The translations under genes were made by a program, and so were the position numbers. From a virus (lineage: Duplodnaviria > Caudoviricetes), in the IMG/VR virus record IMGVR_UViG_3300022561_000008, positions 3,469 to 67,468 of that record: DNA of 64,000 nt; one strand, written 5' to 3'. The notes beneath the pieces were generated by a model. That model saw only the letters and a program-made list of their open reading frames with translations, was not told the DNA's origin and did no database searches. The stretch's first letter is position 1; each line of letters opens with the position of its first letter. Below are positions 1-64,000 of the stretch, piece by piece.

Positions 1-1
1 T

Positions 2-166
2 GGTGCACCACAATATCCATTTGCAGCCAATGATGAATTCGCAAGAATCACAAAAGAGAATGAAGCTAAGGCTCAGCAGGAAAATGCTAAGATAGAAGCT
101 ACGGCTAAAGCAAAACAGACAGGTATGAATCAACCTAATAAAGCAAGAGAAAATGCAGGAATTTAA
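2..166 (+). CDS. Probable portal protein, C-terminal fragment (5' partial)
   Basis: Open frame GAPQYPFAANDEFARITKENEAKAQQ...AGI* ending TAA at 164-166; resembles acidic helical portal C-termini. Confidence 0.4.
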   Translation, partial: GAPQYPFAANDEFARITKENEAKAQQENAKIEATAKAKQTGMNQPNKARENAGI

Positions 167-620
167 TACACAACCACCGGAAGCCAGATTCGTTCTGGAG
201 CATATACAGCAGGCTTTTCTTGGAGAGGAAGTGCCAATTACCTGTGCGTTCAATGAGTACGCTGTTGCGAAGGCCCAGAGAATATCGGGTCAGGTAGATT
301 ACGTAGCGGTAAAATGGGACTTCTCGCTTTACGTGCCTCGGATCGTTTTTGATCCAAATTGTTTTAATGGGACTATTGTCAAGCTACTTTGCTTGTATGT
401 GTATAGCAAGGTTGCAGAAATCGTAAAGCCACCGGAGCCGAAGAAGGTTGAAGCGTTTTTTACGAAGTCTCCTGCAAAAATGTCTGGGGATGAATTGAAA
501 TTCGAACTCAAAATGATTCACGGACTTTCAGATGAGAAGGTTGCAGAGTACCGTTCGATGCCTTCAAGAGTCGCAAAAGTCATTGAGATGAGGAAGATAG
601 CAGATGGAAACAGAAAGTAA
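153..620 (+). CDS. Hypothetical protein
   Basis: 155-aa ORF overlapping the upstream stop. Confidence 0.7.
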   Translation: MQEFNTQPPEARFVLEHIQQAFLGEEVPITCAFNEYAVAKAQRISGQVDYVAVKWDFSLYVPRIVFDPNCFNGTIVKLLCLYVYSKVAEIVKPPEPKKVEAFFTKSPAKMSGDELKFELKMIHGLSDEKVAEYRSMPSRVAKVIEMRKIADGNRK

Positions 621-951
621 AGACCAATTCACAACGTTTACGGTGAGGGGAAATGCAACCCTCATCGGAAGCCTGTATCGACAAGCCGACAAGCACTTCA
701 AGGGTAAGGTAAACATCCTGACAGATAAACTCATTAATGACTATTTAGATGTCCATTGGAATGACCCTATGATTACCAGCTACATAGGCGAGCGCGGGCA
801 AGGAATAAGAGATCCGTACTATAAATACAATTTCCAAATCAGAAAGAGTACGCGGGATCGGATTGATCAATTTGCATACGATCTGCAACTTCCAAGGGCG
901 GTTATTGCGAGTACGGCACTTCGGATCTGGTTTATGGGATTAGGAGAGTAA
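604..951 (+). CDS. Putative ribbon-helix-helix-like DNA-binding protein (two repeats)
   Basis: TTFTVRG..helix and YKYNFQIRKSTRDRIDQFAYDLQLPRAVIASTAL fit a beta-strand + two-helix pattern. Confidence 0.4.
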   Translation: METESKDQFTTFTVRGNATLIGSLYRQADKHFKGKVNILTDKLINDYLDVHWNDPMITSYIGERGQGIRDPYYKYNFQIRKSTRDRIDQFAYDLQLPRAVIASTALRIWFMGLGE

Positions 952-957
952 AAAAGA

Positions 958-1000
958 AACCCGTACAGGTAATATATGATGATTATTACCTGTACGGGTT
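958..1000. terminator. Bidirectional intrinsic terminator
   Basis: Perfect 17-bp inverted repeat AACCCGTACAGGTAATA (958-974) / TATTACCTGTACGGGTT (984-1000) between convergent genes. Confidence 0.8.
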
Positions 1001-1016
1001 ATTTTGTGTCCCAATT

Positions 1017-1520
1017 TTATGAAATATTTGGGACGCAATTTAATGGGAAATTTGGTCTAGCAAACTCTTTGTGATATTTTATACAGGCAACATCAAAGGC
1101 TCGTGCTGCATCTTCTTCAATAATAAAGCGCCCTAGGTGAGTACACTTCCCTTCTGGCTTTATGGCAACCTCCCATATTTTATCTCTACTATTCCAAGAT
1201 ACTCCCCTGTAAATAGAAGAACAATTTTTTTGAGGCCTCTGATTCATACGATTTTCTTGATTGGTACAATGTCTTAGGTTGTATCTCTGATTATTTAATC
1301 CATCCCCATCGCGATGATCTACAATTGGACTTAATATGTTTTCGCCCATGATAAGTCTGTGCATTCTATATTTCTTCTGTCTGCCATTAATCCTAACAGA
1401 CCTTACGGCGTAGTATGTATTTCCATCCTTATGAGCACTCCACTTCCACTGATTTAGCCATTCAAAATCTTCATCATCAACTTTAGCAAATTTTCCTTGT
1501 GTTAATTCTATTGACCTCAT
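1017..1520 (-). CDS. HNH homing endonuclease with C-terminal AP2 domain
   Basis: IELTQGKFAKVDDEDF N-terminus, VDHRDGDGLNNQRYNL HNH motif, SIYRGV..W...HLGRF..EEDAARAFD AP2 motif. Confidence 0.9.
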   Translation of the reverse strand: MRSIELTQGKFAKVDDEDFEWLNQWKWSAHKDGNTYYAVRSVRINGRQKKYRMHRLIMGENILSPIVDHRDGDGLNNQRYNLRHCTNQENRMNQRPQKNCSSIYRGVSWNSRDKIWEVAIKPEGKCTHLGRFIIEEDAARAFDVACIKYHKEFARPNFPLNCVPNIS

Positions 1521-1619
1521 TATTAAATGTTTTAAAACAACAAACCCCCAAACTCAGCTTGCAGACTAAGAATGAAGGTTTGTTAAAAAATATTATCAAT
1601 TATGCTGCAAGACATGCGA

Positions 1620-1627
1620 CAAATATA
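1620..1627 (-). promoter_or_regulatory. Bacteroidota sigma-A -7 box (TATATTTG)
   Basis: Matches TAnnTTTG about 100 nt upstream of the HNH start. Confidence 0.6.
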
Positions 1628-1805
1628 CAAAATAAAATTGAGATTACCAAATATTATCTGCACGGGTTATACGTGGCAGTTATAACCGTCCGAGGTTATC
1701 ATTATACCCGCTAATGTAATTTTGCGTACATTATTATGTTCATAGTAATATAAATGAGATACTTAACTATTTTTAATCCTCGGAGCGGGTATAGCTCGGA
1801 TATAA

Positions 1806-2348
1806 CTACCTGATTATCAGTTTTTCTGGGATAATAACCCCCAATTCTAATAATGTTTTTGGAGTATATCCAACCGCTTCACAACTAACATTAACATACC
1901 TATCGTTTTGGATTTTATCTTTATGGATATGCCCGTGAATGTTGCGATAGAAATGTCCCATAATTTCAGATTCAATTATTGGTATGTGTGTGAGCATTAA
2001 TCCTTTGTAGTTAATGCAACCAGAAACAGAATGCACGTGCTTTAATAATTCCGGTACATCCTGAAGCCTATCGTGATTGCCTAATATCACGTGCTTTAAT
2101 CCATTCAGTCTATCAAGAAGTGAGTATGGTGATTTCTTCTCCATTGTTAGATCGCCAAGAATATAGGTTACATCCTTTTTGCCAACTACCTTATTCCATT
2201 GGCTTATAATATATTCGTCATGCTCTTCGATAGAAGCAAACCCACGCATCCCTATGATTAGGTTTGTGTGACTAAAATGCAGGTCGCTTATAAAACGTAC
2301 TATTCCGCTCATTTTTTTAAAATATATGTTGGCATTTTCCATCGCCAT
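1806..2348 (-). CDS. Calcineurin-like metallophosphoesterase
   Basis: SDLHF, LGD, GNHD, THIP and HGHIH motifs. Confidence 0.9.
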   Translation of the reverse strand: MAMENANIYFKKMSGIVRFISDLHFSHTNLIIGMRGFASIEEHDEYIISQWNKVVGKKDVTYILGDLTMEKKSPYSLLDRLNGLKHVILGNHDRLQDVPELLKHVHSVSGCINYKGLMLTHIPIIESEIMGHFYRNIHGHIHKDKIQNDRYVNVSCEAVGYTPKTLLELGVIIPEKLIIR

Positions 2349-3840
2349 TTATAATCACATCTCCAACACCCCAACTACTTAATCCTAAGTTATATCCATG
2401 CTCTAAATCTTGGCATCCCACCACTAAGCTCCCATCTTGGCGCGATGGAGTATGACTATGAGCTGTCACTGTTTTCGATGAAAGATTCTTAAACTGAACC
2501 GAGCTGCCGCGACTACCATTGGCTCCACGATCTCCATGTAAATTTAATTCAATTCCACATACTACAATACTGTCGTCTACCTTAGTTGCCACAATGCCTA
2601 ATTCACGCACCAAATACGGGAATACACCATCAGGCTCACGTAAAGCAATCGGGAGCAATTCGGCGTACTTCAGAGCATTTGGAATATCTTTTTTCCAATC
2701 CATGTTAGCTATATAGCGATCAATCATATTGTCATGGTTTGACGGAATAATCCTAATGTCATCGCACAGGAGATTCAGTTCCGACAGATACTCCAACGTG
2801 TCCTCAATCTCGTTGGCCAGACTATTTCTACCAGACTCAAATCTCTTAACTTTCAGGATCGGATTCTTTTCTTCGTGGGGATTTACTGACTCCGCGTCCA
2901 TGACATCGTGTAGGATAAGCATCTTTGGGTTTATGGCGATTATGCGAGACCTAATCCTGATCCGTGCTTCCTGAGAAAGTTTCGCTGTATGGAGGTCTCC
3001 TAATATAAGGGCTTCTACTTGCGGAGCTTTCACTACTTCTCCGGAGATAACCTGCTTATCCATATCTATAAAACTACCGTCGTCACATGCTGTAACGTAA
3101 TGCATGTCCCCATCTGTAACTATTACGAAACCATATGTATGGTGGAACTCTCCCTTCTTTCCCGTCTTGCTATCGGTGTAGTTCGGTAGAGTACAAGCTC
3201 CGGTCGTCATCATAATCTTTGGCGCATGCCCTTTTGGGACTGGCATAAACTGCATGTGCACCCTTGGATGTCCAAATATACACGACTCAGATGCGGATAG
3301 CCCGTTTAGTCCTGATAATGGCGTAACCGCTGTGGGCTGAATCTTTACGTCAGACATTAACTGAATACCATCAAAAAGATCATGTCTGTTAGCGTCCAAA
3401 TAGGGCAAGACTTCTGCGCACCAGACATCATTGGGTGCATCAGAAAAAACCGAGTTTGGGTTCTTGTAGCGGCTAGCAATCACATGCACCTCTGCACCTT
3501 TGAATCTGGCGTAGGCTAACAGATTATCCCAAAATGGTTTATGTATGGGCGTTGAGTTTAATGCTGTTGTGATTATGTAGGTTTTGGATGGCGTGAGTTT
3601 CTTGTGTGAGGCTTTCTCGTATTCGTTATTTTTGCATAGGACATTCATGTATAGCTGGTAGAGATCCATATGAACTCCGGCGACAGGATTTCCGGCAGAC
3701 CCAAGCATTTTACGAACCCTGTATCTTGCGCCTTCTGCATCAATAGATGGGTCTTGTCTTACCATTTCCTTGGCAATAGCTCTCTTGTTTGTAATGCCTT
3801 TCGCAATACATTCCCTAATTACTTGTTCAGTGAAAATCAT
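2317..3840 (-). CDS. Large phage protein with C-terminal metallophosphoesterase fold
   Basis: GDLH, LHD, SNHD, HGD and AHSH motifs in the C-terminal half; HTH-like N-terminus. Confidence 0.7.
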   Translation of the reverse strand: MIFTEQVIRECIAKGITNKRAIAKEMVRQDPSIDAEGARYRVRKMLGSAGNPVAGVHMDLYQLYMNVLCKNNEYEKASHKKLTPSKTYIITTALNSTPIHKPFWDNLLAYARFKGAEVHVIASRYKNPNSVFSDAPNDVWCAEVLPYLDANRHDLFDGIQLMSDVKIQPTAVTPLSGLNGLSASESCIFGHPRVHMQFMPVPKGHAPKIMMTTGACTLPNYTDSKTGKKGEFHHTYGFVIVTDGDMHYVTACDDGSFIDMDKQVISGEVVKAPQVEALILGDLHTAKLSQEARIRIRSRIIAINPKMLILHDVMDAESVNPHEEKNPILKVKRFESGRNSLANEIEDTLEYLSELNLLCDDIRIIPSNHDNMIDRYIANMDWKKDIPNALKYAELLPIALREPDGVFPYLVRELGIVATKVDDSIVVCGIELNLHGDRGANGSRGSSVQFKNLSSKTVTAHSHTPSRQDGSLVVGCQDLEHGYNLGLSSWGVGDVIINGDGKCQHIF

Positions 3841-3876
3841 TTATGATCGGTATTAGTTAGTACAAAGATAATATAT

Positions 3877-4386
3877 TTATTGGATAATGCAAATATTATT
3901 AGGGAAATTTAATCTGTTGAATTCTGGGTTACGCTTTATAGCTGCTACGTCGTATGCACGCGCTGCATCTTCCTTGCCATTAAAGTATCCAAGGTACTTC
4001 TGCTTTCCATTTATTCCTATGTACGCCTCCCATTTTTGCATCAATTTATTCCAACGAACTCCCCTATATCCCGATGTGCTGTTCTTATTTAAACCCCTAT
4101 TCATCATATTTTCTTGGTGGGTACAGGGCTTTAAATTATATTTCTGATTATTTAATCCATCTCCATCCTTGTGATCTATACTTGATTTTGAAGGATTATA
4201 TCCCATGATAAATTGATGCATGTACTGAGTCTTCTGTCTACCATTAGATGTAATATTTCTTACAGCGTAATAAACGCATCCATTTTTGCTTTTCCGAGCA
4301 TGCCACTTGCCTGCCTTTATTACCCTATCGTAATCCTCATCGTCTACTCGTGCAAATAATCCCTGACTTAGCGGTATTAATCTCAT
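3877..4386 (-). CDS. HNH homing endonuclease with AP2 domain (paralog of 1017..1520)
   Basis: IDHKDGDGLNNQKYNL, SGYRGV..W.AYI..YLGYF..EDAARAYD; start moved to MRLIPLSQG at 4386. Confidence 0.9.
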   Translation of the reverse strand: MRLIPLSQGLFARVDDEDYDRVIKAGKWHARKSKNGCVYYAVRNITSNGRQKTQYMHQFIMGYNPSKSSIDHKDGDGLNNQKYNLKPCTHQENMMNRGLNKNSTSGYRGVRWNKLMQKWEAYIGINGKQKYLGYFNGKEDAARAYDVAAIKRNPEFNRLNFPNNICIIQ

Positions 4387-4525
4387 TGTTTTAATATAAA
4401 AAGAAAACCTCAAAAGAAAGGATACGAGCCAATCTAATGAGGTTGTTCAGTTTTTAAACTGAAATATTTTATTGCGATCTCGTATTTCGCGGTGTAAATA
4501 TACGAAATACAATTGACAATACCAA

Positions 4526-4675
4526 ATAAAATTCGTCTATTTCCGAATCGCCAGTAATGATTGATCATGGTGGGTAAAGAATGCTCTAACACTCCGCAAA
4601 CCCATCCTGACTATTCGATCTGATCAACCTTCGCTCCCGTATACCGACGGGGGTCTTATGATTGCGGGTGTTTTG
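4526..4675 (-). ncRNA. Candidate structured RNA 3' of the tRNA, ending in a terminator-like hairpin
   Basis: Several complementary segments with crossing topology (see findings); no ORF. Confidence 0.35.
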
Positions 4676-4677
4676 TG

Positions 4678-4750
4678 AGCCGGATGTAGGATTTGAACCC
4701 ACGACCCGCTGAGTACAAATCAGCAGCTCTACCAACTGAGCTAATCCGGC
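4678..4750 (-). tRNA. trnT: tRNA-Thr (anticodon UGU)
   Basis: GCCGGAT/ATCCGGC acceptor stem, AGCTCAGTTGGTAGAGC D-arm, GCTGA-TTTGTAC-TCAGC anticodon arm, GGTTCAAATCC T-loop; CCA not encoded. Confidence 0.95.
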
Positions 4751-4889
4751 ATAGGTTTTTAAGTTGTTTATATTGAGGTGTAACCAAGAACTGTATTTAT
4801 CAAACTAAAAACCTCGCTTGTGTCTCAAGTGCTTGAGTCAACCCATTTATAATGCGCAGGTTTGATTTGGCGCGTAATTAATATTATGA

Positions 4890-5261
4890 TCAGAACGGAA
4901 GATCATCGCCATCTTTCTGATCTCCACCACTTTGCGTATCCATTGGTGGTAAGTCGTCCGCGGGTTTTGGTTTCGCCCCAGAAGTTTTAGTAATATTCAC
5001 CCTCCATGCCGTTACGTTCGAGAAATACTTGCCCTGATATTCGCGTGACTCCACATTGAATCCAACCTCAACCTCGTCATCGACCCGCATATCGGCGATT
5101 AGTTCCGGTTTGTTGAATACGGTGAAGGCTACTTGTTTTGGGTAAGAACCTTCCTGTTCCTCAATTACGAAGTCTTGTTTTTCCCATGCCTTACCTGCCG
5201 CGCTCGTTCCAGATACTTCTGGAAGAATTGCTACTACTTTTCCACTAATTTTTAAATCCAT
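4890..5261 (-). CDS. DUF3127 family protein (SSB-like OB fold)
   Basis: GKAWEKQDFVIE..YPKQVAF..VGFNVESREYQGKYF motif; acidic DDLPF tail. Confidence 0.85.
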   Translation of the reverse strand: MDLKISGKVVAILPEVSGTSAAGKAWEKQDFVIEEQEGSYPKQVAFTVFNKPELIADMRVDDEVEVGFNVESREYQGKYFSNVTAWRVNITKTSGAKPKPADDLPPMDTQSGGDQKDGDDLPF

Positions 5262-5662
5262 TATTCTGCTGTTTTATTTGTTTCTACTCCTACTATATCT
5301 CCTGCTGTTACTCCTGCCGTTTCCTTCATCTCCCGTAACGCCTTCTCCTCTTCGATAATAGCTAAGTCATCTTCTGGTGTGATCTCTTTGTTTAGATCGG
5401 CAAAGTATGAGTTGTGCCATTTGATCCAAGCCTCCACGTACATTGGATTCTGAATTGCTAAAATACTGAATGTTTGAGTTCCGGCAAATGCGACTTCAAA
5501 ATACTTGCGCCATTCGTCATCTTTGCAGTCCTCGAAAAATTTCTCGATGTTTTCTGGCGCTGCTCCCATTCTGAAATTCCATGATTTATTCTCGTGGGAT
5601 ACTTTTAAGTAACCATTTTCTTTCTCGCAGATGTAACTGCCGAGTTTAATGTTTTTTTTCAT
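5261..5662 (-). CDS. Hypothetical protein
   Basis: 133-aa ORF in a coupled operon. Confidence 0.7.
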   Translation of the reverse strand: MKKNIKLGSYICEKENGYLKVSHENKSWNFRMGAAPENIEKFFEDCKDDEWRKYFEVAFAGTQTFSILAIQNPMYVEAWIKWHNSYFADLNKEITPEDDLAIIEEEKALREMKETAGVTAGDIVGVETNKTAE

Positions 5663-6057
5663 TTGTTGTTTTTAAATCTGTAAAATTGAAATAAGGACAT
5701 CTTTTTGATTGAAGCAATTTCTGCACTGTGCGATACTTTGAGTTTTAAAAGAATCCAGTCGCATTCCTTTTTTACCTTAGATAAGCCTTCGTTATGCTCA
5801 TCACGCACATCACCAAGCTCTTTTCGCGCCTTCTTCAACTCCTCTGCGATGGCATTAACAGCCTCGTCGCTTGACTGAATAAAAGAATCTGTAATTTTGT
5901 ATCTTGAAGGAACGTAGTCAAATCCATTTATATATGCGTCATTCCCTTCTATGACCTTAACGCTAAACGTAATAGTTTTTACTCCTAACGCTAATTCCTG
6001 ACTACGGCGCTTAAGTTCGTTATATTCCTCTAAATCAATCGTTGCTGTTGGTTTCAT
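5659..6057 (-). CDS. Hypothetical protein
   Basis: 132-aa ORF with ATGA overlap. Confidence 0.7.
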   Translation of the reverse strand: MKPTATIDLEEYNELKRRSQELALGVKTITFSVKVIEGNDAYINGFDYVPSRYKITDSFIQSSDEAVNAIAEELKKARKELGDVRDEHNEGLSKVKKECDWILLKLKVSHSAEIASIKKMSLFQFYRFKNNK

Positions 6058-6061
6058 CTTT

Positions 6062-6286
6062 TTACGTGTAATATTTTACGTCCCTTCCATCCCTATTTGC
6101 AAAGCTCATCTTCACTATTCCTACGCCTTTCAGCTTCTCGATTGTTTCTTTCGTGCCGACCCGATCCTTTCCATTTATTGACACCACGAATATATCTGTA
6201 TCGTTAAGTTCCTGATCTAATTTCAACCCCACGTCAGGTTCTGGTTTTGGTTTTGGTGGGGGCTTTTTGGGTCTTGTTGGAGCCAT
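6062..6286 (-). CDS. Hypothetical protein
   Basis: 74-aa ORF in operon. Confidence 0.6.
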   Translation of the reverse strand: MAPTRPKKPPPKPKPEPDVGLKLDQELNDTDIFVVSINGKDRVGTKETIEKLKGVGIVKMSFANRDGRDVKYYT

Positions 6287-6353
6287 TATTTTCTGTCTTT
6301 ATGAAGAAGCCATAACTCGTAGAATTCTACTTCTAATTTCGATAAGTCTGCCA

Positions 6354-6643
6354 TTATTCTGAATCCTCCCCCTTCGTTGAAAATTGAAATACCAACTGAT
6401 TGGCAATATGATTAAATTCAAAATGATTCTTGTTCTCCCCGGTAAATCCATTGAAAATCATTGTAGGCATTAGATTTGCCAAGGCATGAAAAAATTGAGT
6501 AAGATTATCGCCTTCCTGTAATTCTTCGCCATAAATTTTGTATTCGTTTTCGGTATCTGGTCTAACATGTCAGCAACTACCGCAGATAGCATAGACGCAT
6601 AATGCAGATACTTTTCGTCCTTCTTTTCTGTTTTCTTTTTCAT
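6354..6643 (-). pseudogene. Frameshifted small phage gene (single-base deletion near 6559)
   Basis: ATG at 6643; 290 nt = 97 codons minus 1 nt; adding one C joins MKKK..ADMLD to PDTENEYKIYGEELQEGDNLTQFFHALAN..SE*; stop overlaps next ATG (TAATG). Confidence 0.6.
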
Positions 6644-6653
6644 TTTGTTGATT

Positions 6654-6896
6654 TTATGATTCGAAAGTTATGGTTACTGAATCGAGGATTTGCCAATATT
6701 CTACATTGAAACAACTAAACCAATCTTCACAATAATAACCAATTTCCGAAGATCTGTTATCGTTCCCTTTAGCCAATACCACACCTACCTTATTGTCGGA
6801 AAACAAAATAATCGCACTGTCTTTTTTAGACTTGGCAATAACCGGAAATTTTTGTTTATCTTCTTTCGTTTCCTCTTCTACAATTTTACTTTTCAT
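6654..6896 (-). CDS. Hypothetical protein
   Basis: 80-aa ORF preceded by TATCTTTG near 6922. Confidence 0.7.
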   Translation of the reverse strand: MKSKIVEEETKEDKQKFPVIAKSKKDSAIILFSDNKVGVVLAKGNDNRSSEIGYYCEDWFSCFNVEYWQILDSVTITFES

Positions 6897-6955
6897 TTTC
6901 TTCTCTTATTAGTTTATAAATACAAAGATAATACATTTATTCATACTTCCAACTA

Positions 6956-7447
6956 TTATTCCATTTTTATTTCGTAATTCCACAACATTTTAAAAGAAAT
7001 GTTTTCAATAGCATATTCCATAAACTTCCCACTCCTTTTAAAATCAAACATGTACTCCTTATTTCCCTGCTCAATTAACCAACCCAATTTCATGCAAGCG
7101 TAATTGGTATTCAGCCTCGTAATCATATTCCACTCAACCAGCCCTGTCAACTGCTCCCGACACTGGAGAAAGTATTGCATAAAATCTATATCCAGTACTC
7201 GTAGCATCCGTCCATCTACAATAGAAACGAACTGGTCGGGTCGGTACGTTTCCTGTACGTTTATAAGCACGTAGGAGAAAAGAGACACGTATTCATTCTC
7301 TTCCTGTAAGTCCGGCACGTCTCTTGCCTCCAATTCCCGTACTCTCGCATCAGCTACAGCAAGAAAGCGTTTGACTGGACTATTTAGGTTCGCATAGAAG
7401 CGGGCAAGTGAGGCGGACTCGTGGGAGTAGAGGAGGGCGTATTTCAC
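6956..7447 (-). CDS. Hypothetical protein
   Basis: 163-aa ORF. Confidence 0.7.
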   Translation of the reverse strand: MKYALLYSHESASLARFYANLNSPVKRFLAVADARVRELEARDVPDLQEENEYVSLFSYVLINVQETYRPDQFVSIVDGRMLRVLDIDFMQYFLQCREQLTGLVEWNMITRLNTNYACMKLGWLIEQGNKEYMFDFKRSGKFMEYAIENISFKMLWNYEIKME

Positions 7448-7815
7448 TTACTTTTATTTAAAGAATAATGGATATTGCCAATTATCTTAATTTTATCTCC
7501 TTTACCATATCCAGAAACACAAGATAACCCTATTATATACCCACAATCTCCATGACCGTAAGATATATCCTTATAATAATCAAGACCCACAGCTTGATTT
7601 TGAACCCCGTCGTTTATAATATCCCCAACAAAAATATCGCCTCCGGTATCGTCTGTAAATATATATTTCTCAATGATCCAATTACTAGGAGAAAACATAC
7701 AATTTTCTACACTCCCATTAAACATTTCTCCGTAAGGATTAACTAATACATATTCATTAGGAACATACATTTTTTCTTTTGAATCCCAAACTCTAAATAA
7801 TGGTTTATTTTTCAT
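7444..7815 (-). CDS. YopX family protein
   Basis: LFRVWD N-terminus, DIFVGDII and IIGNIH motifs. Confidence 0.8.
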   Translation of the reverse strand: MKNKPLFRVWDSKEKMYVPNEYVLVNPYGEMFNGSVENCMFSPSNWIIEKYIFTDDTGGDIFVGDIINDGVQNQAVGLDYYKDISYGHGDCGYIIGLSCVSGYGKGDKIKIIGNIHYSLNKSK

Positions 7816-7827
7816 CTTTATATTTGT

Positions 7828-8100
7828 TCACTTAAAATCAGTTGCGTAACAATCTTCCGTAATCGTCCAATCATCCAACAACATCTCCACGAATGCCTCG
7901 TCCATAGCCTCTTTATTTTTATAGTGTCCGATCACAACCCAATTGAGCGTATTACTTCGGGTTGCTTTCTGTCTTTCTATTTCCGTGGTACGCTTGTTTT
8001 TTCTGATTATTCGGAACCCGCGCTGGACTTTCCAGAGCTGGGAGAATTTCCCAGAGTGGTCTTCATTGTCTGGGTTTTTGGGATATTGGATTGCTTGCAT
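7828..8100 (-). CDS. Hypothetical protein
   Basis: 90-aa ORF. Confidence 0.55.
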   Translation of the reverse strand: MQAIQYPKNPDNEDHSGKFSQLWKVQRGFRIIRKNKRTTEIERQKATRSNTLNWVVIGHYKNKEAMDEAFVEMLLDDWTITEDCYATDFK

Positions 8101-8234
8101 CTCTTCAATTTTGTTATCATCATTTTTGCCTTCCTTTTCGTATTCAGGGTCTTATTGTCACTACCCTGTATTCGCTCGATCTCTGTCAGTAGGATTAGTA
8201 ACTGCTGGCGGGTTTGGTTGCTTACTTGGATCAT
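8007..8234 (-). CDS. Hypothetical protein
   Basis: 75-aa ORF overlapping the next gene by 94 nt. Confidence 0.45.
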   Translation of the reverse strand: MIQVSNQTRQQLLILLTEIERIQGSDNKTLNTKRKAKMMITKLKRCKQSNIPKTQTMKTTLGNSPSSGKSSAGSE

Positions 8235-8241
8235 GCCACTT

Positions 8242-8490
8242 TTATTTTATCACATCCTTTCCTAAGCATTGATATTGCGCATAATCAAATTTTTCACACC
8301 AATCTTGTATTTCGCCCTCGCATGTAAATTCTATTCCATTCCATAGCGAATTAAACCTTATATCTTTTGTTGTATGGCTAACTATAACGCTCCATCCATT
8401 TCCGTTATTTCGATAACTAAATTCAAATCCCTTGTTTTTACCTACATAATAATCTGAATGCCACCTTCTTTGTTTTCTGTAAAATTTCAT
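8242..8490 (-). CDS. Hypothetical protein
   Basis: 82-aa ORF. Confidence 0.65.
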   Translation of the reverse strand: MKFYRKQRRWHSDYYVGKNKGFEFSYRNNGNGWSVIVSHTTKDIRFNSLWNGIEFTCEGEIQDWCEKFDYAQYQCLGKDVIK

Positions 8491-8501
8491 CTCTTCTATT
8501 T

Positions 8502-10010
8502 TTAAATTGGCGGTAAATCATATTCCAGCTCTCTCTGCTTCGGCACGCTCGGCTTCACCAATGTCCGACCCATGCACTTATATGCCACAACCCTGCTAAA
8601 CTCTTCCTTGCTCATTGTTAATAACCCCTGAGAAGCCAACCGATCCCACTCACCAATCATAGGCATTAGATAGTAGGTGTAAGTCATTCCGTCCGATTTC
8701 CTATCCTTGGCAAAGTTCTTTTCTTTCAGCTTTTCTGCGAACTTCACATTCGAGAAGGCGTTATAACCAGAACTGCGGCAGTATTCCACATACTGCTTAT
8801 ACAGATCCTTTGCGGTTATTTGCATCGGGGCGTGGGTCTTGTAGACGGGGATGTTGTAGTACTCCTGATCCTCTATGAATTTGAGAATACTATTGCTGTT
8901 TATCTCATATTCAAGAACCCTATCTTTCACCTCGTTAGGCTCAGAAACCATATACCCATTTGCGGCAACGCGCTTATGGCCTTCAAGTACCCAATTGAGA
9001 ATACCCGGTAATTCTTGTTTTAGTTCTGTATGTAAATGTCGGTTTTGTTTTTCATCGGAGATGGTCACATTAAATGGAATAATTAAATATCTTGCAAAAT
9101 ACCCTTTGGTATAATCGCTGGTAGCTGGCAACTCATTACTATTAGAGATCATCAGTGGAATTGCTTTTGCCACAAATGGTTCCCTATAAATCTGCCTCGC
9201 TTGCATAGCCTCTCCTGAGATTAGTTTCTTAAATGTGGATCCTGCAAGTTCCTTTTTGCTTAGCTCGGAGCAATAATTTATAGTCTTACCGTTTACATCG
9301 GCTATATTTTTTTTCATGTCGCCGCCAGATACCAGATCATTTATTTCGAATGTAGATACATTATCCTCTCCTACCACTGATGTTATCACCTCGTAAACTA
9401 CGGATTTCCCATTCCTGCCTGTTCCTAACTGAACCATCATTTTCTCTATTTTGTAGATACTCCTATCGACAAACATCAACCCATAATATTCCTGCATTGC
9501 CGCTACTATCGCGGGATCGGGAAGAACTTCACCTAAAAATTTCATCCATTTTGGGCATGTAGCCTCTGGATTGTATTCGTAATTAATCCTGCTTATTACA
9601 AAATGCTCTGGAGAAAAATCGCTCGTCAACATTGTGTTTGTATCGAGAACACAATTAATAAAACAAAGCTTGCGCCTAGATACTTCAAAATTTCTTCGAC
9701 TAAGGTTTCTCCAGATGGTTTTACACATGGACTGAAACTCTTTGTTTAGTATTCCATCAGAAACTTGCAAGTATCTCATGGATGTAAATATCGCACTTTC
9801 CAGATCATCCTTATCGACAAGAATGTAGCTGCGGCCATCAAACCACACGCTGTTTCCGGCATACTTGTAGATATTTATCTTAGAGAGCGTATCGTAATAT
9901 AACATTGCTATACCGCCAACCTTCTCAACCTTAGCCTCCCTACACAGTATGTCTTTTAACCGTTCCCTGTCGATAGATGTTATTAGCTGATCACTAAGTC
10001 CATCTGTCAT
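8502..10010 (-). CDS. P4/D5-family SF3 helicase (primase/helicase C-terminal modules)
   Basis: Walker A GTGRNGKS, CSE Walker B, FKKLISGE, SNSNELP, R.LIIPF; C-terminal winged helix KDLYKQYVEYC. Confidence 0.9.
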   Translation of the reverse strand: MTDGLSDQLITSIDRERLKDILCREAKVEKVGGIAMLYYDTLSKINIYKYAGNSVWFDGRSYILVDKDDLESAIFTSMRYLQVSDGILNKEFQSMCKTIWRNLSRRNFEVSRRKLCFINCVLDTNTMLTSDFSPEHFVISRINYEYNPEATCPKWMKFLGEVLPDPAIVAAMQEYYGLMFVDRSIYKIEKMMVQLGTGRNGKSVVYEVITSVVGEDNVSTFEINDLVSGGDMKKNIADVNGKTINYCSELSKKELAGSTFKKLISGEAMQARQIYREPFVAKAIPLMISNSNELPATSDYTKGYFARYLIIPFNVTISDEKQNRHLHTELKQELPGILNWVLEGHKRVAANGYMVSEPNEVKDRVLEYEINSNSILKFIEDQEYYNIPVYKTHAPMQITAKDLYKQYVEYCRSSGYNAFSNVKFAEKLKEKNFAKDRKSDGMTYTYYLMPMIGEWDRLASQGLLTMSKEEFSRVVAYKCMGRTLVKPSVPKQRELEYDLPPI

Positions 10011-10019
10011 TGTATGGGA

Positions 10020-10223
10020 TTAAATTGGGCGGAAGAAGCTAATATTGAAAAAATTGAATTGCTCGGCTTTACCGTTTCTTACGTGAGAGTAGGGAGATCC
10101 GAGGCTATTGACCGAGAGATTAAGCATTTGCATATATCCCTTGCGAGTATAAAATACTTTCTTGTCGCAGATTATTGTATCTTCTGACGTCTGCTGAACC
10201 GTCTTATAATTTTGCTGTTCCAT
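10020..10223 (-). CDS. Hypothetical protein
   Basis: 67-aa ORF with upstream TATCTTTA-type box near 10267. Confidence 0.55.
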   Translation of the reverse strand: MEQQNYKTVQQTSEDTIICDKKVFYTRKGYMQMLNLSVNSLGSPYSHVRNGKAEQFNFFNISFFRPI

Positions 10224-10446
10224 ATTTCTAATGTTTTTTGGTGGCGCGTACGTTTTAATTGTGGCTGTAAAGATAATGCTTTTATTTAATATTCCTAATA
10301 AAACTTTTTATAAACTGATGGGGCTATAATCACAATCGGTTTCTTCTCTTTTCTTCCGCAAAATATGGATTGTGCATCTCTTTTATTTAAGATAAGCCTT
10401 ACTCGTTCTTTATCAGCCGCCATTATTTTGTCTATCTCTTCTTGGG

Positions 10447-10746
10447 TCATTTCGCCTCCTCCCTAACCATCTTCAGCAATATCCCATAGTTCACTAAGTC
10501 AATTATTGAATCGTCAATAGATTCATTGTTCGGCGTTTTGCTTCCATGTAAATTCCCGATCCTGACAGCTTTGGTCGCTATGAAAACCAGAAGAACTTGT
10601 TCAGGTGTGATCCCAACCATAGAAGCGACTATTTTGAAGTTGCTGAGGCGATCCTCATTTGCATAGTCATCTCCCTTGCTATCCTGTATTTTACTCAACT
10701 CGTCAAATATGAGAGATAATTGCGTTTGCTGTTCTGTTTTTGTCAT
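10447..10746 (-). CDS. Nucleotide-modification-associated domain 1 (Nmad1/DUF1599-like)
   Basis: KGDDYA..SNF..K..R..NESIDDSIIDLVNY pattern. Confidence 0.7.
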   Translation of the reverse strand: MTKTEQQTQLSLIFDELSKIQDSKGDDYANEDRLSNFKIVASMVGITPEQVLLVFIATKAVRIGNLHGSKTPNNESIDDSIIDLVNYGILLKMVREEAK

Positions 10747-11063
10747 TTGTAAAATCTTTTTAGTTCATCAATAGAATAAAATATCGGGAGCATTAATTCC
10801 TGCGCATACTTAACCTCCCCATCTGCGCCGGAAGATTCGCCACCGAGCCGGAGAACACAATCACATACGCTCACCCATTCCAGATCCAATTTAATCCAAT
10901 CGTGGTAATCCCTCGGATGGGCCATGTGCTGAAAGTGGCTATAAAGCGGCGCAAATGGTGCGAATCCGCCATTTATAAGCTCGTCAACTGTGTCGATTTG
11001 CAGTTTTACATTCACTGCGATGTCGCCTAAAGTATAAGGACTTGCTATGTATACCTTGATCAT
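10743..11063 (-). CDS. DUF4406/DUF1937-like (nucleoside deoxyribosyltransferase-like fold)
   Basis: VYIASPYT, CDCVLRLGGESSGADGEV..A motif. Confidence 0.8.
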   Translation of the reverse strand: MIKVYIASPYTLGDIAVNVKLQIDTVDELINGGFAPFAPLYSHFQHMAHPRDYHDWIKLDLEWVSVCDCVLRLGGESSGADGEVKYAQELMLPIFYSIDELKRFYK

Positions 11064-11407
11064 AATCTCTCCATTTTTTCTATGATTTCTATTCCTTTAA
11101 AGAAGTTGAAAAATTTCTCCTCGATCCCCCTAACTTCTAATCCGTTCCCGAAGATCAACCCCACATCGGTTCGCTTCCGTTCGACTATCCATCCTCCGTC
11201 ATCGCAGGAGCCGGTAGGTCTGCCGATGTTGGCGAAGTACTCGACTCTACGGACTATGTGCTCCGTTTCTGCAAGCTCCCATAAGCTTCGGTTCTTTTCT
11301 GGCGTGTGAATCCAGATGCGTTTCATCTCCTCTATTCGCTTTAGGCGGAGGAGGTCGGCTTTTGTTTTTTCAGTCATGTCGCCTCCAATCCTCCGGCTCA
11401 TCGCCAT
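11060..11407 (-). CDS. Hypothetical protein
   Basis: 115-aa ORF. Confidence 0.55.
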   Translation of the reverse strand: MAMSRRIGGDMTEKTKADLLRLKRIEEMKRIWIHTPEKNRSLWELAETEHIVRRVEYFANIGRPTGSCDDGGWIVERKRTDVGLIFGNGLEVRGIEEKFFNFFKGIEIIEKMERL

Positions 11408-11434
11408 AATCCGTTAAGTCCAGTTCCTCTTCCA

Positions 11435-11713
11435 TTATATGAATATTTTTAAGGCGACTTTCGAAAAAATAACACTCGGCATAGATGCATTATCTGAATA
11501 AATATCAGTAAATTCAATGTTTACATTGTTTATTTTAACCTCCTTGTGCGTGTTATGAAATGCGTCTAAAAGGTTCTTGATATCAAGTTCCAATTTATGC
11601 TTATCCTCTTTTATTTGTTTAGTATCCATGATAACTTTCCTCATCTTTAGTTTCCGGTATGAACTTTTCAATACTTCCTTCATATCCGCAGTAGTTGCAC
11701 CTACACTGGTCAT
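11435..11713 (-). CDS. Hypothetical protein (true start may be downstream, MDTKQ)
   Basis: ORF track; 5' part overlaps neighbour. Confidence 0.55.
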   Translation of the reverse strand: MTSVGATTADMKEVLKSSYRKLKMRKVIMDTKQIKEDKHKLELDIKNLLDAFHNTHKEVKINNVNIEFTDIYSDNASMPSVIFSKVALKIFI

Positions 11714-11858
11714 TCATCCTCGCAACATTAGTAGCCCCGCAGCCCTGTCTTGGGCAGGTGAGTACAAGCGAGGTATAGCCGTCATCATCTTCCGGCTGGT
11801 ATCCGGTTGTATTATAACTCATCTGTCGCCTCCTTCCAAATTGCATCTTCGCAGTCAT
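11619..11858 (-). CDS. Small Zn-ribbon protein
   Basis: CPRQGC...CNYC pairs. Confidence 0.55.
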   Translation of the reverse strand: MTAKMQFGRRRQMSYNTTGYQPEDDDGYTSLVLTCPRQGCGATNVARMNDQCRCNYCGYEGSIEKFIPETKDEESYHGY

Positions 11859-12015
11859 TGCCGGATTCTTTGGATAGTTTTCGGCAGAGTGCGTCCCTAA
11901 ATTCTATTACCTCGTCTGCTTCCGATAAAATGGCATAAGCGATACATCCATGACACGATCCTAACCCATGCTCTTCTGATTGTTTGTAACTGATTCCATT
12001 TTGTTCTGTTCTCAT
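11812..12015 (-). CDS. Small Cys-rich hypothetical protein
   Basis: Start reassigned to MRTEQ downstream of TATCTTTG at about 12040-12047; CHGC..C..C. Confidence 0.55.
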   Translation of the reverse strand: MRTEQNGISYKQSEEHGLGSCHGCIAYAILSEADEVIEFRDALCRKLSKESGNDCEDAIWKEATDEL

Positions 12016-12179
12016 CTCTTCTGTTGTTTTAGTATAATGCAAAGATAATACATTTATTTGGATTCGCAATAGGTTTGGCAATTATTTTTAGCAAAAGGGT
12101 ATTTATTTTTGTGTTGCGATTAACTGCTATGGTCGCCATTATTATGTTGTAAAGTTTCCGGAGTCTATCAGATAGATAG

Positions 12180-12383
12180 TTACCCACGCAAAATAACGAT
12201 ATTTCCTTTAAGTTTAAATTCATTCTGATCTTCCTGCTGATCGTTTAGTGTATCGAAATTTTGCAAGAAAACAGACTCTACGGCAGAAGACATACCAAAT
12301 TCATCACAATCAAAATCCTGCCAATAAACATGATTGTCTTGCGGCATCTTCTTTAATTTTGCGATAAGCTCTTTTACTTTCAT
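12180..12383 (-). CDS. Hypothetical protein
   Basis: MKVKELIAKLKKMPQD N-terminus common in phage proteins. Confidence 0.7.
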   Translation of the reverse strand: MKVKELIAKLKKMPQDNHVYWQDFDCDEFGMSSAVESVFLQNFDTLNDQQEDQNEFKLKGNIVILRG

Positions 12384-12791
12384 CTCTCTTATATTTTATC
12401 TGATTAATCCCACTTTAGCCAGCCATTCCCGTTCCTTTTCCTCCGACTCAAATTTAAGCCATATACGTTTATCCGCCACAGAATTGCAAGAATCAAAGCA
12501 GCCATCCTTCTCCGCGATCTCACACAGATGGCAGTAGTGCGAGTCGGATAGGCGGGAGAGGGTTAGTTTCATTTCTCCCCCTCCTTTTCGATTTGTTCCA
12601 ATTCGGTTATGAATGTGCGGTAACATTTCTCGCTGGCTTCAAGTTTCCACATCTGTTCGTCGGTTATTGGGCAGATATCTGAAATTTCCCTTAATTTTCT
12701 CCGATATTCTTCTATTAGCTCTCTCATCTCACTTTCTTTAATATTCGTGTATATCTCTGCATTTCTGTTTACCTACATTTTTCGTAAATTA

Positions 12792-13106
12792 CTACATCTT
12801 TTGCCACCTCACACCAGAAGCAACATGCCAAATATATTTCATCTGTGGTTTTTGCATTAGCCATCCTAAATCACCGCACCATACATCAATTTCCTTCCCT
12901 TCGCTAACACATTTCCACCCGCCAAAATGGTTCGGCTTGGCATCCATAGGTATTAACATACATGCTTTTTGCCATTCTCCGTATGGCACAATTACGTCAT
13001 AATCTCTTGATTCTGTATTATCTGGGTCTGCTCCACTTCCAACTATCCATGCGTCGTGTGCGTGAGTTAATGCTAATACTAATTTTGGTAATTTACTTGA
13101 CATCAC
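12792..13106 (-). CDS. Nucleotidyltransferase-like protein
   Basis: WIVGSG..SRDYDVIV..EIDVW resembles Pol-beta-like GS/DxD/D motif. Confidence 0.45.
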   Translation of the reverse strand: MMSSKLPKLVLALTHAHDAWIVGSGADPDNTESRDYDVIVPYGEWQKACMLIPMDAKPNHFGGWKCVSEGKEIDVWCGDLGWLMQKPQMKYIWHVASGVRWQKM

Positions 13107-13555
13107 TTTATTTTTCTCATTATTTTAGTTATTTTTTGCATCTCCGTTTTATCCCCATCTTTCAGGATTGCTTCGGCGCGGGTGATTCTGTCCCTCAGCT
13201 TCCCTGACGCCACAGTCTCTCCCGTGTATTCCAGATCCACCACCATCTTCTTGTGGCGATCCAGTTCCGACTGTAGCTCTCCAATTACTTTCGCTATAGA
13301 CATCCCTTCCTGTGTCTCGCCTCTTTTGGTGGTTAGGTTGCTTCTCCGGCAATCGAGTTTATCTCCGTTCTTGCAAAAGATTCGCACCCTCGGATCTTTC
13401 TTGCACAGGACATATTGTGGCAGAGTCCACCGCTTCCCATCAATCAGCGCATTCGGAAATTTATCCATCCCCCACTTATGCGTCGAGGCTCGTAAAAAGT
13501 CGCGGTCGTCGATGATGGCGCATGAGCCGTTGTTGAGTTCGAGGAGTTGGCTCAT
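13103..13555 (-). CDS. Degenerate HNH-endonuclease-derived protein with helical C-terminus
   Basis: LELNNGSCAIIDDRDF N-terminus; IFCKNGDKLDCRRSNL lacks the catalytic His of DH. Confidence 0.6.
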   Translation of the reverse strand: MSQLLELNNGSCAIIDDRDFLRASTHKWGMDKFPNALIDGKRWTLPQYVLCKKDPRVRIFCKNGDKLDCRRSNLTTKRGETQEGMSIAKVIGELQSELDRHKKMVVDLEYTGETVASGKLRDRITRAEAILKDGDKTEMQKITKIMRKIK

Positions 13556-14043
13556 GGCTTTCTGTAGAATATATACGTCTGACCATCAACCTTACGCCTC
13601 TTATATGCGCCCATCTTATCTAAGGCGTAAGCAAATTTAACCACCGACAATGGTGTTGACTTGGAATAATTTTTACAATAGTGGCAATAACCAAAATAAA
13701 GACCTTTAGAAACTTGGTCTACCGGCTTACTAAATTCCTCAGATTCAGACACTCTCAACCCAATCACCCCTAAATACTCACCAATATCTCCATATTTCGG
13801 AGCGTTTTCGACCTCTACTTCCACGATCTCTTTGACTTTCTTTTCCTTTTCTGGAACTCTGTACAAAATATAATCTGGCAGTTTAGATAAAGTCAGTAAC
13901 CGAGCAGCCATTTTATCAAAATCTTTTTCTCCGTACGGAGCATAGGTTCCAATCTTGTATCTTGCATTTTCCGCCTTCATCCCGTCTATTCCGGCTTGTA
14001 CCGATAGAACCTGTGCCAATTTTGTTGTGTTAAAAAACTTCAT
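13552..14043 (-). CDS. Hypothetical protein
   Basis: 163-aa ORF with its own promoter and structured leader. Confidence 0.7.
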   Translation of the reverse strand: MKFFNTTKLAQVLSVQAGIDGMKAENARYKIGTYAPYGEKDFDKMAARLLTLSKLPDYILYRVPEKEKKVKEIVEVEVENAPKYGDIGEYLGVIGLRVSESEEFSKPVDQVSKGLYFGYCHYCKNYSKSTPLSVVKFAYALDKMGAYKRRKVDGQTYIFYRKP

Positions 14044-14165
14044 TGTAAAATGTTTTAAATAACAAAGCCTCCCAAAGTTCTCCGGTAGTAGGCGGATACG
14101 CTTCAGAAGGCTTTAATTCAAATTTTCCTCTGGCTACTACTCCAGTTGTTGATTATTCAACGGTA

Positions 14166-14173
14166 CAAATATA
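14166..14173 (-). promoter_or_regulatory. Bacteroidota -7 box (TATATTTG)
   Basis: TAnnTTTG upstream of the structured leader of 13552..14043. Confidence 0.6.
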
Positions 14174-14201
14174 ATAAACTTTTCGGAATATCCTACTATT
14201 C

Positions 14202-14894
14202 CTACAAAAATTTATCTCCGTAAATTATATCCATACTCTTGCAAATATCTTCAATATTATCAGGAACCCCATCGGGATAAAATAGATCCGTAAAAATAAT
14301 CCAATTCTGCCTTTTATTTCTATACTTAAAAGGTCTGGACGCAACCCAAACTTGCATAGCCATCCGTATCCTTGCACTTGAAATTACAACATCCCTGTCC
14401 AAATATTCGCGAGGCACAAATTTTATTTCCTCATGCGCATCCAAATCCTTCTCCAGCTTCGGAAAATTAGTAACGGCACTCTCTCCCCTAAATTTTACGG
14501 CCATCCTGTCGTATTCCTTCGCAGCCCCCATCTCCGACTCCAGATACTTCGTGTATCGCCTTCCTTCGTGCTTGATATTCGCCGTCCACTGTCCAGTTGG
14601 CTTAAAATAACACACCCCCCTATATTGGCTCAAACGAGGCTCTTTTTTAAACGATACCTCCTTTTCGGTGGATACATCCACTTGCCTCACGATCCCAGCC
14701 GCAGCGTCACGCTCATCCATCTCTCTGATCGTATCCGTAACGCTTTTCTTTGGGCGGTTGGCTTCCGCATCCCTCTTGGCAATATCCTCGGCTCTTTTTC
14801 TTGCCATCATCTCATTAATAATCTCTGTGTCGCCTTTTATTGGCTCGTCATCAAAATCTACTTCCATTTTCTTAATTTTTATATGTACTCGCAA
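14202..14894 (-). CDS. AP2-domain DNA-binding protein
   Basis: SQYRGVC..WTANI..YL.SEMGAAKEYDRMAVKFRGE.A.TNF. Confidence 0.8.
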   Translation of the reverse strand: MRVHIKIKKMEVDFDDEPIKGDTEIINEMMARKRAEDIAKRDAEANRPKKSVTDTIREMDERDAAAGIVRQVDVSTEKEVSFKKEPRLSQYRGVCYFKPTGQWTANIKHEGRRYTKYLESEMGAAKEYDRMAVKFRGESAVTNFPKLEKDLDAHEEIKFVPREYLDRDVVISSARIRMAMQVWVASRPFKYRNKRQNWIIFTDLFYPDGVPDNIEDICKSMDIIYGDKFL

Positions 14895-15750
14895 AGGTAA
14901 CGTATTTTTTGATATATCCTAATATTTTGGCAAAAAACTTCAATTTTACCTATTTTCAACCGTAAAAATCTCTCGTTTTGGGTACATATTGGCTTTAAAA
15001 ATATTCGCGATGGGTAGATTTTTGGCGGTGTGCAGGTAGTGAATTGCTGCTTTTTGGTGGTTTTTAGGTTGTTTTGGTGGTTTAATTTATTGATTTACAT
15101 ATCGATGCTGTCGCTGTATTTAACATAGGAACCCTACACGCCTGAAACTCATTGATTATTAATACTTTTGTGATGATGTAGCTGATGTAGGCAGAATCGC
15201 CAACAGTTTTTATATGTAGGTACGGTACATATGCATTACATAGTACATAGGTACGTATCATATATATATATCTAATATATATCTTACAGTAACATCAGTT
15301 ACATTATTTAATACTAAAGCATTGATAATCAAATACGGTTAATGTAATGTAGTTGCATATTGTCAATACTTCGCAGCTTCATCAGCTACATTCACATACG
15401 AGAGAGGCATAATTCACAAATCACGAACACCAGAATCTATGTGGGTATAGTTTATTAAGGCAGAATTATTACTGCACACGATTTTGTGATTTAGTGTTAC
15501 TAATGGGAATCAGATAATTAAAAAATAAAAATTTTAAAAAATAAAATGAAAAATTTCTTATTAAACGGAAGGCGCGCTCTGCTAAAATTTTATAGGGGGG
15601 CGTACCCTCCAGCCAGTTCTCGTCCAGTACTGGCGTTAATTGCTTCGTGCATTAGTTGTTAGTAGCATATAATCACATTATATCTATAGATATAATATAA
15701 GTATGTATGTATTAGATAGTTAAGTGTGTGCAGGTGGGTAAATGCGTATT

Positions 15751-16233
15751 TTAAACGTTAAAATTGTTCTTATAATCACACGTTTCGCATCTTTGAGGAA
15801 GATAATAACGTATAGTCTCTGAGTCTTGTTTGGGTGCTTCCTTATTAAAGCCCTGTAATGTCGATAATTTGATTAATAGGTCGGCTTTTAATTTTGGTTC
15901 GTTAGTTGTACGTACAAGTGACGTAATAGCCTCTATTATGGCTTGTTTACTTAAAATGTCATTATCATTATGTTCAATACTTTCGCTTTCAGAGTCAATT
16001 ACAATCCTCTTGTTTTTTGTTAAATAGGCTTTTACTGATTTATTATTAATCCAATTGTTAGCCCTTTGTTGTAGTAAAGATTGATCAATATCTTTAGTAA
16101 TTCCTTTACATGCTTTGTATGCTTCGATTCTGTTTGCACTGTTAAATAAGTATGCATCTAAACAGATTAACTCTAAACTTGAAAGGTTTAAAATTAGATT
16201 ATCTTGCTCTTGTAACTCTTCGCCTGCCTGCAT
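15751..16233 (-). CDS. terS: Terminase small subunit
   Basis: N-terminal HTH (NRIEAYKAC..ANNWINNKSVKAYL), LSKQAIIEAI, KADLLIKLSTLQGF oligomerisation-type motif. Confidence 0.65.
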   Translation of the reverse strand: MQAGEELQEQDNLILNLSSLELICLDAYLFNSANRIEAYKACKGITKDIDQSLLQQRANNWINNKSVKAYLTKNKRIVIDSESESIEHNDNDILSKQAIIEAITSLVRTTNEPKLKADLLIKLSTLQGFNKEAPKQDSETIRYYLPQRCETCDYKNNFNV

Positions 16234-16509
16234 ACATTAAAAATAAGTAGGCAAAGATAGCAATAAAACTGATATAAGCAAATGGCCACAAAAGTAAAGG
16301 ACTAACACAAATAAACACCTTTTGTCATTAATGGAACTGATCTTTGTGAGTTGAGTATATATGTAATAATCTATATATGTATATACGTATGCAATATAAA
16401 CGTGTTATTAAACATGTAAAATAAACGGATAAATATTAGGAATATATAAGGGTATTATATATATTTGTGTTTAAAGTTATTCATTATTAACAATTTAATA
16501 CATAATATT

Positions 16510-16842
16510 ATGAAGGAATCAGAAGTTATTGAAGGCAATAAATTAATTGCAGAATTTATGGGGTGGAAATGTAGCAATAATGAAGATAGGTGGACGCAAC
16601 CAGATCACAGTAAAGTTACAGGACTTTACTTTCATGGTTCTTGGGACTGGCTTATTCCAGTTGTGGAAAAGATTGAAAATCTAAGAGAAATTAGAGATTT
16701 TGTGATTAGTTCCGTAGGATGTTCGATTCTTAGCCATGGATTTAAGTCATTCATATCATATGATGAATGCGATAGTAAAATATCTGCTGTATATAAATCT
16801 GTAGTTGAATTCATTAAATGGCACAACTCCCAAAATAAGTAA
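16510..16842 (+). CDS. Conserved hypothetical phage protein
   Basis: EGNKLIAEFMG..FHGSWDWLIPVVEKIE motif; start at ATG 16510 after TATATTTG at 16460. Confidence 0.75.
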   Translation: MKESEVIEGNKLIAEFMGWKCSNNEDRWTQPDHSKVTGLYFHGSWDWLIPVVEKIENLREIRDFVISSVGCSILSHGFKSFISYDECDSKISAVYKSVVEFIKWHNSQNK

Positions 16843-16849
16843 TCAAACT

Positions 16850-16880
16850 AAACCGGCCATAAAAATCCGGTTTTCTTTTG
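16850..16880 (+). terminator. Intrinsic terminator
   Basis: AAACCGG/CCGGTTT stem followed by TCTTTT. Confidence 0.55.
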
Positions 16881-17066
16881 CCCATATCTGAAATACTTAA
16901 CTACCTGATTATCAGCGACTAAAACGATCTCCGCCGAGTTGATCAATCTATCAGCTACAAAATAGAATGCGTATAATAAGCTTATATTGCAATTAAAGGG
17001 TATATGTGTAATGTATTGTATATGTGATGGTTAATAGTAATAGTATAAATGAAATATCTTTATTCT

Positions 17067-17122
17067 TTTAACATCTTTTAACTAAAATAATTAGGAATGA
17101 GATGATTTGCGTCGTATATTTG
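17067..17122 (+). promoter_or_regulatory. Early promoter with upstream TTTAAC-N4-TTTAAC repeat
   Basis: TATATTTG at 17115-17122; repeats at 17067 and 17077. Confidence 0.65.
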
Positions 17123-17167
17123 TAAGGTAATCAGATCAGTAATAACACAACATTAATACATAACATA

Positions 17168-17422
17168 ATGATAACAGCTTCACAACAATTGCAATTAGAC
17201 GGTTTTAATGCAGCAAAGGAAATTGCATTGAATATTAATAAGGGACAAAGTAGACGTGCACGCGTTAATAATATGGCCTGCAATTATACCGGATATAAAA
17301 ATGGCGAAGGTAGATGTTTTGTAATTGGCGACTCTGATTCAGACCTGCAAAACTGTACTATTGAAATAATGGGCAAACCTGCACGGGAAGTATTTGAAGG
17401 TTTTTCAATGATGAGTAAGTGA
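17168..17422 (+). CDS. Early hypothetical protein
   Basis: 84-aa ORF after promoter. Confidence 0.65.
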   Translation: MITASQQLQLDGFNAAKEIALNINKGQSRRARVNNMACNYTGYKNGEGRCFVIGDSDSDLQNCTIEIMGKPAREVFEGFSMMSK

Positions 17423-17470
17423 TATAAACCAACTGCACCGCCAGTATAAAACGGTTTAAAATTTAATAAA

Positions 17471-17701
17471 ATGGCAGATATAGACGATTGTAAAAATTTT
17501 ATTGCAATGCAGAAAAATTATCCTGACTGGAATACAATGGAAAATTTTATAATAGACCATAATAATAGTTGTGATACTGCATTATTATTAGTTTCTGCAA
17601 TGGAATTAGTTTGTTATGAATATTCAGACCAAATAAGTAGGGAAGAAAATCTAAGGTATTTAACATTTTTTAACTATTCAGATAGTATCAATCCGGAATA
17701 A
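17471..17701 (+). CDS. Early hypothetical protein
   Basis: 76-aa ORF. Confidence 0.6.
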   Translation: MADIDDCKNFIAMQKNYPDWNTMENFIIDHNNSCDTALLLVSAMELVCYEYSDQISREENLRYLTFFNYSDSINPE

Positions 17702-18269
17702 ATGTATTATATTTACAGAGTCAAAAGGAAATAACCTGAAAGACATAAAAACTTAACATAATGGAAACTTTAAAAAACATCATCATCAACATTGACAACG
17801 CACAAATAGGAACTAGCGAAGTAGTATTTATTATCGTAGTACTGGCAGTAATCGCGCTGAGCTGTTACTTTCTGCCTGACGCAAACAAGAAACAAACATC
17901 TAAAAAAGCATAATATCATGAGAAAGATACAAATACTAAAAGAACACGGAATTTCCGTAAAGTTTGAAGGCGACTCAACACTTGCTCTTGAAGTGTCTTA
18001 TAATCCAGATACGAACGAAGATTTTAGTAAATGGATTGACGTAACAAACTGGACAAATAAGCAGGTTTATGAATGGTTGGGATACTAATAAATAAAGAGA
18101 TGAAGACTGTATCTAATTTTTTCTGGCAGAATGCAAAAGTACTAATCACATTTTTCGGTAACGAAGCAAATTTTATTTATTCGTGCCAAAAACAAGCAAA
18201 GGATTATTATTCTGAAAGTAGCGTATTAGAGGCTGCAAAAAGGATCTTAACAGGATTAACAAATTAGCC

Positions 18270-18362
18270 ATGAAAAAACTATTATCATACCTAACCAAAA
18301 AACCCGCAACATTCACAGAAAAACGCGCAAAGGTTAAAAAGATGAAAGTTAATATATATTGA
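18270..18362 (+). CDS. Small basic peptide (paralog A)
   Basis: MKKLLSYLTKKPATFTEKRAKVKKMKVNIY*, read manually. Confidence 0.45.
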   Translation: MKKLLSYLTKKPATFTEKRAKVKKMKVNIY

Positions 18363-18478
18363 ACAGTTTAGTTCTGAGTATGACTATCAAATGAATCAGA
18401 ACAGAATAACAGAATTATGGTTAATAAATTACAGATTATTATAAATTAATCGCCTTAACGGGTACAAAACTAAAAGAG

Positions 18479-18730
18479 ATGAAAGTAATTTTAAACAAAA
18501 CAAGAAACGGCTCAGAAAGATACATTTTAATTAGTGGCTCAATGGGTAGTGCAGGCGAGTTAATAACAAGCCCAAACCATAAATTTGAAATTGCAAACGG
18601 GATTGATAGGGGTAATGGATATCAGGGATACAGTGCAGTGACTTATTTTTTATCCTCAGAAAGTTGCGCGCCCATTGACGCGAAAAATAAATGTAAGGAA
18701 ATTTTAAAATCATTAGGATATAATATTTAA
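18479..18730 (+). CDS. Early hypothetical protein
   Basis: 83-aa ORF. Confidence 0.65.
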   Translation: MKVILNKTRNGSERYILISGSMGSAGELITSPNHKFEIANGIDRGNGYQGYSAVTYFLSSESCAPIDAKNKCKEILKSLGYNI

Positions 18731-18734
18731 TCAA

Positions 18735-18875
18735 ATGAAAAACATCCTCAAATACCTAACCAAAAAACCTACCTTCACAGAAAAGCGCGTTACACATGCA
18801 GAAAAGCGAGCAAAGGTTAAAGCGATGAAGGTACATATTTATACATTGATAAGTTATACAAGTATTTACGAATAG
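18735..18875 (+). CDS. Small basic peptide (paralog B)
   Basis: MKNILKYLTKKPTFTEKRVTHAEKRAKVKAMKVHIY...*, read manually. Confidence 0.45.
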   Translation: MKNILKYLTKKPTFTEKRVTHAEKRAKVKAMKVHIYTLISYTSIYE

Positions 18876-18910
18876 TATTAATCGCCTTAATAGGCACAAA
18901 ACAAAATAAG

Positions 18911-19129
18911 ATGAAAAATCAAACAGTACTAGATGAAATTAAATTGAATGTGAAGGAAATTAACGAAATTCAACCTACTCAATTTATGTTAGGGTATCGG
19001 AACGGGTTCGTATATTTTGAAGACTCTTATACGCATGAAACATACCTGAATAGCGCAGCAACTAAACGCGAATTATTGACCGCGTTACGCGCGTTTAAGA
19101 TGGGGTTACTTTGGAGTAAAAACAATTAA
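18911..19129 (+). CDS. Early hypothetical protein
   Basis: 72-aa ORF. Confidence 0.65.
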   Translation: MKNQTVLDEIKLNVKEINEIQPTQFMLGYRNGFVYFEDSYTHETYLNSAATKRELLTALRAFKMGLLWSKNN

Positions 19130-19140
19130 TAATTAAAATC

Positions 19141-19554
19141 ATGAGCGTACTTTGTCCAGACCCAAAAGTTTACGAAGCAATTTATCACAAAATGTGTGCG
19201 TATACCTTCAATAAAACAGTTGATATCAATTATTGTTCAGTGTTCAGTAGTGCAACATTTGAACAAATTCAGGAGTTTGTTACTTCACTTTGTGACCTTA
19301 ACGAACAATCGTACAACAAAAGGTACAATAAACAAACGAAGGCAGGCGAAGAGTTAAGTAAGTTTATTAACTTTAGGTTTAAAAATCCTAAAATTAACAC
19401 ATATCAAATGTTGAAATATTTACAATGTATTCAATACAATATTGAATTAAAACATGAAAATGTATTAATATTAGATAAGGCTATAAACGAAATTTCGCAC
19501 CGGATTATTAACGAGTTACCCGAATACCAAACAGCAAAATATTCAGAAATTTAA
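19141..19554 (+). CDS. Early hypothetical protein
   Basis: 137-aa ORF. Confidence 0.7.
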   Translation: MSVLCPDPKVYEAIYHKMCAYTFNKTVDINYCSVFSSATFEQIQEFVTSLCDLNEQSYNKRYNKQTKAGEELSKFINFRFKNPKINTYQMLKYLQCIQYNIELKHENVLILDKAINEISHRIINELPEYQTAKYSEI

Positions 19555-19572
19555 TACTTAAAAATAAAAGTT

Positions 19573-19839
19573 ATGAGAACGAACGCAATTGTAAACACAG
19601 ATTTTAATACCTACCTTGTTAAATTTCAATTCCAAAGTACAGAAAATTGTTTTATTGTTCAGGGTTCAGGTTTAATGGATTGCCTGAAAAAATACGATAA
19701 AAACGGCGTGAAAAGCATAACCGAGTTTAACCCGTCAGACGCAAAATTTAAAAGAGTATCACGCGCTGATATACTACAATGTTATTCATGGGATACTGAA
19801 ACGTATATCTATCTGACTGGACATTATTACTTCAGGTAA
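19573..19839 (+). CDS. Early hypothetical protein
   Basis: 88-aa ORF. Confidence 0.65.
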   Translation: MRTNAIVNTDFNTYLVKFQFQSTENCFIVQGSGLMDCLKKYDKNGVKSITEFNPSDAKFKRVSRADILQCYSWDTETYIYLTGHYYFR

Positions 19840-19908
19840 CGAACAACGAACAACGCGAAAGTACAAACCCGCAAACAAAAGTATAAACCAAAAGTAAAAA
19901 ACAATATT

Positions 19909-20130
19909 ATGAAACAAGTAACTATTGAAAATCAGACCAGAAAAAATGAATTTTTTCACGTCACGTTGAAAAATAAGGGAGATAAACAGCCATTAAAAGT
20001 TAGACGTAACGGAATGACAAAGTTATGGAAAACCAGACCAAACGATTTCAAAATTCCAGTGAAATATGGCCTACATGAATACGCGTATATTGATCAAGAC
20101 AATGCTAAAGACTGGCTAGTTAATGAATAG
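19909..20130 (+). CDS. Conserved phage hypothetical protein
   Basis: VRRNGMTKLWKTRPNDFKIPVKYGLHEY motif. Confidence 0.75.
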   Translation: MKQVTIENQTRKNEFFHVTLKNKGDKQPLKVRRNGMTKLWKTRPNDFKIPVKYGLHEYAYIDQDNAKDWLVNE

Positions 20131-20224
20131 AGAATAAACCCGTCTCAACATAATACGGTTGTGAATCAAATAAAAGACGGGACAAAGTACATAAGTACAT
20201 AAACAACAAATAAAATTTACTATT

Positions 20225-20437
20225 ATGAAGACTCTACAATTATTTAAAGACGGCAAAGAAATTATTGCAACTGACGGTGTTGTGTACGTAGACGGTAGAT
20301 TCAATTTGAACAGCATTATACGCGAGGTTAAAAGACGAAACGAACGAATGATTAACTTCCCGTACAAAATAGCTGATTCCTTTGCTGTTTACAAAGGTGC
20401 GATAAGGAACGGTTACGGGCAAATAACCAGGATGTAA
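20225..20437 (+). CDS. Early hypothetical protein
   Basis: 70-aa ORF. Confidence 0.65.
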   Translation: MKTLQLFKDGKEIIATDGVVYVDGRFNLNSIIREVKRRNERMINFPYKIADSFAVYKGAIRNGYGQITRM

Positions 20438-20460
20438 ACGAACAATTAATAAGCGAACAA

Positions 20461-20685
20461 ATGGGAAAGATAAGCGAACAGCTATATGCAGCTATTATAA
20501 GTCACGCAAATGTAAACATTCATACGGTCGGCAGGAGTTTATTTAATGATCCTGAAAAGATAGATTTACAAATGGAGGAACTACAAGAAACAAATAATAT
20601 GGCCAAATATGCAGCCATTGAATCACTTAAAGCAAGAAGAGAATATATAATTTTGATTTACGCAAAAAATAACAAGTTGATTTAA
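20461..20685 (+). CDS. Early hypothetical protein
   Basis: 74-aa ORF. Confidence 0.6.
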   Translation: MGKISEQLYAAIISHANVNIHTVGRSLFNDPEKIDLQMEELQETNNMAKYAAIESLKARREYIILIYAKNNKLI

Positions 20686-20696
20686 TAAGCGAACAA

Positions 20697-21127
<431 letters not shown>

Positions 21128-21132
21128 ACAAA

Positions 21133-22521
21133 ATGGAAGTAAGATTTTTATACACAACTGAAAAGAATTGGAAAAAATCCACCAATAAAAACGGGTCTGT
21201 AAAATCTGGAATTAATCACTATGTAACCGTAAAAGGCGAATCATATAGTGAATGTTTATCCAATGCAAAAAATGAATGCGGATTTAACGACGAACAGTTA
21301 TTGGGTAGTGATATGTTTAAATACTTTACGAAATGAAAAAGAAACAAACCCCCTCAACCATCATCGAACAAATACGCGTCAATAGTAACGTCGCGTATGA
21401 AGCGAACGAGTTAAGTGAGCGACTGGAAAAGTTCATCTATAACCTTCCTAAATATGTAGATTCAGAAACGGAAGTAATGTTTAAGAAAGTAGCGGATGAA
21501 TTAAGCGAAATTTGCGAAATAGAACATAGGTCGAATGCAAGGTTGTTGAACGAATTTAAACAACTGAACAAATGAAAAATAAACCCAAACAAACAGGAAT
21601 GCAGAAAATCATCCAAATAGTAATGGATAGCAAAACCATGAACGAAGCATACGAAAATGTAATACTGTCGCCGATTCAAGTAGATCCGAACGACTCAGAT
21701 TGGTTCGCCGACAAGTATAACCCGAACAATACCCGAACAATGAAGCAAAGTTTTGAGCTATTTTATAACGATATTAAAAACGAAGAAAAATGAACAAGAA
21801 ACAATTGATACAATTCAACAAGGAAGCCCGAACGATACTCGAACAACTACGGCGAATAACTCCCGAACAATGGGTGATATTCTTATTCACCCTTTGTCTC
21901 ACAGCCTCAATTTGGCTATTTTGCATCAGGAACGCATGGATTATATTGCCAGTGGCGATAATGGTTTTAACAGTATTAATAATCACTAATAACGACAAGA
22001 AATGAACGAACAAACAGCATTTATCGTATTTTACGCATTACTTTTTTTAGGTTTCAGCTGCATATTGATGGGATTTTATCTCAAATCTGTGCAAAAAGTT
22101 AAGCTGGACTACAACGAACAGTTCATGCTTTTCTTAAGCGAACGAGGAATTTACTGGCTATATCGAAAGGATCTGAACACAGACTGCGAACCAGAAGAAT
22201 TTGTAAGGCGAATAACTGGCTATAATCGACAGAGTTGCTTCTGGGTAAAGCTAAACGCTCAGTGGATCGAACGACTCGAACAAATCGTGGAGGCGAACAA
22301 ATAATAACTAAAAAACAAATAACATGAAAGCATTAGGAACAATTTTAGGTGTAGCGATTTGGCTTGGAGTAATTGTATTTGGGAATATTTTAAATGCTCC
22401 ACTCAAATCTGATCAATGGTTTTTAATCTCAATTAGGGTTTTGCATTGTATATTTTGGGGATTCTTCTCAATTTATGTAGCGACAAAATTTCACGACTGG
22501 TTTAAATCTCACATAAAATAA
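21133..22521 (+). other. Run of six small coupled early ORFs (21133-21336, 21333-21575, 21572-21793, 21790-22005, 22002-22304, 22324-22521); several have TM segments
   Basis: ATGA overlaps; hydrophobic stretches in the last three. Confidence 0.65.
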
Positions 22522-22527
22522 TAAACA

Positions 22528-22583
22528 ATTAACAATTATTAACTAAAAACAACTTGCATATATAAAACATTTATTTATCTTTG
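22528..22583 (+). promoter_or_regulatory. Early promoter with ATTAAC-N4-ATTAAC repeat
   Basis: TATCTTTG at 22576-22583; repeats at 22528 and 22538. Confidence 0.65.
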
Positions 22584-22587
22584 TGTT

Positions 22588-24348
22588 ATGAAAACAGCAG
22601 AATTTAATGAATTTAAAGTAGGGGATCGGGTCAGGCTAAAGGATGGATTAGTTGCTGGCAAAGTATATTGTGGGCTTACTCTTTTAAAAGATATGATGTT
22701 TAACGGATTTTTAGTAATTGAACGCATATCTAATTACGGAAGCCTAATTATTACTGGCTATTTTTACTCTCCAGAAATGCTAACGCTATGACAACAACCC
22801 TAATTCTCCCGAACGAATCCTTCCTAAGCGAAGGAGTCCTTCTAATATGCAAACAGGCAACGAATGGCTGCCAAGGATGCAGTAGAGCCAACCGAAACGA
22901 CTGTGACCGATTCCTGTGTAGTCAAGTTCATCGGAGCGATTTCAAATCGGTTATATTCATAGAGACCAGATCAGAGATAATCGCTGGCAAACTGGTTGAG
23001 CAAGTGGAAAATAAAGGATGTGGGGCGTGTGCGTTTGCTGCGAACGATGAAGAATCAGACCCATGCCGAACATGTACAGGAAAAACAATGTATAAAGAAA
23101 TTAGGAGGAATTGAGATGAACGACAACAACATGAGCGCGATAGATCACGCAAAATATATGCAAGAACAAATGTGGGAAATTCATATACAGGAATGTGCCG
23201 GAAAGTATAGGAACAGCCTGCTTGAAAAGAGAAGATATCACATTCATGGTATGGGTCAAAAGGTTGGACTGCCATTAGAAATGAAGCAAATAGAAAGCAT
23301 GGTAGATGGTTTTATTGACGGAGCTTTATCAAATGGCACAAAAGAACATTGGCAAAGGGGGATGTATTCAGAGGAAGAAGTTAAAGATATTCTAACTAAA
23401 CGAAACGAGATGTTCAGCACCAAAATAGAATCTTTTAGTAATCTTCTATTAAAACAGGATTTAGAATGGTTCGAACAAAACAAAAAGAAACCATGAGCGA
23501 ACAGATCGAACAACCCGAACAAGATAGTCCCGAAAATCTACAGTGGGTACAGATGCCAGCACAGGTCGAACAACCCATGCGCAAATATTATCTCACCAAC
23601 GAACAGCAACGGGTCTGTGATGTGCTTTCAGAGTACGAACGAGCCTACATATCGGTTTCATCAAAGGAAGGCAATTATATGGTCTTAAATGGCAACAAAA
23701 CCGAACGAGTCAGATCGAACACACTGACGGCTCTGGTCAAGAAGGGATATCTAGGAGAGAATGGGAGAAACCGATTAAAACTTATATGATATGTTTGAGA
23801 AAATTACGAAGGGAGAGTCCATAATAACCCAAAGAGGAGATAAGTATCTTCTACAAATAGAGTGTGATGGTAAATTAGCGGCCTTTACTGGCAGTTTTGC
23901 CAACGCCGAATTTATCACCTACTGTTTCAATCTACAGCAGAAGTATGATATTGTATGTTTAGAAGAAGCTGTGAAATGCCTCGAATCCGTAAAGGGATTA
24001 CTTGATGAGTGCATATCATTAGCGCATCACAGCCCGCGCATTAAGGCTTCAGAAAAGGTTGAAATACTTATCAACAAAATTAAAAAACAATAGAAAGCAA
24101 TGAAGAATTTATTTAAGTATTTATTTGTACCGTCTGGCGAAAAGGTAGTAGTTACTGCTTATGAATCGTGGATAGTAAGATGGTTTTCTGTTCACCTTTC
24201 GTATGGGGAATATACATCTAAAGAAAAACAAGCTGAGGTGTTTACATCTAAGGCGGATGCGGAAAAATTTGCTAATTCATTAAAAGATGCACTAAAACTA
24301 TTAAAAAATACAAATTTTGATAGTCACATAACAATTGAACAAAATTAA
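22588..24348 (+). other. Run of small early ORFs (22588-22791, 22788-23114 Cys-rich, 23116-23496, 23493-23789, 23791-24093, 24100-24348)
   Basis: ORF track, tightly packed same-strand genes. Confidence 0.65.
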
Positions 24349-24910
24349 AACAATGAAAATGACAGAAGATTTACGCGGCTGGCGCTGGGGCCTCAAAATC
24401 ACACACGCAGGATCGGACATACTCCCACTTGGGAAGGATGTAACAGTCACGATTGAAAAGATTGAGGCAAAAGAAGATGAATTGGTTGGTGGCACGAAAA
24501 TGGATACCTATGTTGCCACATTCAGACCGAATCCGTACACTGCGCTTCCAATGGTATTGCGCTCGACTAACCTGAAGGTGTTGCGCAAAATTAGTGGCGT
24601 GGAAGATCCGGCACTGATCAAGGACTTTAATGTAATCCTGACCAGAGAGCTAACGAACGACCCACAAATGGGAGGTAAGTGTTATGGTTTACGAATCAGT
24701 AAAATCAAGGCTATACAGAATGGGATTGTTACATTTGCAGCACCCAAACCCGAACAACCCATAGTCAAACAACCCCTTACTCTCACTTCCGAAAAGTATG
24801 AAGGGCTTAAGAAATGGCTGTCTGAGACGGGAACGCTTACGGGGCTTTTGAAAGCGTATGAGCCTGATAGTGAGTGTTTGGTTGAACTTAAAAAGATAAA
24901 GGAGATATGA
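24335..24910 (+). CDS. Conserved phage protein of the recombination module (possible annealing/SSB-like)
   Basis: THAGSDILPLGKDVTVTI..PMVLRSTNLK..GLRI pattern; next to YqaJ nuclease. Confidence 0.5.
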   Translation: MNKIKTMKMTEDLRGWRWGLKITHAGSDILPLGKDVTVTIEKIEAKEDELVGGTKMDTYVATFRPNPYTALPMVLRSTNLKVLRKISGVEDPALIKDFNVILTRELTNDPQMGGKCYGLRISKIKAIQNGIVTFAAPKPEQPIVKQPLTLTSEKYEGLKKWLSETGTLTGLLKAYEPDSECLVELKKIKEI

Positions 24911-25194
24911 AAAGACTAGGACAAGAACCAGCATTTTCAACTCCGGCAGCGAGTTATCATACGGCTGGCGGCGGAGCTTATCACGACAGACAGAAAGGAA
25001 TGAGCCAGCGTCTTTTAATTGCAAAAGACATGATGCCAACTGCAAGCGAATATTTTAATGAGTGTTCAGTTAAATTCATAGCAGAATATATTGGAATTAT
25101 AGAAAGCGAATACACATATGATCACTACAAAAAGGCAGTAGTTAAATATGCGATTGAATTGGCGGATGAACTTCTAAAACAAGAAGCAGAATGA
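24907..25194 (+). CDS. Hypothetical protein
   Basis: PAF...GMSQRLLIAK..LADELLK motif common in phages. Confidence 0.7.
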   Translation: MKRLGQEPAFSTPAASYHTAGGGAYHDRQKGMSQRLLIAKDMMPTASEYFNECSVKFIAEYIGIIESEYTYDHYKKAVVKYAIELADELLKQEAE

Positions 25195-25272
25195 AAGCAG
25201 GCAAGTTATTAAGAATCAGCGACGACCGCTCTATCTACATCATTGAAAATGAAGATGGTTCGCTCATAATGT

Positions 25273-25455
25273 ATGTCTGAATTTAAAGGGCTCAGAATAG
25301 ATCAAAAATCACACAGGTGGCAAGCAAGAATTACTGTAAATAAAAAGAGAATTTCTCTTGGGTATTTTGATACCGAAATAGAAGCAGCGATAGCTTACGA
25401 TGTAGCGTGTGTAAAATATTTTGGCGGTTTTGCCAGACCAAATTTTAAACAATAA
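25273..25455 (+). CDS. Stand-alone AP2 domain protein (HNH-AP2 remnant)
   Basis: FKGL..RWQARITVNKKRISLGYFDTEIEAAIAYD..FARPNF. Confidence 0.75.
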   Translation: MSEFKGLRIDQKSHRWQARITVNKKRISLGYFDTEIEAAIAYDVACVKYFGGFARPNFKQ

Positions 25456-25459
25456 AACA

Positions 25460-26308
25460 ATGACAAAAGAGGAATTATGGTTAATAGAAAGAGCCGGAAA
25501 GATAACATCATCCAATCTTACAAAACTGTTCACAGGTGGATCACGACCAGCGACGGCGGAAGAGTTAATAATTTATAAATTGGTAAAATCCGCCAAAAAG
25601 ACTACGCCCTTAGAATTTGGAGAAACCGCAATAAATTATCTCTATCAGATTCAAAGAGAGAAAAGGCTTAAAGCTCCGACTTACCAACGCGACATTTATA
25701 ATTTTACATTTGGTAAAGATGCGGAAAAATATGCCGTTATGTGGCTTAGGGCTAATCGCCCAGACCTAATCATTAAATACTGTAACTCTGACGATTTTGA
25801 TTCTATTCCATTTTGCAGTGCACCTTCCGGCGTATATGATTCGCCTGATGCTTTTGCCAACGAAGATATTGTAATCGAAATAAAGTGCCCAGTGGATAAA
25901 GCTAAGTTCGAACAGATCCGAGACATGAGTAAAGAGGAGGTCATGGGAGAGTATGATCTACAATTCGCCAACCATCTCAATTGCAATCCTACTTGTCATA
26001 AATTATTGTATGTTATTTATGATTCCCAAGTTGACGATGATCCCTACGATTTGCTTGATCCTCTTCATCCAGATAGGGGGGTGATATTTGAGTACGACAG
26101 ATCTGAGTTCGCTTACCTTATTTTATCTATTGAGGATAAGGTCAAACATGTCATGAAATTCCTGGCATTAGTTGATGAGGGCAAAATGAAAGTGAGGGAT
26201 ATTAATAACTGGAAGCCGAGTAACCCAATCGACGGATTTATTCTGCCGCAAATAGAAATGAGTAATGGTATGAAACAACAAATAACAGAAGGAGAACTAA
26301 AGCCATGA
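25460..26308 (+). CDS. YqaJ-like viral recombinase exonuclease (lambda-exo family)
   Basis: RAGKITSS, G...E..A, SPDA..IEIKCP, YDLQ motifs; start at MTKEELW. Confidence 0.85.
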   Translation: MTKEELWLIERAGKITSSNLTKLFTGGSRPATAEELIIYKLVKSAKKTTPLEFGETAINYLYQIQREKRLKAPTYQRDIYNFTFGKDAEKYAVMWLRANRPDLIIKYCNSDDFDSIPFCSAPSGVYDSPDAFANEDIVIEIKCPVDKAKFEQIRDMSKEEVMGEYDLQFANHLNCNPTCHKLLYVIYDSQVDDDPYDLLDPLHPDRGVIFEYDRSEFAYLILSIEDKVKHVMKFLALVDEGKMKVRDINNWKPSNPIDGFILPQIEMSNGMKQQITEGELKP

Positions 26309-26631
26309 ACATAGGAAAAGTATTTACCTGTAAAATTCCAGACTATTTAAATCCAGACAAGGTAAAAATAGTCGATGAAGATGCCATAATGGATTGGGCT
26401 AAAACTGCTGATTGGAAAGAGGCTTTTACTGGAGTTAAAGATTCAGTTGAACCAAAAATAGAAGAAGATGAGTAATAGACAATCGGGCTGGTATTGGGTA
26501 ATCCCATTCAGATCCGTCACGTGGGTAATCTGCTATTACGATGCATGGTGGGATGAGTGGACAGTAAATGGTGAATCCGGCGTAAAGGATAATGAGTTTG
26601 AGAAAATTGACCCAATAAAATTAATAAGGAT

Positions 26632-27589
26632 ATGAGAGCCAAACGCACGACTAAAACCTACGCCGACCGCTGGAAGTTGACCCGATCCGACCTGATCGGC
26701 ATCCATCCATTTCACCAGAGAATCGCAGATTCAATGGTGATGTACATGGAAGGAACGAATCGGCACGACATCCGTGCATTGGAGCGGACGGTCATGAATG
26801 AATATGAAGAATGCAAAGTAATGAGTAGATTTGATTGTAAGGCAGTTCGGTTTAAGTGGGTGTGTATCAGCAAACAACATGTTTCACCCTACAAAGAACG
26901 GTTTGCGTTTGCAGTCTATTCCGGTAATCAGTTGCTGTCAGCAGTATTTGAGAGTGAAAACCTGCGCGGATTCGGAGTTGAAAGAAAGGACTATCAGCCA
27001 TGAGACCCCACACCCCACTCATAACCAAAATAGCCAACTTCGACCGCATAGAAAACCACAGTCACTGGGTGATGCTGGCTTGGCTCGATAATCCTTACCT
27101 GAGCGAAAGGAACACCCTCGCATCCCACTTAGTCAACTATGCTTGGGCGTTATGCGAGAGAATGGTTAAGCCCCTGAGCTTGGATAGATTCTTCGAATTA
27201 CTGGAGGAGCAGAGTGCGGTATTTCTGGAAACCAACAGGATTGACAGCAGATATATACTAAAAAAGGTTTTACTCACCAAGCGCAAAACCCACCATCTTC
27301 CATTGTACAAGATCGAGATCGGGTCGGACATAGAGTGTTTGGCAGCGATATTCTATCATGCAGATTTAACATATAATAGAGAGAAAAGATGAGAAGAAAA
27401 CTTTATTTTAATTATTACGACAATGCAGATACGAATCTGGTTATTCCTGATTTACAAACGGTATTCGATTTGATTAAAGACGACATGGAGTCTATCGAGG
27501 AGGGTGACAATGCCTATGAATATACCGTTATTCCTGTATGGATGACTGAAAAGGAGTTTAGTGAATTGCCAGAATCGGATTATCCATGA
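26632..27589 (+). other. Three hypothetical ORFs (26632-27003, 27000-27392, 27389-27589)
   Basis: Coupled ATGA overlaps. Confidence 0.65.
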
Positions 27590-29091
27590 TCCCCCAACTC
27601 AGACCATACCAAACTGCAACAGTAGCCCTCGCCAGAAAAGCATTTGCTAAGCATAAGCACGTGCTGCTCGTCTCGGCCCAAGGCAGTGGTAAAACGTTTA
27701 TGTTTAGCGAAATTACCCGAAGCTCTCTTGAAAAAGGCTATAAGGTTTTAATTGTATCAAATAGAGCCAAATTACTCAGACAGGCTGGCGGTTCACTGAC
27801 AAAGTTCGCAATAAATGCGGAGTATATATCCGCCAAGCACCGCAACCTTCCCGAAGGTAGTTGTGCTGTGGCGACTGCTCAAACATTGCAGAGAAGGTTT
27901 TTATTGCCGGAATATCAGGAATACTTGAAAGGAATAGATTTGCTGATTATAGATGAGGCGCACCAGCAAGACTTCAACTTTCTGTTAGAGTGTGGGATAT
28001 TCGATAAGAGGTGGGTTTTGGCAGTTACAGCTACCCCGAAACGGGTCGGTAAGCAAAGGCAGTTAGGGCTGGATTATGAAGTAATAATTGAGGGGCTTTC
28101 CGTACAGGCTGGCATTGATCTGAATTTTCTTGTTCCGGCTCGTCACTTTACATTAGATTGTCCCGATTTATCAACAGTGAGCATAGATCCTATCCGTGGT
28201 GATTATAGCGGAAAGGATCTTTACAAAGTATTCAACACTACGAAAGTATATGGTGGCGTAATTTCCGAATACAGGAAGATATGCGATGGCGAAAAAACTG
28301 TGTGTTTCTGCTCGAATCAGATCCACGCAATCCAAACCTGTATTGAGTTTAATAACGCTGGCATATCATCTAAATTCGTGGTTTCGGGTTTAAAGAGCGA
28401 TGACGAGGACTACCACTTATTCGAAGATAACCAAAATTTAACAGGTAAAAAGGAAGATGTCGAGGATAAATTTACGCGTGGTGAATTTTTAGTGTTGTGT
28501 AATGTTGCAATTTACACTACTGGATGGGACGAACCGTCTATTAAAAATGTGATACTGCTTAGGGCTACATTATCTGAAAGCCTTTATGATCAAATGATTG
28601 GAAGGGGCAGTAGGATATTTGAAGATAAGAAATTTTTTCGTGTATTGGACTTTGGTGGCAATGTCGCTCGTCATGGATTATTTGAAAGGGTGAGAGAAAA
28701 TGGTTTGTGGCATGACTATAAGGAAGGTTCTGGAGTTGTCGGAACTAAAGAATGCGACCCACTGAAAACTGATAAGGAAGGAAAGAAAGGCTGTGCCCGA
28801 TTAATTCATGTTAGCTATCCCATCTGTCCTTTTTGCGGTTTCATATTCACCACTCCAGAAGAACTAAAAGAAATAGAATTAAAGGAAATTATTGGTGGTG
28901 AATTTAAGTTCAGAGAAATGAGCGCGATTCAGCTTCGTGCTTATGCTCAACTAAATGGATATAAGATGGCTTGGGTATATCGACAGCTCTATATGGGGAA
29001 CGATGAAAAGGGATTCAGGCAGGGGATGAAAGATTTGGGTTACGAGTCGAAGTTTATTTATCTCACTTTGCAAAGATTTAAAAATAAATAA
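27586..29091 (+). CDS. SF2 DEAD/DEAH-box helicase with C-terminal Zn finger
   Basis: LRPYQ, AQGSGKT, DEAH, TATP, TTGWD, QMIGRGSR, CPFC. Confidence 0.95.
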   Translation: MIPQLRPYQTATVALARKAFAKHKHVLLVSAQGSGKTFMFSEITRSSLEKGYKVLIVSNRAKLLRQAGGSLTKFAINAEYISAKHRNLPEGSCAVATAQTLQRRFLLPEYQEYLKGIDLLIIDEAHQQDFNFLLECGIFDKRWVLAVTATPKRVGKQRQLGLDYEVIIEGLSVQAGIDLNFLVPARHFTLDCPDLSTVSIDPIRGDYSGKDLYKVFNTTKVYGGVISEYRKICDGEKTVCFCSNQIHAIQTCIEFNNAGISSKFVVSGLKSDDEDYHLFEDNQNLTGKKEDVEDKFTRGEFLVLCNVAIYTTGWDEPSIKNVILLRATLSESLYDQMIGRGSRIFEDKKFFRVLDFGGNVARHGLFERVRENGLWHDYKEGSGVVGTKECDPLKTDKEGKKGCARLIHVSYPICPFCGFIFTTPEELKEIELKEIIGGEFKFREMSAIQLRAYAQLNGYKMAWVYRQLYMGNDEKGFRQGMKDLGYESKFIYLTLQRFKNK

Positions 29092-29152
29092 CTGATTTTT
29101 GTTGGAGGTGTGAATAAATATATTATCTTTGCATTACATTAATAAATAAGAT

Positions 29153-29362
29153 ATGAAAATAGCAACATTTTTTAGGAAAACGAAAGAGCAGAAAGCCGTT
29201 CAGATTGCAAATAAACTAATAGATACATTATGCGATCTGGAACTTAAATCATCAAACAGTGGATGCGCATTAATTATGGTGTGGGTTTATGATGACGGAA
29301 GTAAAAGTATAGAATGGAATAGTGGGGAAAAATCGTTAAATTTAAATAAAGAAAAGAAATGA
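29153..29362 (+). CDS. Hypothetical protein
   Basis: 69-aa ORF after TATCTTTG at 29124. Confidence 0.6.
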   Translation: MKIATFFRKTKEQKAVQIANKLIDTLCDLELKSSNSGCALIMVWVYDDGSKSIEWNSGEKSLNLNKEKK

Positions 29363-30645
29363 AATTACTAAAGATTGAGATTAAAAACATCGCCAAGCAC
29401 GAGAACACGACGATTGAAATCAACAAGCCGTTGACGGTTATTTTTGGCGAGGTTGAGAATGGTAAAACTACCATCTTAAACGTGGTGAAATGGGCGTTGG
29501 GCTGCATTGTTCCCGACAATATCATCAAGGAAGGATGTACTGAGGGAGATATTTTTGTAACCTTCGACAACGCCACCTCCCACAGATCCTTTTATAAAAA
29601 TAAGGATGGTGTAGAAGTTGCCAGACCACTGGAATACATTGAAAACGGTCGCAAGATTGCTGAGCCAATCAAATACCTCAAAACTAAAATCAATCCATTC
29701 CTTTTACAGAATGAGTATTTCATGCAGATGACCGCAACGGAACAAATGCGCTTCTTCGTCGCTCTCTTCGGCATAGACACCTCAGCCGAGAACCAACTAT
29801 TAGCGAAACAGGAAGAAACCAATAAATCTCTCCGCTCTGAAATAAAAGGGATTGGTGAGATTGCCCCCGTTATGGTAGCTAAGCCAGACTTGGATGCGTT
29901 GAAGGCTGAAAAAGATGTTGTGGATAAAGCTAATCGGGAATTAAAGGAGAAGTTCGAGAAGGATGGCCAGTCCATAACAGAGAGAATCCAAACAAGAACG
30001 AGTGCGCTTTATGCAATCACGGAGTATAAGTCCAAGATAGAGGCATTAAAGGAGGAAATAAAAGAGGCCGAAGATAGGATGGCTGTTAGGGAAGCGTTTC
30101 TATTAGCCTATCCCGAACTTCCCGCAGTTGAACCGCCAATCTATAGTCTTACTATAGAAATCGACGAGAAAATATCCAATGCAAAAGTTGATGAACTCAA
30201 GTACGACAAGTGGAAAGAGGATGTTTTACGCCTTAAAGCCAAAACTGACAAGGAACAAGAACTCAAAGACGGTGAAGCTCTGGTTAAAGAAACCCGCGCT
30301 GTCAAAATTGCCAAGCTCTCGGAGTTTTCTGACAAAACAGGAATTGAGGAATTGAAGTTTGTCGAGGGCGGATATACCTACCAAGGAACAGCCTTCGATA
30401 TGCTTTCTACATCGGCTCGCATGGATTTGTCGGATAAGTTATCGGCTCTGTTTCCATCTGATTTCGACATTGATTTAATTGACAGGGCAGAAAGCCTTGG
30501 AAGAAAGAACCTGATCAACCTTGGCGAAATTGCCGCAAAAGGGAAGAGGACAATTATTGCTACTGTTGTTAGTGACAGTCTGGCGATTGACGATGAGAAT
30601 ATTGGGGTGTTTAAGGTAGAGGATGGGGTTGTAAGTAATGGTTAA
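29359..30645 (+). CDS. SMC/SbcC-like AAA ATPase
   Basis: GEVENGKTT Walker A, long coiled coil, LSTSAR signature-like, LIDRAESL Walker B. Confidence 0.85.
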   Translation: MKLLKIEIKNIAKHENTTIEINKPLTVIFGEVENGKTTILNVVKWALGCIVPDNIIKEGCTEGDIFVTFDNATSHRSFYKNKDGVEVARPLEYIENGRKIAEPIKYLKTKINPFLLQNEYFMQMTATEQMRFFVALFGIDTSAENQLLAKQEETNKSLRSEIKGIGEIAPVMVAKPDLDALKAEKDVVDKANRELKEKFEKDGQSITERIQTRTSALYAITEYKSKIEALKEEIKEAEDRMAVREAFLLAYPELPAVEPPIYSLTIEIDEKISNAKVDELKYDKWKEDVLRLKAKTDKEQELKDGEALVKETRAVKIAKLSEFSDKTGIEELKFVEGGYTYQGTAFDMLSTSARMDLSDKLSALFPSDFDIDLIDRAESLGRKNLINLGEIAAKGKRTIIATVVSDSLAIDDENIGVFKVEDGVVSNG

Positions 30646-31147
30646 GTCTTTCCATCCAGATCCACTTGCGTCGAATGAAGAAAATCGGCGCAAGTATCTT
30701 CAATTCGATTCTAAAGCCAAAAAACAGGCGGAAAACCTCGAAGATAAGTTACAGTGCGAAATGGTTGTTGAGTACCGAAATAGGTTCCCAGAAGAGCGTG
30801 GAAGGCTAATAGGAAATGATTCTTCAACTATGAGCGCACAACATGCGGAAGCAAAGAGTTCGAGAGGGTTGGTTAGAGGCGTATCTGATCTATTCTTTTT
30901 TCATAGAGATAGATATTTAGTGGCGATGGAGGTTAAATATCCAAACACCTACCATGATAGAGAGCATCTGATCGAGCAAGCAGAGTGGATACTTAAATTC
31001 CCTAAGGTGGGCTGGTTTATTGATTCAATGGAAATGTTTTGGGATATAGTATTGAATGATGGGGTTGGAATCGACCCGAAGCGAATATTGGAAAATTGTT
31101 TAAAACTAAAAACAGTCAGCGTAAGCTGGGAGGAGGCAAAAAGATGA
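30638..31147 (+). CDS. VRR-NUC family nuclease
   Basis: EDKLQ..GLVRGVSDL..MEVK PD-(D/E)xK motif. Confidence 0.8.
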   Translation: MVKSFHPDPLASNEENRRKYLQFDSKAKKQAENLEDKLQCEMVVEYRNRFPEERGRLIGNDSSTMSAQHAEAKSSRGLVRGVSDLFFFHRDRYLVAMEVKYPNTYHDREHLIEQAEWILKFPKVGWFIDSMEMFWDIVLNDGVGIDPKRILENCLKLKTVSVSWEEAKR

Positions 31148-32284
31148 AAACACCTAAAACCATAAAGGCATATCTAAAAATGCTGATAGTAATATCTGAG
31201 GATTCTGTTTACGATCTAAAAGGTATGGTATCAGACGGTGATGAAATGTTTATTGGAAGCATTAGGGCGAGTATCCAGAATCTGCTTGGAGAAGATGAGT
31301 TTGGAACCATGAAAAAGAACAATTTAAAATACAACGGATAATATGAAACACAACCTTAGAGACCCCGCCACAGCCGAGCTAATCATTAATAAGATGCTCT
31401 CGAAGCACAACGTCGATATGAAATATGTTATGGCTCACCCGATTATTGACGGGCTGGATTGGTTTCAGTATTTTACTTGGAGTTATTTAGAATCGCAAGA
31501 ATTCCGGTCGTGGCTAATTGCGTTCATTAGAACTGAGTGTTCAGGGAGAGTGAGCAAGAAAATGGCTGAGCGTGAGTATATGTGGTTTGATTTAATGTAT
31601 GGACTTAAAATTGAGGAGTAAAACAGATGAAAGTAGGTAGAAAGAAAGCAGAAAAGGCTGTTGGTAATTATGAAAAAGAAATCGGAGAAGGAACCGGAGA
31701 TTTAACCCTTGCCTATATTGGCGCAACTGGATTTATTGCAGGAATAAAATTTGCTGAATCTGATTTAGAAAGGAAGTTAATGAAATTCATAGATAGCAAA
31801 TATTGGAATGAATATAGTTTTAGCGGAAATTTACATGACCTCATAACACTTATAAAGGAAAGCAAATGAAAACTAAAGAGGTAGAAAAGAAAAAACATCC
31901 TTGGAATTATGGGAAAAGAAAGCCAAAACCAGATGAATACGGCAATCTTTGGTGCGCTTGTTTATATCCAAAACTTACTCGTAATTTATTGCCAGAAGAA
32001 AAAGGTCAAGCATTCTATATTTTATGCGGAGCAAATTGGTATCACTAATAAAACTTACGACAATGAAAACTTTTATAATTGATTATCGCGTAATTACACT
32101 TAATCGCGGCACTTATCATCCCCCAAAAATGAAGGTAAAGAACTGCTATACTGAACTCGAAGCTAAAATAAAACTCGAAAAAAAAGTTGAGCGGGATTAT
32201 GATGGATTTTTAAGGATGGAGGCTATAAGTTGCAAGGAGGATTTTATGGGTGGGTTTGGGATTTTTAACGATATATTTAAATAA
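31144..32284 (+). other. Small hypothetical ORFs (31144-31341, 31343-31621, 31627-31869, 31866-32048, about 32063-32284)
   Basis: ORF track, same strand, tightly packed. Confidence 0.6.
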
Positions 32285-32600
32285 AACATAATGGACACAA
32301 TAAATAAAATAACAGCGCAGATAATAGATGTTTGGATTGCTGGTAAAATTGACGACTCCGAATATAATGAGATTAGAAACTTTCTGTGGGAATTGCGAAA
32401 AGGAAATATAAACATAATAACAATACATAAAAATGAAAATATTTAATTATATTAAGGATAGTTTTTTATGGTATCTTTTCACTAAAGTTATTATATTGTT
32501 GGCCGTTATACCTATCGTAGTAATACTTGTGCGATTTATAGTCAAATACGCCATTTTTATGTCATTCATTATTGAGAAATACATATTTTAAATTAATAAA

Positions 32601-33096
32601 ATGAAAACAGCAAAAGAAACATTGATTTCAGCGTTGGCAGGGTTTGCATTAAATCCATTCCCAACAGACCAGATCGTTAAGGCGATGGAAAAGTATGCAG
32701 AGCAGCAGACAGACTTAACTTATGAATTGTTTTCAAAACCGATGCGTGAGTTGCAACCACTCGAAAAGGTGTGGCAAAAGGAAACTAATAATCCGTATAC
32801 AATCCCTGACAATGACTGCTTTTTGTAAATGGGTTGTAAATAAAATATCCGAAACGCAAACAACAATTAATACGTCTAATTTACTCGCGTCGTTAATTGA
32901 ATGTAGGGAAAATTTACTTAGGTATATTCCGAATTGTGCGGGAGATGGTAGCCACAACGGGAATGTACTAAAACGCGTAGAGCAATCCATAAATAAAGTA
33001 AAATGTGAAAAATGCAATACGCACCCATTGAGATGGACGGATAACGGGATTAGGTGTTTAAAATGCGCTTGTGGTAAATTAAAAATTATGTTATGA
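32601..33096 (+). pseudogene. Probable single gene split by a +1 insertion near 32811
   Basis: 496 nt = 165 codons + 1; removing one A gives ..NPYTIPDMTAFCKWVVNKI.. Confidence 0.45.
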
Positions 33097-33302
33097 AAAC
33101 AATAGATTATGAGTCGATTTTATGCACAGTGTTTAACTGCAATAAGTTCAGCATCCCACTTCACGATTATAAGAAGGCAAAAGTTATTGAGGCAATGCAG
33201 GAGGCGGTAAGGTTAAGTACGGCAGCACTTCAGGAAGAAATAGATAATTTAAACGAAGAAATTGGTGCATTAGAAAATAACATAGCATACGACCATGAGT
33301 AA
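33093..33302 (+). CDS. Hypothetical protein
   Basis: 69-aa ORF. Confidence 0.6.
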   Translation: MKTIDYESILCTVFNCNKFSIPLHDYKKAKVIEAMQEAVRLSTAALQEEIDNLNEEIGALENNIAYDHE

Positions 33303-33849
33303 AACCATACTTGTTATAGACATAGAAACCAGCGGTCTCAAACCCGCCGTAGATAAAATCTTCGAAATTGGGCTTGTCTCGTTGGACTTAGAGACGGGCA
33401 AGATAATCGAACTTTTCGATTCGCTTCTCCGTGAGGATGGATTGACCGGAGCACATCACAGCTCATGGATCTTCTCTAATTCGGATATGACGGTAGAGAT
33501 GGTTCGAAATGCCCCGCCTGCGTCGGAGGTGTATCCGCAAGTTCAGGCCATATTGGATCTGTACCCGCTTGGATGTACCGCTTTTAATCGGAGCTTTGAT
33601 GTTGGGTTTTTGGAGAGTCGTGGTATTAAGCTTTCACGTAACCTTCAGTGTCCAATGCTGATAGCAACTAATATATGTAAATTGCCAAGCCCGAGAGGTA
33701 TCGGATATAAGTGGCCGCGTGTTCCAGAAGCATATAAATTCTTCTTTCCTGAAAGTGATTATGACGAAAAACATAGGGGCTGCGATGACGCAAAACATGA
33801 GGCGGAAATTGTTTATGAATTGTATAAACTTGGATTATTTAAAATTTAA
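33295..33849 (+). CDS. DnaQ-like (DEDDh) 3'-5' exonuclease
   Basis: VIDIETSG, AFNRSFD, HRGCDDA motifs. Confidence 0.9.
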   Translation: MSKTILVIDIETSGLKPAVDKIFEIGLVSLDLETGKIIELFDSLLREDGLTGAHHSSWIFSNSDMTVEMVRNAPPASEVYPQVQAILDLYPLGCTAFNRSFDVGFLESRGIKLSRNLQCPMLIATNICKLPSPRGIGYKWPRVPEAYKFFFPESDYDEKHRGCDDAKHEAEIVYELYKLGLFKI

Positions 33850-33901
33850 CAAAATTTAACACATCAAATAGTATCAATCTCGTATAAATGTATTATATTT
33901 G
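33845..33901 (+). promoter_or_regulatory. Integrase promoter with TTTAAC-N4-TTTAAC repeat
   Basis: AAAATTTAAC x2 (33841-33860); TATATTTG at 33894-33901. Confidence 0.65.
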
Positions 33902-34994
33902 CATCGTACTAATACAAACAGTTATGAAAGGTCAATATACATTACGCTTCGAATCCTATTCCACCAACAAGGTTAAATGCCTTTTGCTATTCGATAATAA
34001 GATTCAGCAATGCAAAAAGATGCCATTCACAGCAACCAGGGATGAGTTGCGCAATCCTCCTCCGGCTCTCGATAATATTCTTATGTCGATTAAAAAGAGA
34101 TGGAATGATTTGATCATTGCCAACGAGGAGTCCGGCAAGTCGCCAATTAAACTTATGTTCGAAACAAAATATGCCGAGACAAAGAGCCCATACGAATTTT
34201 TCAAATCTATCCACGATTACCGCATAAAGAAGTTTATGAATTTTATCGACAAGGATTTGGCTTGGGCAGATCTAACGGATCAGTTTTTCACCGACTTCCA
34301 CGCGTTTTTACTTGGCGAAGATGTCTCGACAAACACGATCAGAACGTACTCGATTGGACTAAAGAAGGCTCTGGATGATGCAAAACTTAGGGGATATAAG
34401 ATTGCCAGCCGAAACTACCCATCCATTCTTAAATCGCCGTCAGCATCATCTATAAGTATCTACCTGACTACGGAAGAATTGCATAAATTGGAGGAGGTTG
34501 AGCTACCTAAGAAGTGGGATGAAGTAAGGGTTAAGTTTCTGATCGGCGCATACACGGGAGCAAGGTACAGTGACTTTTCTAAGCTAACCACAGCAGATGT
34601 TTCGACAGGTGAGCTTCGGTATATTTCCGAGAAGACTGGAACGCTCGCATACGTGCCAACGCATCGCAAATTAGCCGCATTGCTTGGTAAATACAAGTCG
34701 GACGTTAGTAATTCTCAAATGAACATTATCCTCCCTAAAATCGCACGTATGGCCGGAATAACATCAATGGTGTCGGTTGTTCGTGGTGATGTAAAGGAAC
34801 AGGGAGAAAAATGTGAATATATAAAATCTCATACAGCTCGCCGGACATTTGCGACAAACGTATATAAGGACGGTGCAGCTATATTGGAAGTGAGTAGGAT
34901 GCTTGGCCACAAATCGGTTATGACTACTCAGTCATATATTGCAAGTGGTGTTAGTGATATGAAACTTAAGGAATTAGATTATTTTAACAATTAA
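33888..34994 (+). CDS. int: Tyrosine recombinase / phage integrase (likely start MKGQY at 33924)
   Basis: GARYSD, K, HTARRTFAT, LGH..TQSY catalytic motifs; SAM-like core-binding region. Confidence 0.95.
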   Translation: MYYICIVLIQTVMKGQYTLRFESYSTNKVKCLLLFDNKIQQCKKMPFTATRDELRNPPPALDNILMSIKKRWNDLIIANEESGKSPIKLMFETKYAETKSPYEFFKSIHDYRIKKFMNFIDKDLAWADLTDQFFTDFHAFLLGEDVSTNTIRTYSIGLKKALDDAKLRGYKIASRNYPSILKSPSASSISIYLTTEELHKLEEVELPKKWDEVRVKFLIGAYTGARYSDFSKLTTADVSTGELRYISEKTGTLAYVPTHRKLAALLGKYKSDVSNSQMNIILPKIARMAGITSMVSVVRGDVKEQGEKCEYIKSHTARRTFATNVYKDGAAILEVSRMLGHKSVMTTQSYIASGVSDMKLKELDYFNN

Positions 34995-35006
34995 CAATAA
35001 AAACAA

Positions 35007-35729
35007 ATGGGGAAAAAGAAGAAAATTATCAAAGAAGCCATAAAGAGGGGCTTTGTAATGGGGGCGGTACATTCTGGATTATCTGGAGGCAGATTCACTA
35101 TCGTGCATGATCTGGAGCTTATTTTTGGTGCGCTATACGGCGGAGATACGGGCTGTATTTATTGTGACGGTCATTGGGCTACAATCATACCGGAAGAAAA
35201 GAAGAAGCCAATCTTTACTACCGAGGATGGGGTGGATGTGTTTAATGCTGACGTATATTATTACATCTATGGTGATGGTACGATAAAAAAATGTGTCGCA
35301 CAGCTTTCGGAGCAATATAGTGAATGGATAGTGCGCTTCTCTACAAAACAAGCCGCCAAGGATTGGATTGAGAGGCAACAGCAACCGAAAGTTACGGATC
35401 AAGCCAGATGTGGACGTATACTAACAGGCACAATCAGGGAGTTATTATCTACACCCAAATCCATCAAGCCAGAAGAGTTAGTCGATGGTGGGATTTATGT
35501 GGATGAATATAAGCCAAACTGCACAAATACGTTCAGGGCTGGCAAGGATCACAGGGATGGTATGTCTTCGGTATATTCTCTTTTGAATAACGAAACAGGG
35601 AGATTTTCACAAATAGGCTACCTTCATTACGATAACTCTATTCGCCCCGCCACTCTTCTCGAAAAGCAGAAACTAATTACCGAGGAGGTAAAAAATAATT
35701 ACTTTCACGAATTAAGAAATCAGAAATGA
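35007..35729 (+). CDS. Hypothetical protein
   Basis: 240-aa ORF with PIFTTEDGVD motif. Confidence 0.75.
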   Translation: MGKKKKIIKEAIKRGFVMGAVHSGLSGGRFTIVHDLELIFGALYGGDTGCIYCDGHWATIIPEEKKKPIFTTEDGVDVFNADVYYYIYGDGTIKKCVAQLSEQYSEWIVRFSTKQAAKDWIERQQQPKVTDQARCGRILTGTIRELLSTPKSIKPEELVDGGIYVDEYKPNCTNTFRAGKDHRDGMSSVYSLLNNETGRFSQIGYLHYDNSIRPATLLEKQKLITEEVKNNYFHELRNQK

Positions 35730-35968
35730 TAAAATTAAAAGTTAAATCAGTAAAATTCAATTGGTGTCAAAAGGGCAGCACGACAGATAGAGACGGTGCG
35801 GGAGATGATTGGGAAAGATGCACTGTTGGAACGAATAGAGTTTCAGAGATCATAGAAAATGAGTCACATAATGGGTTACAGCAGTGGAATTATCTTATCG
35901 TATCAGACGATGGAAGCGCAGTTAGAATTTTTAATCCAAATTTTGTAGAATATTTTAAACCAGAATAA
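35726..35968 (+). CDS. Hypothetical protein
   Basis: 80-aa ORF. Confidence 0.65.
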   Translation: MIKLKVKSVKFNWCQKGSTTDRDGAGDDWERCTVGTNRVSEIIENESHNGLQQWNYLIVSDDGSAVRIFNPNFVEYFKPE

Positions 35969-35969
35969 T

Positions 35970-36404
35970 ATGAATACATTCTATCAAGTAACAGCAAAAT
36001 TTATCCGCCAGAACCTGAACACTGGCAAGGACGAGAAAATAACCGAGTCATACTTGGTTCCTGCAATTATTTTCGCAGAGGCAGAAACTCGCATCCACAA
36101 AGAGCTATCCGAGACAGTCCAAGGAGAGTTCTTAGTGACCAAGATCGCTAAATCAAATCTGAGCGAAGTAATCCCATCCGAGGGTGACATGTACTACAAG
36201 GGCAAGATCCGGTTTGTTCTGCTTGATGAGAATACTGGCAAATCCAAGCTCATTACTCAACCCGTGTTGGTTATGGCTGATTCGGTTAAGGACGCTGAAG
36301 CTAAGATTGCGGAGGCTTATAAGGATATAACTTTGGGGGTTGATATCGTGGGGGTGCAGGAATCGAATATTGTGGAAGTTTTTGGGGAGGAGGAAGTGAA
36401 ATGA
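35970..36404 (+). CDS. DUF4494 family protein
   Basis: GKDEKITESYLV.A..F.EAE.RI..YYKGKI.FV.LDE.TGK motif. Confidence 0.85.
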   Translation: MNTFYQVTAKFIRQNLNTGKDEKITESYLVPAIIFAEAETRIHKELSETVQGEFLVTKIAKSNLSEVIPSEGDMYYKGKIRFVLLDENTGKSKLITQPVLVMADSVKDAEAKIAEAYKDITLGVDIVGVQESNIVEVFGEEEVK

Positions 36405-36649
36405 CAGGCAAAGAGATAGAAAACGTATCTATAGGCATGTCATTTCTAATGGCGGATATCCTCAATACTGACTCGACGCCAGAAGAAGTGGCAAATACGG
36501 CCATATCATTTGCCAAGGAAATGTTCAGGCAATACCCAAAGATTAAAGAGGTCACTGGAGACATTATTAGTCAATTCGATAAACATGACCCCGATTTCAA
36601 TAACGCATGGGACAGAAATATTGAATGGATCAGAAATTGGAGTAGCTAA
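36401..36649 (+). CDS. Hypothetical protein
   Basis: 82-aa ORF. Confidence 0.6.
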   Translation: MTGKEIENVSIGMSFLMADILNTDSTPEEVANTAISFAKEMFRQYPKIKEVTGDIISQFDKHDPDFNNAWDRNIEWIRNWSS

Positions 36650-36653
36650 TCAA

Positions 36654-36683
36654 AATCCCCCTTTCTTCACAGATTGGGGGATT
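36654..36683. terminator. Bidirectional terminator at early/late convergence
   Basis: AATCCCCC/GGGGGATT inverted repeat between convergent arms. Confidence 0.75.
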
Positions 36684-36688
36684 CTTAT

Positions 36689-37156
36689 TTAACACGCAAC
36701 TTCGCTCCAATAAAGCCAGCTTTTGTTGGCGCCATTTACGTCTTTGTCTTCCAACCATGCCTTAACGAACTTAACATACATGGCAGTATCATTTCCGATC
36801 ACACCGTAGAAATCAGAATACCACATATTCATGGCGTAATAGAAATCCCAGCCATTATATGTGTTGAATAAGATTCCATTGCTTGCAGCCACAGCCGTAG
36901 TTTGTTCATATGTCCAATGAGGCCCGGTTGTGCCATCTTCATTTTTCATCTGGGAAACTGCACATTTTGCCATCTCTTCATCAAAATGTTCCCCGTTTAC
37001 AACTTCGTGAAGCTCTGAGACAACCTCCCAAAACATTTTAGGATATTCGGCCTCTAAGTCTGTTAAATGCTCGTCGATTACAGTACCGATTTTCTGCATG
37101 GTCTTGGTATCTGCTCCCATGACTAATTTGTCTATTAACTTTTTAAATCTGCTCAT
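36689..37156 (-). CDS. Conserved hypothetical protein of post-lysis cassette
   Basis: HFDEEMAKCAVSQMKNEDG..HWT..WDFYYAMNMWYSDF motif. Confidence 0.75.
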   Translation of the reverse strand: MSRFKKLIDKLVMGADTKTMQKIGTVIDEHLTDLEAEYPKMFWEVVSELHEVVNGEHFDEEMAKCAVSQMKNEDGTTGPHWTYEQTTAVAASNGILFNTYNGWDFYYAMNMWYSDFYGVIGNDTAMYVKFVKAWLEDKDVNGANKSWLYWSEVAC

Positions 37157-37177
37157 CTGTTTTTTTATTTATAATGT

Positions 37178-37483
37178 TTATAAAAGCGCAATGTAAGGTA
37201 AATATGTTTTTGCTTTTTGAAGTAGCTCTGGTTTCTTTTCAACGGATGAAACTACCTGTATGATCGCATCGGCCCCTAATTCATTCACTAAAATCTGAAT
37301 TGCTCTGAGTAGGGCCATTCCTTGCTCTTGAGAGTTAATTACACCTCTAAAAGCCATTTCTTCAACTACTGGATATACCACTGCCTTCGCGGGTTGTGCC
37401 AGTGGTTTTATTGCCTCCGAAGCTGGCCTGACCGCCTGATCTGCGGGTATTTTTGCTATTTCAATTTGTCCCAATTCTGCCAT
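37178..37483 (-). CDS. Hypothetical protein (cassette)
   Basis: 101-aa ORF. Confidence 0.7.
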   Translation of the reverse strand: MAELGQIEIAKIPADQAVRPASEAIKPLAQPAKAVVYPVVEEMAFRGVINSQEQGMALLRAIQILVNELGADAIIQVVSSVEKKPELLQKAKTYLPYIALL

Positions 37484-37629
37484 TGTTTTTATGTATTAAA
37501 TAAGTAAAAATTGCTGTAATTATTACGGCCATTATCATAACTCCTACACTTTCTGAAAACAAGGGAGATACCACAAACATCATAGATGTTATTTCAATCG
37601 TATGTCTCATACATGATATCTCCTTTGTA

Positions 37630-37803
37630 TTATTTTATGAATAGCCTCATTGTCTCTGATTCTGTTGGCACGTAAGTATCCATACAGTCGGCGGTAGTTT
37701 TGCCATAAGTCGAAAGCAGGAAACTGCGTATTTTCTGACGCTCTTCATTAAGTACCAGATCCATCACTTTTGAAGCTGGAATAGTATACATTAGCTCTTC
37801 CAT
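37630..37803 (-). CDS. Small hypothetical protein (cassette)
   Basis: MEELMYTIPASKVMDLVLNEERQKIRSFLLSTYGK..LFIK*, read manually. Confidence 0.55.
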   Translation of the reverse strand: MEELMYTIPASKVMDLVLNEERQKIRSFLLSTYGKTTADCMDTYVPTESETMRLFIK

Positions 37804-37806
37804 GGT

Positions 37807-38100
37807 TTATATTTTTTGAGTTTCATAAATTGCCAGAATACCACATGGAATACTGCTTACCACAGAGAATGCGGAACAGGAATCTGTCGTAAATGCTTCT
37901 CCTGCCTCTGTTAGCAATGCGGCAGGAGCCAGCAATACTTCATAGTCATTTATGGATGGAATAGTAAATACTCCGCATTTAGGTATTTTCTTTAGGTACA
38001 GAATAGATACTCCTGTATTTTGAAATCTTACATTTGCTCTGCACGGGTTTGATGCTACCGCAACTATTGCGGTAATACCAACTGTTATTGGACTTGCCAT
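37807..38100 (-). CDS. Beta-rich hypothetical protein (cassette)
   Basis: 97-aa, alternating hydrophobic pattern suggesting a jelly-roll. Confidence 0.65.
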   Translation of the reverse strand: MASPITVGITAIVAVASNPCRANVRFQNTGVSILYLKKIPKCGVFTIPSINDYEVLLAPAALLTEAGEAFTTDSCSAFSVVSSIPCGILAIYETQKI

Positions 38101-38148
38101 AGTGTTACGTTTTAAGTGGAGGAGGTTATGATTCCCCCTCCATTTAAG

Positions 38149-38949
38149 TTAAATTACAGAACAAACTGGTTTGTTGCAATTCCGAAACGCATCAATCAGT
38201 ATCTGATTTTGCTCGTTGTTGCTAATTTTGCCATTGGCAGTTACAAGCTGATCCCTAAGCGACTGAACATTCAAATCATTGATAAGTGAGCGGGTAAGGC
38301 TACCATCATCAATAATTCGCTGTTTAACCTCGCAGCAGCATTCTGCGAGTTCTTTACTGATCTGACAGAACCCAGTTGCAACAGCAGCAGCGTTGGCTGT
38401 ACCTTGAGTAATAATCTGATTGGTAGAATTCTGCATTTGCATTGCATTGTTATTAAAACCTTGCAGGGTTGCGGTGGTTAGTTGATTAAAGCTGTTTAGC
38501 TGTTGTAAAGCATTCTGGTTAGCCTGAGCAGTTACGTCACGACCTAAATCATTAATTGATTGTAGTGTAGTAAAAGCAGCTGTTGCCTGAGCTGTTGAAA
38601 GGTTTGCAATACTATTCAGAAGGTCTCTTGAGGTTCCTGAGACATTTTGATTTACGCTGGTTATGCCATTATCTGTACTATGTGCATTTAGCGTATTACC
38701 TAAGCTATCAATCTGATGCTGAATTGACTGAAAAGCCGGATTGAGAACAACTGATGCGGCAGCAGCATCAGCCCCGGAAGAACATCCACCGTTATTCCAG
38801 TTATTTCCGCCCCAACCGCCACGATTACCACCTAAAAGTCCTCCAGCTAATGCCCCAACTGCGCCGCCCACTCCAGCAGCTATTCCTGATCCTGATCCAA
38901 ATCCCGAATTGCCCAACATTGGAGCTACGGTTCCATCTAATGTAAGCAT
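38149..38949 (-). CDS. Gly-rich hydrophobic + coiled-coil + Cys-cluster protein of unknown function
   Basis: GIAAGVGGAVGALAGGLLGG, long Asn/Gln heptad region, FCQISKELAECCCEVK. Confidence 0.8.
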   Translation of the reverse strand: MLTLDGTVAPMLGNSGFGSGSGIAAGVGGAVGALAGGLLGGNRGGWGGNNWNNGGCSSGADAAAASVVLNPAFQSIQHQIDSLGNTLNAHSTDNGITSVNQNVSGTSRDLLNSIANLSTAQATAAFTTLQSINDLGRDVTAQANQNALQQLNSFNQLTTATLQGFNNNAMQMQNSTNQIITQGTANAAAVATGFCQISKELAECCCEVKQRIIDDGSLTRSLINDLNVQSLRDQLVTANGKISNNEQNQILIDAFRNCNKPVCSVI

Positions 38950-39021
38950 AATGTTATTTTTTAAGTTTATAATTCCTAAAAATAATAAGTATAGACACTA
39001 CATACTAATGAATTTTAGACA

Positions 39022-39049
39022 CAAAAAAACCACTCTATTACAAGTGGTT
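39022..39049 (-). terminator. Intrinsic terminator
   Basis: AACCACT/AGTGGTT stem followed by T-run on the minus strand. Confidence 0.6.
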
Positions 39050-39070
39050 GTGTGGTATGGATGTGTTTGG

Positions 39071-39352
39071 CTAAATCATCCTGTTTTTGGCTTCCTTTAA
39101 ATCTGCCATATAATACATCTTTTCTTTTAGCCCCTTCACCTTCCTTGGATCGTGAATTATCCCAGCATTCCTAAGCTTATGAAATTCATTAAGGCTCAGT
39201 CCTAAAAACTGCGCAGCCGCTTCCCTGCCCATAGTGCGGGGTTGATGTATTATTGCAGAAATTGTGTCGAGTTCTTCTTGTGTGAGATTGGCGCACTCTC
39301 CGTTATCAACCATCTCAATTGCCTTTTGTAGTAAGGCTTTTAAAACATCCAT
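39071..39352 (-). CDS. HTH DNA-binding protein (excisionase/MerR-like C-terminal HTH)
   Basis: MGREAAAQFLGLSLNEFHKLRNAGII. Confidence 0.7.
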   Translation of the reverse strand: MDVLKALLQKAIEMVDNGECANLTQEELDTISAIIHQPRTMGREAAAQFLGLSLNEFHKLRNAGIIHDPRKVKGLKEKMYYMADLKEAKNRMI

Positions 39353-39698
39353 ATTTGAAATATAAAATTGTAGCCACTAAAGCTGAAGTGGTTGAAATTA
39401 GTAATACGATTCTTATTATTAGTATGTTTGGTAATCTATAAAATTCAAGATTTATCCACGATATTAGCGCAACAAAAAACAAGTTTATTATTAATACCCT
39501 ATGCCATGCACAGAACTTAAATGCTTTCGACAGGCAATATAAAAGTAAGCACATTAATATTGATGTTGATACGGTCATGGAAAGTGAATAAATTAAAGAA
39601 CTCCCCAATAATGTAATAACCAGCGAAAATATTATTGCCAGCGTTGATATTATTGGGGCGAACTTAACAAATTGTATGCCTACCCTTAGGTGGTTCAT
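39315..39698 (-). CDS. Multi-pass membrane protein
   Basis: About four hydrophobic segments, FKFCAWHR motif. Confidence 0.75.
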   Translation of the reverse strand: MNHLRVGIQFVKFAPIISTLAIIFSLVITLLGSSLIYSLSMTVSTSILMCLLLYCLSKAFKFCAWHRVLIINLFFVALISWINLEFYRLPNILIIRIVLLISTTSALVATILYFKYGCFKSLTTKGN

Positions 39699-39862
39699 TA
39701 TACAATTGGCGTAATGGGTGGGAACGGTACAGGTGGCGGATCTTCATGGTTACCAGCAATAATAACTCCGGTAACTCCATTTTTACCTTTTGTAACCTTA
39801 ATGTGTTCTCGCATGATTTGCAGAACATAAGGGCGAAGAAAAGAAAGAATCAGTTTTCTCAT
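39698..39862 (-). CDS. 54-aa peptide with Pro-rich C-terminus
   Basis: MRKLILSFLRPYVLQIMREHIKVTKGKNGVTGVIIAGNHEDPPPVPFPPITPIV*; ATGA and TAATG overlaps with both neighbours. Confidence 0.65.
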   Translation of the reverse strand: MRKLILSFLRPYVLQIMREHIKVTKGKNGVTGVIIAGNHEDPPPVPFPPITPIV

Positions 39863-40476
39863 TTTTTAATTATATAAGTACTATTTAAACTTGTAGTTTT
39901 TACTGCTGGATTTGAGTTGCGTATAACTGCCTTAACCACAGTGTGTCTGCGTTGTAGCCACCTCCACAAAAAGAATTGTTTTGGAGGCAGGATTGTTTCC
40001 CTTTTATCGGAAAAAATCAATAGTTGCTTATTGACAAGATATGGATTACACCATGCGCTGTCCGCCTGAACTCCAACCTTTATAATAAATTCTGGGTTGA
40101 AAGTGAAGGTATAGGTAGAATCTTTACTTGTACGTACAACCTTTAAAAATGTGTCGATCTTAGTTGTAATATTGGAGTACGATAATAGATTTTTTAGTTT
40201 CAGATCCTGTTCTTTCATTACCGTTTTCAGGTCGTTTACTTCTGAAGCATTGCCGAGGACAATGTTCTTGATCGAAGATTGTAAGATATACTTCTGACTT
40301 GTTTCTCTGCCAAGCTTATCTTTGGTGGTTACTAATTCATCGGTATATGCTTTTACATTTCCTTGGGCAACCTTTACTTCTGCTGATTTACCCATAAAGG
40401 CTTGGAAGGTTACAATTTCTGCGGCAATAAGCAGGATAATGACTATGATTGCGATTAATAATGGAGATAGTTTCAT
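39859..40476 (-). CDS. Putative i-spanin-like / lysis accessory membrane-anchored coiled-coil protein
   Basis: N-terminal TM, coiled coil, directly after endolysin. Confidence 0.5.
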   Translation of the reverse strand: MKLSPLLIAIIVIILLIAAEIVTFQAFMGKSAEVKVAQGNVKAYTDELVTTKDKLGRETSQKYILQSSIKNIVLGNASEVNDLKTVMKEQDLKLKNLLSYSNITTKIDTFLKVVRTSKDSTYTFTFNPEFIIKVGVQADSAWCNPYLVNKQLLIFSDKRETILPPKQFFLWRWLQRRHTVVKAVIRNSNPAVKTTSLNSTYIIKK

Positions 40477-40988
40477 TAGTAAAATATAAGTTTACCTGTA
40501 TTGAATAGAACTGCTTCTGTTTTGCGCCTATTTGTAAGTCCCTGTAATGACTTACCTGCTGCCTTATTCCACATCAGAAAAGCATCAGTAATCATCGGGG
40601 CATCAGCGTTAGATTTAACCCTTTGCCATAAAGTAGATTTTTCAAGTGCGCCCAATCCGCAATTAAATGCAAAACTCACCAAAGCATCAAATTCTTGCTG
40701 GAGTAATGATTCTTGCCTGTTTAACCAATTCTCAACATATACAACATCGGCAGATAAAAGTAATTCTGCGTGAGGTTCGTCAATGGTAAGAAATTCAGGG
40801 TGGTATTTCAGAACGTCAGCCATTGTTTTTATCCAAATGCCCTTAGGAGTTTTCAATGCGTGACCGTACCCCACAGTGATAATCCCAACTGGATCTGCCT
40901 TGGGTTGTAGCCCTATTTTTGATAAATCTCCATCATGGAGAGATTCGTAGTGTTTGACTAAATTAAATCCTTGCTTTGATGTTTTCAT
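40476..40988 (-). CDS. Endolysin, GH24 phage lysozyme
   Basis: VKHYE..D...TVGYGH catalytic region, QQEFDALVSFAFNCG, GLTNRRKTE. Confidence 0.95.
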   Translation of the reverse strand: MKTSKQGFNLVKHYESLHDGDLSKIGLQPKADPVGIITVGYGHALKTPKGIWIKTMADVLKYHPEFLTIDEPHAELLLSADVVYVENWLNRQESLLQQEFDALVSFAFNCGLGALEKSTLWQRVKSNADAPMITDAFLMWNKAAGKSLQGLTNRRKTEAVLFNTGKLIFY

Positions 40989-41017
40989 GGGCTAAAGATA
41001 AGCATTTTATTCGACAT

Positions 41018-42304
41018 TTACAAATTTGCTTCGTCGTTTCCGTAAATACATTGCGCCCCTGTTGTCAGAGCTGCCCATGTTGCATTATCCTCTACCAAAG
41101 GTATCGGTGTACCGTCATTGTATTTAGTGCATTTCCAATTTGATGCAGTCCATACCTGAGTACCAATCTTAACGAGAGGATATACGTTGCCGTCTATGTC
41201 AGTAATGGTGTCGCCGGGAGTAAATGTTGAGTCGTTTTTTAGGAGGCGAAGAGAACGACCATATTTATCATTGGGTTCATAGGAAAGAAATGATGCAGAA
41301 TTATATTCCAATATAAAACCATAATAAGAACCGGGTATCTGTATGTCAGATACGTGTATTGAAAATACTGCCTTTTGAAATCCGAATACTCCATTTCCAC
41401 CATCTCTTACCCCACTCCCTAATCCATTAAATTCAAACTCGTTTGTTGCTCCCATGTTTGGATCAAGCCAATGAGTTAAACCAGTCTCTTTTAGTTTTCC
41501 GCCAGCCACTGACCACCCACCAAGATATGACTGTAATAAATCTACATCCGTTTGTGGCGGTACGTGCCATCCCACAGGAGCGATACTTGCCGTTTCAAAT
41601 GCGTTTGCTTCGTCGTTGTTATAGGCACACATAGCACCTGTGGTAAGAGCAGCCCAAGCGGTATTGTCTGTAACTTTTGGGATTAGATCACCATTGCGGT
41701 ATTTAGTTTCTGCAAGGTTTTCAGCAAGATACCAAACACTATTAATAAGAACACATTTATATCTACGAAGGTCATTGCCTACGTAAACTGCTGAATTACC
41801 TGATATTTCAATAGGGATGTCAACTATTAAGCGAATAGATAATCCGTATTTTGCAGTACAGGGAGCCGCAAATTCATTCACTAACCCATCACCAATAACA
41901 GCCCTTCCGGTTGAATAATCCCTTACAATAAAATTAGCCTGTTGTTTTATGTCGGTAAACACTTCAACTCGCATTCCTCCTCCGACTGCACCAAATCCAT
42001 AGATATTTAATAACGATCCTGCATACGCCCAAAAGGAAGAGCCAGGCTTAGCTAGATTTTTAAATCTTATTGTATCAGTACTTCCTGTATACGTAAATAA
42101 ATTAGTCCATTCATCATACGAAACAACATGAGAACCAACATTGGCAAGACTTCTTGCATCAGAAGCCGCATACCAATTGTATAAATATCCAAAATTTGCG
42201 CCTGTGGTTTTATATTGCGGTTGCGTACAGAACCAATTATATAAATACCCAAAACCACCCGAAATAGCCTTCAATAACGTATGTGACCAAAAGAAATTAT
42301 TCAT
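41018..42304 (-). CDS. Tandem Fib_succ_major (FISUMP, CLec-fold) domain protein, permuted
   Basis: GYLYNWYA, GWHVP, SIRL/SLRL, DIDGNVY..KIGTQVW, KYRNGD.IP motifs. Confidence 0.85.
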   Translation of the reverse strand: MNNFFWSHTLLKAISGGFGYLYNWFCTQPQYKTTGANFGYLYNWYAASDARSLANVGSHVVSYDEWTNLFTYTGSTDTIRFKNLAKPGSSFWAYAGSLLNIYGFGAVGGGMRVEVFTDIKQQANFIVRDYSTGRAVIGDGLVNEFAAPCTAKYGLSIRLIVDIPIEISGNSAVYVGNDLRRYKCVLINSVWYLAENLAETKYRNGDLIPKVTDNTAWAALTTGAMCAYNNDEANAFETASIAPVGWHVPPQTDVDLLQSYLGGWSVAGGKLKETGLTHWLDPNMGATNEFEFNGLGSGVRDGGNGVFGFQKAVFSIHVSDIQIPGSYYGFILEYNSASFLSYEPNDKYGRSLRLLKNDSTFTPGDTITDIDGNVYPLVKIGTQVWTASNWKCTKYNDGTPIPLVEDNATWAALTTGAQCIYGNDEANL

Positions 42305-42307
42305 GGT

Positions 42308-42490
42308 TTAGTGTTTTTGCAAGTAAGATTTCAAGCATTCAATATCTTCCTCTGTTTTACGATGCACTAAAGAATTTTCACGATGCACTAAAGAATTTTC
42401 ACGATCAGTAATTATATATTCGAACGTTTGCAATTCTCCTGCAAAATACCTGCACGATTTGTCTACTCTTGTGATTTTTATCATTTTCAT
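42308..42490 (-). CDS. Small hypothetical protein with internal 7-aa duplication
   Basis: ENSLVHR x2. Confidence 0.5.
   Translation of the reverse strand: MKMIKITRVDKSCRYFAGELQTFEYIITDRENSLVHRENSLVHRKTEEDIECLKSYLQKH
42359..42405. repeat. 21-bp tandem duplication
   Basis: ACGATGCACTAAAGAATTTTC x2 plus ACGAT. Confidence 0.9.
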
Positions 42491-42963
42491 GGCTTGTATC
42501 CGTTAGTTCCGTTCCACAATAGCAATGATCCGTCGTAGTACCAACTGAACACGTCTTTCAGTGTCAATCCTGATACAATAGGCTGATTATCTACTTTCCA
42601 TATTGCCGGGCTTATTTCGTTGGTATACCCTGCGAATGTCAGCGTATAGATAGCGGATGGATTAATGATTGTCAGGTTGCCGCTTTGTCCTGCGACTAAG
42701 TTTGAAAGTGTGATTGTAGTGTTTCCCGAAAGCGTTAACGTGGCGTGAATACCAATCTTAACGTCCCACGCTGGAGTGAGTCCAGAAAGAGTCTGAACAG
42801 ATTCGTTTGGGCTTGTAATGGTATAAAACTCAATACCCGAAACGTCGGCTTTTACTCTTAGTCCTTTTAGTGCCTGTCCTACATAGGATGCGGGAGCATC
42901 AATCATGTCAGTAATCTTATAATCTTCGATCTGCCAATGTCTTATTTGCCCTGTCGTTTTCAT
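42487..42963 (-). CDS. Tail fibre / virion accessory protein
   Basis: TLTLSGNTTITLSNL beta-rich region; position in tail module. Confidence 0.55.
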   Translation of the reverse strand: MKTTGQIRHWQIEDYKITDMIDAPASYVGQALKGLRVKADVSGIEFYTITSPNESVQTLSGLTPAWDVKIGIHATLTLSGNTTITLSNLVAGQSGNLTIINPSAIYTLTFAGYTNEISPAIWKVDNQPIVSGLTLKDVFSWYYDGSLLLWNGTNGYKP

Positions 42964-45900
42964 ATGTATGTATAATAATTACACATTAAAGTATCGTACT
43001 CGTCTAATACATTTACTATTCTTATTTTGCTATTCTCTTCAAAATAGCCTACTCCTTTTATTTGCTTTTGTCCGTTGATAAATAATTCTACCGTCCCAGC
43101 AATGTACGCATTTAACGTGGTGAATACAGTCCTGATACCATCCGGCAATTCTTCGAAGCGGTAATCTGTCCGTTGTTCACGAACTTTGTCTGCTATGGAT
43201 TCAATTGTCGTGTACTGATACCTAATATCATCAAAACCAATATCAACCAAGTTAGGCCATTCAAATTTGAAATTAAATCTGAATTTATCTATCGTTGGCT
43301 TTAATCCACCCTTAAATTTACTCATTGGGATCGCCACCATCTGCCAATCAGTATTGTCTGGTTTATATCCCATCAGATACTTGCGCTTCATGGCTACCAC
43401 TCCAGTATTGACAGCCCCAAGCATAGATGTTATTATGATAGAGGAACTTTCAGTCCAAGGAAGAGATGTTTTCAGTTTAAATGAAAGAACTCCAGCCTTT
43501 ATTGCAACAGGAGTCGGAGATGTAAATGTCATCTCTGTTGTTTTTAGCGTAATTGCAGGGACTGGAATATTGATTGGATTAACAGAATCGTCAAAAGCCA
43601 TAATCGGACGTAGATTCATGGTGTTATTTTTATCCCACGTATCAGCAGATCCATTTGCGAAATTAATAGCTACAGCCTTTTTCCATCCTGATTCTGAGGA
43701 CGACCAATACCATTCCTCCTTAAGTCCGCCTATTCTATCTTTATTTATCCACATCAAATACAATTCAGCCTGAGACGGCATGTGTCCATATCCATAAATA
43801 CCAAATTTATAATCTGTACAATATTTGGCCGCTCCTGTTCTGGCAACATTATTAGACATCATTAAAACCGTGTTTGGCTTTCCGTCTCCAATTCCGGCAG
43901 CTCCTGATCCTACCACGCCTGCGCCTGTTAATCGTGACCAAATACATGGCTGAATATCTGTCGGGGCGGCAATAAGCCCACTTCCCCCATTCGCAGACAA
44001 CCACAAAATAATTCCATCTTTATATTTATCTCCAATCTTATGAAATGGTATTGATTGCTCGGTTTGTGGGACATTCGTTTTTAATTTTATCCTTTTAAGT
44101 CCGGTTGCTGGCGTGTCGATAGATGCAAAATCAATAGTTGTATAATTATCAACTACTAAAGCTGTCGCCCAGTCTGGCGGTGTATTTTCTAAATAAACCC
44201 AATCTACATCTAATCCAGTAGGCACAAGCGCACCAGCTTCGATCCTAACTTCCATAAAAAATAACTGCGTTCCGGATAGAACCAACCCGATAGGGTTTGT
44301 TGCAGGAATACCCGTAGTTATGTTTAGGTTTCCAAATATATCACCATAAAATGTATCTATTCGTGGTAGTGTTGGATCGGCAATAGAAAGTGGAATGTCT
44401 CTACCAAAAGATGTATATTTATCGCCCAATATCTTATAATTAATATCTGTTGCGGTATATGTCAACCCTTCTTTCCATAATATCGCACCGTCAATAATTC
44501 CACTACTTACATCATTTTCACCTTGCAGATAAGTATTGAGTGTTGTTTCTGTAAGATCTATATTGGTTATTTTGTTTATAATTTCACTATTCCGTATTTC
44601 CGTAATCCGAGTAAGACGATCAGACTCGGACATTATAGCAGTTGATATATTTATTGCGGTGTCTATACCTCGTCTAACCAAATCTAATGCAGTAAGAATT
44701 GGTTTGTCCGAAAGGGTTATTTCATATTTCGGCAACAATCCTCCATATGTGATGTTTAGTTGCTGTATGATTATGGCATTATTTAGACCAATATCCGAAT
44801 CTAATAGAGATAATTTGTCACCTTCAAATAGTGTATTTTTTAATCCGCTATTTACCATATATATTTCATTTATCCCTAATCCATAAGCAAATTTTGAATG
44901 ATCATTATCCGCCAAGTATGCATATCCCAATGCGGCCAATTCTAATTCAGCCACATCCACATAAATCTGTGGCATATAAATTCCAGTAATTACAAACGTA
45001 TCTCCGGCAGAAAGAAATGTCACATTGTCTGGTAAAGGAAACGTGCTGTCCGTGTTGCGATTGGCAGTAATAGTGTATCCTGTTTCGGACATAATCACAT
45101 GTACCACATCTAATGCAACTCCACCCATTCTGCCAGATGTAATCTCTATCTTAACGCCACTTCCTTTTACTGTGTTTATATCAAATCCTATGTCTGGTAT
45201 TTCGAATTTAAAATCTGCTTTTGTGCTACCCGCCTCAATAAGCTCTGTTGATATGATTTGATCTACTCTGCCATTCGAAATTGAATCTCCTCCAGCCGCC
45301 CTGATAGCCTCTCCGGTCATGTTTTTAATGGACGGTTTAACCGTTTCGTCCCTGAATGTCCCTTCTCTGATTCCGTATATTGCTTTATTTCCAGCTGAAG
45401 CGTCCAAATAATCTATGCCAGTAGTCTCGTAATCTGGCAACATTAGTTCTGTTATGTACTGAGCCACGGGAATCACGCTGCCTGTTCCTTTTTTGTAATT
45501 TAGCGGTAAATTTTCAGTAGATCCATAACACCTAAGTCTTGTTATGACTGGATCGTTGCTTGCCAATACTCGATCTAATGAGTAGAGTGGATTGCCTTTG
45601 CCATACTCGAAAGTAGTTGTTTGTAGTGTGCCGGAAACACCAATGGTAATTATTCTTCCTTTAACGATAAAATTCAGCCCATACACGGTATTGGCTTGTA
45701 GTAGTGCATCCCATATCTTCGAGTCAGTAAGGGATATGTTATGTATCTTGTCGGTAGCATTGGAGTCTACATTTACCATCCAAGCCTGCCCACCTGTATA
45801 TAGTCGGTTAAGATTTGCCTGAATCCTTCCGGCAAGCATTTGTACGTTTCCAGTAAACTCAACCTTGGATAGTCCGGTATAATGTAGGTTATTATCACCT

Positions 45901-46193
45901 AACACGACATCGAGAAAATCGCATTTTCTCAACTCATGACTAAATGGGACAAACACAAGCTCATAAGAGAAGGCGTTACCTATCGATCCGGCAGAGGCGA
46001 TCTTCTTGGCTGTTGGCGTATAATCCAAAACAAACCGTTCACCCCTGAAATTTACATAATCATCCGGTAAGAAATTGATCATTACCGGAGATTCCGCATT
46101 CAAACTTACCGACCTGTCAGACATGAAAGATCCGGTGTACTTATATTGATCGGTGGCGTATAGTTGTGTTCCGCCTTTAGAATATACTATCAT
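42960..46193 (-). CDS. Tail tip/baseplate hub (Tal-like) protein with internal DUF1566-like CLec domain
   Basis: Hub-type N-terminus (FEYGKGN..ITRLRCYGS.ENLP); MPSQAEL..YWSSSE..NLRPIMAF DUF1566 motif. Confidence 0.75.
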   Translation of the reverse strand: MIVYSKGGTQLYATDQYKYTGSFMSDRSVSLNAESPVMINFLPDDYVNFRGERFVLDYTPTAKKIASAGSIGNAFSYELVFVPFSHELRKCDFLDVVLGDNNLHYTGLSKVEFTGNVQMLAGRIQANLNRLYTGGQAWMVNVDSNATDKIHNISLTDSKIWDALLQANTVYGLNFIVKGRIITIGVSGTLQTTTFEYGKGNPLYSLDRVLASNDPVITRLRCYGSTENLPLNYKKGTGSVIPVAQYITELMLPDYETTGIDYLDASAGNKAIYGIREGTFRDETVKPSIKNMTGEAIRAAGGDSISNGRVDQIISTELIEAGSTKADFKFEIPDIGFDINTVKGSGVKIEITSGRMGGVALDVVHVIMSETGYTITANRNTDSTFPLPDNVTFLSAGDTFVITGIYMPQIYVDVAELELAALGYAYLADNDHSKFAYGLGINEIYMVNSGLKNTLFEGDKLSLLDSDIGLNNAIIIQQLNITYGGLLPKYEITLSDKPILTALDLVRRGIDTAINISTAIMSESDRLTRITEIRNSEIINKITNIDLTETTLNTYLQGENDVSSGIIDGAILWKEGLTYTATDINYKILGDKYTSFGRDIPLSIADPTLPRIDTFYGDIFGNLNITTGIPATNPIGLVLSGTQLFFMEVRIEAGALVPTGLDVDWVYLENTPPDWATALVVDNYTTIDFASIDTPATGLKRIKLKTNVPQTEQSIPFHKIGDKYKDGIILWLSANGGSGLIAAPTDIQPCIWSRLTGAGVVGSGAAGIGDGKPNTVLMMSNNVARTGAAKYCTDYKFGIYGYGHMPSQAELYLMWINKDRIGGLKEEWYWSSSESGWKKAVAINFANGSADTWDKNNTMNLRPIMAFDDSVNPINIPVPAITLKTTEMTFTSPTPVAIKAGVLSFKLKTSLPWTESSSIIITSMLGAVNTGVVAMKRKYLMGYKPDNTDWQMVAIPMSKFKGGLKPTIDKFRFNFKFEWPNLVDIGFDDIRYQYTTIESIADKVREQRTDYRFEELPDGIRTVFTTLNAYIAGTVELFINGQKQIKGVGYFEENSKIRIVNVLDEYDTLMCNYYTYI

Positions 46194-46195
46194 AA

Positions 46196-47710
46196 TTAGT
46201 ATTTATATGTGCCTATGTCGCTATTCACCCTTGTTGCGTTGTCGTAATCCTTGGTAACTCCGGCAGCATATCCGGCAGCTATTGCAGGTGATCCGGCAGA
46301 TAATTTATAATTATGATTGTCTTCATCTACAAATAGCGGATTTGCATTATTAATATTCCCCGTAATTGTAACGCCTGTAGCTGTGCCATAAACAGCATTT
46401 CCGCCCATGCACATATTATTGGCAACTATCGTACTCGCATAAGTATAAGACACTTGAGCCACATGAATAGCCGAGCTATACTGATCTTTGAATAGATTGT
46501 TGGCTATTAAGCTATTATTGAGATTTCCATATAAAACTACGTGACCCTGAACTGTTGCGTTGTAGTTCCCGTTTTCGCATGTGTTATGTAGAAACTTAAC
46601 GTAAGTTGACGTTAATCCGCTGCCTGAATATATCTGCATCGAGAATCCTCTCTGCATATTATAGAATATATTATTCTGAATAGTTACGCGATCACATCCC
46701 TCAATATAAGCTCCGTGATCGTGGTCTTTCCAGTAATCAACAAATTCTCCGACGTAAACACTTCCAGCTTCGGTTGGCGATAATCTGCCTATATCGTGAA
46801 TCAAGCATCTCTCAATCATTATGTCGCTCGATTGCTTACAGTAGATTGCATCTAATCCCCACGTGATAGATGCCTTATATCTGCCGTTATCATGAATATG
46901 ACAATCCCTAATATTGATACCAGATGATCCATTAACAATGGCAACAGACATGGTGGCAGTTCCTTTTATTTCAAAACCTTCAACATTAAAATAGTGCGCA
47001 TTATCAAAATGAAATCCATATTCACTGGCATTATTATTTCCATTTAGCACCGCCATCCCTTTATTTCTGGCTTTTATTGTTATTGGCGCACCAGCCGTTC
47101 CACTCTTGCTTGTGTAACAAAAATCTCCGGTAATCGTATATACCCCATCTTCAACTATGATAGTGTCGCCAGCTACTGCTTTATTTACCGCAGCCTGAAT
47201 TGTCAATAACGGTAATTCATAAGTTCCGGCATTTGCATTATTTCCTGTTGCCGATACGTATAGCGCATTTGGGTAAACTATGGGAGTTACACCCATGTAT
47301 GCCTTGATACTATCTTTCAATCCAAGCCAAGTCCACTGGTATTTCGCTCCGGCTCTCTCGATCCAGATTAGATCGGTATCGGTTGGGACATATCCGGCAG
47401 TTGCGGCAGAGAATAACGTAGATGGGATCACCCCGACCTTAGCTTCAATCTCCGCCTTAGTTATATCCGAGTTTTTCTGCGCATTTGTGGGCGCATGAGT
47501 CGATTGGGAATGATTATAGGCAGTTAATCCCTGATCGCCTCTCATAGCGGTAGTAGAACTCACCCCTAATGTTAGTGTTCTGCCAGCTAAGATTGCGGTA
47601 GGCGTGGTGTATTGCGGATCAGCTATTCCGGCGGATTCTCTAATCAATATCTTATCAGTGTCCAATACCGTACTTCGAAAGGACATATCGGAAGGGAATT
47701 TCTTTGGCAT
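46196..47710 (-). CDS. Tail spike with right-handed beta-helix (pectate-lyase-like)
   Basis: YVSATGNNAN..TIQAA..AGDTIIVEDGVY, repeated I.N..I..N, GSPAIAAG..NSDIGTY. Confidence 0.85.
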   Translation of the reverse strand: MPKKFPSDMSFRSTVLDTDKILIRESAGIADPQYTTPTAILAGRTLTLGVSSTTAMRGDQGLTAYNHSQSTHAPTNAQKNSDITKAEIEAKVGVIPSTLFSAATAGYVPTDTDLIWIERAGAKYQWTWLGLKDSIKAYMGVTPIVYPNALYVSATGNNANAGTYELPLLTIQAAVNKAVAGDTIIVEDGVYTITGDFCYTSKSGTAGAPITIKARNKGMAVLNGNNNASEYGFHFDNAHYFNVEGFEIKGTATMSVAIVNGSSGINIRDCHIHDNGRYKASITWGLDAIYCKQSSDIMIERCLIHDIGRLSPTEAGSVYVGEFVDYWKDHDHGAYIEGCDRVTIQNNIFYNMQRGFSMQIYSGSGLTSTYVKFLHNTCENGNYNATVQGHVVLYGNLNNSLIANNLFKDQYSSAIHVAQVSYTYASTIVANNMCMGGNAVYGTATGVTITGNINNANPLFVDEDNHNYKLSAGSPAIAAGYAAGVTKDYDNATRVNSDIGTYKY

Positions 47711-47721
47711 ATTTGAGCGTA

Positions 47722-48357
47722 TTAATATGTTATATAATCGCCTGCATCTGTCGTGATTATTTCTCCCATATTGGTCGGCTGCTTCACGATTGTATTTAAT
47801 ACAAAGATAGCAAAATGATCGGGATCGGCAAATGTTTTACTTATAGGGATGTCTGCGGCATAAGTTGCATTAGTTCCATCATCCCAAAACACTATTGCCG
47901 GAACGTCGAATGTTGTAGTTATCGTGTCGGAAACAGTCGAAAGTGCATAACACAAAGGATTATTAATCTTCACCTTCACGGTAAAAACTACCGCCTCATC
48001 TACTATCCTATGATGAGCTTTGCTATCATAGCTGACGTAGCGACACCTGATTCCGCGCTGGGAATATTCATCGTACAGGTTGAACTCCGCTCCTTGCAGA
48101 TAGGTTAGGAATGTTCGGATAGCTTCAGATGCAGTTCGTAAAACTCCTTTATATACAAACTCTAAATCCTGTTCGTATGCTTTAAAAACAGGAATAGCCG
48201 GAACGTATTCTTCATCTCCTTGCTGATCTACCCAATCACGCTTGAACATCTCCTTAACTTCGAGCTGTCTGTCTGGAATCGACTTAGTAGTGATTCCAAA
48301 GGCTACTTGGAGGTCGAGCTTGAGAGAGGTGGATTTCTGAATGTATGTTTTGTTCAT
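47722..48357 (-). CDS. Distal tail (Dit-like) protein
   Basis: KEMFKRDWVDQQGDEEYVP..EFVYKG..LYDEYS pattern. Confidence 0.65.
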   Translation of the reverse strand: MNKTYIQKSTSLKLDLQVAFGITTKSIPDRQLEVKEMFKRDWVDQQGDEEYVPAIPVFKAYEQDLEFVYKGVLRTASEAIRTFLTYLQGAEFNLYDEYSQRGIRCRYVSYDSKAHHRIVDEAVVFTVKVKINNPLCYALSTVSDTITTTFDVPAIVFWDDGTNATYAADIPISKTFADPDHFAIFVLNTIVKQPTNMGEIITTDAGDYITY

Positions 48358-48416
48358 ATATTTTTATTTATAATATAAGCGGAGAGATTTCGTCAAAAAG
48401 TGCCTATATGTGAACC

Positions 48417-48584
48417 TTATAGCCTATCTTGCCAGTGATGCCAAAAACGTATAAGTCTAATTAAACCGGCCACTTTTTTAGCATATCGCTTTCCCGAATA
48501 TGTTGACTTTATTTGAGAGCGCGAACGGTCATTGGTAAGCAATCGGCTTACATTTGACCAGTTTATTAAATCAAGTGGATTCAT
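48417..48584 (-). CDS. Small putative DNA-binding protein
   Basis: MNPLDLINWSNVSRLLTNDRSRSQIK..RL*, 55 aa, ATGA overlap; read manually. Confidence 0.55.
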   Translation of the reverse strand: MNPLDLINWSNVSRLLTNDRSRSQIKSTYSGKRYAKKVAGLIRLIRFWHHWQDRL

Positions 48585-48799
48585 CGAGATGAAATACTAC
48601 ATTTATCGCATTCCGATGGTGCGAAATCGACTTCTTCGCTATCGTCTGGGAAAGGGATATAATCGCCACATTTTTGACACAAACCCTCTACGGTCATACA
48701 ATAGGGACATCTAAATATTTCATCGTAAGAAAACCTCATTATTTCATCTTCGTACCGTTCACACTGCTGGCAATTGCCCGATTTTACTTGTTTTGTCAT
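48581..48799 (-). CDS. Cys-rich Zn-binding small protein
   Basis: CQQC, CPYC, CQKC, CDKC. Confidence 0.65.
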   Translation of the reverse strand: MTKQVKSGNCQQCERYEDEIMRFSYDEIFRCPYCMTVEGLCQKCGDYIPFPDDSEEVDFAPSECDKCSISSR

Positions 48800-48851
48800 T
48801 TTTCTTAGTTTTAAATATCCTGTAAATATAACTCATTTGAATATTAAAACC

Positions 48852-48885
48852 AAATATATATTACTCAAATGAGTAATATATATTT
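48852..48885. promoter_or_regulatory. Palindromic operator overlapping a -7 promoter
   Basis: AAATATATATTACTCA-AA-TGAGTAATATATATTT; TATATTTG on minus strand at 48851-48858. Confidence 0.65.
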
Positions 48886-48921
48886 TTCAATCTTGTTTCA
48901 ATAGGTTCCAAATAACTAAAC

Positions 48922-49260
48922 CTATTTAATCATGGTTTTCTTAAACCGGACATATCGCGCGATTGACAGATGATTAGCCTTGATTTCTCGTAATAGGACA
49001 TCAAAATCGAAACTGCCTTTTTGTTTAAAATTCAATGATCCGTTTATATATCCGTTAAAATACATGAGCAAACATTCTTCAGTTGTCAATGTAATTTTAG
49101 CCGTATCAGCTTCTATTTCTTTGATAACTTGATTGAATTTTCCTGAATTAATCATTTGCGAAAAAGCACTATCTGCCCTTACAAATAACTTTTCATATCG
49201 GTTTTTAGCGATGCAATTGACCGATAATAAAACTGCTAAAATCAATAGTAATTTTTTCAT
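48922..49260 (-). CDS. Secreted/periplasmic hypothetical protein
   Basis: MKKLLLILAVLLSVNCIA signal peptide. Confidence 0.65.
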   Translation of the reverse strand: MKKLLLILAVLLSVNCIAKNRYEKLFVRADSAFSQMINSGKFNQVIKEIEADTAKITLTTEECLLMYFNGYINGSLNFKQKGSFDFDVLLREIKANHLSIARYVRFKKTMIK

Positions 49261-49305
49261 TTTAAATTATTGTTGTTTCATTAGAGGTTCCTAAATGTGA
49301 ACCTT

Positions 49306-49542
49306 TTATGTCATTTCAACTGGCTTTCTCCAACCTTCTGGATATTGCTCTACAAGTTCAATTTCACCTGTAATTTCAGCAAGTTCAGGAGGCAATGATA
49401 CTGCCCATAATTCTGCGCTTTCTGATTTGTTGTGCATAGACCACCTATCAGCATTATATCCATCCCTATTGAGAATTAAATATGCTTGTATTGATGCGAT
49501 ACAAGCAGTAGCTTTTGCCTCTACGTCGAATATTGCTATCAT
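49306..49542 (-). CDS. Hypothetical virion accessory protein
   Basis: 78-aa ORF coupled to the LamG gene. Confidence 0.6.
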   Translation of the reverse strand: MIAIFDVEAKATACIASIQAYLILNRDGYNADRWSMHNKSESAELWAVSLPPELAEITGEIELVEQYPEGWRKPVEMT

Positions 49543-50246
49543 AGTATTGCGTATTTTTTTTCTAAATAATTATAAATAATACCTTCATTTGTTACCGTGT
49601 CGGATACTTTTCTGAATATCATTTCCTTCACTACGATATTTGCAAATGCACTAGTGTTACCAGCACATCCTATTGTTATCCCACTCATGTTATTTACTCC
49701 TGGATTTCCAGTAGTGGCAGCGGTTTTATTTATTTTAAGCTTTGAATTTACTCCATATAATAAGAATCTAATAATTCCAAATGCTCCTGGGATTAAATTT
49801 GAATTACCGAGAGCGGGTGCATTACCGACATACGATTCAATATTTGGAGATGTTGTATATTCGTACAGAGCTCCAGTATTATTTATATATCCATCCATTA
49901 TGAATGAGTTATGACGCCATATTGGCATTTTTAACACTAAATACATAAATTCTGGCTGATTAAATGTAAATGAAGTCGTTTTCAGGTAATCATTGATCCC
50001 ATCAAATGTAATTCCAGACGCCCCCCATAGTGGTTGACTCGCTCCGGTTGCCTGTATTAAATCATGCCCACTGCCAAGTTTATCATTCCACCTACTCACG
50101 AAGTTAGACCCATCTTTTATAACCGTTGCTATATTTGATGAATCATACCACGCAACCGTATTCCCGTCCTTTAAAATGGCGGGCGGTTGGTTCAACAATG
50201 TTGCACTGCGAACTGCATTCAATCTATTTAAATATTGTAACAACAT
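49539..50246 (-). CDS. LamG / concanavalin A-like lectin protein
   Basis: VAWYD..VSRWNDKLGSGHDL.QATG.SQP..ITFDGINDYL. Confidence 0.8.
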   Translation of the reverse strand: MLLQYLNRLNAVRSATLLNQPPAILKDGNTVAWYDSSNIATVIKDGSNFVSRWNDKLGSGHDLIQATGASQPLWGASGITFDGINDYLKTTSFTFNQPEFMYLVLKMPIWRHNSFIMDGYINNTGALYEYTTSPNIESYVGNAPALGNSNLIPGAFGIIRFLLYGVNSKLKINKTAATTGNPGVNNMSGITIGCAGNTSAFANIVVKEMIFRKVSDTVTNEGIIYNYLEKKYAIL

Positions 50247-50249
50247 ACC

Positions 50250-50843
50250 TTAGTTTGTTAAAATACACTCCATAAAAATACGGATATTTGTCGATACTGC
50301 CGAAGGTGTAAAAGCGTCAACTGCTTCCACAATTATGTGTATGTCTCTTGTGGTTGGATTAAGCATTACATTCGTGAACATATCAGAACCTACCGAAGCT
50401 CTACTACCCGTTCCGAAAGTAAGCGCAACGTGTCCTACTCTTTTTGCCGGATCGCTTACTGCATAGACGGAATTATTCACCTGATTAGTTACAGTATCCT
50501 TATAAATATTTACATTTATTGTTTTTCCAGCCAATCCGGTATCGTCTGTCTGTACGCGCATGTTTGTAATTATAACGCCAGATCCAGCCGCTTTTGCAAC
50601 GTCTGCAAAGAAGGCAAGTGTACCGCCAGATACTACATCACCCGCAAGATAAGGATCGAGGTTTGCCGGACGTGTAATCATAAGATCAAATGTCCTCACA
50701 ACATCTGAGAGCGAGGTGTTACCGTCATTCAAGTCCAAGACGGAAACTTTACCCATTAGTTGAGGATTGGATATTAGGCTTGTATTTTCGATGATTGTTC
50801 CTGCCGGAAACCCCATGTACGCTTCGTTTAATCTTAGTTTCAT
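50250..50843 (-). CDS. Hypothetical virion protein (beta-sandwich)
   Basis: 197 aa, ITRPANLDPYLAGDVV..FTPSA motif. Confidence 0.65.
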   Translation of the reverse strand: MKLRLNEAYMGFPAGTIIENTSLISNPQLMGKVSVLDLNDGNTSLSDVVRTFDLMITRPANLDPYLAGDVVSGGTLAFFADVAKAAGSGVIITNMRVQTDDTGLAGKTINVNIYKDTVTNQVNNSVYAVSDPAKRVGHVALTFGTGSRASVGSDMFTNVMLNPTTRDIHIIVEAVDAFTPSAVSTNIRIFMECILTN

Positions 50844-50955
50844 TTCTGTGTATGTTTTATATGTAAATATTATTCTTTTATGTTATTTTATTCTTGTTTC
50901 TTCTGCCGTTTCGACTCGATTGATTCAAAACCCTTGTTCCTATACGTAAGCCTTT

Positions 50956-52077
50956 CTAGGAGGGTAAAAGTGTGAGTATTCTATTTTTAATTTTTTCATC
51001 CCCTGCTCTCGTTGGGTGTAATCCGTCAGAAGTATCTGAGGCAGTTATCCACGGATCTGTAAATGTATCCAAACATGTTACCCCCACATTAGAACACGCT
51101 AAAGATATGGTTGATCTAATATTTGACCTGTCAAATATCGTAGCACCTGAAGTATCTGTCCATCTTGGGAATATGTTTATATAATAAATAGTAGCATTTG
51201 GATTTGATAACTTTAACGCTTGAATTTGATTTTCTACGGTTGTCCGTAAGGTTGTCATATTACTTTCCAAATTGCTGTCATTAGTGCCTAATTGGATCAT
51301 TATTATACTTGCATTATCATTTGCAGCGGCAGATACTTGGGTTGCCATATGAGCAATAATACTTGCCCCTCCTAATGAGTAAGTAGTAAATACCCACCCC
51401 TTTGTATAACAAATATCAAGTGCCCAACTTGGAGGGGTCGTTATTGAATCCCCAAGTGCTGTCATATAAGTATCAACATTTATTGCGTATAATTCAACGT
51501 TATCAATTTTTAAATCACAAATACCCAGCCTTTTAAAAATAAGTTGTTCGTCAATTGCCTTGAAATATATCAATTTATTCCCAGCAGATACGTTTGTCAG
51601 CGTATACATAGCTGATATATTCCCAATTGATACGGAGCCGGATGATTGTTCTGTAATTGTTAATTTTAATTTATAATAAGAACCAATATGTAAATATGAG
51701 CTATTAGATATAATGGAGGAATTGTTGCCTGCGGTACTCAGCACATTTCCAACACCCCCACTAATATTTGACTGACCGCCTAATACCCAAAAGGAGGACG
51801 ATGAAAAATCTCCATTCCTAATTATATTTCTACTTAAATACTCGTTTACTAAAATTGTTTTCTTCTTTATATTTGCAAGAGTGATCATTGCGTCATTAGA
51901 TGCAGATGTTCTATAAATATTAGTCCATTTGCCTGTATTTAATGTAATTGTCTCCACGCCTGTATTAGCAGATACCGCAAGCTGAATTAAATAATCATCT
52001 AATTCTTTTCTAAGGTTCAACAATGTCCCCTGCGATTGCCTAATTGATTTTACTCTGTTTAAATATTGTAACAACAT
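50956..52077 (-). CDS. SGNH/GDSL hydrolase with carbohydrate-binding-like domain
   Basis: LGDSIT, LGTND, DGLHP catalytic blocks; IIRNGDFS CBM-like start. Confidence 0.9.
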   Translation of the reverse strand: MLLQYLNRVKSIRQSQGTLLNLRKELDDYLIQLAVSANTGVETITLNTGKWTNIYRTSASNDAMITLANIKKKTILVNEYLSRNIIRNGDFSSSSFWVLGGQSNISGGVGNVLSTAGNNSSIISNSSYLHIGSYYKLKLTITEQSSGSVSIGNISAMYTLTNVSAGNKLIYFKAIDEQLIFKRLGICDLKIDNVELYAINVDTYMTALGDSITTPPSWALDICYTKGWVFTTYSLGGASIIAHMATQVSAAANDNASIIMIQLGTNDSNLESNMTTLRTTVENQIQALKLSNPNATIYYINIFPRWTDTSGATIFDRSNIRSTISLACSNVGVTCLDTFTDPWITASDTSDGLHPTRAGDEKIKNRILTLLPS

Positions 52078-52097
52078 ATCTTTGACTAGTTATATGT

Positions 52098-52813
<716 letters not shown>

Positions 52814-52914
52814 GACGTAAAGATAAGAAATTAAATGGTATTTGCAAGTATCAATTATTAATAGTGAAAATAGTTGTCACTAACATTATTTGCTAATAGC
52901 AACTACTTTTGATT

Positions 52915-55900
52915 TTACTGAATGATTACGCGAAGTCCGGTCCCGATAGATCCCTTCCCGCCCATAACAGCCCTGAAGTCCATCATAGCGTTGTAGGTGT
53001 TCGATTGAATCATAACTAACTGGGCTAAACTATTGGCGGTCACGCTTCCCGTATTTGAGAGAATTCCCTCAATTGATTTCAGGCTAATGTTCTGAAGCGA
53101 TACGTCTCCCCTAACTGCGTTTAGTAAGCTGGCAAGTAACTGAGCGGTATCTTCTGTTACGCCTTTGATTTCACCTTGGAGACCTTGTTTGGCTTTACCC
53201 GTAGGCTTAAATAAGTCAAAGCCATATTTTTCACCTTCTTTCTGGGCATCTTCAAGTCCGGTATTCACGGCATCAATTAACTCTGGTGCTTTTGCGAAGA
53301 ATCTACCTAAATCATCCATCCAACTTTGGTCTACCATCGCACCGGATATTGGCTTACCATCTGCGCCAACTCCATAGCTTGCTTTCATCTCATCCTGAAG
53401 TTGAGTAAATGCACCTTCGAAAGCAGCGTTGAAAATCATGTTGCTAAGAATGTTTTCCATTACCCCATTTACAGAATCTCCAAAAGCTGCGGCTGCATCT
53501 GTTCCATCTACGAAAGCTGTTACCAAAGCATTGCGAAGATCGTCACCCAAAGAGCCTGTCAGGTCAGTAATCACCTGCGTGATTTGTTCCCTTGCTTTTT
53601 CTGCGGCTTCGCTCCATGCGATTAGGTTTTCTAATACAGCTTTGGTCGCATCGGTTACGAGATTATTCGCAACGAGAGTTTTCGCAAGCTCGGCATTAAA
53701 TTCACCCTCTTTGGTTATTATTAACGGATATGTCTCTAATAATGGAGCCACCACGTCTTTCTTCTTTTTGGCAAATAGTCCAGCTATTAATCCGACCGCA
53801 CCCCCAACTATTGCTCCGATTGCTGTCCCTATGACCGGAACTATCGAGCCTATCGCAGCTCCCATCCCTGCACCTGCCCCAATTCCGCCAAGTACATTAG
53901 TTCCGCTTACGACATTTTTCTTACCTACAATCGCTTCCGATTTATTGAAAGCAGCCATAGCTTTCGAGTACATGTCATTGGCATTATTCAGCGCCTTTGC
54001 TCCATCGACAAGCCTACCTTCATAATTCTTTAGGAATACCGTACCATTAACATCTGAATTTAACCGAAGCTGATCATTTAAGAGTAAGTTGTATTCAAGC
54101 TGTTGGGATATGATTGATTTGTAATACTCATCCATAACCCGTTTGCGTTCTTGTGCTGCGCCAACAACCATGCCTATTAGGGATGTTGCGCCAGATATTG
54201 CGGCACTATACGCCTCAGACTTGCTTAACCCCTCTTTACTAAAAGCCTTTTGAAGTGTGGTGGCAGCACTCATAAGTAAGCCCAAGGAGTCTGCAAGTTC
54301 AGAATTGTATACTCTTACGCCTTCAATTAACTGCTTTGTGCTTTCATTTATTTGTTCCCTTACAGTTAATTCCTTTTTTAAAGCGTTGGTATTAGTGTCT
54401 GCATCTAATTGACCTTGTAATAAAACTGCTTGTTTCTGTTGTTCTGGGTCAGTTGATGCCCTAAGTAAGTCTATCTTGCGCTGTTGAATCTTCTTAAAAG
54501 TTTGGAAATTAAGCTCGGTAAGTACATTTTCGCGATCAAATCCATTCGCCTTTATTTCATTTTTCTGATATTCAATTTCTTGTGAGAACTCCAATTGTCT
54601 AACCCCAAACTCAATATCTAATTCTCGCATTGCTGTCAGGCGTTTTCTTTCAATATCTATACCCAAAGCATTCCCAGCAGGACTATTTACCTCTTTGGCT
54701 TTCTTCGCCCAATCGTCATACTTCTCATTCAGAGCGGCACGTTCGCGTTCGATACCATACAAGAAGGCGTCATTTACGTCTCGCTGAATCTCTTTGATTT
54801 TATATGCCCAATCCTTATTTATTTTAACTGTCCGCTCTGCCAAATCTTTCTCGGCATTAATCCTTAGCTGAGAATCATGGGCTAAGCCTTCATCTGCCAA
54901 TTTCTGAACTCCGGCAGTTTTTATTCCTGTCTGCGCAAAGTCTTTAATCTCTCCGGCTGACCCCATCTTAATTCCGGCAGCTTCGTTAAGTTCTTTCAAT
55001 CTTAACTGCTTCATTTTGTCGATAGCATCAACCCTTTTGGCGTATTCAAGATCGCTCAATGCAAATTCTTTATCCATAGAATTTTCCATGTTTGCGATTC
55101 TCGTCGCTGCAATCCCTGCGTCATAATTGGCAAAATCTTCATGATCTTGCTGATATTGGCGATTCAATTCATCTATGGCACGATTGCGTTTTTCAAGATC
55201 AGATTCCGTCTTTTTATCTTTCTTTGCCTGTTCTTTATCGTATTGTCCTAAAAGCTGTTCGTTTATGACTTTATACATATCGAACTTCTGCTGAAGATCA
55301 GCCACTATCTTTGCTTTATCTGCGGCAGTGCCACCCTCGGTCAATCTGGGAGCAGGAGTAGCTAAAGCTCTGTCTAAGTTCTCTTTTGCATTTGTTAGAT
55401 TATTCGCAAAATTCTTGTATATTTCATCGTCCGGTAAATTATCCTCAATACTCTTAGCTACATCACGATTCGTTTGATCAAATTGCTTAAGGGCATCAAT
55501 ATCTAATTTTAACCGTTTGGCAAGACTGCCTCTTGGTGCTTCTGCTTGGATTGCTCTTCGTTTTGAATTAGCCTCTTCCTCTCTGCCAACAGAACGGAGG
55601 TATGTTTCTTCCTCTGCGAGCTGGGCTATTTTTATTCTTTTTATTTCGTTGTTATACGCCTCTCCCGCGCTGAATTGTTTTGCCTTAATCCTTTGCTCGT
55701 CATAACTTGCAGCAATCTTATCCATAGCAATAACCTGATTCTCGGTTATGATTGTGTTCGTGCCATGAAGAGATTTTGTCTGCTCTTCTAACGCCTTTGT
55801 TTTGGCGTCAACGTCAGCAATAGAGTTGGCGTATTTTTGTAATGCCTGAAACGCATCGCTATTAATAACCTGTACGGTAGTCGATTTTGCGCCAGCTTTA

Positions 55901-57921
55901 TTTAGCGATTCTTGTAGTAAATTTAATAATCCATCAGATTCAGATATAAGTGCAGGATTCTTTCTTATGGCATTAAACATGCTCCCAATAATACTGGTGG
56001 CGACCTGACTGCTAAGTCCGAAACCCTCACCCGACATGGTGAGACCCTTTGTGAGAGATTTTCTTATCTGAGCCTCTGCATCACTAATATCTTTTACCTG
56101 ACTTTCATTTATAGCCGTAACTCCTGTGGAATACAACTTAGCCCTCGCGTTTGCATATAGAGCTTCAGTGGCTAAATCTATCTTTGATACTACGCTTTCG
56201 TAACTATCGCTCTCTTGAATCATACCTTTTAGGTACGGACTCATTACGGAGTTCAATTGTTTTATCGCATCGGCTCGCTCTTGTGTTCCTTCTGCTGCAC
56301 CTTTTAATTTCTGCATTAAAACTTCTACCTGAGTCACCGTAGCTGTGGCATCTGCGGCAGTTTCTTTAAAAATTCCATCTAATGCTTTTTGTAATTCCTT
56401 GGCTCTATCTGTTGCTAAAGCCATATACGTAACCAATCCAGCAATTGCGGTAAGTACGATGCCTATGGCGTTTGCCTTCATTACTACGGCTAATCTTGCG
56501 AATGCACCGGATGCAAGATTCGTTGTCGCGGCTAATGCTATCTGAGAACTTGACATTGCTACGTTTGATGCAATATTCGCCCTCATAACCCCAATTGATG
56601 CTACCCTTATTGCTAAAGACGCCTTTTCATATACATTTATCAGTATCAGTGCAGTCTTGTAGGCTCCATACATCGTGATGACAGTTCCCAAAACTTGTAC
56701 TACCTGTTCCCAATTACGCATAAGGTTGGTAAGCATATCTACTCCGCCTTTCAGCTTACTGCTCTGCCCCTCACCAATAACGTTTAACATTATCTGATAG
56801 GCATCCTTTAAGTTGGAAATCTTACCTACTAAAGTCTCAGATTGCTTCTTCTGCATTTCGAAGAACATTCCACCAGAGCTGGTCAAGTCGGTAAATATTT
56901 CATCTACCATCTTGAAAGAAACCATCCGGTTCGATATTTTTTCAAAGACTTCTCCGGCAGAAACTACACGACCTTCAAGTTTTCCGAACTTGTCCGCCAA
57001 CTTGTCCACTATCGGAATACCAGCCTCTGTAAATTGCCTAAGCTCCTGTCCTCTTAGCACCGTTGCTGCTTTTACCTGACCATAAGCAAGAATTATTCGA
57101 TCCATATCCACACCAAGTCCGGCAGATACATCCGCCAGCTTCGTCATGGTTCCAAATAACTTATCCGTCTCAATTGAGAATGCAGCGAGCTGTTTGGTGT
57201 CTCTTAATAAATCCTGAAAAGTAAAAGGCGATTGTACCGATAGTGTTTTGACCTGAGAGAATATTTTATCTGCGGCTTCTTTGTCTCTGACAATTGCACG
57301 TAAAGCAACCCTCTGAAGTTCGAACTCTCCAGACACCATCGCTAATTGTTTTATAAAGGCTGCAATACCGGCCACCGTGAATGCTGTTCCAAGCGTACTT
57401 GCGAGTTGTAGTGCGATTCCACGTTGGGTCAGGAAGGCTCGGCTTGTCATACCGGAATGGTTTGCAAGATTCTGCTGTGATCTTGCTGCGGCATTAGCGG
57501 CTGTCGTAACTCTAGATGCAGATGCGGCTGCTTGGTTTTGAGCGATAACTAATCTCTGGGCAGAAGTGAGTGCGGCATTGTTGGATATTGTTTGTGCATT
57601 ACCTAATGTTTGCTGTGCGGCAGTATTGCGTTGATTTATGCCCACCGCCTGTAAGTTTGTTACATTTAGCGCGGCTTGTGATCTCGCCCTTACGTCTGCT
57701 GCTCTTGCTGCGGATAGATCCGCCTTCGCCAACCTCTCAGTGGTTAGTGCATTTTTGGCTGTAATCCCTGCCGACTGACTCGCTAAAGCCAAATTCGCCT
57801 TAGTTATGGACGGGTCTACCAGAGCTGCCGTTATTTTTGCTTTTGCCTTTGCAAGTTGCGCATCTAATTGCGATTCATCGACTCCAAGTGTATAATGCAG
57901 ATCTCCAAGTGATACGCCCAT
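52915..57921 (-). CDS. Tail tape measure protein
   Basis: 1668 aa, Ala-rich helical, tape-measure domain SPFTFQDL..QLAAF..LAYGQV..ELRQF. Confidence 0.95.
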   Translation of the reverse strand: MGVSLGDLHYTLGVDESQLDAQLAKAKAKITAALVDPSITKANLALASQSAGITAKNALTTERLAKADLSAARAADVRARSQAALNVTNLQAVGINQRNTAAQQTLGNAQTISNNAALTSAQRLVIAQNQAAASASRVTTAANAAARSQQNLANHSGMTSRAFLTQRGIALQLASTLGTAFTVAGIAAFIKQLAMVSGEFELQRVALRAIVRDKEAADKIFSQVKTLSVQSPFTFQDLLRDTKQLAAFSIETDKLFGTMTKLADVSAGLGVDMDRIILAYGQVKAATVLRGQELRQFTEAGIPIVDKLADKFGKLEGRVVSAGEVFEKISNRMVSFKMVDEIFTDLTSSGGMFFEMQKKQSETLVGKISNLKDAYQIMLNVIGEGQSSKLKGGVDMLTNLMRNWEQVVQVLGTVITMYGAYKTALILINVYEKASLAIRVASIGVMRANIASNVAMSSSQIALAATTNLASGAFARLAVVMKANAIGIVLTAIAGLVTYMALATDRAKELQKALDGIFKETAADATATVTQVEVLMQKLKGAAEGTQERADAIKQLNSVMSPYLKGMIQESDSYESVVSKIDLATEALYANARAKLYSTGVTAINESQVKDISDAEAQIRKSLTKGLTMSGEGFGLSSQVATSIIGSMFNAIRKNPALISESDGLLNLLQESLNKAGAKSTTVQVINSDAFQALQKYANSIADVDAKTKALEEQTKSLHGTNTIITENQVIAMDKIAASYDEQRIKAKQFSAGEAYNNEIKRIKIAQLAEEETYLRSVGREEEANSKRRAIQAEAPRGSLAKRLKLDIDALKQFDQTNRDVAKSIEDNLPDDEIYKNFANNLTNAKENLDRALATPAPRLTEGGTAADKAKIVADLQQKFDMYKVINEQLLGQYDKEQAKKDKKTESDLEKRNRAIDELNRQYQQDHEDFANYDAGIAATRIANMENSMDKEFALSDLEYAKRVDAIDKMKQLRLKELNEAAGIKMGSAGEIKDFAQTGIKTAGVQKLADEGLAHDSQLRINAEKDLAERTVKINKDWAYKIKEIQRDVNDAFLYGIERERAALNEKYDDWAKKAKEVNSPAGNALGIDIERKRLTAMRELDIEFGVRQLEFSQEIEYQKNEIKANGFDRENVLTELNFQTFKKIQQRKIDLLRASTDPEQQKQAVLLQGQLDADTNTNALKKELTVREQINESTKQLIEGVRVYNSELADSLGLLMSAATTLQKAFSKEGLSKSEAYSAAISGATSLIGMVVGAAQERKRVMDEYYKSIISQQLEYNLLLNDQLRLNSDVNGTVFLKNYEGRLVDGAKALNNANDMYSKAMAAFNKSEAIVGKKNVVSGTNVLGGIGAGAGMGAAIGSIVPVIGTAIGAIVGGAVGLIAGLFAKKKKDVVAPLLETYPLIITKEGEFNAELAKTLVANNLVTDATKAVLENLIAWSEAAEKAREQITQVITDLTGSLGDDLRNALVTAFVDGTDAAAAFGDSVNGVMENILSNMIFNAAFEGAFTQLQDEMKASYGVGADGKPISGAMVDQSWMDDLGRFFAKAPELIDAVNTGLEDAQKEGEKYGFDLFKPTGKAKQGLQGEIKGVTEDTAQLLASLLNAVRGDVSLQNISLKSIEGILSNTGSVTANSLAQLVMIQSNTYNAMMDFRAVMGGKGSIGTGLRVIIQ

Positions 57922-57922
57922 G

Positions 57923-58362
57923 TTATGCTTCGTTTAATATTGGTTCTGTGCTGTTAAGCAACTTTGTTAAATCTATTTCTACGCCTTCCTTCTCTTTCTG
58001 ACTTGCCAAATATCTCTGGTATATCTCCTCGTTGGCAATAACGGATTCATCGTAATCCTGCTTGGTATAGCCAGCTTTCTTCTTGTTGTATTCAACGTGA
58101 GGCAGATCAGAAGCCATTAGTGCTATTTTTGCATTACTAAGAACGCATCTGTAAGTGTATTCCTCTATCGAAATCAGTCCCCACAGTAGCCGAAGCGGTT
58201 CTAAAGCCCAAGGGTACTTTTCTCCAAAAGCGGCTTTTGTGCCGAGGTAAGTTCTTGAAGGTATTGCTCTGCTTCCACTTTCGTCATCGTCCTCATCGTG
58301 TCCATCATCGTCGCTGCCAATACCATACTCACATAATACCCCTCCACTCCCATTTTTTTTTT
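57923..58362 (-). CDS. Tail assembly chaperone, -1 frameshift extension (gpT-like)
   Basis: -1 frame open from the A10 run (58353-58362) through ..FGEKYPWALEPLRLLWGL..MASDLPHVEY.. to stop at 57923. Confidence 0.7.
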
Positions 58363-58716
58363 ACCTTCCATTATAATTGGCTGTAACTGCTCAAAGTCAT
58401 ATTGCTTTACGTAAAATAGCCATCTCCAATGTATTGCATGAAAGAATTTGATTGTCCAAAAATTATTTAGGATTACGTAGGATGCAATTTTAGCGACTAT
58501 TTTTACTTTAGTTGCCATGAATTTTACCACCTCTTTTGAATCCATTTCGGATGGAGCTTCATTTTCAAGGAACGCTTGGCTTACTTTGTTTGTGGTGTAT
58601 GGCTTTAACCAAGTAATTTGGTAGGACTTTTTTGTTCTGGGAATCTCAACCTTCGTCGGAAGGTTCTGATCTATGCTGATAAGTTCTTTTTGTGCTGTTT
58701 TGCTGGGCTGTTTCAT
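58201..58716 (-). CDS. Tail assembly chaperone (gpG-like)
   Basis: Between major tail and tape measure genes; contains slippery GGT AAA AAA AAA ATG. Confidence 0.75.
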   Translation of the reverse strand: MKQPSKTAQKELISIDQNLPTKVEIPRTKKSYQITWLKPYTTNKVSQAFLENEAPSEMDSKEVVKFMATKVKIVAKIASYVILNNFWTIKFFHAIHWRWLFYVKQYDFEQLQPIIMEGKKKMGVEGYYVSMVLAATMMDTMRTMTKVEAEQYLQELTSAQKPLLEKSTLGL

Positions 58717-58735
58717 CGTCTGCTGTTTGCTGTTA

Positions 58736-58768
58736 AAAAGAAGGGTGGCAACACATGTGCGCCACCCC
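58736..58768 (-). terminator. Intrinsic terminator after major tail gene
   Basis: GGGTGGC/GCCACCC stem followed by TTCTTTTT on minus strand. Confidence 0.75.
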
Positions 58769-58804
58769 TATTATTGAGAGAAGAAAAGAAGTCTCTTTAC
58801 CCGA

Positions 58805-59359
58805 TTACACGTTAATAGCGTTCAGGATGATGAAGTCAGATTTCAATGGATCTGGATTTGCCAAAACATCAAACTTCAGTTCGATTGCGCCCGCCGTAGT
58901 AGAAGAAGGTGGAACCAATTTACGAGAAATGGAAAGGTTGTAGAAGATGTAAGCCTGATCCCCTGATCCCACCTCAACCTTAAACATTAAGTTAGGATCT
59001 TTAAGGTCAAGTTTCATTCCTACTGCCTCGTAAGATTTACTACCAACTACAAGAGGAGCTAATACTGTGGCCGTTTCTGTTACGGTATTGAAGAACATAT
59101 TCAACATTGCGGTTGATGTATTCGGAACCTGCCATGTTGCTGTAATCTTTCCGGCTTTCGTTACAGAGTAGATAGGGGCTTCTGATTGGTCGGTGAAGAT
59201 TTCAGTAACCGTACCGTCCGCTTGTTCCAGCTTGAATGTATCGCGGATACTCTGGAAGGTTTCAACCCATGTTGCAGATAGCGGAGTTGTAGATTTGGTT
59301 GCGGTGTAAAATTTACCAGTACCGACCGCGATAATGCTTGATTTTGCTGAATTTGCCAT
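58805..59359 (-). CDS. Major tail tube protein
   Basis: Position, beta-rich 184 aa, LEQADGTVTEIFTDQS..PIYS. Confidence 0.75.
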   Translation of the reverse strand: MANSAKSSIIAVGTGKFYTATKSTTPLSATWVETFQSIRDTFKLEQADGTVTEIFTDQSEAPIYSVTKAGKITATWQVPNTSTAMLNMFFNTVTETATVLAPLVVGSKSYEAVGMKLDLKDPNLMFKVEVGSGDQAYIFYNLSISRKLVPPSSTTAGAIELKFDVLANPDPLKSDFIILNAINV

Positions 59360-59360
59360 T

Positions 59361-59759
59361 TTAATTATTGTTAAATTTTATTAAAACATTTATGTTAATT
59401 GCGTCAACGTCATAGCCTGTTCCGTCAAGCCCTAACGGTATGTTTGAAAGATAAGTAAATTCGTACTTACTAGTACTTATCGGTAATGCTCTCATCACAT
59501 TCTTGGAATATAAAGACATCTTTGCAGAGTCCTTAACCCCAGATAACTCTTTAGTGTAAACTTCAACCCTGCAAATAGTCCTACCATAAGCATACTTATC
59601 TACAATCTCTGTGACTGCTTTTGCGACTACGAAGGCAGGAACAGTTGTAGTGGTTGCGCTCGGTCTGCGGTTCGGATATATTACCGGACAGACATTCGCT
59701 GACTTTAACGCTTGCCAAAGATCGTTTTCAATAGAGCCGATGTCGTAGTTACTGTTCAT
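59361..59759 (-). CDS. Tail terminator-like protein
   Basis: Position; YPNRRP..FVV..CRVEVY pattern. Confidence 0.55.
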   Translation of the reverse strand: MNSNYDIGSIENDLWQALKSANVCPVIYPNRRPSATTTTVPAFVVAKAVTEIVDKYAYGRTICRVEVYTKELSGVKDSAKMSLYSKNVMRALPISTSKYEFTYLSNIPLGLDGTGYDVDAININVLIKFNNN

Positions 59760-60214
59760 ATTCGTTTAAAATCTCGTAAAAAATGCTGTTCTGCATACTG
59801 ATATCCATGAGTGAGAACATCCGCATATTTAATCCTAAATCGCTCATGCCATTCTGCATATGCCTCTCCTGCTACTACCACCAATTGCCAATCCCCTGTC
59901 GAATCAAATTCGCTAAGAATAATGGAACCCCAATCTGCGCCAAAACCACCTCTTGCGTCAGTCTTAACAGCGCGAGGTGGGTTCATCCATTTCTTTACCT
60001 CTACGCCCCTATGAAATATCGCATATCCATAAGAATCATGTAAATTATACGTAATATTATGGTATCCTTTATAATCAAGCGCATAATTAATGCTTGTCTC
60101 TGCCAATTTACTAAGCGATTCTACTATTGCCATCTCGGCAATCTGCTTAATCTTAGCCATCCCATCGTTAAGAACTTTGTCGTTAGGAATCCACCTCTTT
60201 GTCGCTCTTGCCAT
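59756..60214 (-). CDS. HK97 gp10-like tail completion protein
   Basis: YHNITYNLHDSYGY..LVVVAGEAYAEWHE. Confidence 0.65.
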   Translation of the reverse strand: MARATKRWIPNDKVLNDGMAKIKQIAEMAIVESLSKLAETSINYALDYKGYHNITYNLHDSYGYAIFHRGVEVKKWMNPPRAVKTDARGGFGADWGSIILSEFDSTGDWQLVVVAGEAYAEWHERFRIKYADVLTHGYQYAEQHFLRDFKRI

Positions 60215-60773
60215 TGTCGATAGTATCTAAGTCAATATCCGAGTTCTTCTTAATCACACCCTTGAAAATGTTATAGATCGGATCGAGCATTTTGAAAATC
60301 CTAAAGGAAAATCCCATCTTCTCAAAGTTCTCATCAATAGATTTCATTTCCCAAAAGCAAATCTTAAAGATCACAAACAGTTTCACAACTGTAATCGCTT
60401 CGGTAATCCATGTGTATCCATAAACGGCAGATTCTTTTACTAAGCCATTTAGCGCGTAAATGAAAACTGTGTAGGAGCCAAACTTGAAAATCCATCGCAA
60501 ACCCTTTTTGCTGGATATGGATTCTCTGCCATCTATGATTGCGGCAGAAGTTACACCAGTTACTAAGTCAATGAACATTATTATAAAAATCATCAGACAA
60601 ACCCAAACTGTCATTCCTAATACTTCGTTTGCCCAATAACTAAACATCGTTGTCACCATTGCTATTGAGGTTGCTACCGTTCCTAAAAACGTAGTCTCCT
60701 TGGCTTTTTCTGTGCCTAAAGAAAACATCGGTTTCAAAAAACTATATTGTTCAAGGACTGTCCACATAATCAT
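60183..60773 (-). CDS. Holin (phage holin family 4-like)
   Basis: IDLVTGV..ISSKKGLR..K..FWEMKSIDENFEKMG; several TM segments. Confidence 0.75.
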   Translation of the reverse strand: MIMWTVLEQYSFLKPMFSLGTEKAKETTFLGTVATSIAMVTTMFSYWANEVLGMTVWVCLMIFIIMFIDLVTGVTSAAIIDGRESISSKKGLRWIFKFGSYTVFIYALNGLVKESAVYGYTWITEAITVVKLFVIFKICFWEMKSIDENFEKMGFSFRIFKMLDPIYNIFKGVIKKNSDIDLDTIDNGKSDKEVDS

Positions 60774-61120
60774 TAATTATTGACTCTGTTGTGCCATATT
60801 ACACACCCCAGATTGCCGTTGTAGCTGTTTACAACTTCCCCGACAAAAGTTTTTACGCGATCTGTAATCACAACTGAGTCGCCAGTCTCAAACAAAACCT
60901 CATTGAATGGCATTGATACGGTATAGTCAGAAATAAATACACCTTCAGTTATTCCGGTACTGCCGGATCGTGATGGATAATTTCTACATTCGCCTTCAAA
61001 AACATCTATAATCTCTGATGTAGGAGGATTAACATCGGTGCGTACAAGAGTTCTTGTAACTACAATCCAATGTGGAAATCTTGGATTAAACCCGATTCCG
61101 TTAGTACCTCGCCTGAGCAT
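60773..61120 (-). CDS. Head-tail joining protein
   Basis: NPRFPH..FEGECR..YTVSMP..GDSVVITD. Confidence 0.6.
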   Translation of the reverse strand: MLRRGTNGIGFNPRFPHWIVVTRTLVRTDVNPPTSEIIDVFEGECRNYPSRSGSTGITEGVFISDYTVSMPFNEVLFETGDSVVITDRVKTFVGEVVNSYNGNLGCVIWHNRVNN

Positions 61121-61667
61121 CTGACTTAACCCCGTTTAGTGACGTGAAAATGATAGATGGCATAGTTGCCTCGCCATATTTCTTATAAATTGCATTTGCC
61201 TGTGTTCTGATCAATCGCTTATCGGTGATAGATAACGTTCCGCTTGCCTCTTGGTGAGACCATCCGTTATCGCTATCTTTTGCGCCCTGTACTTGCGAGG
61301 GAGAATTAACTCCGTACATTAAGGCATCCGCAAAAGCTAGCTCTCTGGTTTGTGTAGATAAAGTAGAAACATCTAATCCAATCGCTAATCCACGATCAAC
61401 TCTGATTTTCATCAAGGCAGCATCAGGTAACAAGTACCCGACACTAGCCTTTAGATACGCTTCGAGCGTAACGATGAAAACAGCAGAAATTACGACATCG
61501 CTGTCGGGAGCTTCAAAAACGTACGGGTTTGCAACGATGACTTCTTCGCCTCGTAGGAAATAACTGAATGAGGAGGTAGACGCGGTTAGCGTTACTTCAT
61601 CCCCCATACTGTGCGTCCCTGCGCCTGTGACTACTCCATCACCTATAACTGTAACCTGTACGTTCAT
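61101..61667 (-). CDS. Head-tail adaptor with N-terminal Ig-like (InlB B-repeat-like) domain
   Basis: GDGVVTGAG..GDEVTLTA..NPYVF repeat followed by adaptor motif ADALMY..DSDNGWSH. Confidence 0.65.
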   Translation of the reverse strand: MNVQVTVIGDGVVTGAGTHSMGDEVTLTASTSSFSYFLRGEEVIVANPYVFEAPDSDVVISAVFIVTLEAYLKASVGYLLPDAALMKIRVDRGLAIGLDVSTLSTQTRELAFADALMYGVNSPSQVQGAKDSDNGWSHQEASGTLSITDKRLIRTQANAIYKKYGEATMPSIIFTSLNGVKSDAQARY

Positions 61668-61673
61668 ATCGGC

Positions 61674-61781
61674 TTATTTATTAGGCATCATTTTACCAGT
61701 CATTTTCTTACCCATATTTGGCATCATGTGCTTCGTATCGGTGGATGGCTTTGATGCGGATTTCCCTTTTGACTTTGCCAT
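61674..61781 (-). CDS. 35-aa Lys/Met-rich peptide
   Basis: MAKSKGKSASKPSTDTKHMMPNMGKKMTGKMMPNK*, fills the gap after the capsid gene. Confidence 0.5.
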   Translation of the reverse strand: MAKSKGKSASKPSTDTKHMMPNMGKKMTGKMMPNK

Positions 61782-61783
61782 GA

Positions 61784-62929
61784 TTATGCAGCAGAAGTGA
61801 TGTCAAGCATCATGATCTCATTCGGGTTGTTCAGAACCGGAATGCCAGTGAACTCAGCGATGAATTCCATTACCTTATGCTTAGCTGATACAGTCTGAAG
61901 GATAGTAATTCTACCATCTTCGTAAGTGTAAACAGGTTCGGCAGGATTGTTGAATGAAATTGGAAGAGCAGACTCAACCGATCCGCAAACTCCGGCAGCA
62001 CGTAAAACTACAACACCATCTGCGAAAGCCTTCAAAGCTGTATTTACAGTCTTGCGAGTTGCTACGTCAAATGTCTGAACGAAAGAAATCTCATCAACAA
62101 CTTCGATAGGAGGCAATCCACGACCAAGAAGGTATTGGCGTACATTATCCTGAGTTACAAAGTAAGTAGAAACGTTTGCAGCCGCGATACCTCCATTGGT
62201 AAGCTGGATTGCAGTGTTATTTCTTACTGTTGCATGTTGCCAGATAATATCCCAGGTTGCCTGATTCATGCGAAGTACGCCATAAGGTTTGAAATTGTCC
62301 TTAGCGTATTTAACCAATGTGACTAAATCAGCAATAATGTCGGCAGTTGGGTCAGACCAAACTTTCACTACTTTCTTTTTATTGGCAGCAGGAACGTTGA
62401 AGTCAAATTCCAAAGCGTGAATACCATCAGGGTTGTTGGTTGCGTTGGTAACGAACTTTCCGGTAGATTCAATCTGGAAAGCCATGTAATTCAACTGACT
62501 GTGCATACCGCGTAATAGTTTGTCGGTATCGGTAGAGATGATTTTATATAAATCTTCCCAACGCGGAACTACGCCGGAGTAGTTGGTAACTAACTGAGCC
62601 TGTTGAATGAAAGACTCCTCATTGAACTGAATTGCATGACCCATACGAGGCATTTTGCCAGTAGAAAGAGAGAAGCTGGAAGGAGCGCGAAGTGGCTTGT
62701 CTGCGTCAAACTCGATGATGGTAGCTTTAGGAGCAACTAAAGAAGTACCCTGAAGCTGAGTGTAAGTGAAGCCTACTTTTGGAATACCCCAATCAAATGC
62801 GGATTTCCAAGAAGCGTTATCGTAGCGGTTTGCGAAGGCAGAATCAATAAATGTCTGCATAGAATCGAAACCATATTGACCCAATGCGCCATTGACTAGG
62901 TCGTAATAGCTTTTGTAATTTGTTTGCAT
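61784..62929 (-). CDS. Major capsid protein (HK97 fold, lambda gpE-like)
   Basis: 381 aa, FDADKPLR..GKMPRMGH, DPTADIIADL, GLPPIEVVD, IPVLNNP. Confidence 0.85.
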   Translation of the reverse strand: MQTNYKSYYDLVNGALGQYGFDSMQTFIDSAFANRYDNASWKSAFDWGIPKVGFTYTQLQGTSLVAPKATIIEFDADKPLRAPSSFSLSTGKMPRMGHAIQFNEESFIQQAQLVTNYSGVVPRWEDLYKIISTDTDKLLRGMHSQLNYMAFQIESTGKFVTNATNNPDGIHALEFDFNVPAANKKKVVKVWSDPTADIIADLVTLVKYAKDNFKPYGVLRMNQATWDIIWQHATVRNNTAIQLTNGGIAAANVSTYFVTQDNVRQYLLGRGLPPIEVVDEISFVQTFDVATRKTVNTALKAFADGVVVLRAAGVCGSVESALPISFNNPAEPVYTYEDGRITILQTVSAKHKVMEFIAEFTGIPVLNNPNEIMMLDITSAA

Positions 62930-62937
62930 GGTATGGT

Positions 62938-63573
62938 TTAGATTATATTGTCAAAATAAATATCGGTATTCAACCGGATGTTCGTCTTCACGATAGCAGG
63001 AAGATAAGGAATCCTTTTCTCAAAAACATAACCCTTAAATACAGGTGATGCAGTTGCAATCGTATCTCCGCTTTCAATCAAAATCTGACTGTAAGTAAGG
63101 TGAGTAGGAATACAATAAAGAGACTGTGCTCCCTGAGCTGTTGCGGATGCTGAAAGCGCAAGGAAAGTACCGACTGCTACTGTGTCAATCGCTGCGGTTG
63201 CTACGGTGATGGTAGATTCACCAGCTACGCTATTGTCAACTGTGGGTACGGTAAATGCTTTGCCTGTTCCGGCAAGAGTTGAAGGCATTACCATGATAAT
63301 CTTTCCGGCTTTCAGCTCGTGAAGTCCATCAGCATTATACACAGTGATTATAGTATCAGTAGATACCACAGACGTTGCTTTTACCTTCCATATAGGAAGA
63401 ATCTTAACGCCATTTGCAGCTTCTAAACTGCAAGGAGAACCCGATGGATAGTTGTATCCTTCTGCGAATGTGTTGAGCAGTTTACCTACTCCAACTACAC
63501 GCTCAGGAATACCCTTCCAAACCGGAAATCCAGAATCGTAAGTGGCCGTTCTGCGACCAAAAGTGTTTCCCAT
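62938..63573 (-). CDS. Head decoration/cement protein
   Basis: Between scaffold and capsid; PSGSP, VFEKRIPYLP. Confidence 0.65.
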   Translation of the reverse strand: MGNTFGRRTATYDSGFPVWKGIPERVVGVGKLLNTFAEGYNYPSGSPCSLEAANGVKILPIWKVKATSVVSTDTIITVYNADGLHELKAGKIIMVMPSTLAGTGKAFTVPTVDNSVAGESTITVATAAIDTVAVGTFLALSASATAQGAQSLYCIPTHLTYSQILIESGDTIATASPVFKGYVFEKRIPYLPAIVKTNIRLNTDIYFDNII

Positions 63574-63631
63574 TTTTTAAAAATTAAATTTCGTACATTA
63601 AAAATTTCTTCTGTGTTCGGCGGTGTTTTAC

Positions 63632-64000
63632 TTACGCCTTTGGCTTTCCTAAGAACTTATCCACCAACTCGACACCTTTCTTCTGAGCCGCCTCTACCGT
63701 AGCTTTATCGCCTAATGCTGGAATGATTGGAACTGCGCCATCTTTCGAGTATGAGGATTGCATCCTATTATACTCTTTGATTGCCAATTGAGATGCCTGA
63801 TCTTCTGTCATGCCCTCGTCGATATTAATCAGTCGCATTGCATCATTCAACATCTCTTTGTTGGTCGCTCCACTTTCTCCGGCTTTCTTCTTTGCATTAG
63901 AGATAAGCTCCTGTTTCGTGGTGGCTTTGCGCTGTTCTGCATCTTTCGCCTTTAAATCAGAAACTTCCTGCAATAGAGTTTTCGCCCATGCTGGGGTTTC
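63632..64000 (-). CDS. Capsid scaffolding protein, C-terminal part (5' partial)
   Basis: Frame open to the window edge; ETPAWAKTLL motif, helical, upstream of head genes. Confidence 0.65.
   Translation of the reverse strand, partial: ETPAWAKTLLQEVSDLKAKDAEQRKATTKQELISNAKKKAGESGATNKEMLNDAMRLINIDEGMTEDQASQLAIKEYNRMQSSYSKDGAVPIIPALGDKATVEAAQKKGVELVDKFLGKPKA

Follow-up and report, generated by a model that had tools for sequence, protein, structure and literature searches.

A portable promoter and leader module with complementary hairpin loops, present in three copies in a glacier phage

The window analysed here, a 64,000-nucleotide stretch of a glacier phage of the Caudoviricetes (positions 3,469 to 67,468 of IMG/VR record IMGVR_UViG_3300022561_000008), contains three copies of one portable promoter and folded leader of about 100 bases, each upstream of a minus-strand gene, at 1.5, 4.4, and 14 kb (Table 1). 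As the original prediction held, two of the three genes encode HNH-AP2 proteins, of 167–169 aa: in the product of 3877–4386 AP2 and HNH_3 both pass the Pfam cut-off, while in that of 1017–1520 both remain below it and PHROG phrog_99 (E 3e-35) lends support. The product of 13552–14043 has no Pfam or PHROG family match; it weakly resembles the C-terminal winged-helix region of D5-type primases, and its AlphaFold model, with a pLDDT of 50, is unusable. The end of this gene overlaps the start of the next one (13103–13555), and the 14-kb copy is the head of a multi-gene unit.

Table 1. Features of the three leaders and the genes behind them (window positions)
Feature	Position	Strand	Basis
1.5-kb leader: −7 promoter element	1620..1627	minus	sequence and motif scan; predicted
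1.5-kb leader: hairpin A, weak 3–4-bp stem, loop holds 5' 7-mer 1611–1605	1602..1615	minus	sequence; sister-copy fold
1.5-kb leader: hairpin B, 12-bp lower and 5-bp upper stem, apical loop holds 1564–1558	1539..1584	minus	−23.0 kcal/mol
1.5-kb leader: U-rich tract	1544–1534	minus	sequence
HNH-AP2 homing-endonuclease-type gene	1017..1520	minus	Pfam HNH_3 and AP2, PHROG phrog_99
4.4-kb leader: −7 promoter element TATATTTA	4495..4502	minus	sequence and motif scan; predicted
4.4-kb leader: hairpin A, 4-bp stem and 9-nt loop holding 4485–4479	4474..4490	minus	minimum-energy fold
4.4-kb leader: middle hairpin in linker, 7-bp stem	4446..4463	minus	fold
4.4-kb leader: hairpin B, 7-nt apical loop 4428–4422	4406..4444	minus	folds, −13.9 to −14.8 kcal/mol
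4.4-kb leader: U-rich tract	4407–4398	minus	sequence
HNH-AP2 gene	3877..4386	minus	Pfam AP2 1e-09, HNH_3 7e-06; PHROG phrog_99 5e-40
14-kb leader: −7 promoter element, Bacteroidota-type TAnnTTTG	14166..14173	minus	sequence and motif scan; predicted promoter
14-kb leader: extra 5'-terminal hairpin, 5-bp stem and 4-nt loop	14148..14161	minus	minimum-energy fold
14-kb leader: hairpin A, 4-bp stem and 8-nt loop holding 5' kissing 7-mer 14140–14134	14130..14145	minus	minimum-energy and centroid folds
14-kb leader: hairpin B, terminator-like, apical loop holds 3' kissing 7-mer 14091–14085	14064..14114	minus	folds
14-kb leader: U-rich tract, 8 U in 10, at/after hairpin B base	14057..14066	minus	sequence
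14-kb leader: A/U-rich translation start region (AAAACA... ATG), start codon 14043–14041	14041..14056	minus	sequence
Gene behind 14-kb leader, 163 aa	13552..14043	minus	Pfam/PHROG searches

In each leader a TAnnTTT(G/A) element precedes a 7-nt segment whose complement is found in the loop at the tip of a long hairpin, here called hairpin B, and the predicted 7-nt pairs proved exact in all three. The 5' segment had been taken to be free; it lies instead in the 8–9-nt loop of a small 5' hairpin, hairpin A, at the predicted transcript start, and the architecture is therefore that of a loop-loop “kissing” complex, in which two Watson-Crick-complementary loops of 7–9 nt would provide 7 contiguous pairs. 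The label of H-type pseudoknot thus keeps its crossing pairing but loses its single-stranded 5' partner, which sits in a hairpin loop in most copies and may be free in leaders L002 and L040. Hairpins A and B are both part of the minimum-energy fold of the 4.4-kb and 14-kb copies. Hairpin A of the 1.5-kb copy is weaker; it is present in the minimum-energy structure of a near-identical copy in a sister phage, where a single substitution adjoining it disrupts the fold that competes with A in the 1.5-kb leader. Whole leaders fold better than shuffles (z −3.8 to −4.3).

Hairpin B ends 16–19 nt before the ATG in all three leaders and has a G+C core followed by 8–9 U in 10 nt; a G+C-containing stem leading directly into a U-rich tract is the anatomy of an intrinsic terminator, although a simple terminator scan did not flag the B hairpins because their stems are interrupted. 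In hairpin B of the 14-kb copy a 14-bp lower stem, 3 of whose pairs are G-U, is separated by an internal loop from a 4-bp upper stem that carries an 8-nt apical loop, and the hairpin folds at −23.0 kcal/mol in the sense strand versus −14.0 in the antisense. The layout had been called identical in the three leaders; the 14-kb leader has an extra 5' hairpin that begins 4 nt past the −7 element and is found only in this copy, and the 4.4-kb leader, where hairpin A itself begins 4 nt past the −7 element, has a middle hairpin of a kind also seen in leaders L020, L061, and L077. Nor can the leaders be described as unrelated, with primary sequences that differ completely. Promoter, stem base, and U-rich/AAAACA tail are similar, the AAAACA start region of the 14-kb leader being common to the 1.5-kb copy and the sister ortholog of the 14-kb leader, and we therefore regard the three as paralogous, diverged copies of one module.

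Chance is excluded as the source of the loop complementarity. A scan of both strands of the 67-kb genome returned 246 loosely defined terminator-like hairpins, 5 of which have an apical-loop complement of at least 7 nt within 100 nt upstream, and 3 of these 5 are the three leaders; comparison with shuffled upstream regions gave p values of 0.006, 0.007, and 0.03. Among 810 shuffled leaders, a single one had a complement of at least 7 nt between hairpin loops of its minimum-energy fold. We also assembled 24 leaders with a terminator-like hairpin (the three of the window, the sister-phage ortholog, and those of IMG/VR HNH-AP2 genes), and a complement of at least 7 nt occurs within the same leader in 10 of them, compared with 2.0% when loops are matched to other leaders (binomial P 1.5e-11). 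These tests, conditioned on the presence of a terminator-like hairpin, replace scans that were discarded: an early descriptor of a 7-mer inverted pair plus any 2–3-bp stem was too permissive (78 plus-strand hits, and about 139 on both strands in shuffles), as was a crossing-helix scan that matched 53 of 82 regions, and a hairpin-pair scan could not tell real sequence from shuffled. In 10 of 11 leaders folding is better in the sense strand than in the antisense, each fold having 0–8 G-U pairs, and these pairs make the predicted structure strand-specific.

Covariation comes from the sister phage, which was found by querying with a 3-sequence alignment of the 163-aa protein, a single-sequence query against IMG/VR having returned no match. 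The sister ortholog of the 14-kb leader keeps the promoter and the tail, with no difference in the U tract, and folds a hairpin equivalent to A whose loop sequence is different. Its loop pair is GUCGAGA/UCUCGAC in place of GUAGUAG/CUACUAC, both pairs in 8-nt loops, so that 4 of the 7 positions of the 5' 7-mer are changed and each change is compensated. Read from the aligned sequences, this is direct covariation for the loop pairing, and with another matched loop pair in the ortholog the original prediction of an RNA-level structure that is real, recurs, and is maintained by compensatory change is borne out. The extra 5' hairpin is missing from the ortholog, where a 14-nt gap stands in the alignment.

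The module also travels, as had been proposed. Window positions 1523–1658 are 94.9% identical to the sister phage, compared with about 73% in the flanks, with a U-G to U-A change in the stem of the 1.5-kb hairpin B, and the gene behind this leader is a different nuclease, a GIY-YIG-like + HTH gene replacing HNH-AP2. The promoter-leader thus lies at indel and gene-swap junctions, with an indel in front and a different ORF behind. An obligatory link to toxic nucleases does not survive: the gene behind the 14-kb copy, like the one behind its ortholog, is small and not a nuclease, a copy in another phage precedes an unknown ORF of 189 aa, and the module is on this genomic evidence not nuclease-specific.

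Other matched loop pairs occur before HNH-AP2 genes of unrelated phages, two of these other-phage copies having TATAAT promoters and Shine-Dalgarno sites. In 8 of the 9 copies with a credible loop match hairpin B stands 13–19 nt from the ATG (28 nt in L077), and hairpin A begins 2–4 nt past the −7 element or 6–7 nt past TATAAT. A tail-pattern scan of IMG/VR gave 66 matches, the only real ones being the two copies of the sister phage, and the same scan of a metagenome collection gave at least 116, none real among the matches listed; as a negative control, none of 22 chance hairpins from these listed metagenome matches had a complement of at least 7 nt. No such leader is present at the HNH-AP2 homologs of Bacillus 268TH002, Bacillus Staley, Vibrio 184E37-3b, Tunturi_1, Escherichia kvi, or Microcystis MaeS; in five of these six cultured phages the homologs are tightly packed, and Tunturi_1 has no kissing fold. 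The 13–15-kb region has no blastn match among cultured phages. With Rfam 15 no family reached its gathering threshold in the three leaders (at most 21.7 bits in permissive scans, against thresholds of 50–100), and in the whole window only a tRNA-Thr passes; there is no Rfam match to HEARO or IscB omega RNA in the window, and the HNH_3 + AP2 proteins are not large IscB-type ones. A full-text literature search found no description of a kissing-loop terminator leader, and the leader RNA type is so far undescribed.

The original prediction had offered translational repression or attenuation as functions. Occlusion of the ribosome site was rejected because of the distance of hairpin B from the ATG, and translational repression of this kind is unlikely, the start region lying outside the hairpin in all three leaders, with neither ribosome site nor start codon inside it. 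Attenuation is plausible from the terminator-like anatomy. Leader-peptide attenuation was considered and rejected, a short upstream ORF being present only in the 1.5-kb copy and its near-identical sister copy. Mutually exclusive antiterminator pairing was absent from minimum-energy and centroid folds and was not found by eye, so this is probably not a classical switching attenuator. The reading that we prefer, tentatively and with considerable doubt, is a promoter-proximal attenuator in the form of an intrinsic terminator, with the kiss setting its efficiency; the leader probably doses the gene behind it.

A host-type promoter would then produce a transcript whose first bases fold into the small hairpin A, followed by an A/U-rich linker of 15–30 nt, the long interrupted hairpin B with its G+C core and U-rich tract of about 10 nt, and an A/U-rich ribosome-loading stretch, with the ATG 16–19 nt on. 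Loop A and the apical loop of B would join through their 7 Watson-Crick pairs into an intramolecular kissing complex, with a private 7-mer in each copy. A set fraction of polymerases would halt at B and release an RNA of about 80–110 nt with hairpins at both ends, and the remainder would enter the gene. Since only part of the polymerases would read through, a strong promoter would give a low, context-independent dose, and transcription arriving from upstream would be damped at B too. The kiss would set the termination strength of B; it would have to form once loop B exits the polymerase, ahead of synthesis of B's 3' arm, and would therefore either fix the terminator-competent fold or hinder closure of the lower stem.

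Copies from Shine-Dalgarno hosts also have the U tract, which would be superfluous for translation there, and this supports the terminator reading. On the other hand, B has interrupted stems and loops of 7–8 nt, uncommon features in efficient terminators, the 14-kb multi-gene unit would pay a high price for an efficient stop at its head, and the U-rich tail could instead serve ribosome loading in a host without Shine-Dalgarno sites. Plain dosing, moreover, leaves the strict conservation of the kiss unexplained, since a fixed terminator strength could evolve more simply.

The closest functional parallels to this attenuator are in T-even phages, where the T4 HNH gene mobE is limited by an intrinsic terminator of about 30–50% termination (PMC2790892), mobE and segF both have intrinsic terminators (PMC2988022), and ribosome-site-sequestering hairpins lie at I-TevI/II/III, segB, and Aeh1 mobE, all read as keeping nuclease expression low (PMC2790892, PMC2988022). 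The shared features are RNA hairpins and a partly efficient intrinsic terminator near the start of free-standing HNH or GIY-YIG genes. The T-even elements are, however, single hairpins, whereas here a second hairpin is predicted to pair loop-to-loop; the mobE terminator lies inside the coding region, and mobE lacks its own promoter, whereas hairpin B follows a predicted promoter that belongs to the module; and the ribosome site is part of the I-TevI-type hairpins, whereas B ends 16–19 nt before the ATG. Gene seg43(25) of Aeromonas phage 25 has a plain “unusual” hairpin with no kissing partner and no U tract.

T4-type phages also have portable promoter and stem-loop cassettes (PeSL, promoter-early stem-loop) that terminate and mediate gene swapping (PMC2839356). 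Like these cassettes (PMC2839356, PMC4122927), the module would be an approximately 100-bp unit of strong host-type promoter, terminating stem-loop, and accessory-gene start region, and positions 1523–1658 are, like PeSLs, better conserved than their surroundings and placed at gene-swap points. The PeSL stem-loop, however, overlaps or adjoins the −35/−10 boxes or lies just before the transcription start site (PMC2839356), and so acts on upstream transcripts, whereas both hairpins here are downstream of the −7 element, in the predicted transcribed leader. PeSLs contain a single stem-loop and lack complementarity between loops.

Kissing loops themselves are familiar from the antisense control of plasmids, in ColE1 RNA I/RNA II, pT181, and pIP501, with countertranscript-driven attenuation in pT181 and pIP501, where the kiss decides formation of a leader terminator. 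In both cases two hairpins have loops of about 7 nt that are fully complementary, and private loop sequences give specificity, but the plasmid kiss joins two molecules from opposite strands and here both loops are on one transcript; no antisense promoter was identified at the leaders. If hairpin B were a default-on terminator and the kiss, or a factor reading the kissing complex, decided read-through, the result would be timed expression, which we consider unlikely. In one version the kiss is itself the antiterminator, closing a ring before B's 3' arm is made: with the 3' end held by polymerase, a lower stem longer than one helical turn could not close at its base. A regulated gate would account for the retention by covariation of a kiss that neither hairpin needs for folding, and for hairpin A being predicted as the first RNA to emerge at both promoter types; the lower stems of B are 12–17 bp in several copies, linkers without a middle hairpin are 14–17 nt against a stacked length of about 80–90 Å (estimated from folds), and the multi-gene unit at 14 kb needs substantial read-through. 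The topological argument is reasoning only, kissing complexes can bend, and transcripts reading through from upstream bear the same hairpins. Promoter-proximal terminator units opened by antitermination are exemplified by lambda PR'-6S RNA-tR' with Q and by the put RNA of HK022, which acts on polymerase, and put, made up of two hairpins, follows closely on its promoter. The module resembles these in its predicted strong promoter, in a putative terminator within about 100–200 nt, and in a short RNA that would be made unless polymerase is modified, but no Q-like factor, other candidate factor, or qut/put features were found here, the known terminator loops do not pair with an upstream hairpin, and a sequence-specific reader is unlikely with loops that differ in every copy. 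Less probable still is that the kiss forms a protein-free, addressable gate on the intrinsic terminator, in which hairpin A may capture the emerging terminator loop so that, the ring being closed, the polymerase-held 3' arm cannot thread, and passage may thereby be decided. The private 7-nt address may keep the modules of one genome independent, and free leader RNA could act back on the module it came from, so that selfish nucleases and early genes would be expressed in a self-limited, copy-number-compensated way.

It is similarly unlikely, in our estimate, that there is no termination at all and that the module instead stabilises the mRNA and insulates its translation. A hairpin placed right at the 5' start of the transcript would block 5'-end-dependent decay, as is established for the 5'-terminal stem-loop of E. 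coli ompA, the kiss would make the leader a self-contained domain, and the hairpin base would keep the A/U-rich start region unstructured, whichever gene lies behind. Hairpin A at the predicted start in all copies, the narrow spacing of hairpin B from the ATG in 8 of 9 copies, one leader type serving unrelated ORFs, and a host type without Shine-Dalgarno sites, in which U/A-rich leaders favour ribosome loading, are all consistent with this; yet it leaves unexplained the G+C stem and U tract in Shine-Dalgarno hosts and the need for loop pairing rather than short stable loops, and most other promoters of this phage manage with leaders of 20–25 nt. Were the terminated leader itself the product, a stable small RNA with its own job, it could inhibit the nuclease encoded behind it or serve as its decoy, or could target sister transcripts in trans by means of the private 7-nt address, which we judge very unlikely. 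The order of promoter, structured RNA, intrinsic terminator, and nuclease gene is that of type III toxin-antitoxin systems such as ToxIN, hairpins cap both RNA ends, and a different 7-mer per copy in one genome is expected if cross-talk must be avoided. But in type III systems the terminator sets the RNA-to-nuclease ratio and the antitoxin consists of tandem repeats processed by an RNA nuclease, whereas the three leaders contain no repeats, HNH-AP2 enzymes are DNA nucleases without a known RNA partner, the module also precedes non-nuclease genes, and the intramolecular kiss should beat any trans pairing. The least probable account is that the feature acts in DNA, as protein-binding inverted repeats, a recombination joint, or a single-stranded DNA structure, or has arisen by chance; the latter is excluded by the genome hairpin scan and the 24-leader test. 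The promoter-leader differs much less than its flanks between the sister phages and sits where indels and gene swaps occur, which would fit, as would the likeness to PeSL recombination cassettes (PMC2839356), but three 7-mers in one genome would require three proteins, the halves are about 45 nt apart, and the G-U pairs make the fold strand-specific. A role as recombination joint is, besides, compatible with an RNA function.

If the preferred attenuator reading is correct, the module would be a widespread, so far uncatalogued RNA control element of phages that explains how toxic, selfish nuclease and accessory genes are held at a tolerable dose wherever they are inserted; a protein-free gate, if true, would be a new regulatory principle and a ready-made orthogonal part set. 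Two points added by the window are that the module is not tied to nucleases and that one leader stands before different endonuclease families in the two sister phages. Annotators would gain a means of recognising promoter-leader cassettes and gene-swap junctions in the genomes of uncultured phages, and expression in Bacteroidota and other hosts could be tuned with these compact parts of about 100 nt, which their private 7-nt loop pairs make naturally orthogonal.

As to the predicted promoters themselves, the TAnnTTTG of the 14-kb leader and its flank are also found in the sister phage in the leader alignment. Sigma-70-like matches lie at 4525–4497 in the 4.4-kb leader and, as TTGGTA-17-TATATT, at 1650–1622 in the 1.5-kb leader.

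Glacier metagenomes contain the 67,468-bp virus contig, of which the window is most, and at three minus-strand sites it carries leaders with the same parts in the same order: a TAnnTTT(G/A) element, which we take to be a Bacteroidota-type -7 box, a small hairpin starting 4 nt past it (hairpin A), an A/U-rich linker, a long interrupted hairpin (hairpin B), a U-rich tract, an A/U-rich stretch of the AAAACA type, and the ATG. The original prediction paired a 7-nt segment of each leader with the apical loop of its long hairpin, and all three pairs are exact at the minus-strand positions tabulated here, but the partner segment is not a free strand. In the 4.4-kb and 14-kb copies, folding places both 7-mers inside hairpin loops of 7-9 nt; the 1.5-kb copy has a weaker 5' hairpin, and its near-identical sister copy does fold that way. 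Because the 7-mers sit in hairpin loops, the leaders are better described as intramolecular kissing-loop complexes, a structural claim that we consider very likely to be right. Folded singly, the leaders are more stable than their shuffles, with z scores from -3.8 to -4.3. An additional hairpin stands at the 5' end of the 14-kb copy and another in the middle of the 4.4-kb copy. Nor are the three leaders unrelated, as had been proposed, since promoter, long-stem base, and tail can be aligned among all of them, and the 1.5-kb and 14-kb copies have stem-base and tail sequence in common. The apical loop of hairpin B in the 14-kb copy finds a second complementary 7-mer upstream of the promoter; this one lacks a counterpart in the sister phage and is probably due to chance.

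Coordinates of the leader modules and neighboring features (window positions unless stated)
Feature	Position	Strand
HNH-AP2 gene behind 1.5-kb leader	1017-1520	-
1.5-kb 7-mers (loop A/loop B)	1611-1605/1564-1558	-
1.5-kb promoter-leader compared with sister phage	1523-1658	-
HNH-AP2 gene behind 4.4-kb leader	3877-4386	-
4.4-kb 7-mers (loop A/loop B)	4485-4479/4428-4422	-
163-aa gene behind 14-kb leader	13552-14043	-
14-kb 7-mers (loop A/loop B)	14140-14134/14091-14085	-
Second complement to 14-kb loop B	14189-14195	-
Third HNH-type gene (phrog_99)	14202-14894	-
Strain joint, metallophosphatase indel	1654 to 2320 (indel 1655-2319)	
Strain joint	1053 to 1531	
Strain joint, 4.4-kb HNH indel	3840 to 6919 (indel 3841-6918)	
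Strain joint, HNH N-terminus	beside 10478	
Hairpin between convergent genes	935-1013	both
tRNA-Thr (UGU)	4677-4750	-
Non-coding stretch in L087	340-1229 of L087 (window about 14900-15750)	
Leader RNA read as protein in P0003	1272-1369 of L087	
Promoter-like element	20864	
Trinucleotide microsatellite	20881-20958	
End repeat of contig	contig 1-134 and 67335-67468 (latter = window 63867-64000)	

Searching both strands of the complete genome, we collected terminator-like hairpins, defined as single hairpins at -10 kcal/mol or lower with a U-rich tail, and looked for those whose apical loop has a perfect complement of at least 7 nt within 100 nt upstream. Such a complement was found for 5 of 246 hairpins, and 3 of these 5 are the window leaders, each upstream of a gene with the ATG 17-19 nt downstream. 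Shuffling of the upstream regions gave p values of 0.006-0.03 per leader, and loop-to-loop complements of at least 7 nt arose in 1 of 810 shuffled leaders.

The decisive evidence comes from two comparisons with G001, a 43-kb IMG/VR contig of a sister phage, which shows synteny with the window at nucleotide identities of 66-86%, in most places 72-85%. Its ortholog of the 14-kb leader precedes the gene orthologous to that of the 163-aa protein (amino-acid identity 43%) and keeps promoter and 25-nt tail nearly unchanged; the central part is unalignable, yet the leader adopts the same fold. The 8-nt loops carry GUCGAGA/UCUCGAC in G001 and GUAGUAG/CUACUAC in the window, so that 4 of the 7 positions of the 5' 7-mer have changed and each change is compensated, which is the compensatory loop pairing looked for in a homologous leader. 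The third HNH-type gene, whose leader is ordinary at about 24 nt, is absent from G001 and was therefore inserted immediately upstream of the 14-kb promoter-leader; since the G001 leader has no HNH gene upstream, the leader belongs to the gene behind it. The database protein P0003, of the 163-aa type, has 33 extra N-terminal residues, a conceptual translation of the leader RNA, and its true start aligns with the ATG of the window gene. Upstream of this gene in L087, the sister-phage region, lies a long non-coding stretch with repeated AAAAGTACACATGA-like words, a candidate origin or iteron region.

Among 81 upstream regions (78 from IMG/VR HNH-AP2 homologs and the 3 window leaders), a terminator-like hairpin lies within about 50 nt of the ATG in 24, and 9 of these 24 have a loop complement of at least 7 nt. 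One of the 9, L039, has an A/T-rich sequence and does not outdo its own shuffles (p 0.45), while L002 and L061 are further true cases overlooked by automatic hairpin choice. When loops were matched to other leaders in a set of 24, with duplicate sequences removed and the sister-phage ortholog added, complements appeared in 2.0%, versus 10 of 24 loops with their own leader (binomial P 1.5e-11); the matched loop pair is private to each phage. Two copies, L040 and L023 (in the latter, one 7-nt loop is the exact complement of the other), carry TATAAT promoters together with Shine-Dalgarno sites, which means that more than one host group has the element.

HNH_3 and AP2 domains were indeed found in two of the three window genes, as predicted, but the tie to nucleases is not a strict one: the module also precedes the 163-aa gene and its G001 ortholog, and in another phage a second copy precedes a 189-aa ORF of unknown kind, so it is common before homing-endonuclease genes but unspecific to them. 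The 163-aa product matches no Pfam or PHROG family and has only three homologs; language-model and structure look-up pointed weakly to the winged-helix region at the C terminus of D5-type primases, and its own structure model was too poor for use.

The 1.5-kb promoter-leader, a stretch that starts some 30 nt before the -7 box and reaches the ATG, is shared with G001 at 94.9% identity, against about 73% for the flanking genes, and the ORF behind it there encodes 194 aa with HTH_3 and a sub-threshold GIY-YIG match, not HNH-AP2. Its transcribed part differs by 3 structure-neutral substitutions: a U-G to U-A change in a stem, one in an internal loop, and one just before hairpin A. Co-occurring glacier strain contigs have joints at the same places, one removing the metallophosphatase gene and another, with 17 other letters at the joint, removing the 4.4-kb HNH gene and leader, the tRNA-Thr gene, and several small genes; a further joint places an HNH N-terminus resembling that of the 1.5-kb copy beside position 10478. 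Leader identity above that of the flanks, the swapped ORF, and the strain joints together make the promoter-leader a discrete cassette in a gene-turnover region. The phage-encoded tRNA-Thr lies directly upstream of the 4.4-kb promoter-leader, and read depth there is much higher in all four runs, an excess that presumably comes from tRNA genes of the host or elsewhere. Where the 1.5-kb HNH gene ends, between convergent genes, there is a very stable hairpin (-34.5 kcal/mol plus, -25.5 minus) that looks like a bidirectional terminator.

The sense fold is more stable than the antisense fold in 10 of 11 leaders, with up to 8 G-U pairs, which supports a sense-strand RNA structure. A protein operator was considered and rejected: this one genome has 7-mers of three different sequences, with the paired halves about 45 nt apart. 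The long hairpin is built like an intrinsic terminator (G+C core, upstream A-rich arm, 8-9 U in 10 nt at the base), and its U tract is kept in Shine-Dalgarno hosts too, where ribosome loading does not need it. The 5' hairpin coincides with the predicted transcript start, at a distance of 2-4 nt from the -7 box or of 6-7 nt from TATAAT, so polymerase stopping at the long hairpin would leave a terminated RNA of roughly 80-110 nt with both ends in hairpins. Our best reading of the sequence, though a tentative one to which we give a little less than an even chance, is that the module works as a promoter-proximal attenuator, setting the dose of the downstream gene and dampening upstream transcription, with terminator efficiency governed by the kiss. 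The kiss would form ahead of synthesis of the terminator 3' arm, closing a ring, and the 14-17-nt linkers would barely span a stacked complex that we estimate from the folds at about 80-90 Å. If the ring is closed by linkers this tight, then the kiss may act as a gate and impede, not promote, closing of the stem at its base.

No antiterminator pairing was seen in the minimum-energy or centroid folds, and the leaders show neither a conserved leader peptide nor an occluded start region. A rival reading is an antitermination unit gated by a factor or by the kiss. The module could also act as a 5' stabilizer and translation insulator without termination. The terminated RNA, with its hairpin ends, might itself be a free small RNA.

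A promoter-proximal attenuator can be compared with known terminators that limit phage HNH genes (reviewed in PMC2988022), such as that of T4 mobE, with 30-50% termination (PMC2790892), and with PeSLs, portable promoter and stem-loop cassettes at gene-swap points (PMC2839356, PMC4122927). Unlike the window module, neither has two hairpins with complementary loops, and the PeSL stem-loop lies in or around the promoter whereas the module's hairpins lie in the transcribed leader. No Rfam family matches the leaders, and a full-text literature search found no description of the element, which we rate as belonging with structured leaders built on an intrinsic terminator.

Elsewhere in the genome, a TATATTTA promoter-like element is followed immediately by a trinucleotide microsatellite with 26 AAT/ATA units. 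Over about 130 nt the two contig ends repeat each other in direct orientation, nearly identical but for small indels, a sign that the genome may be circularly permuted or terminally redundant.
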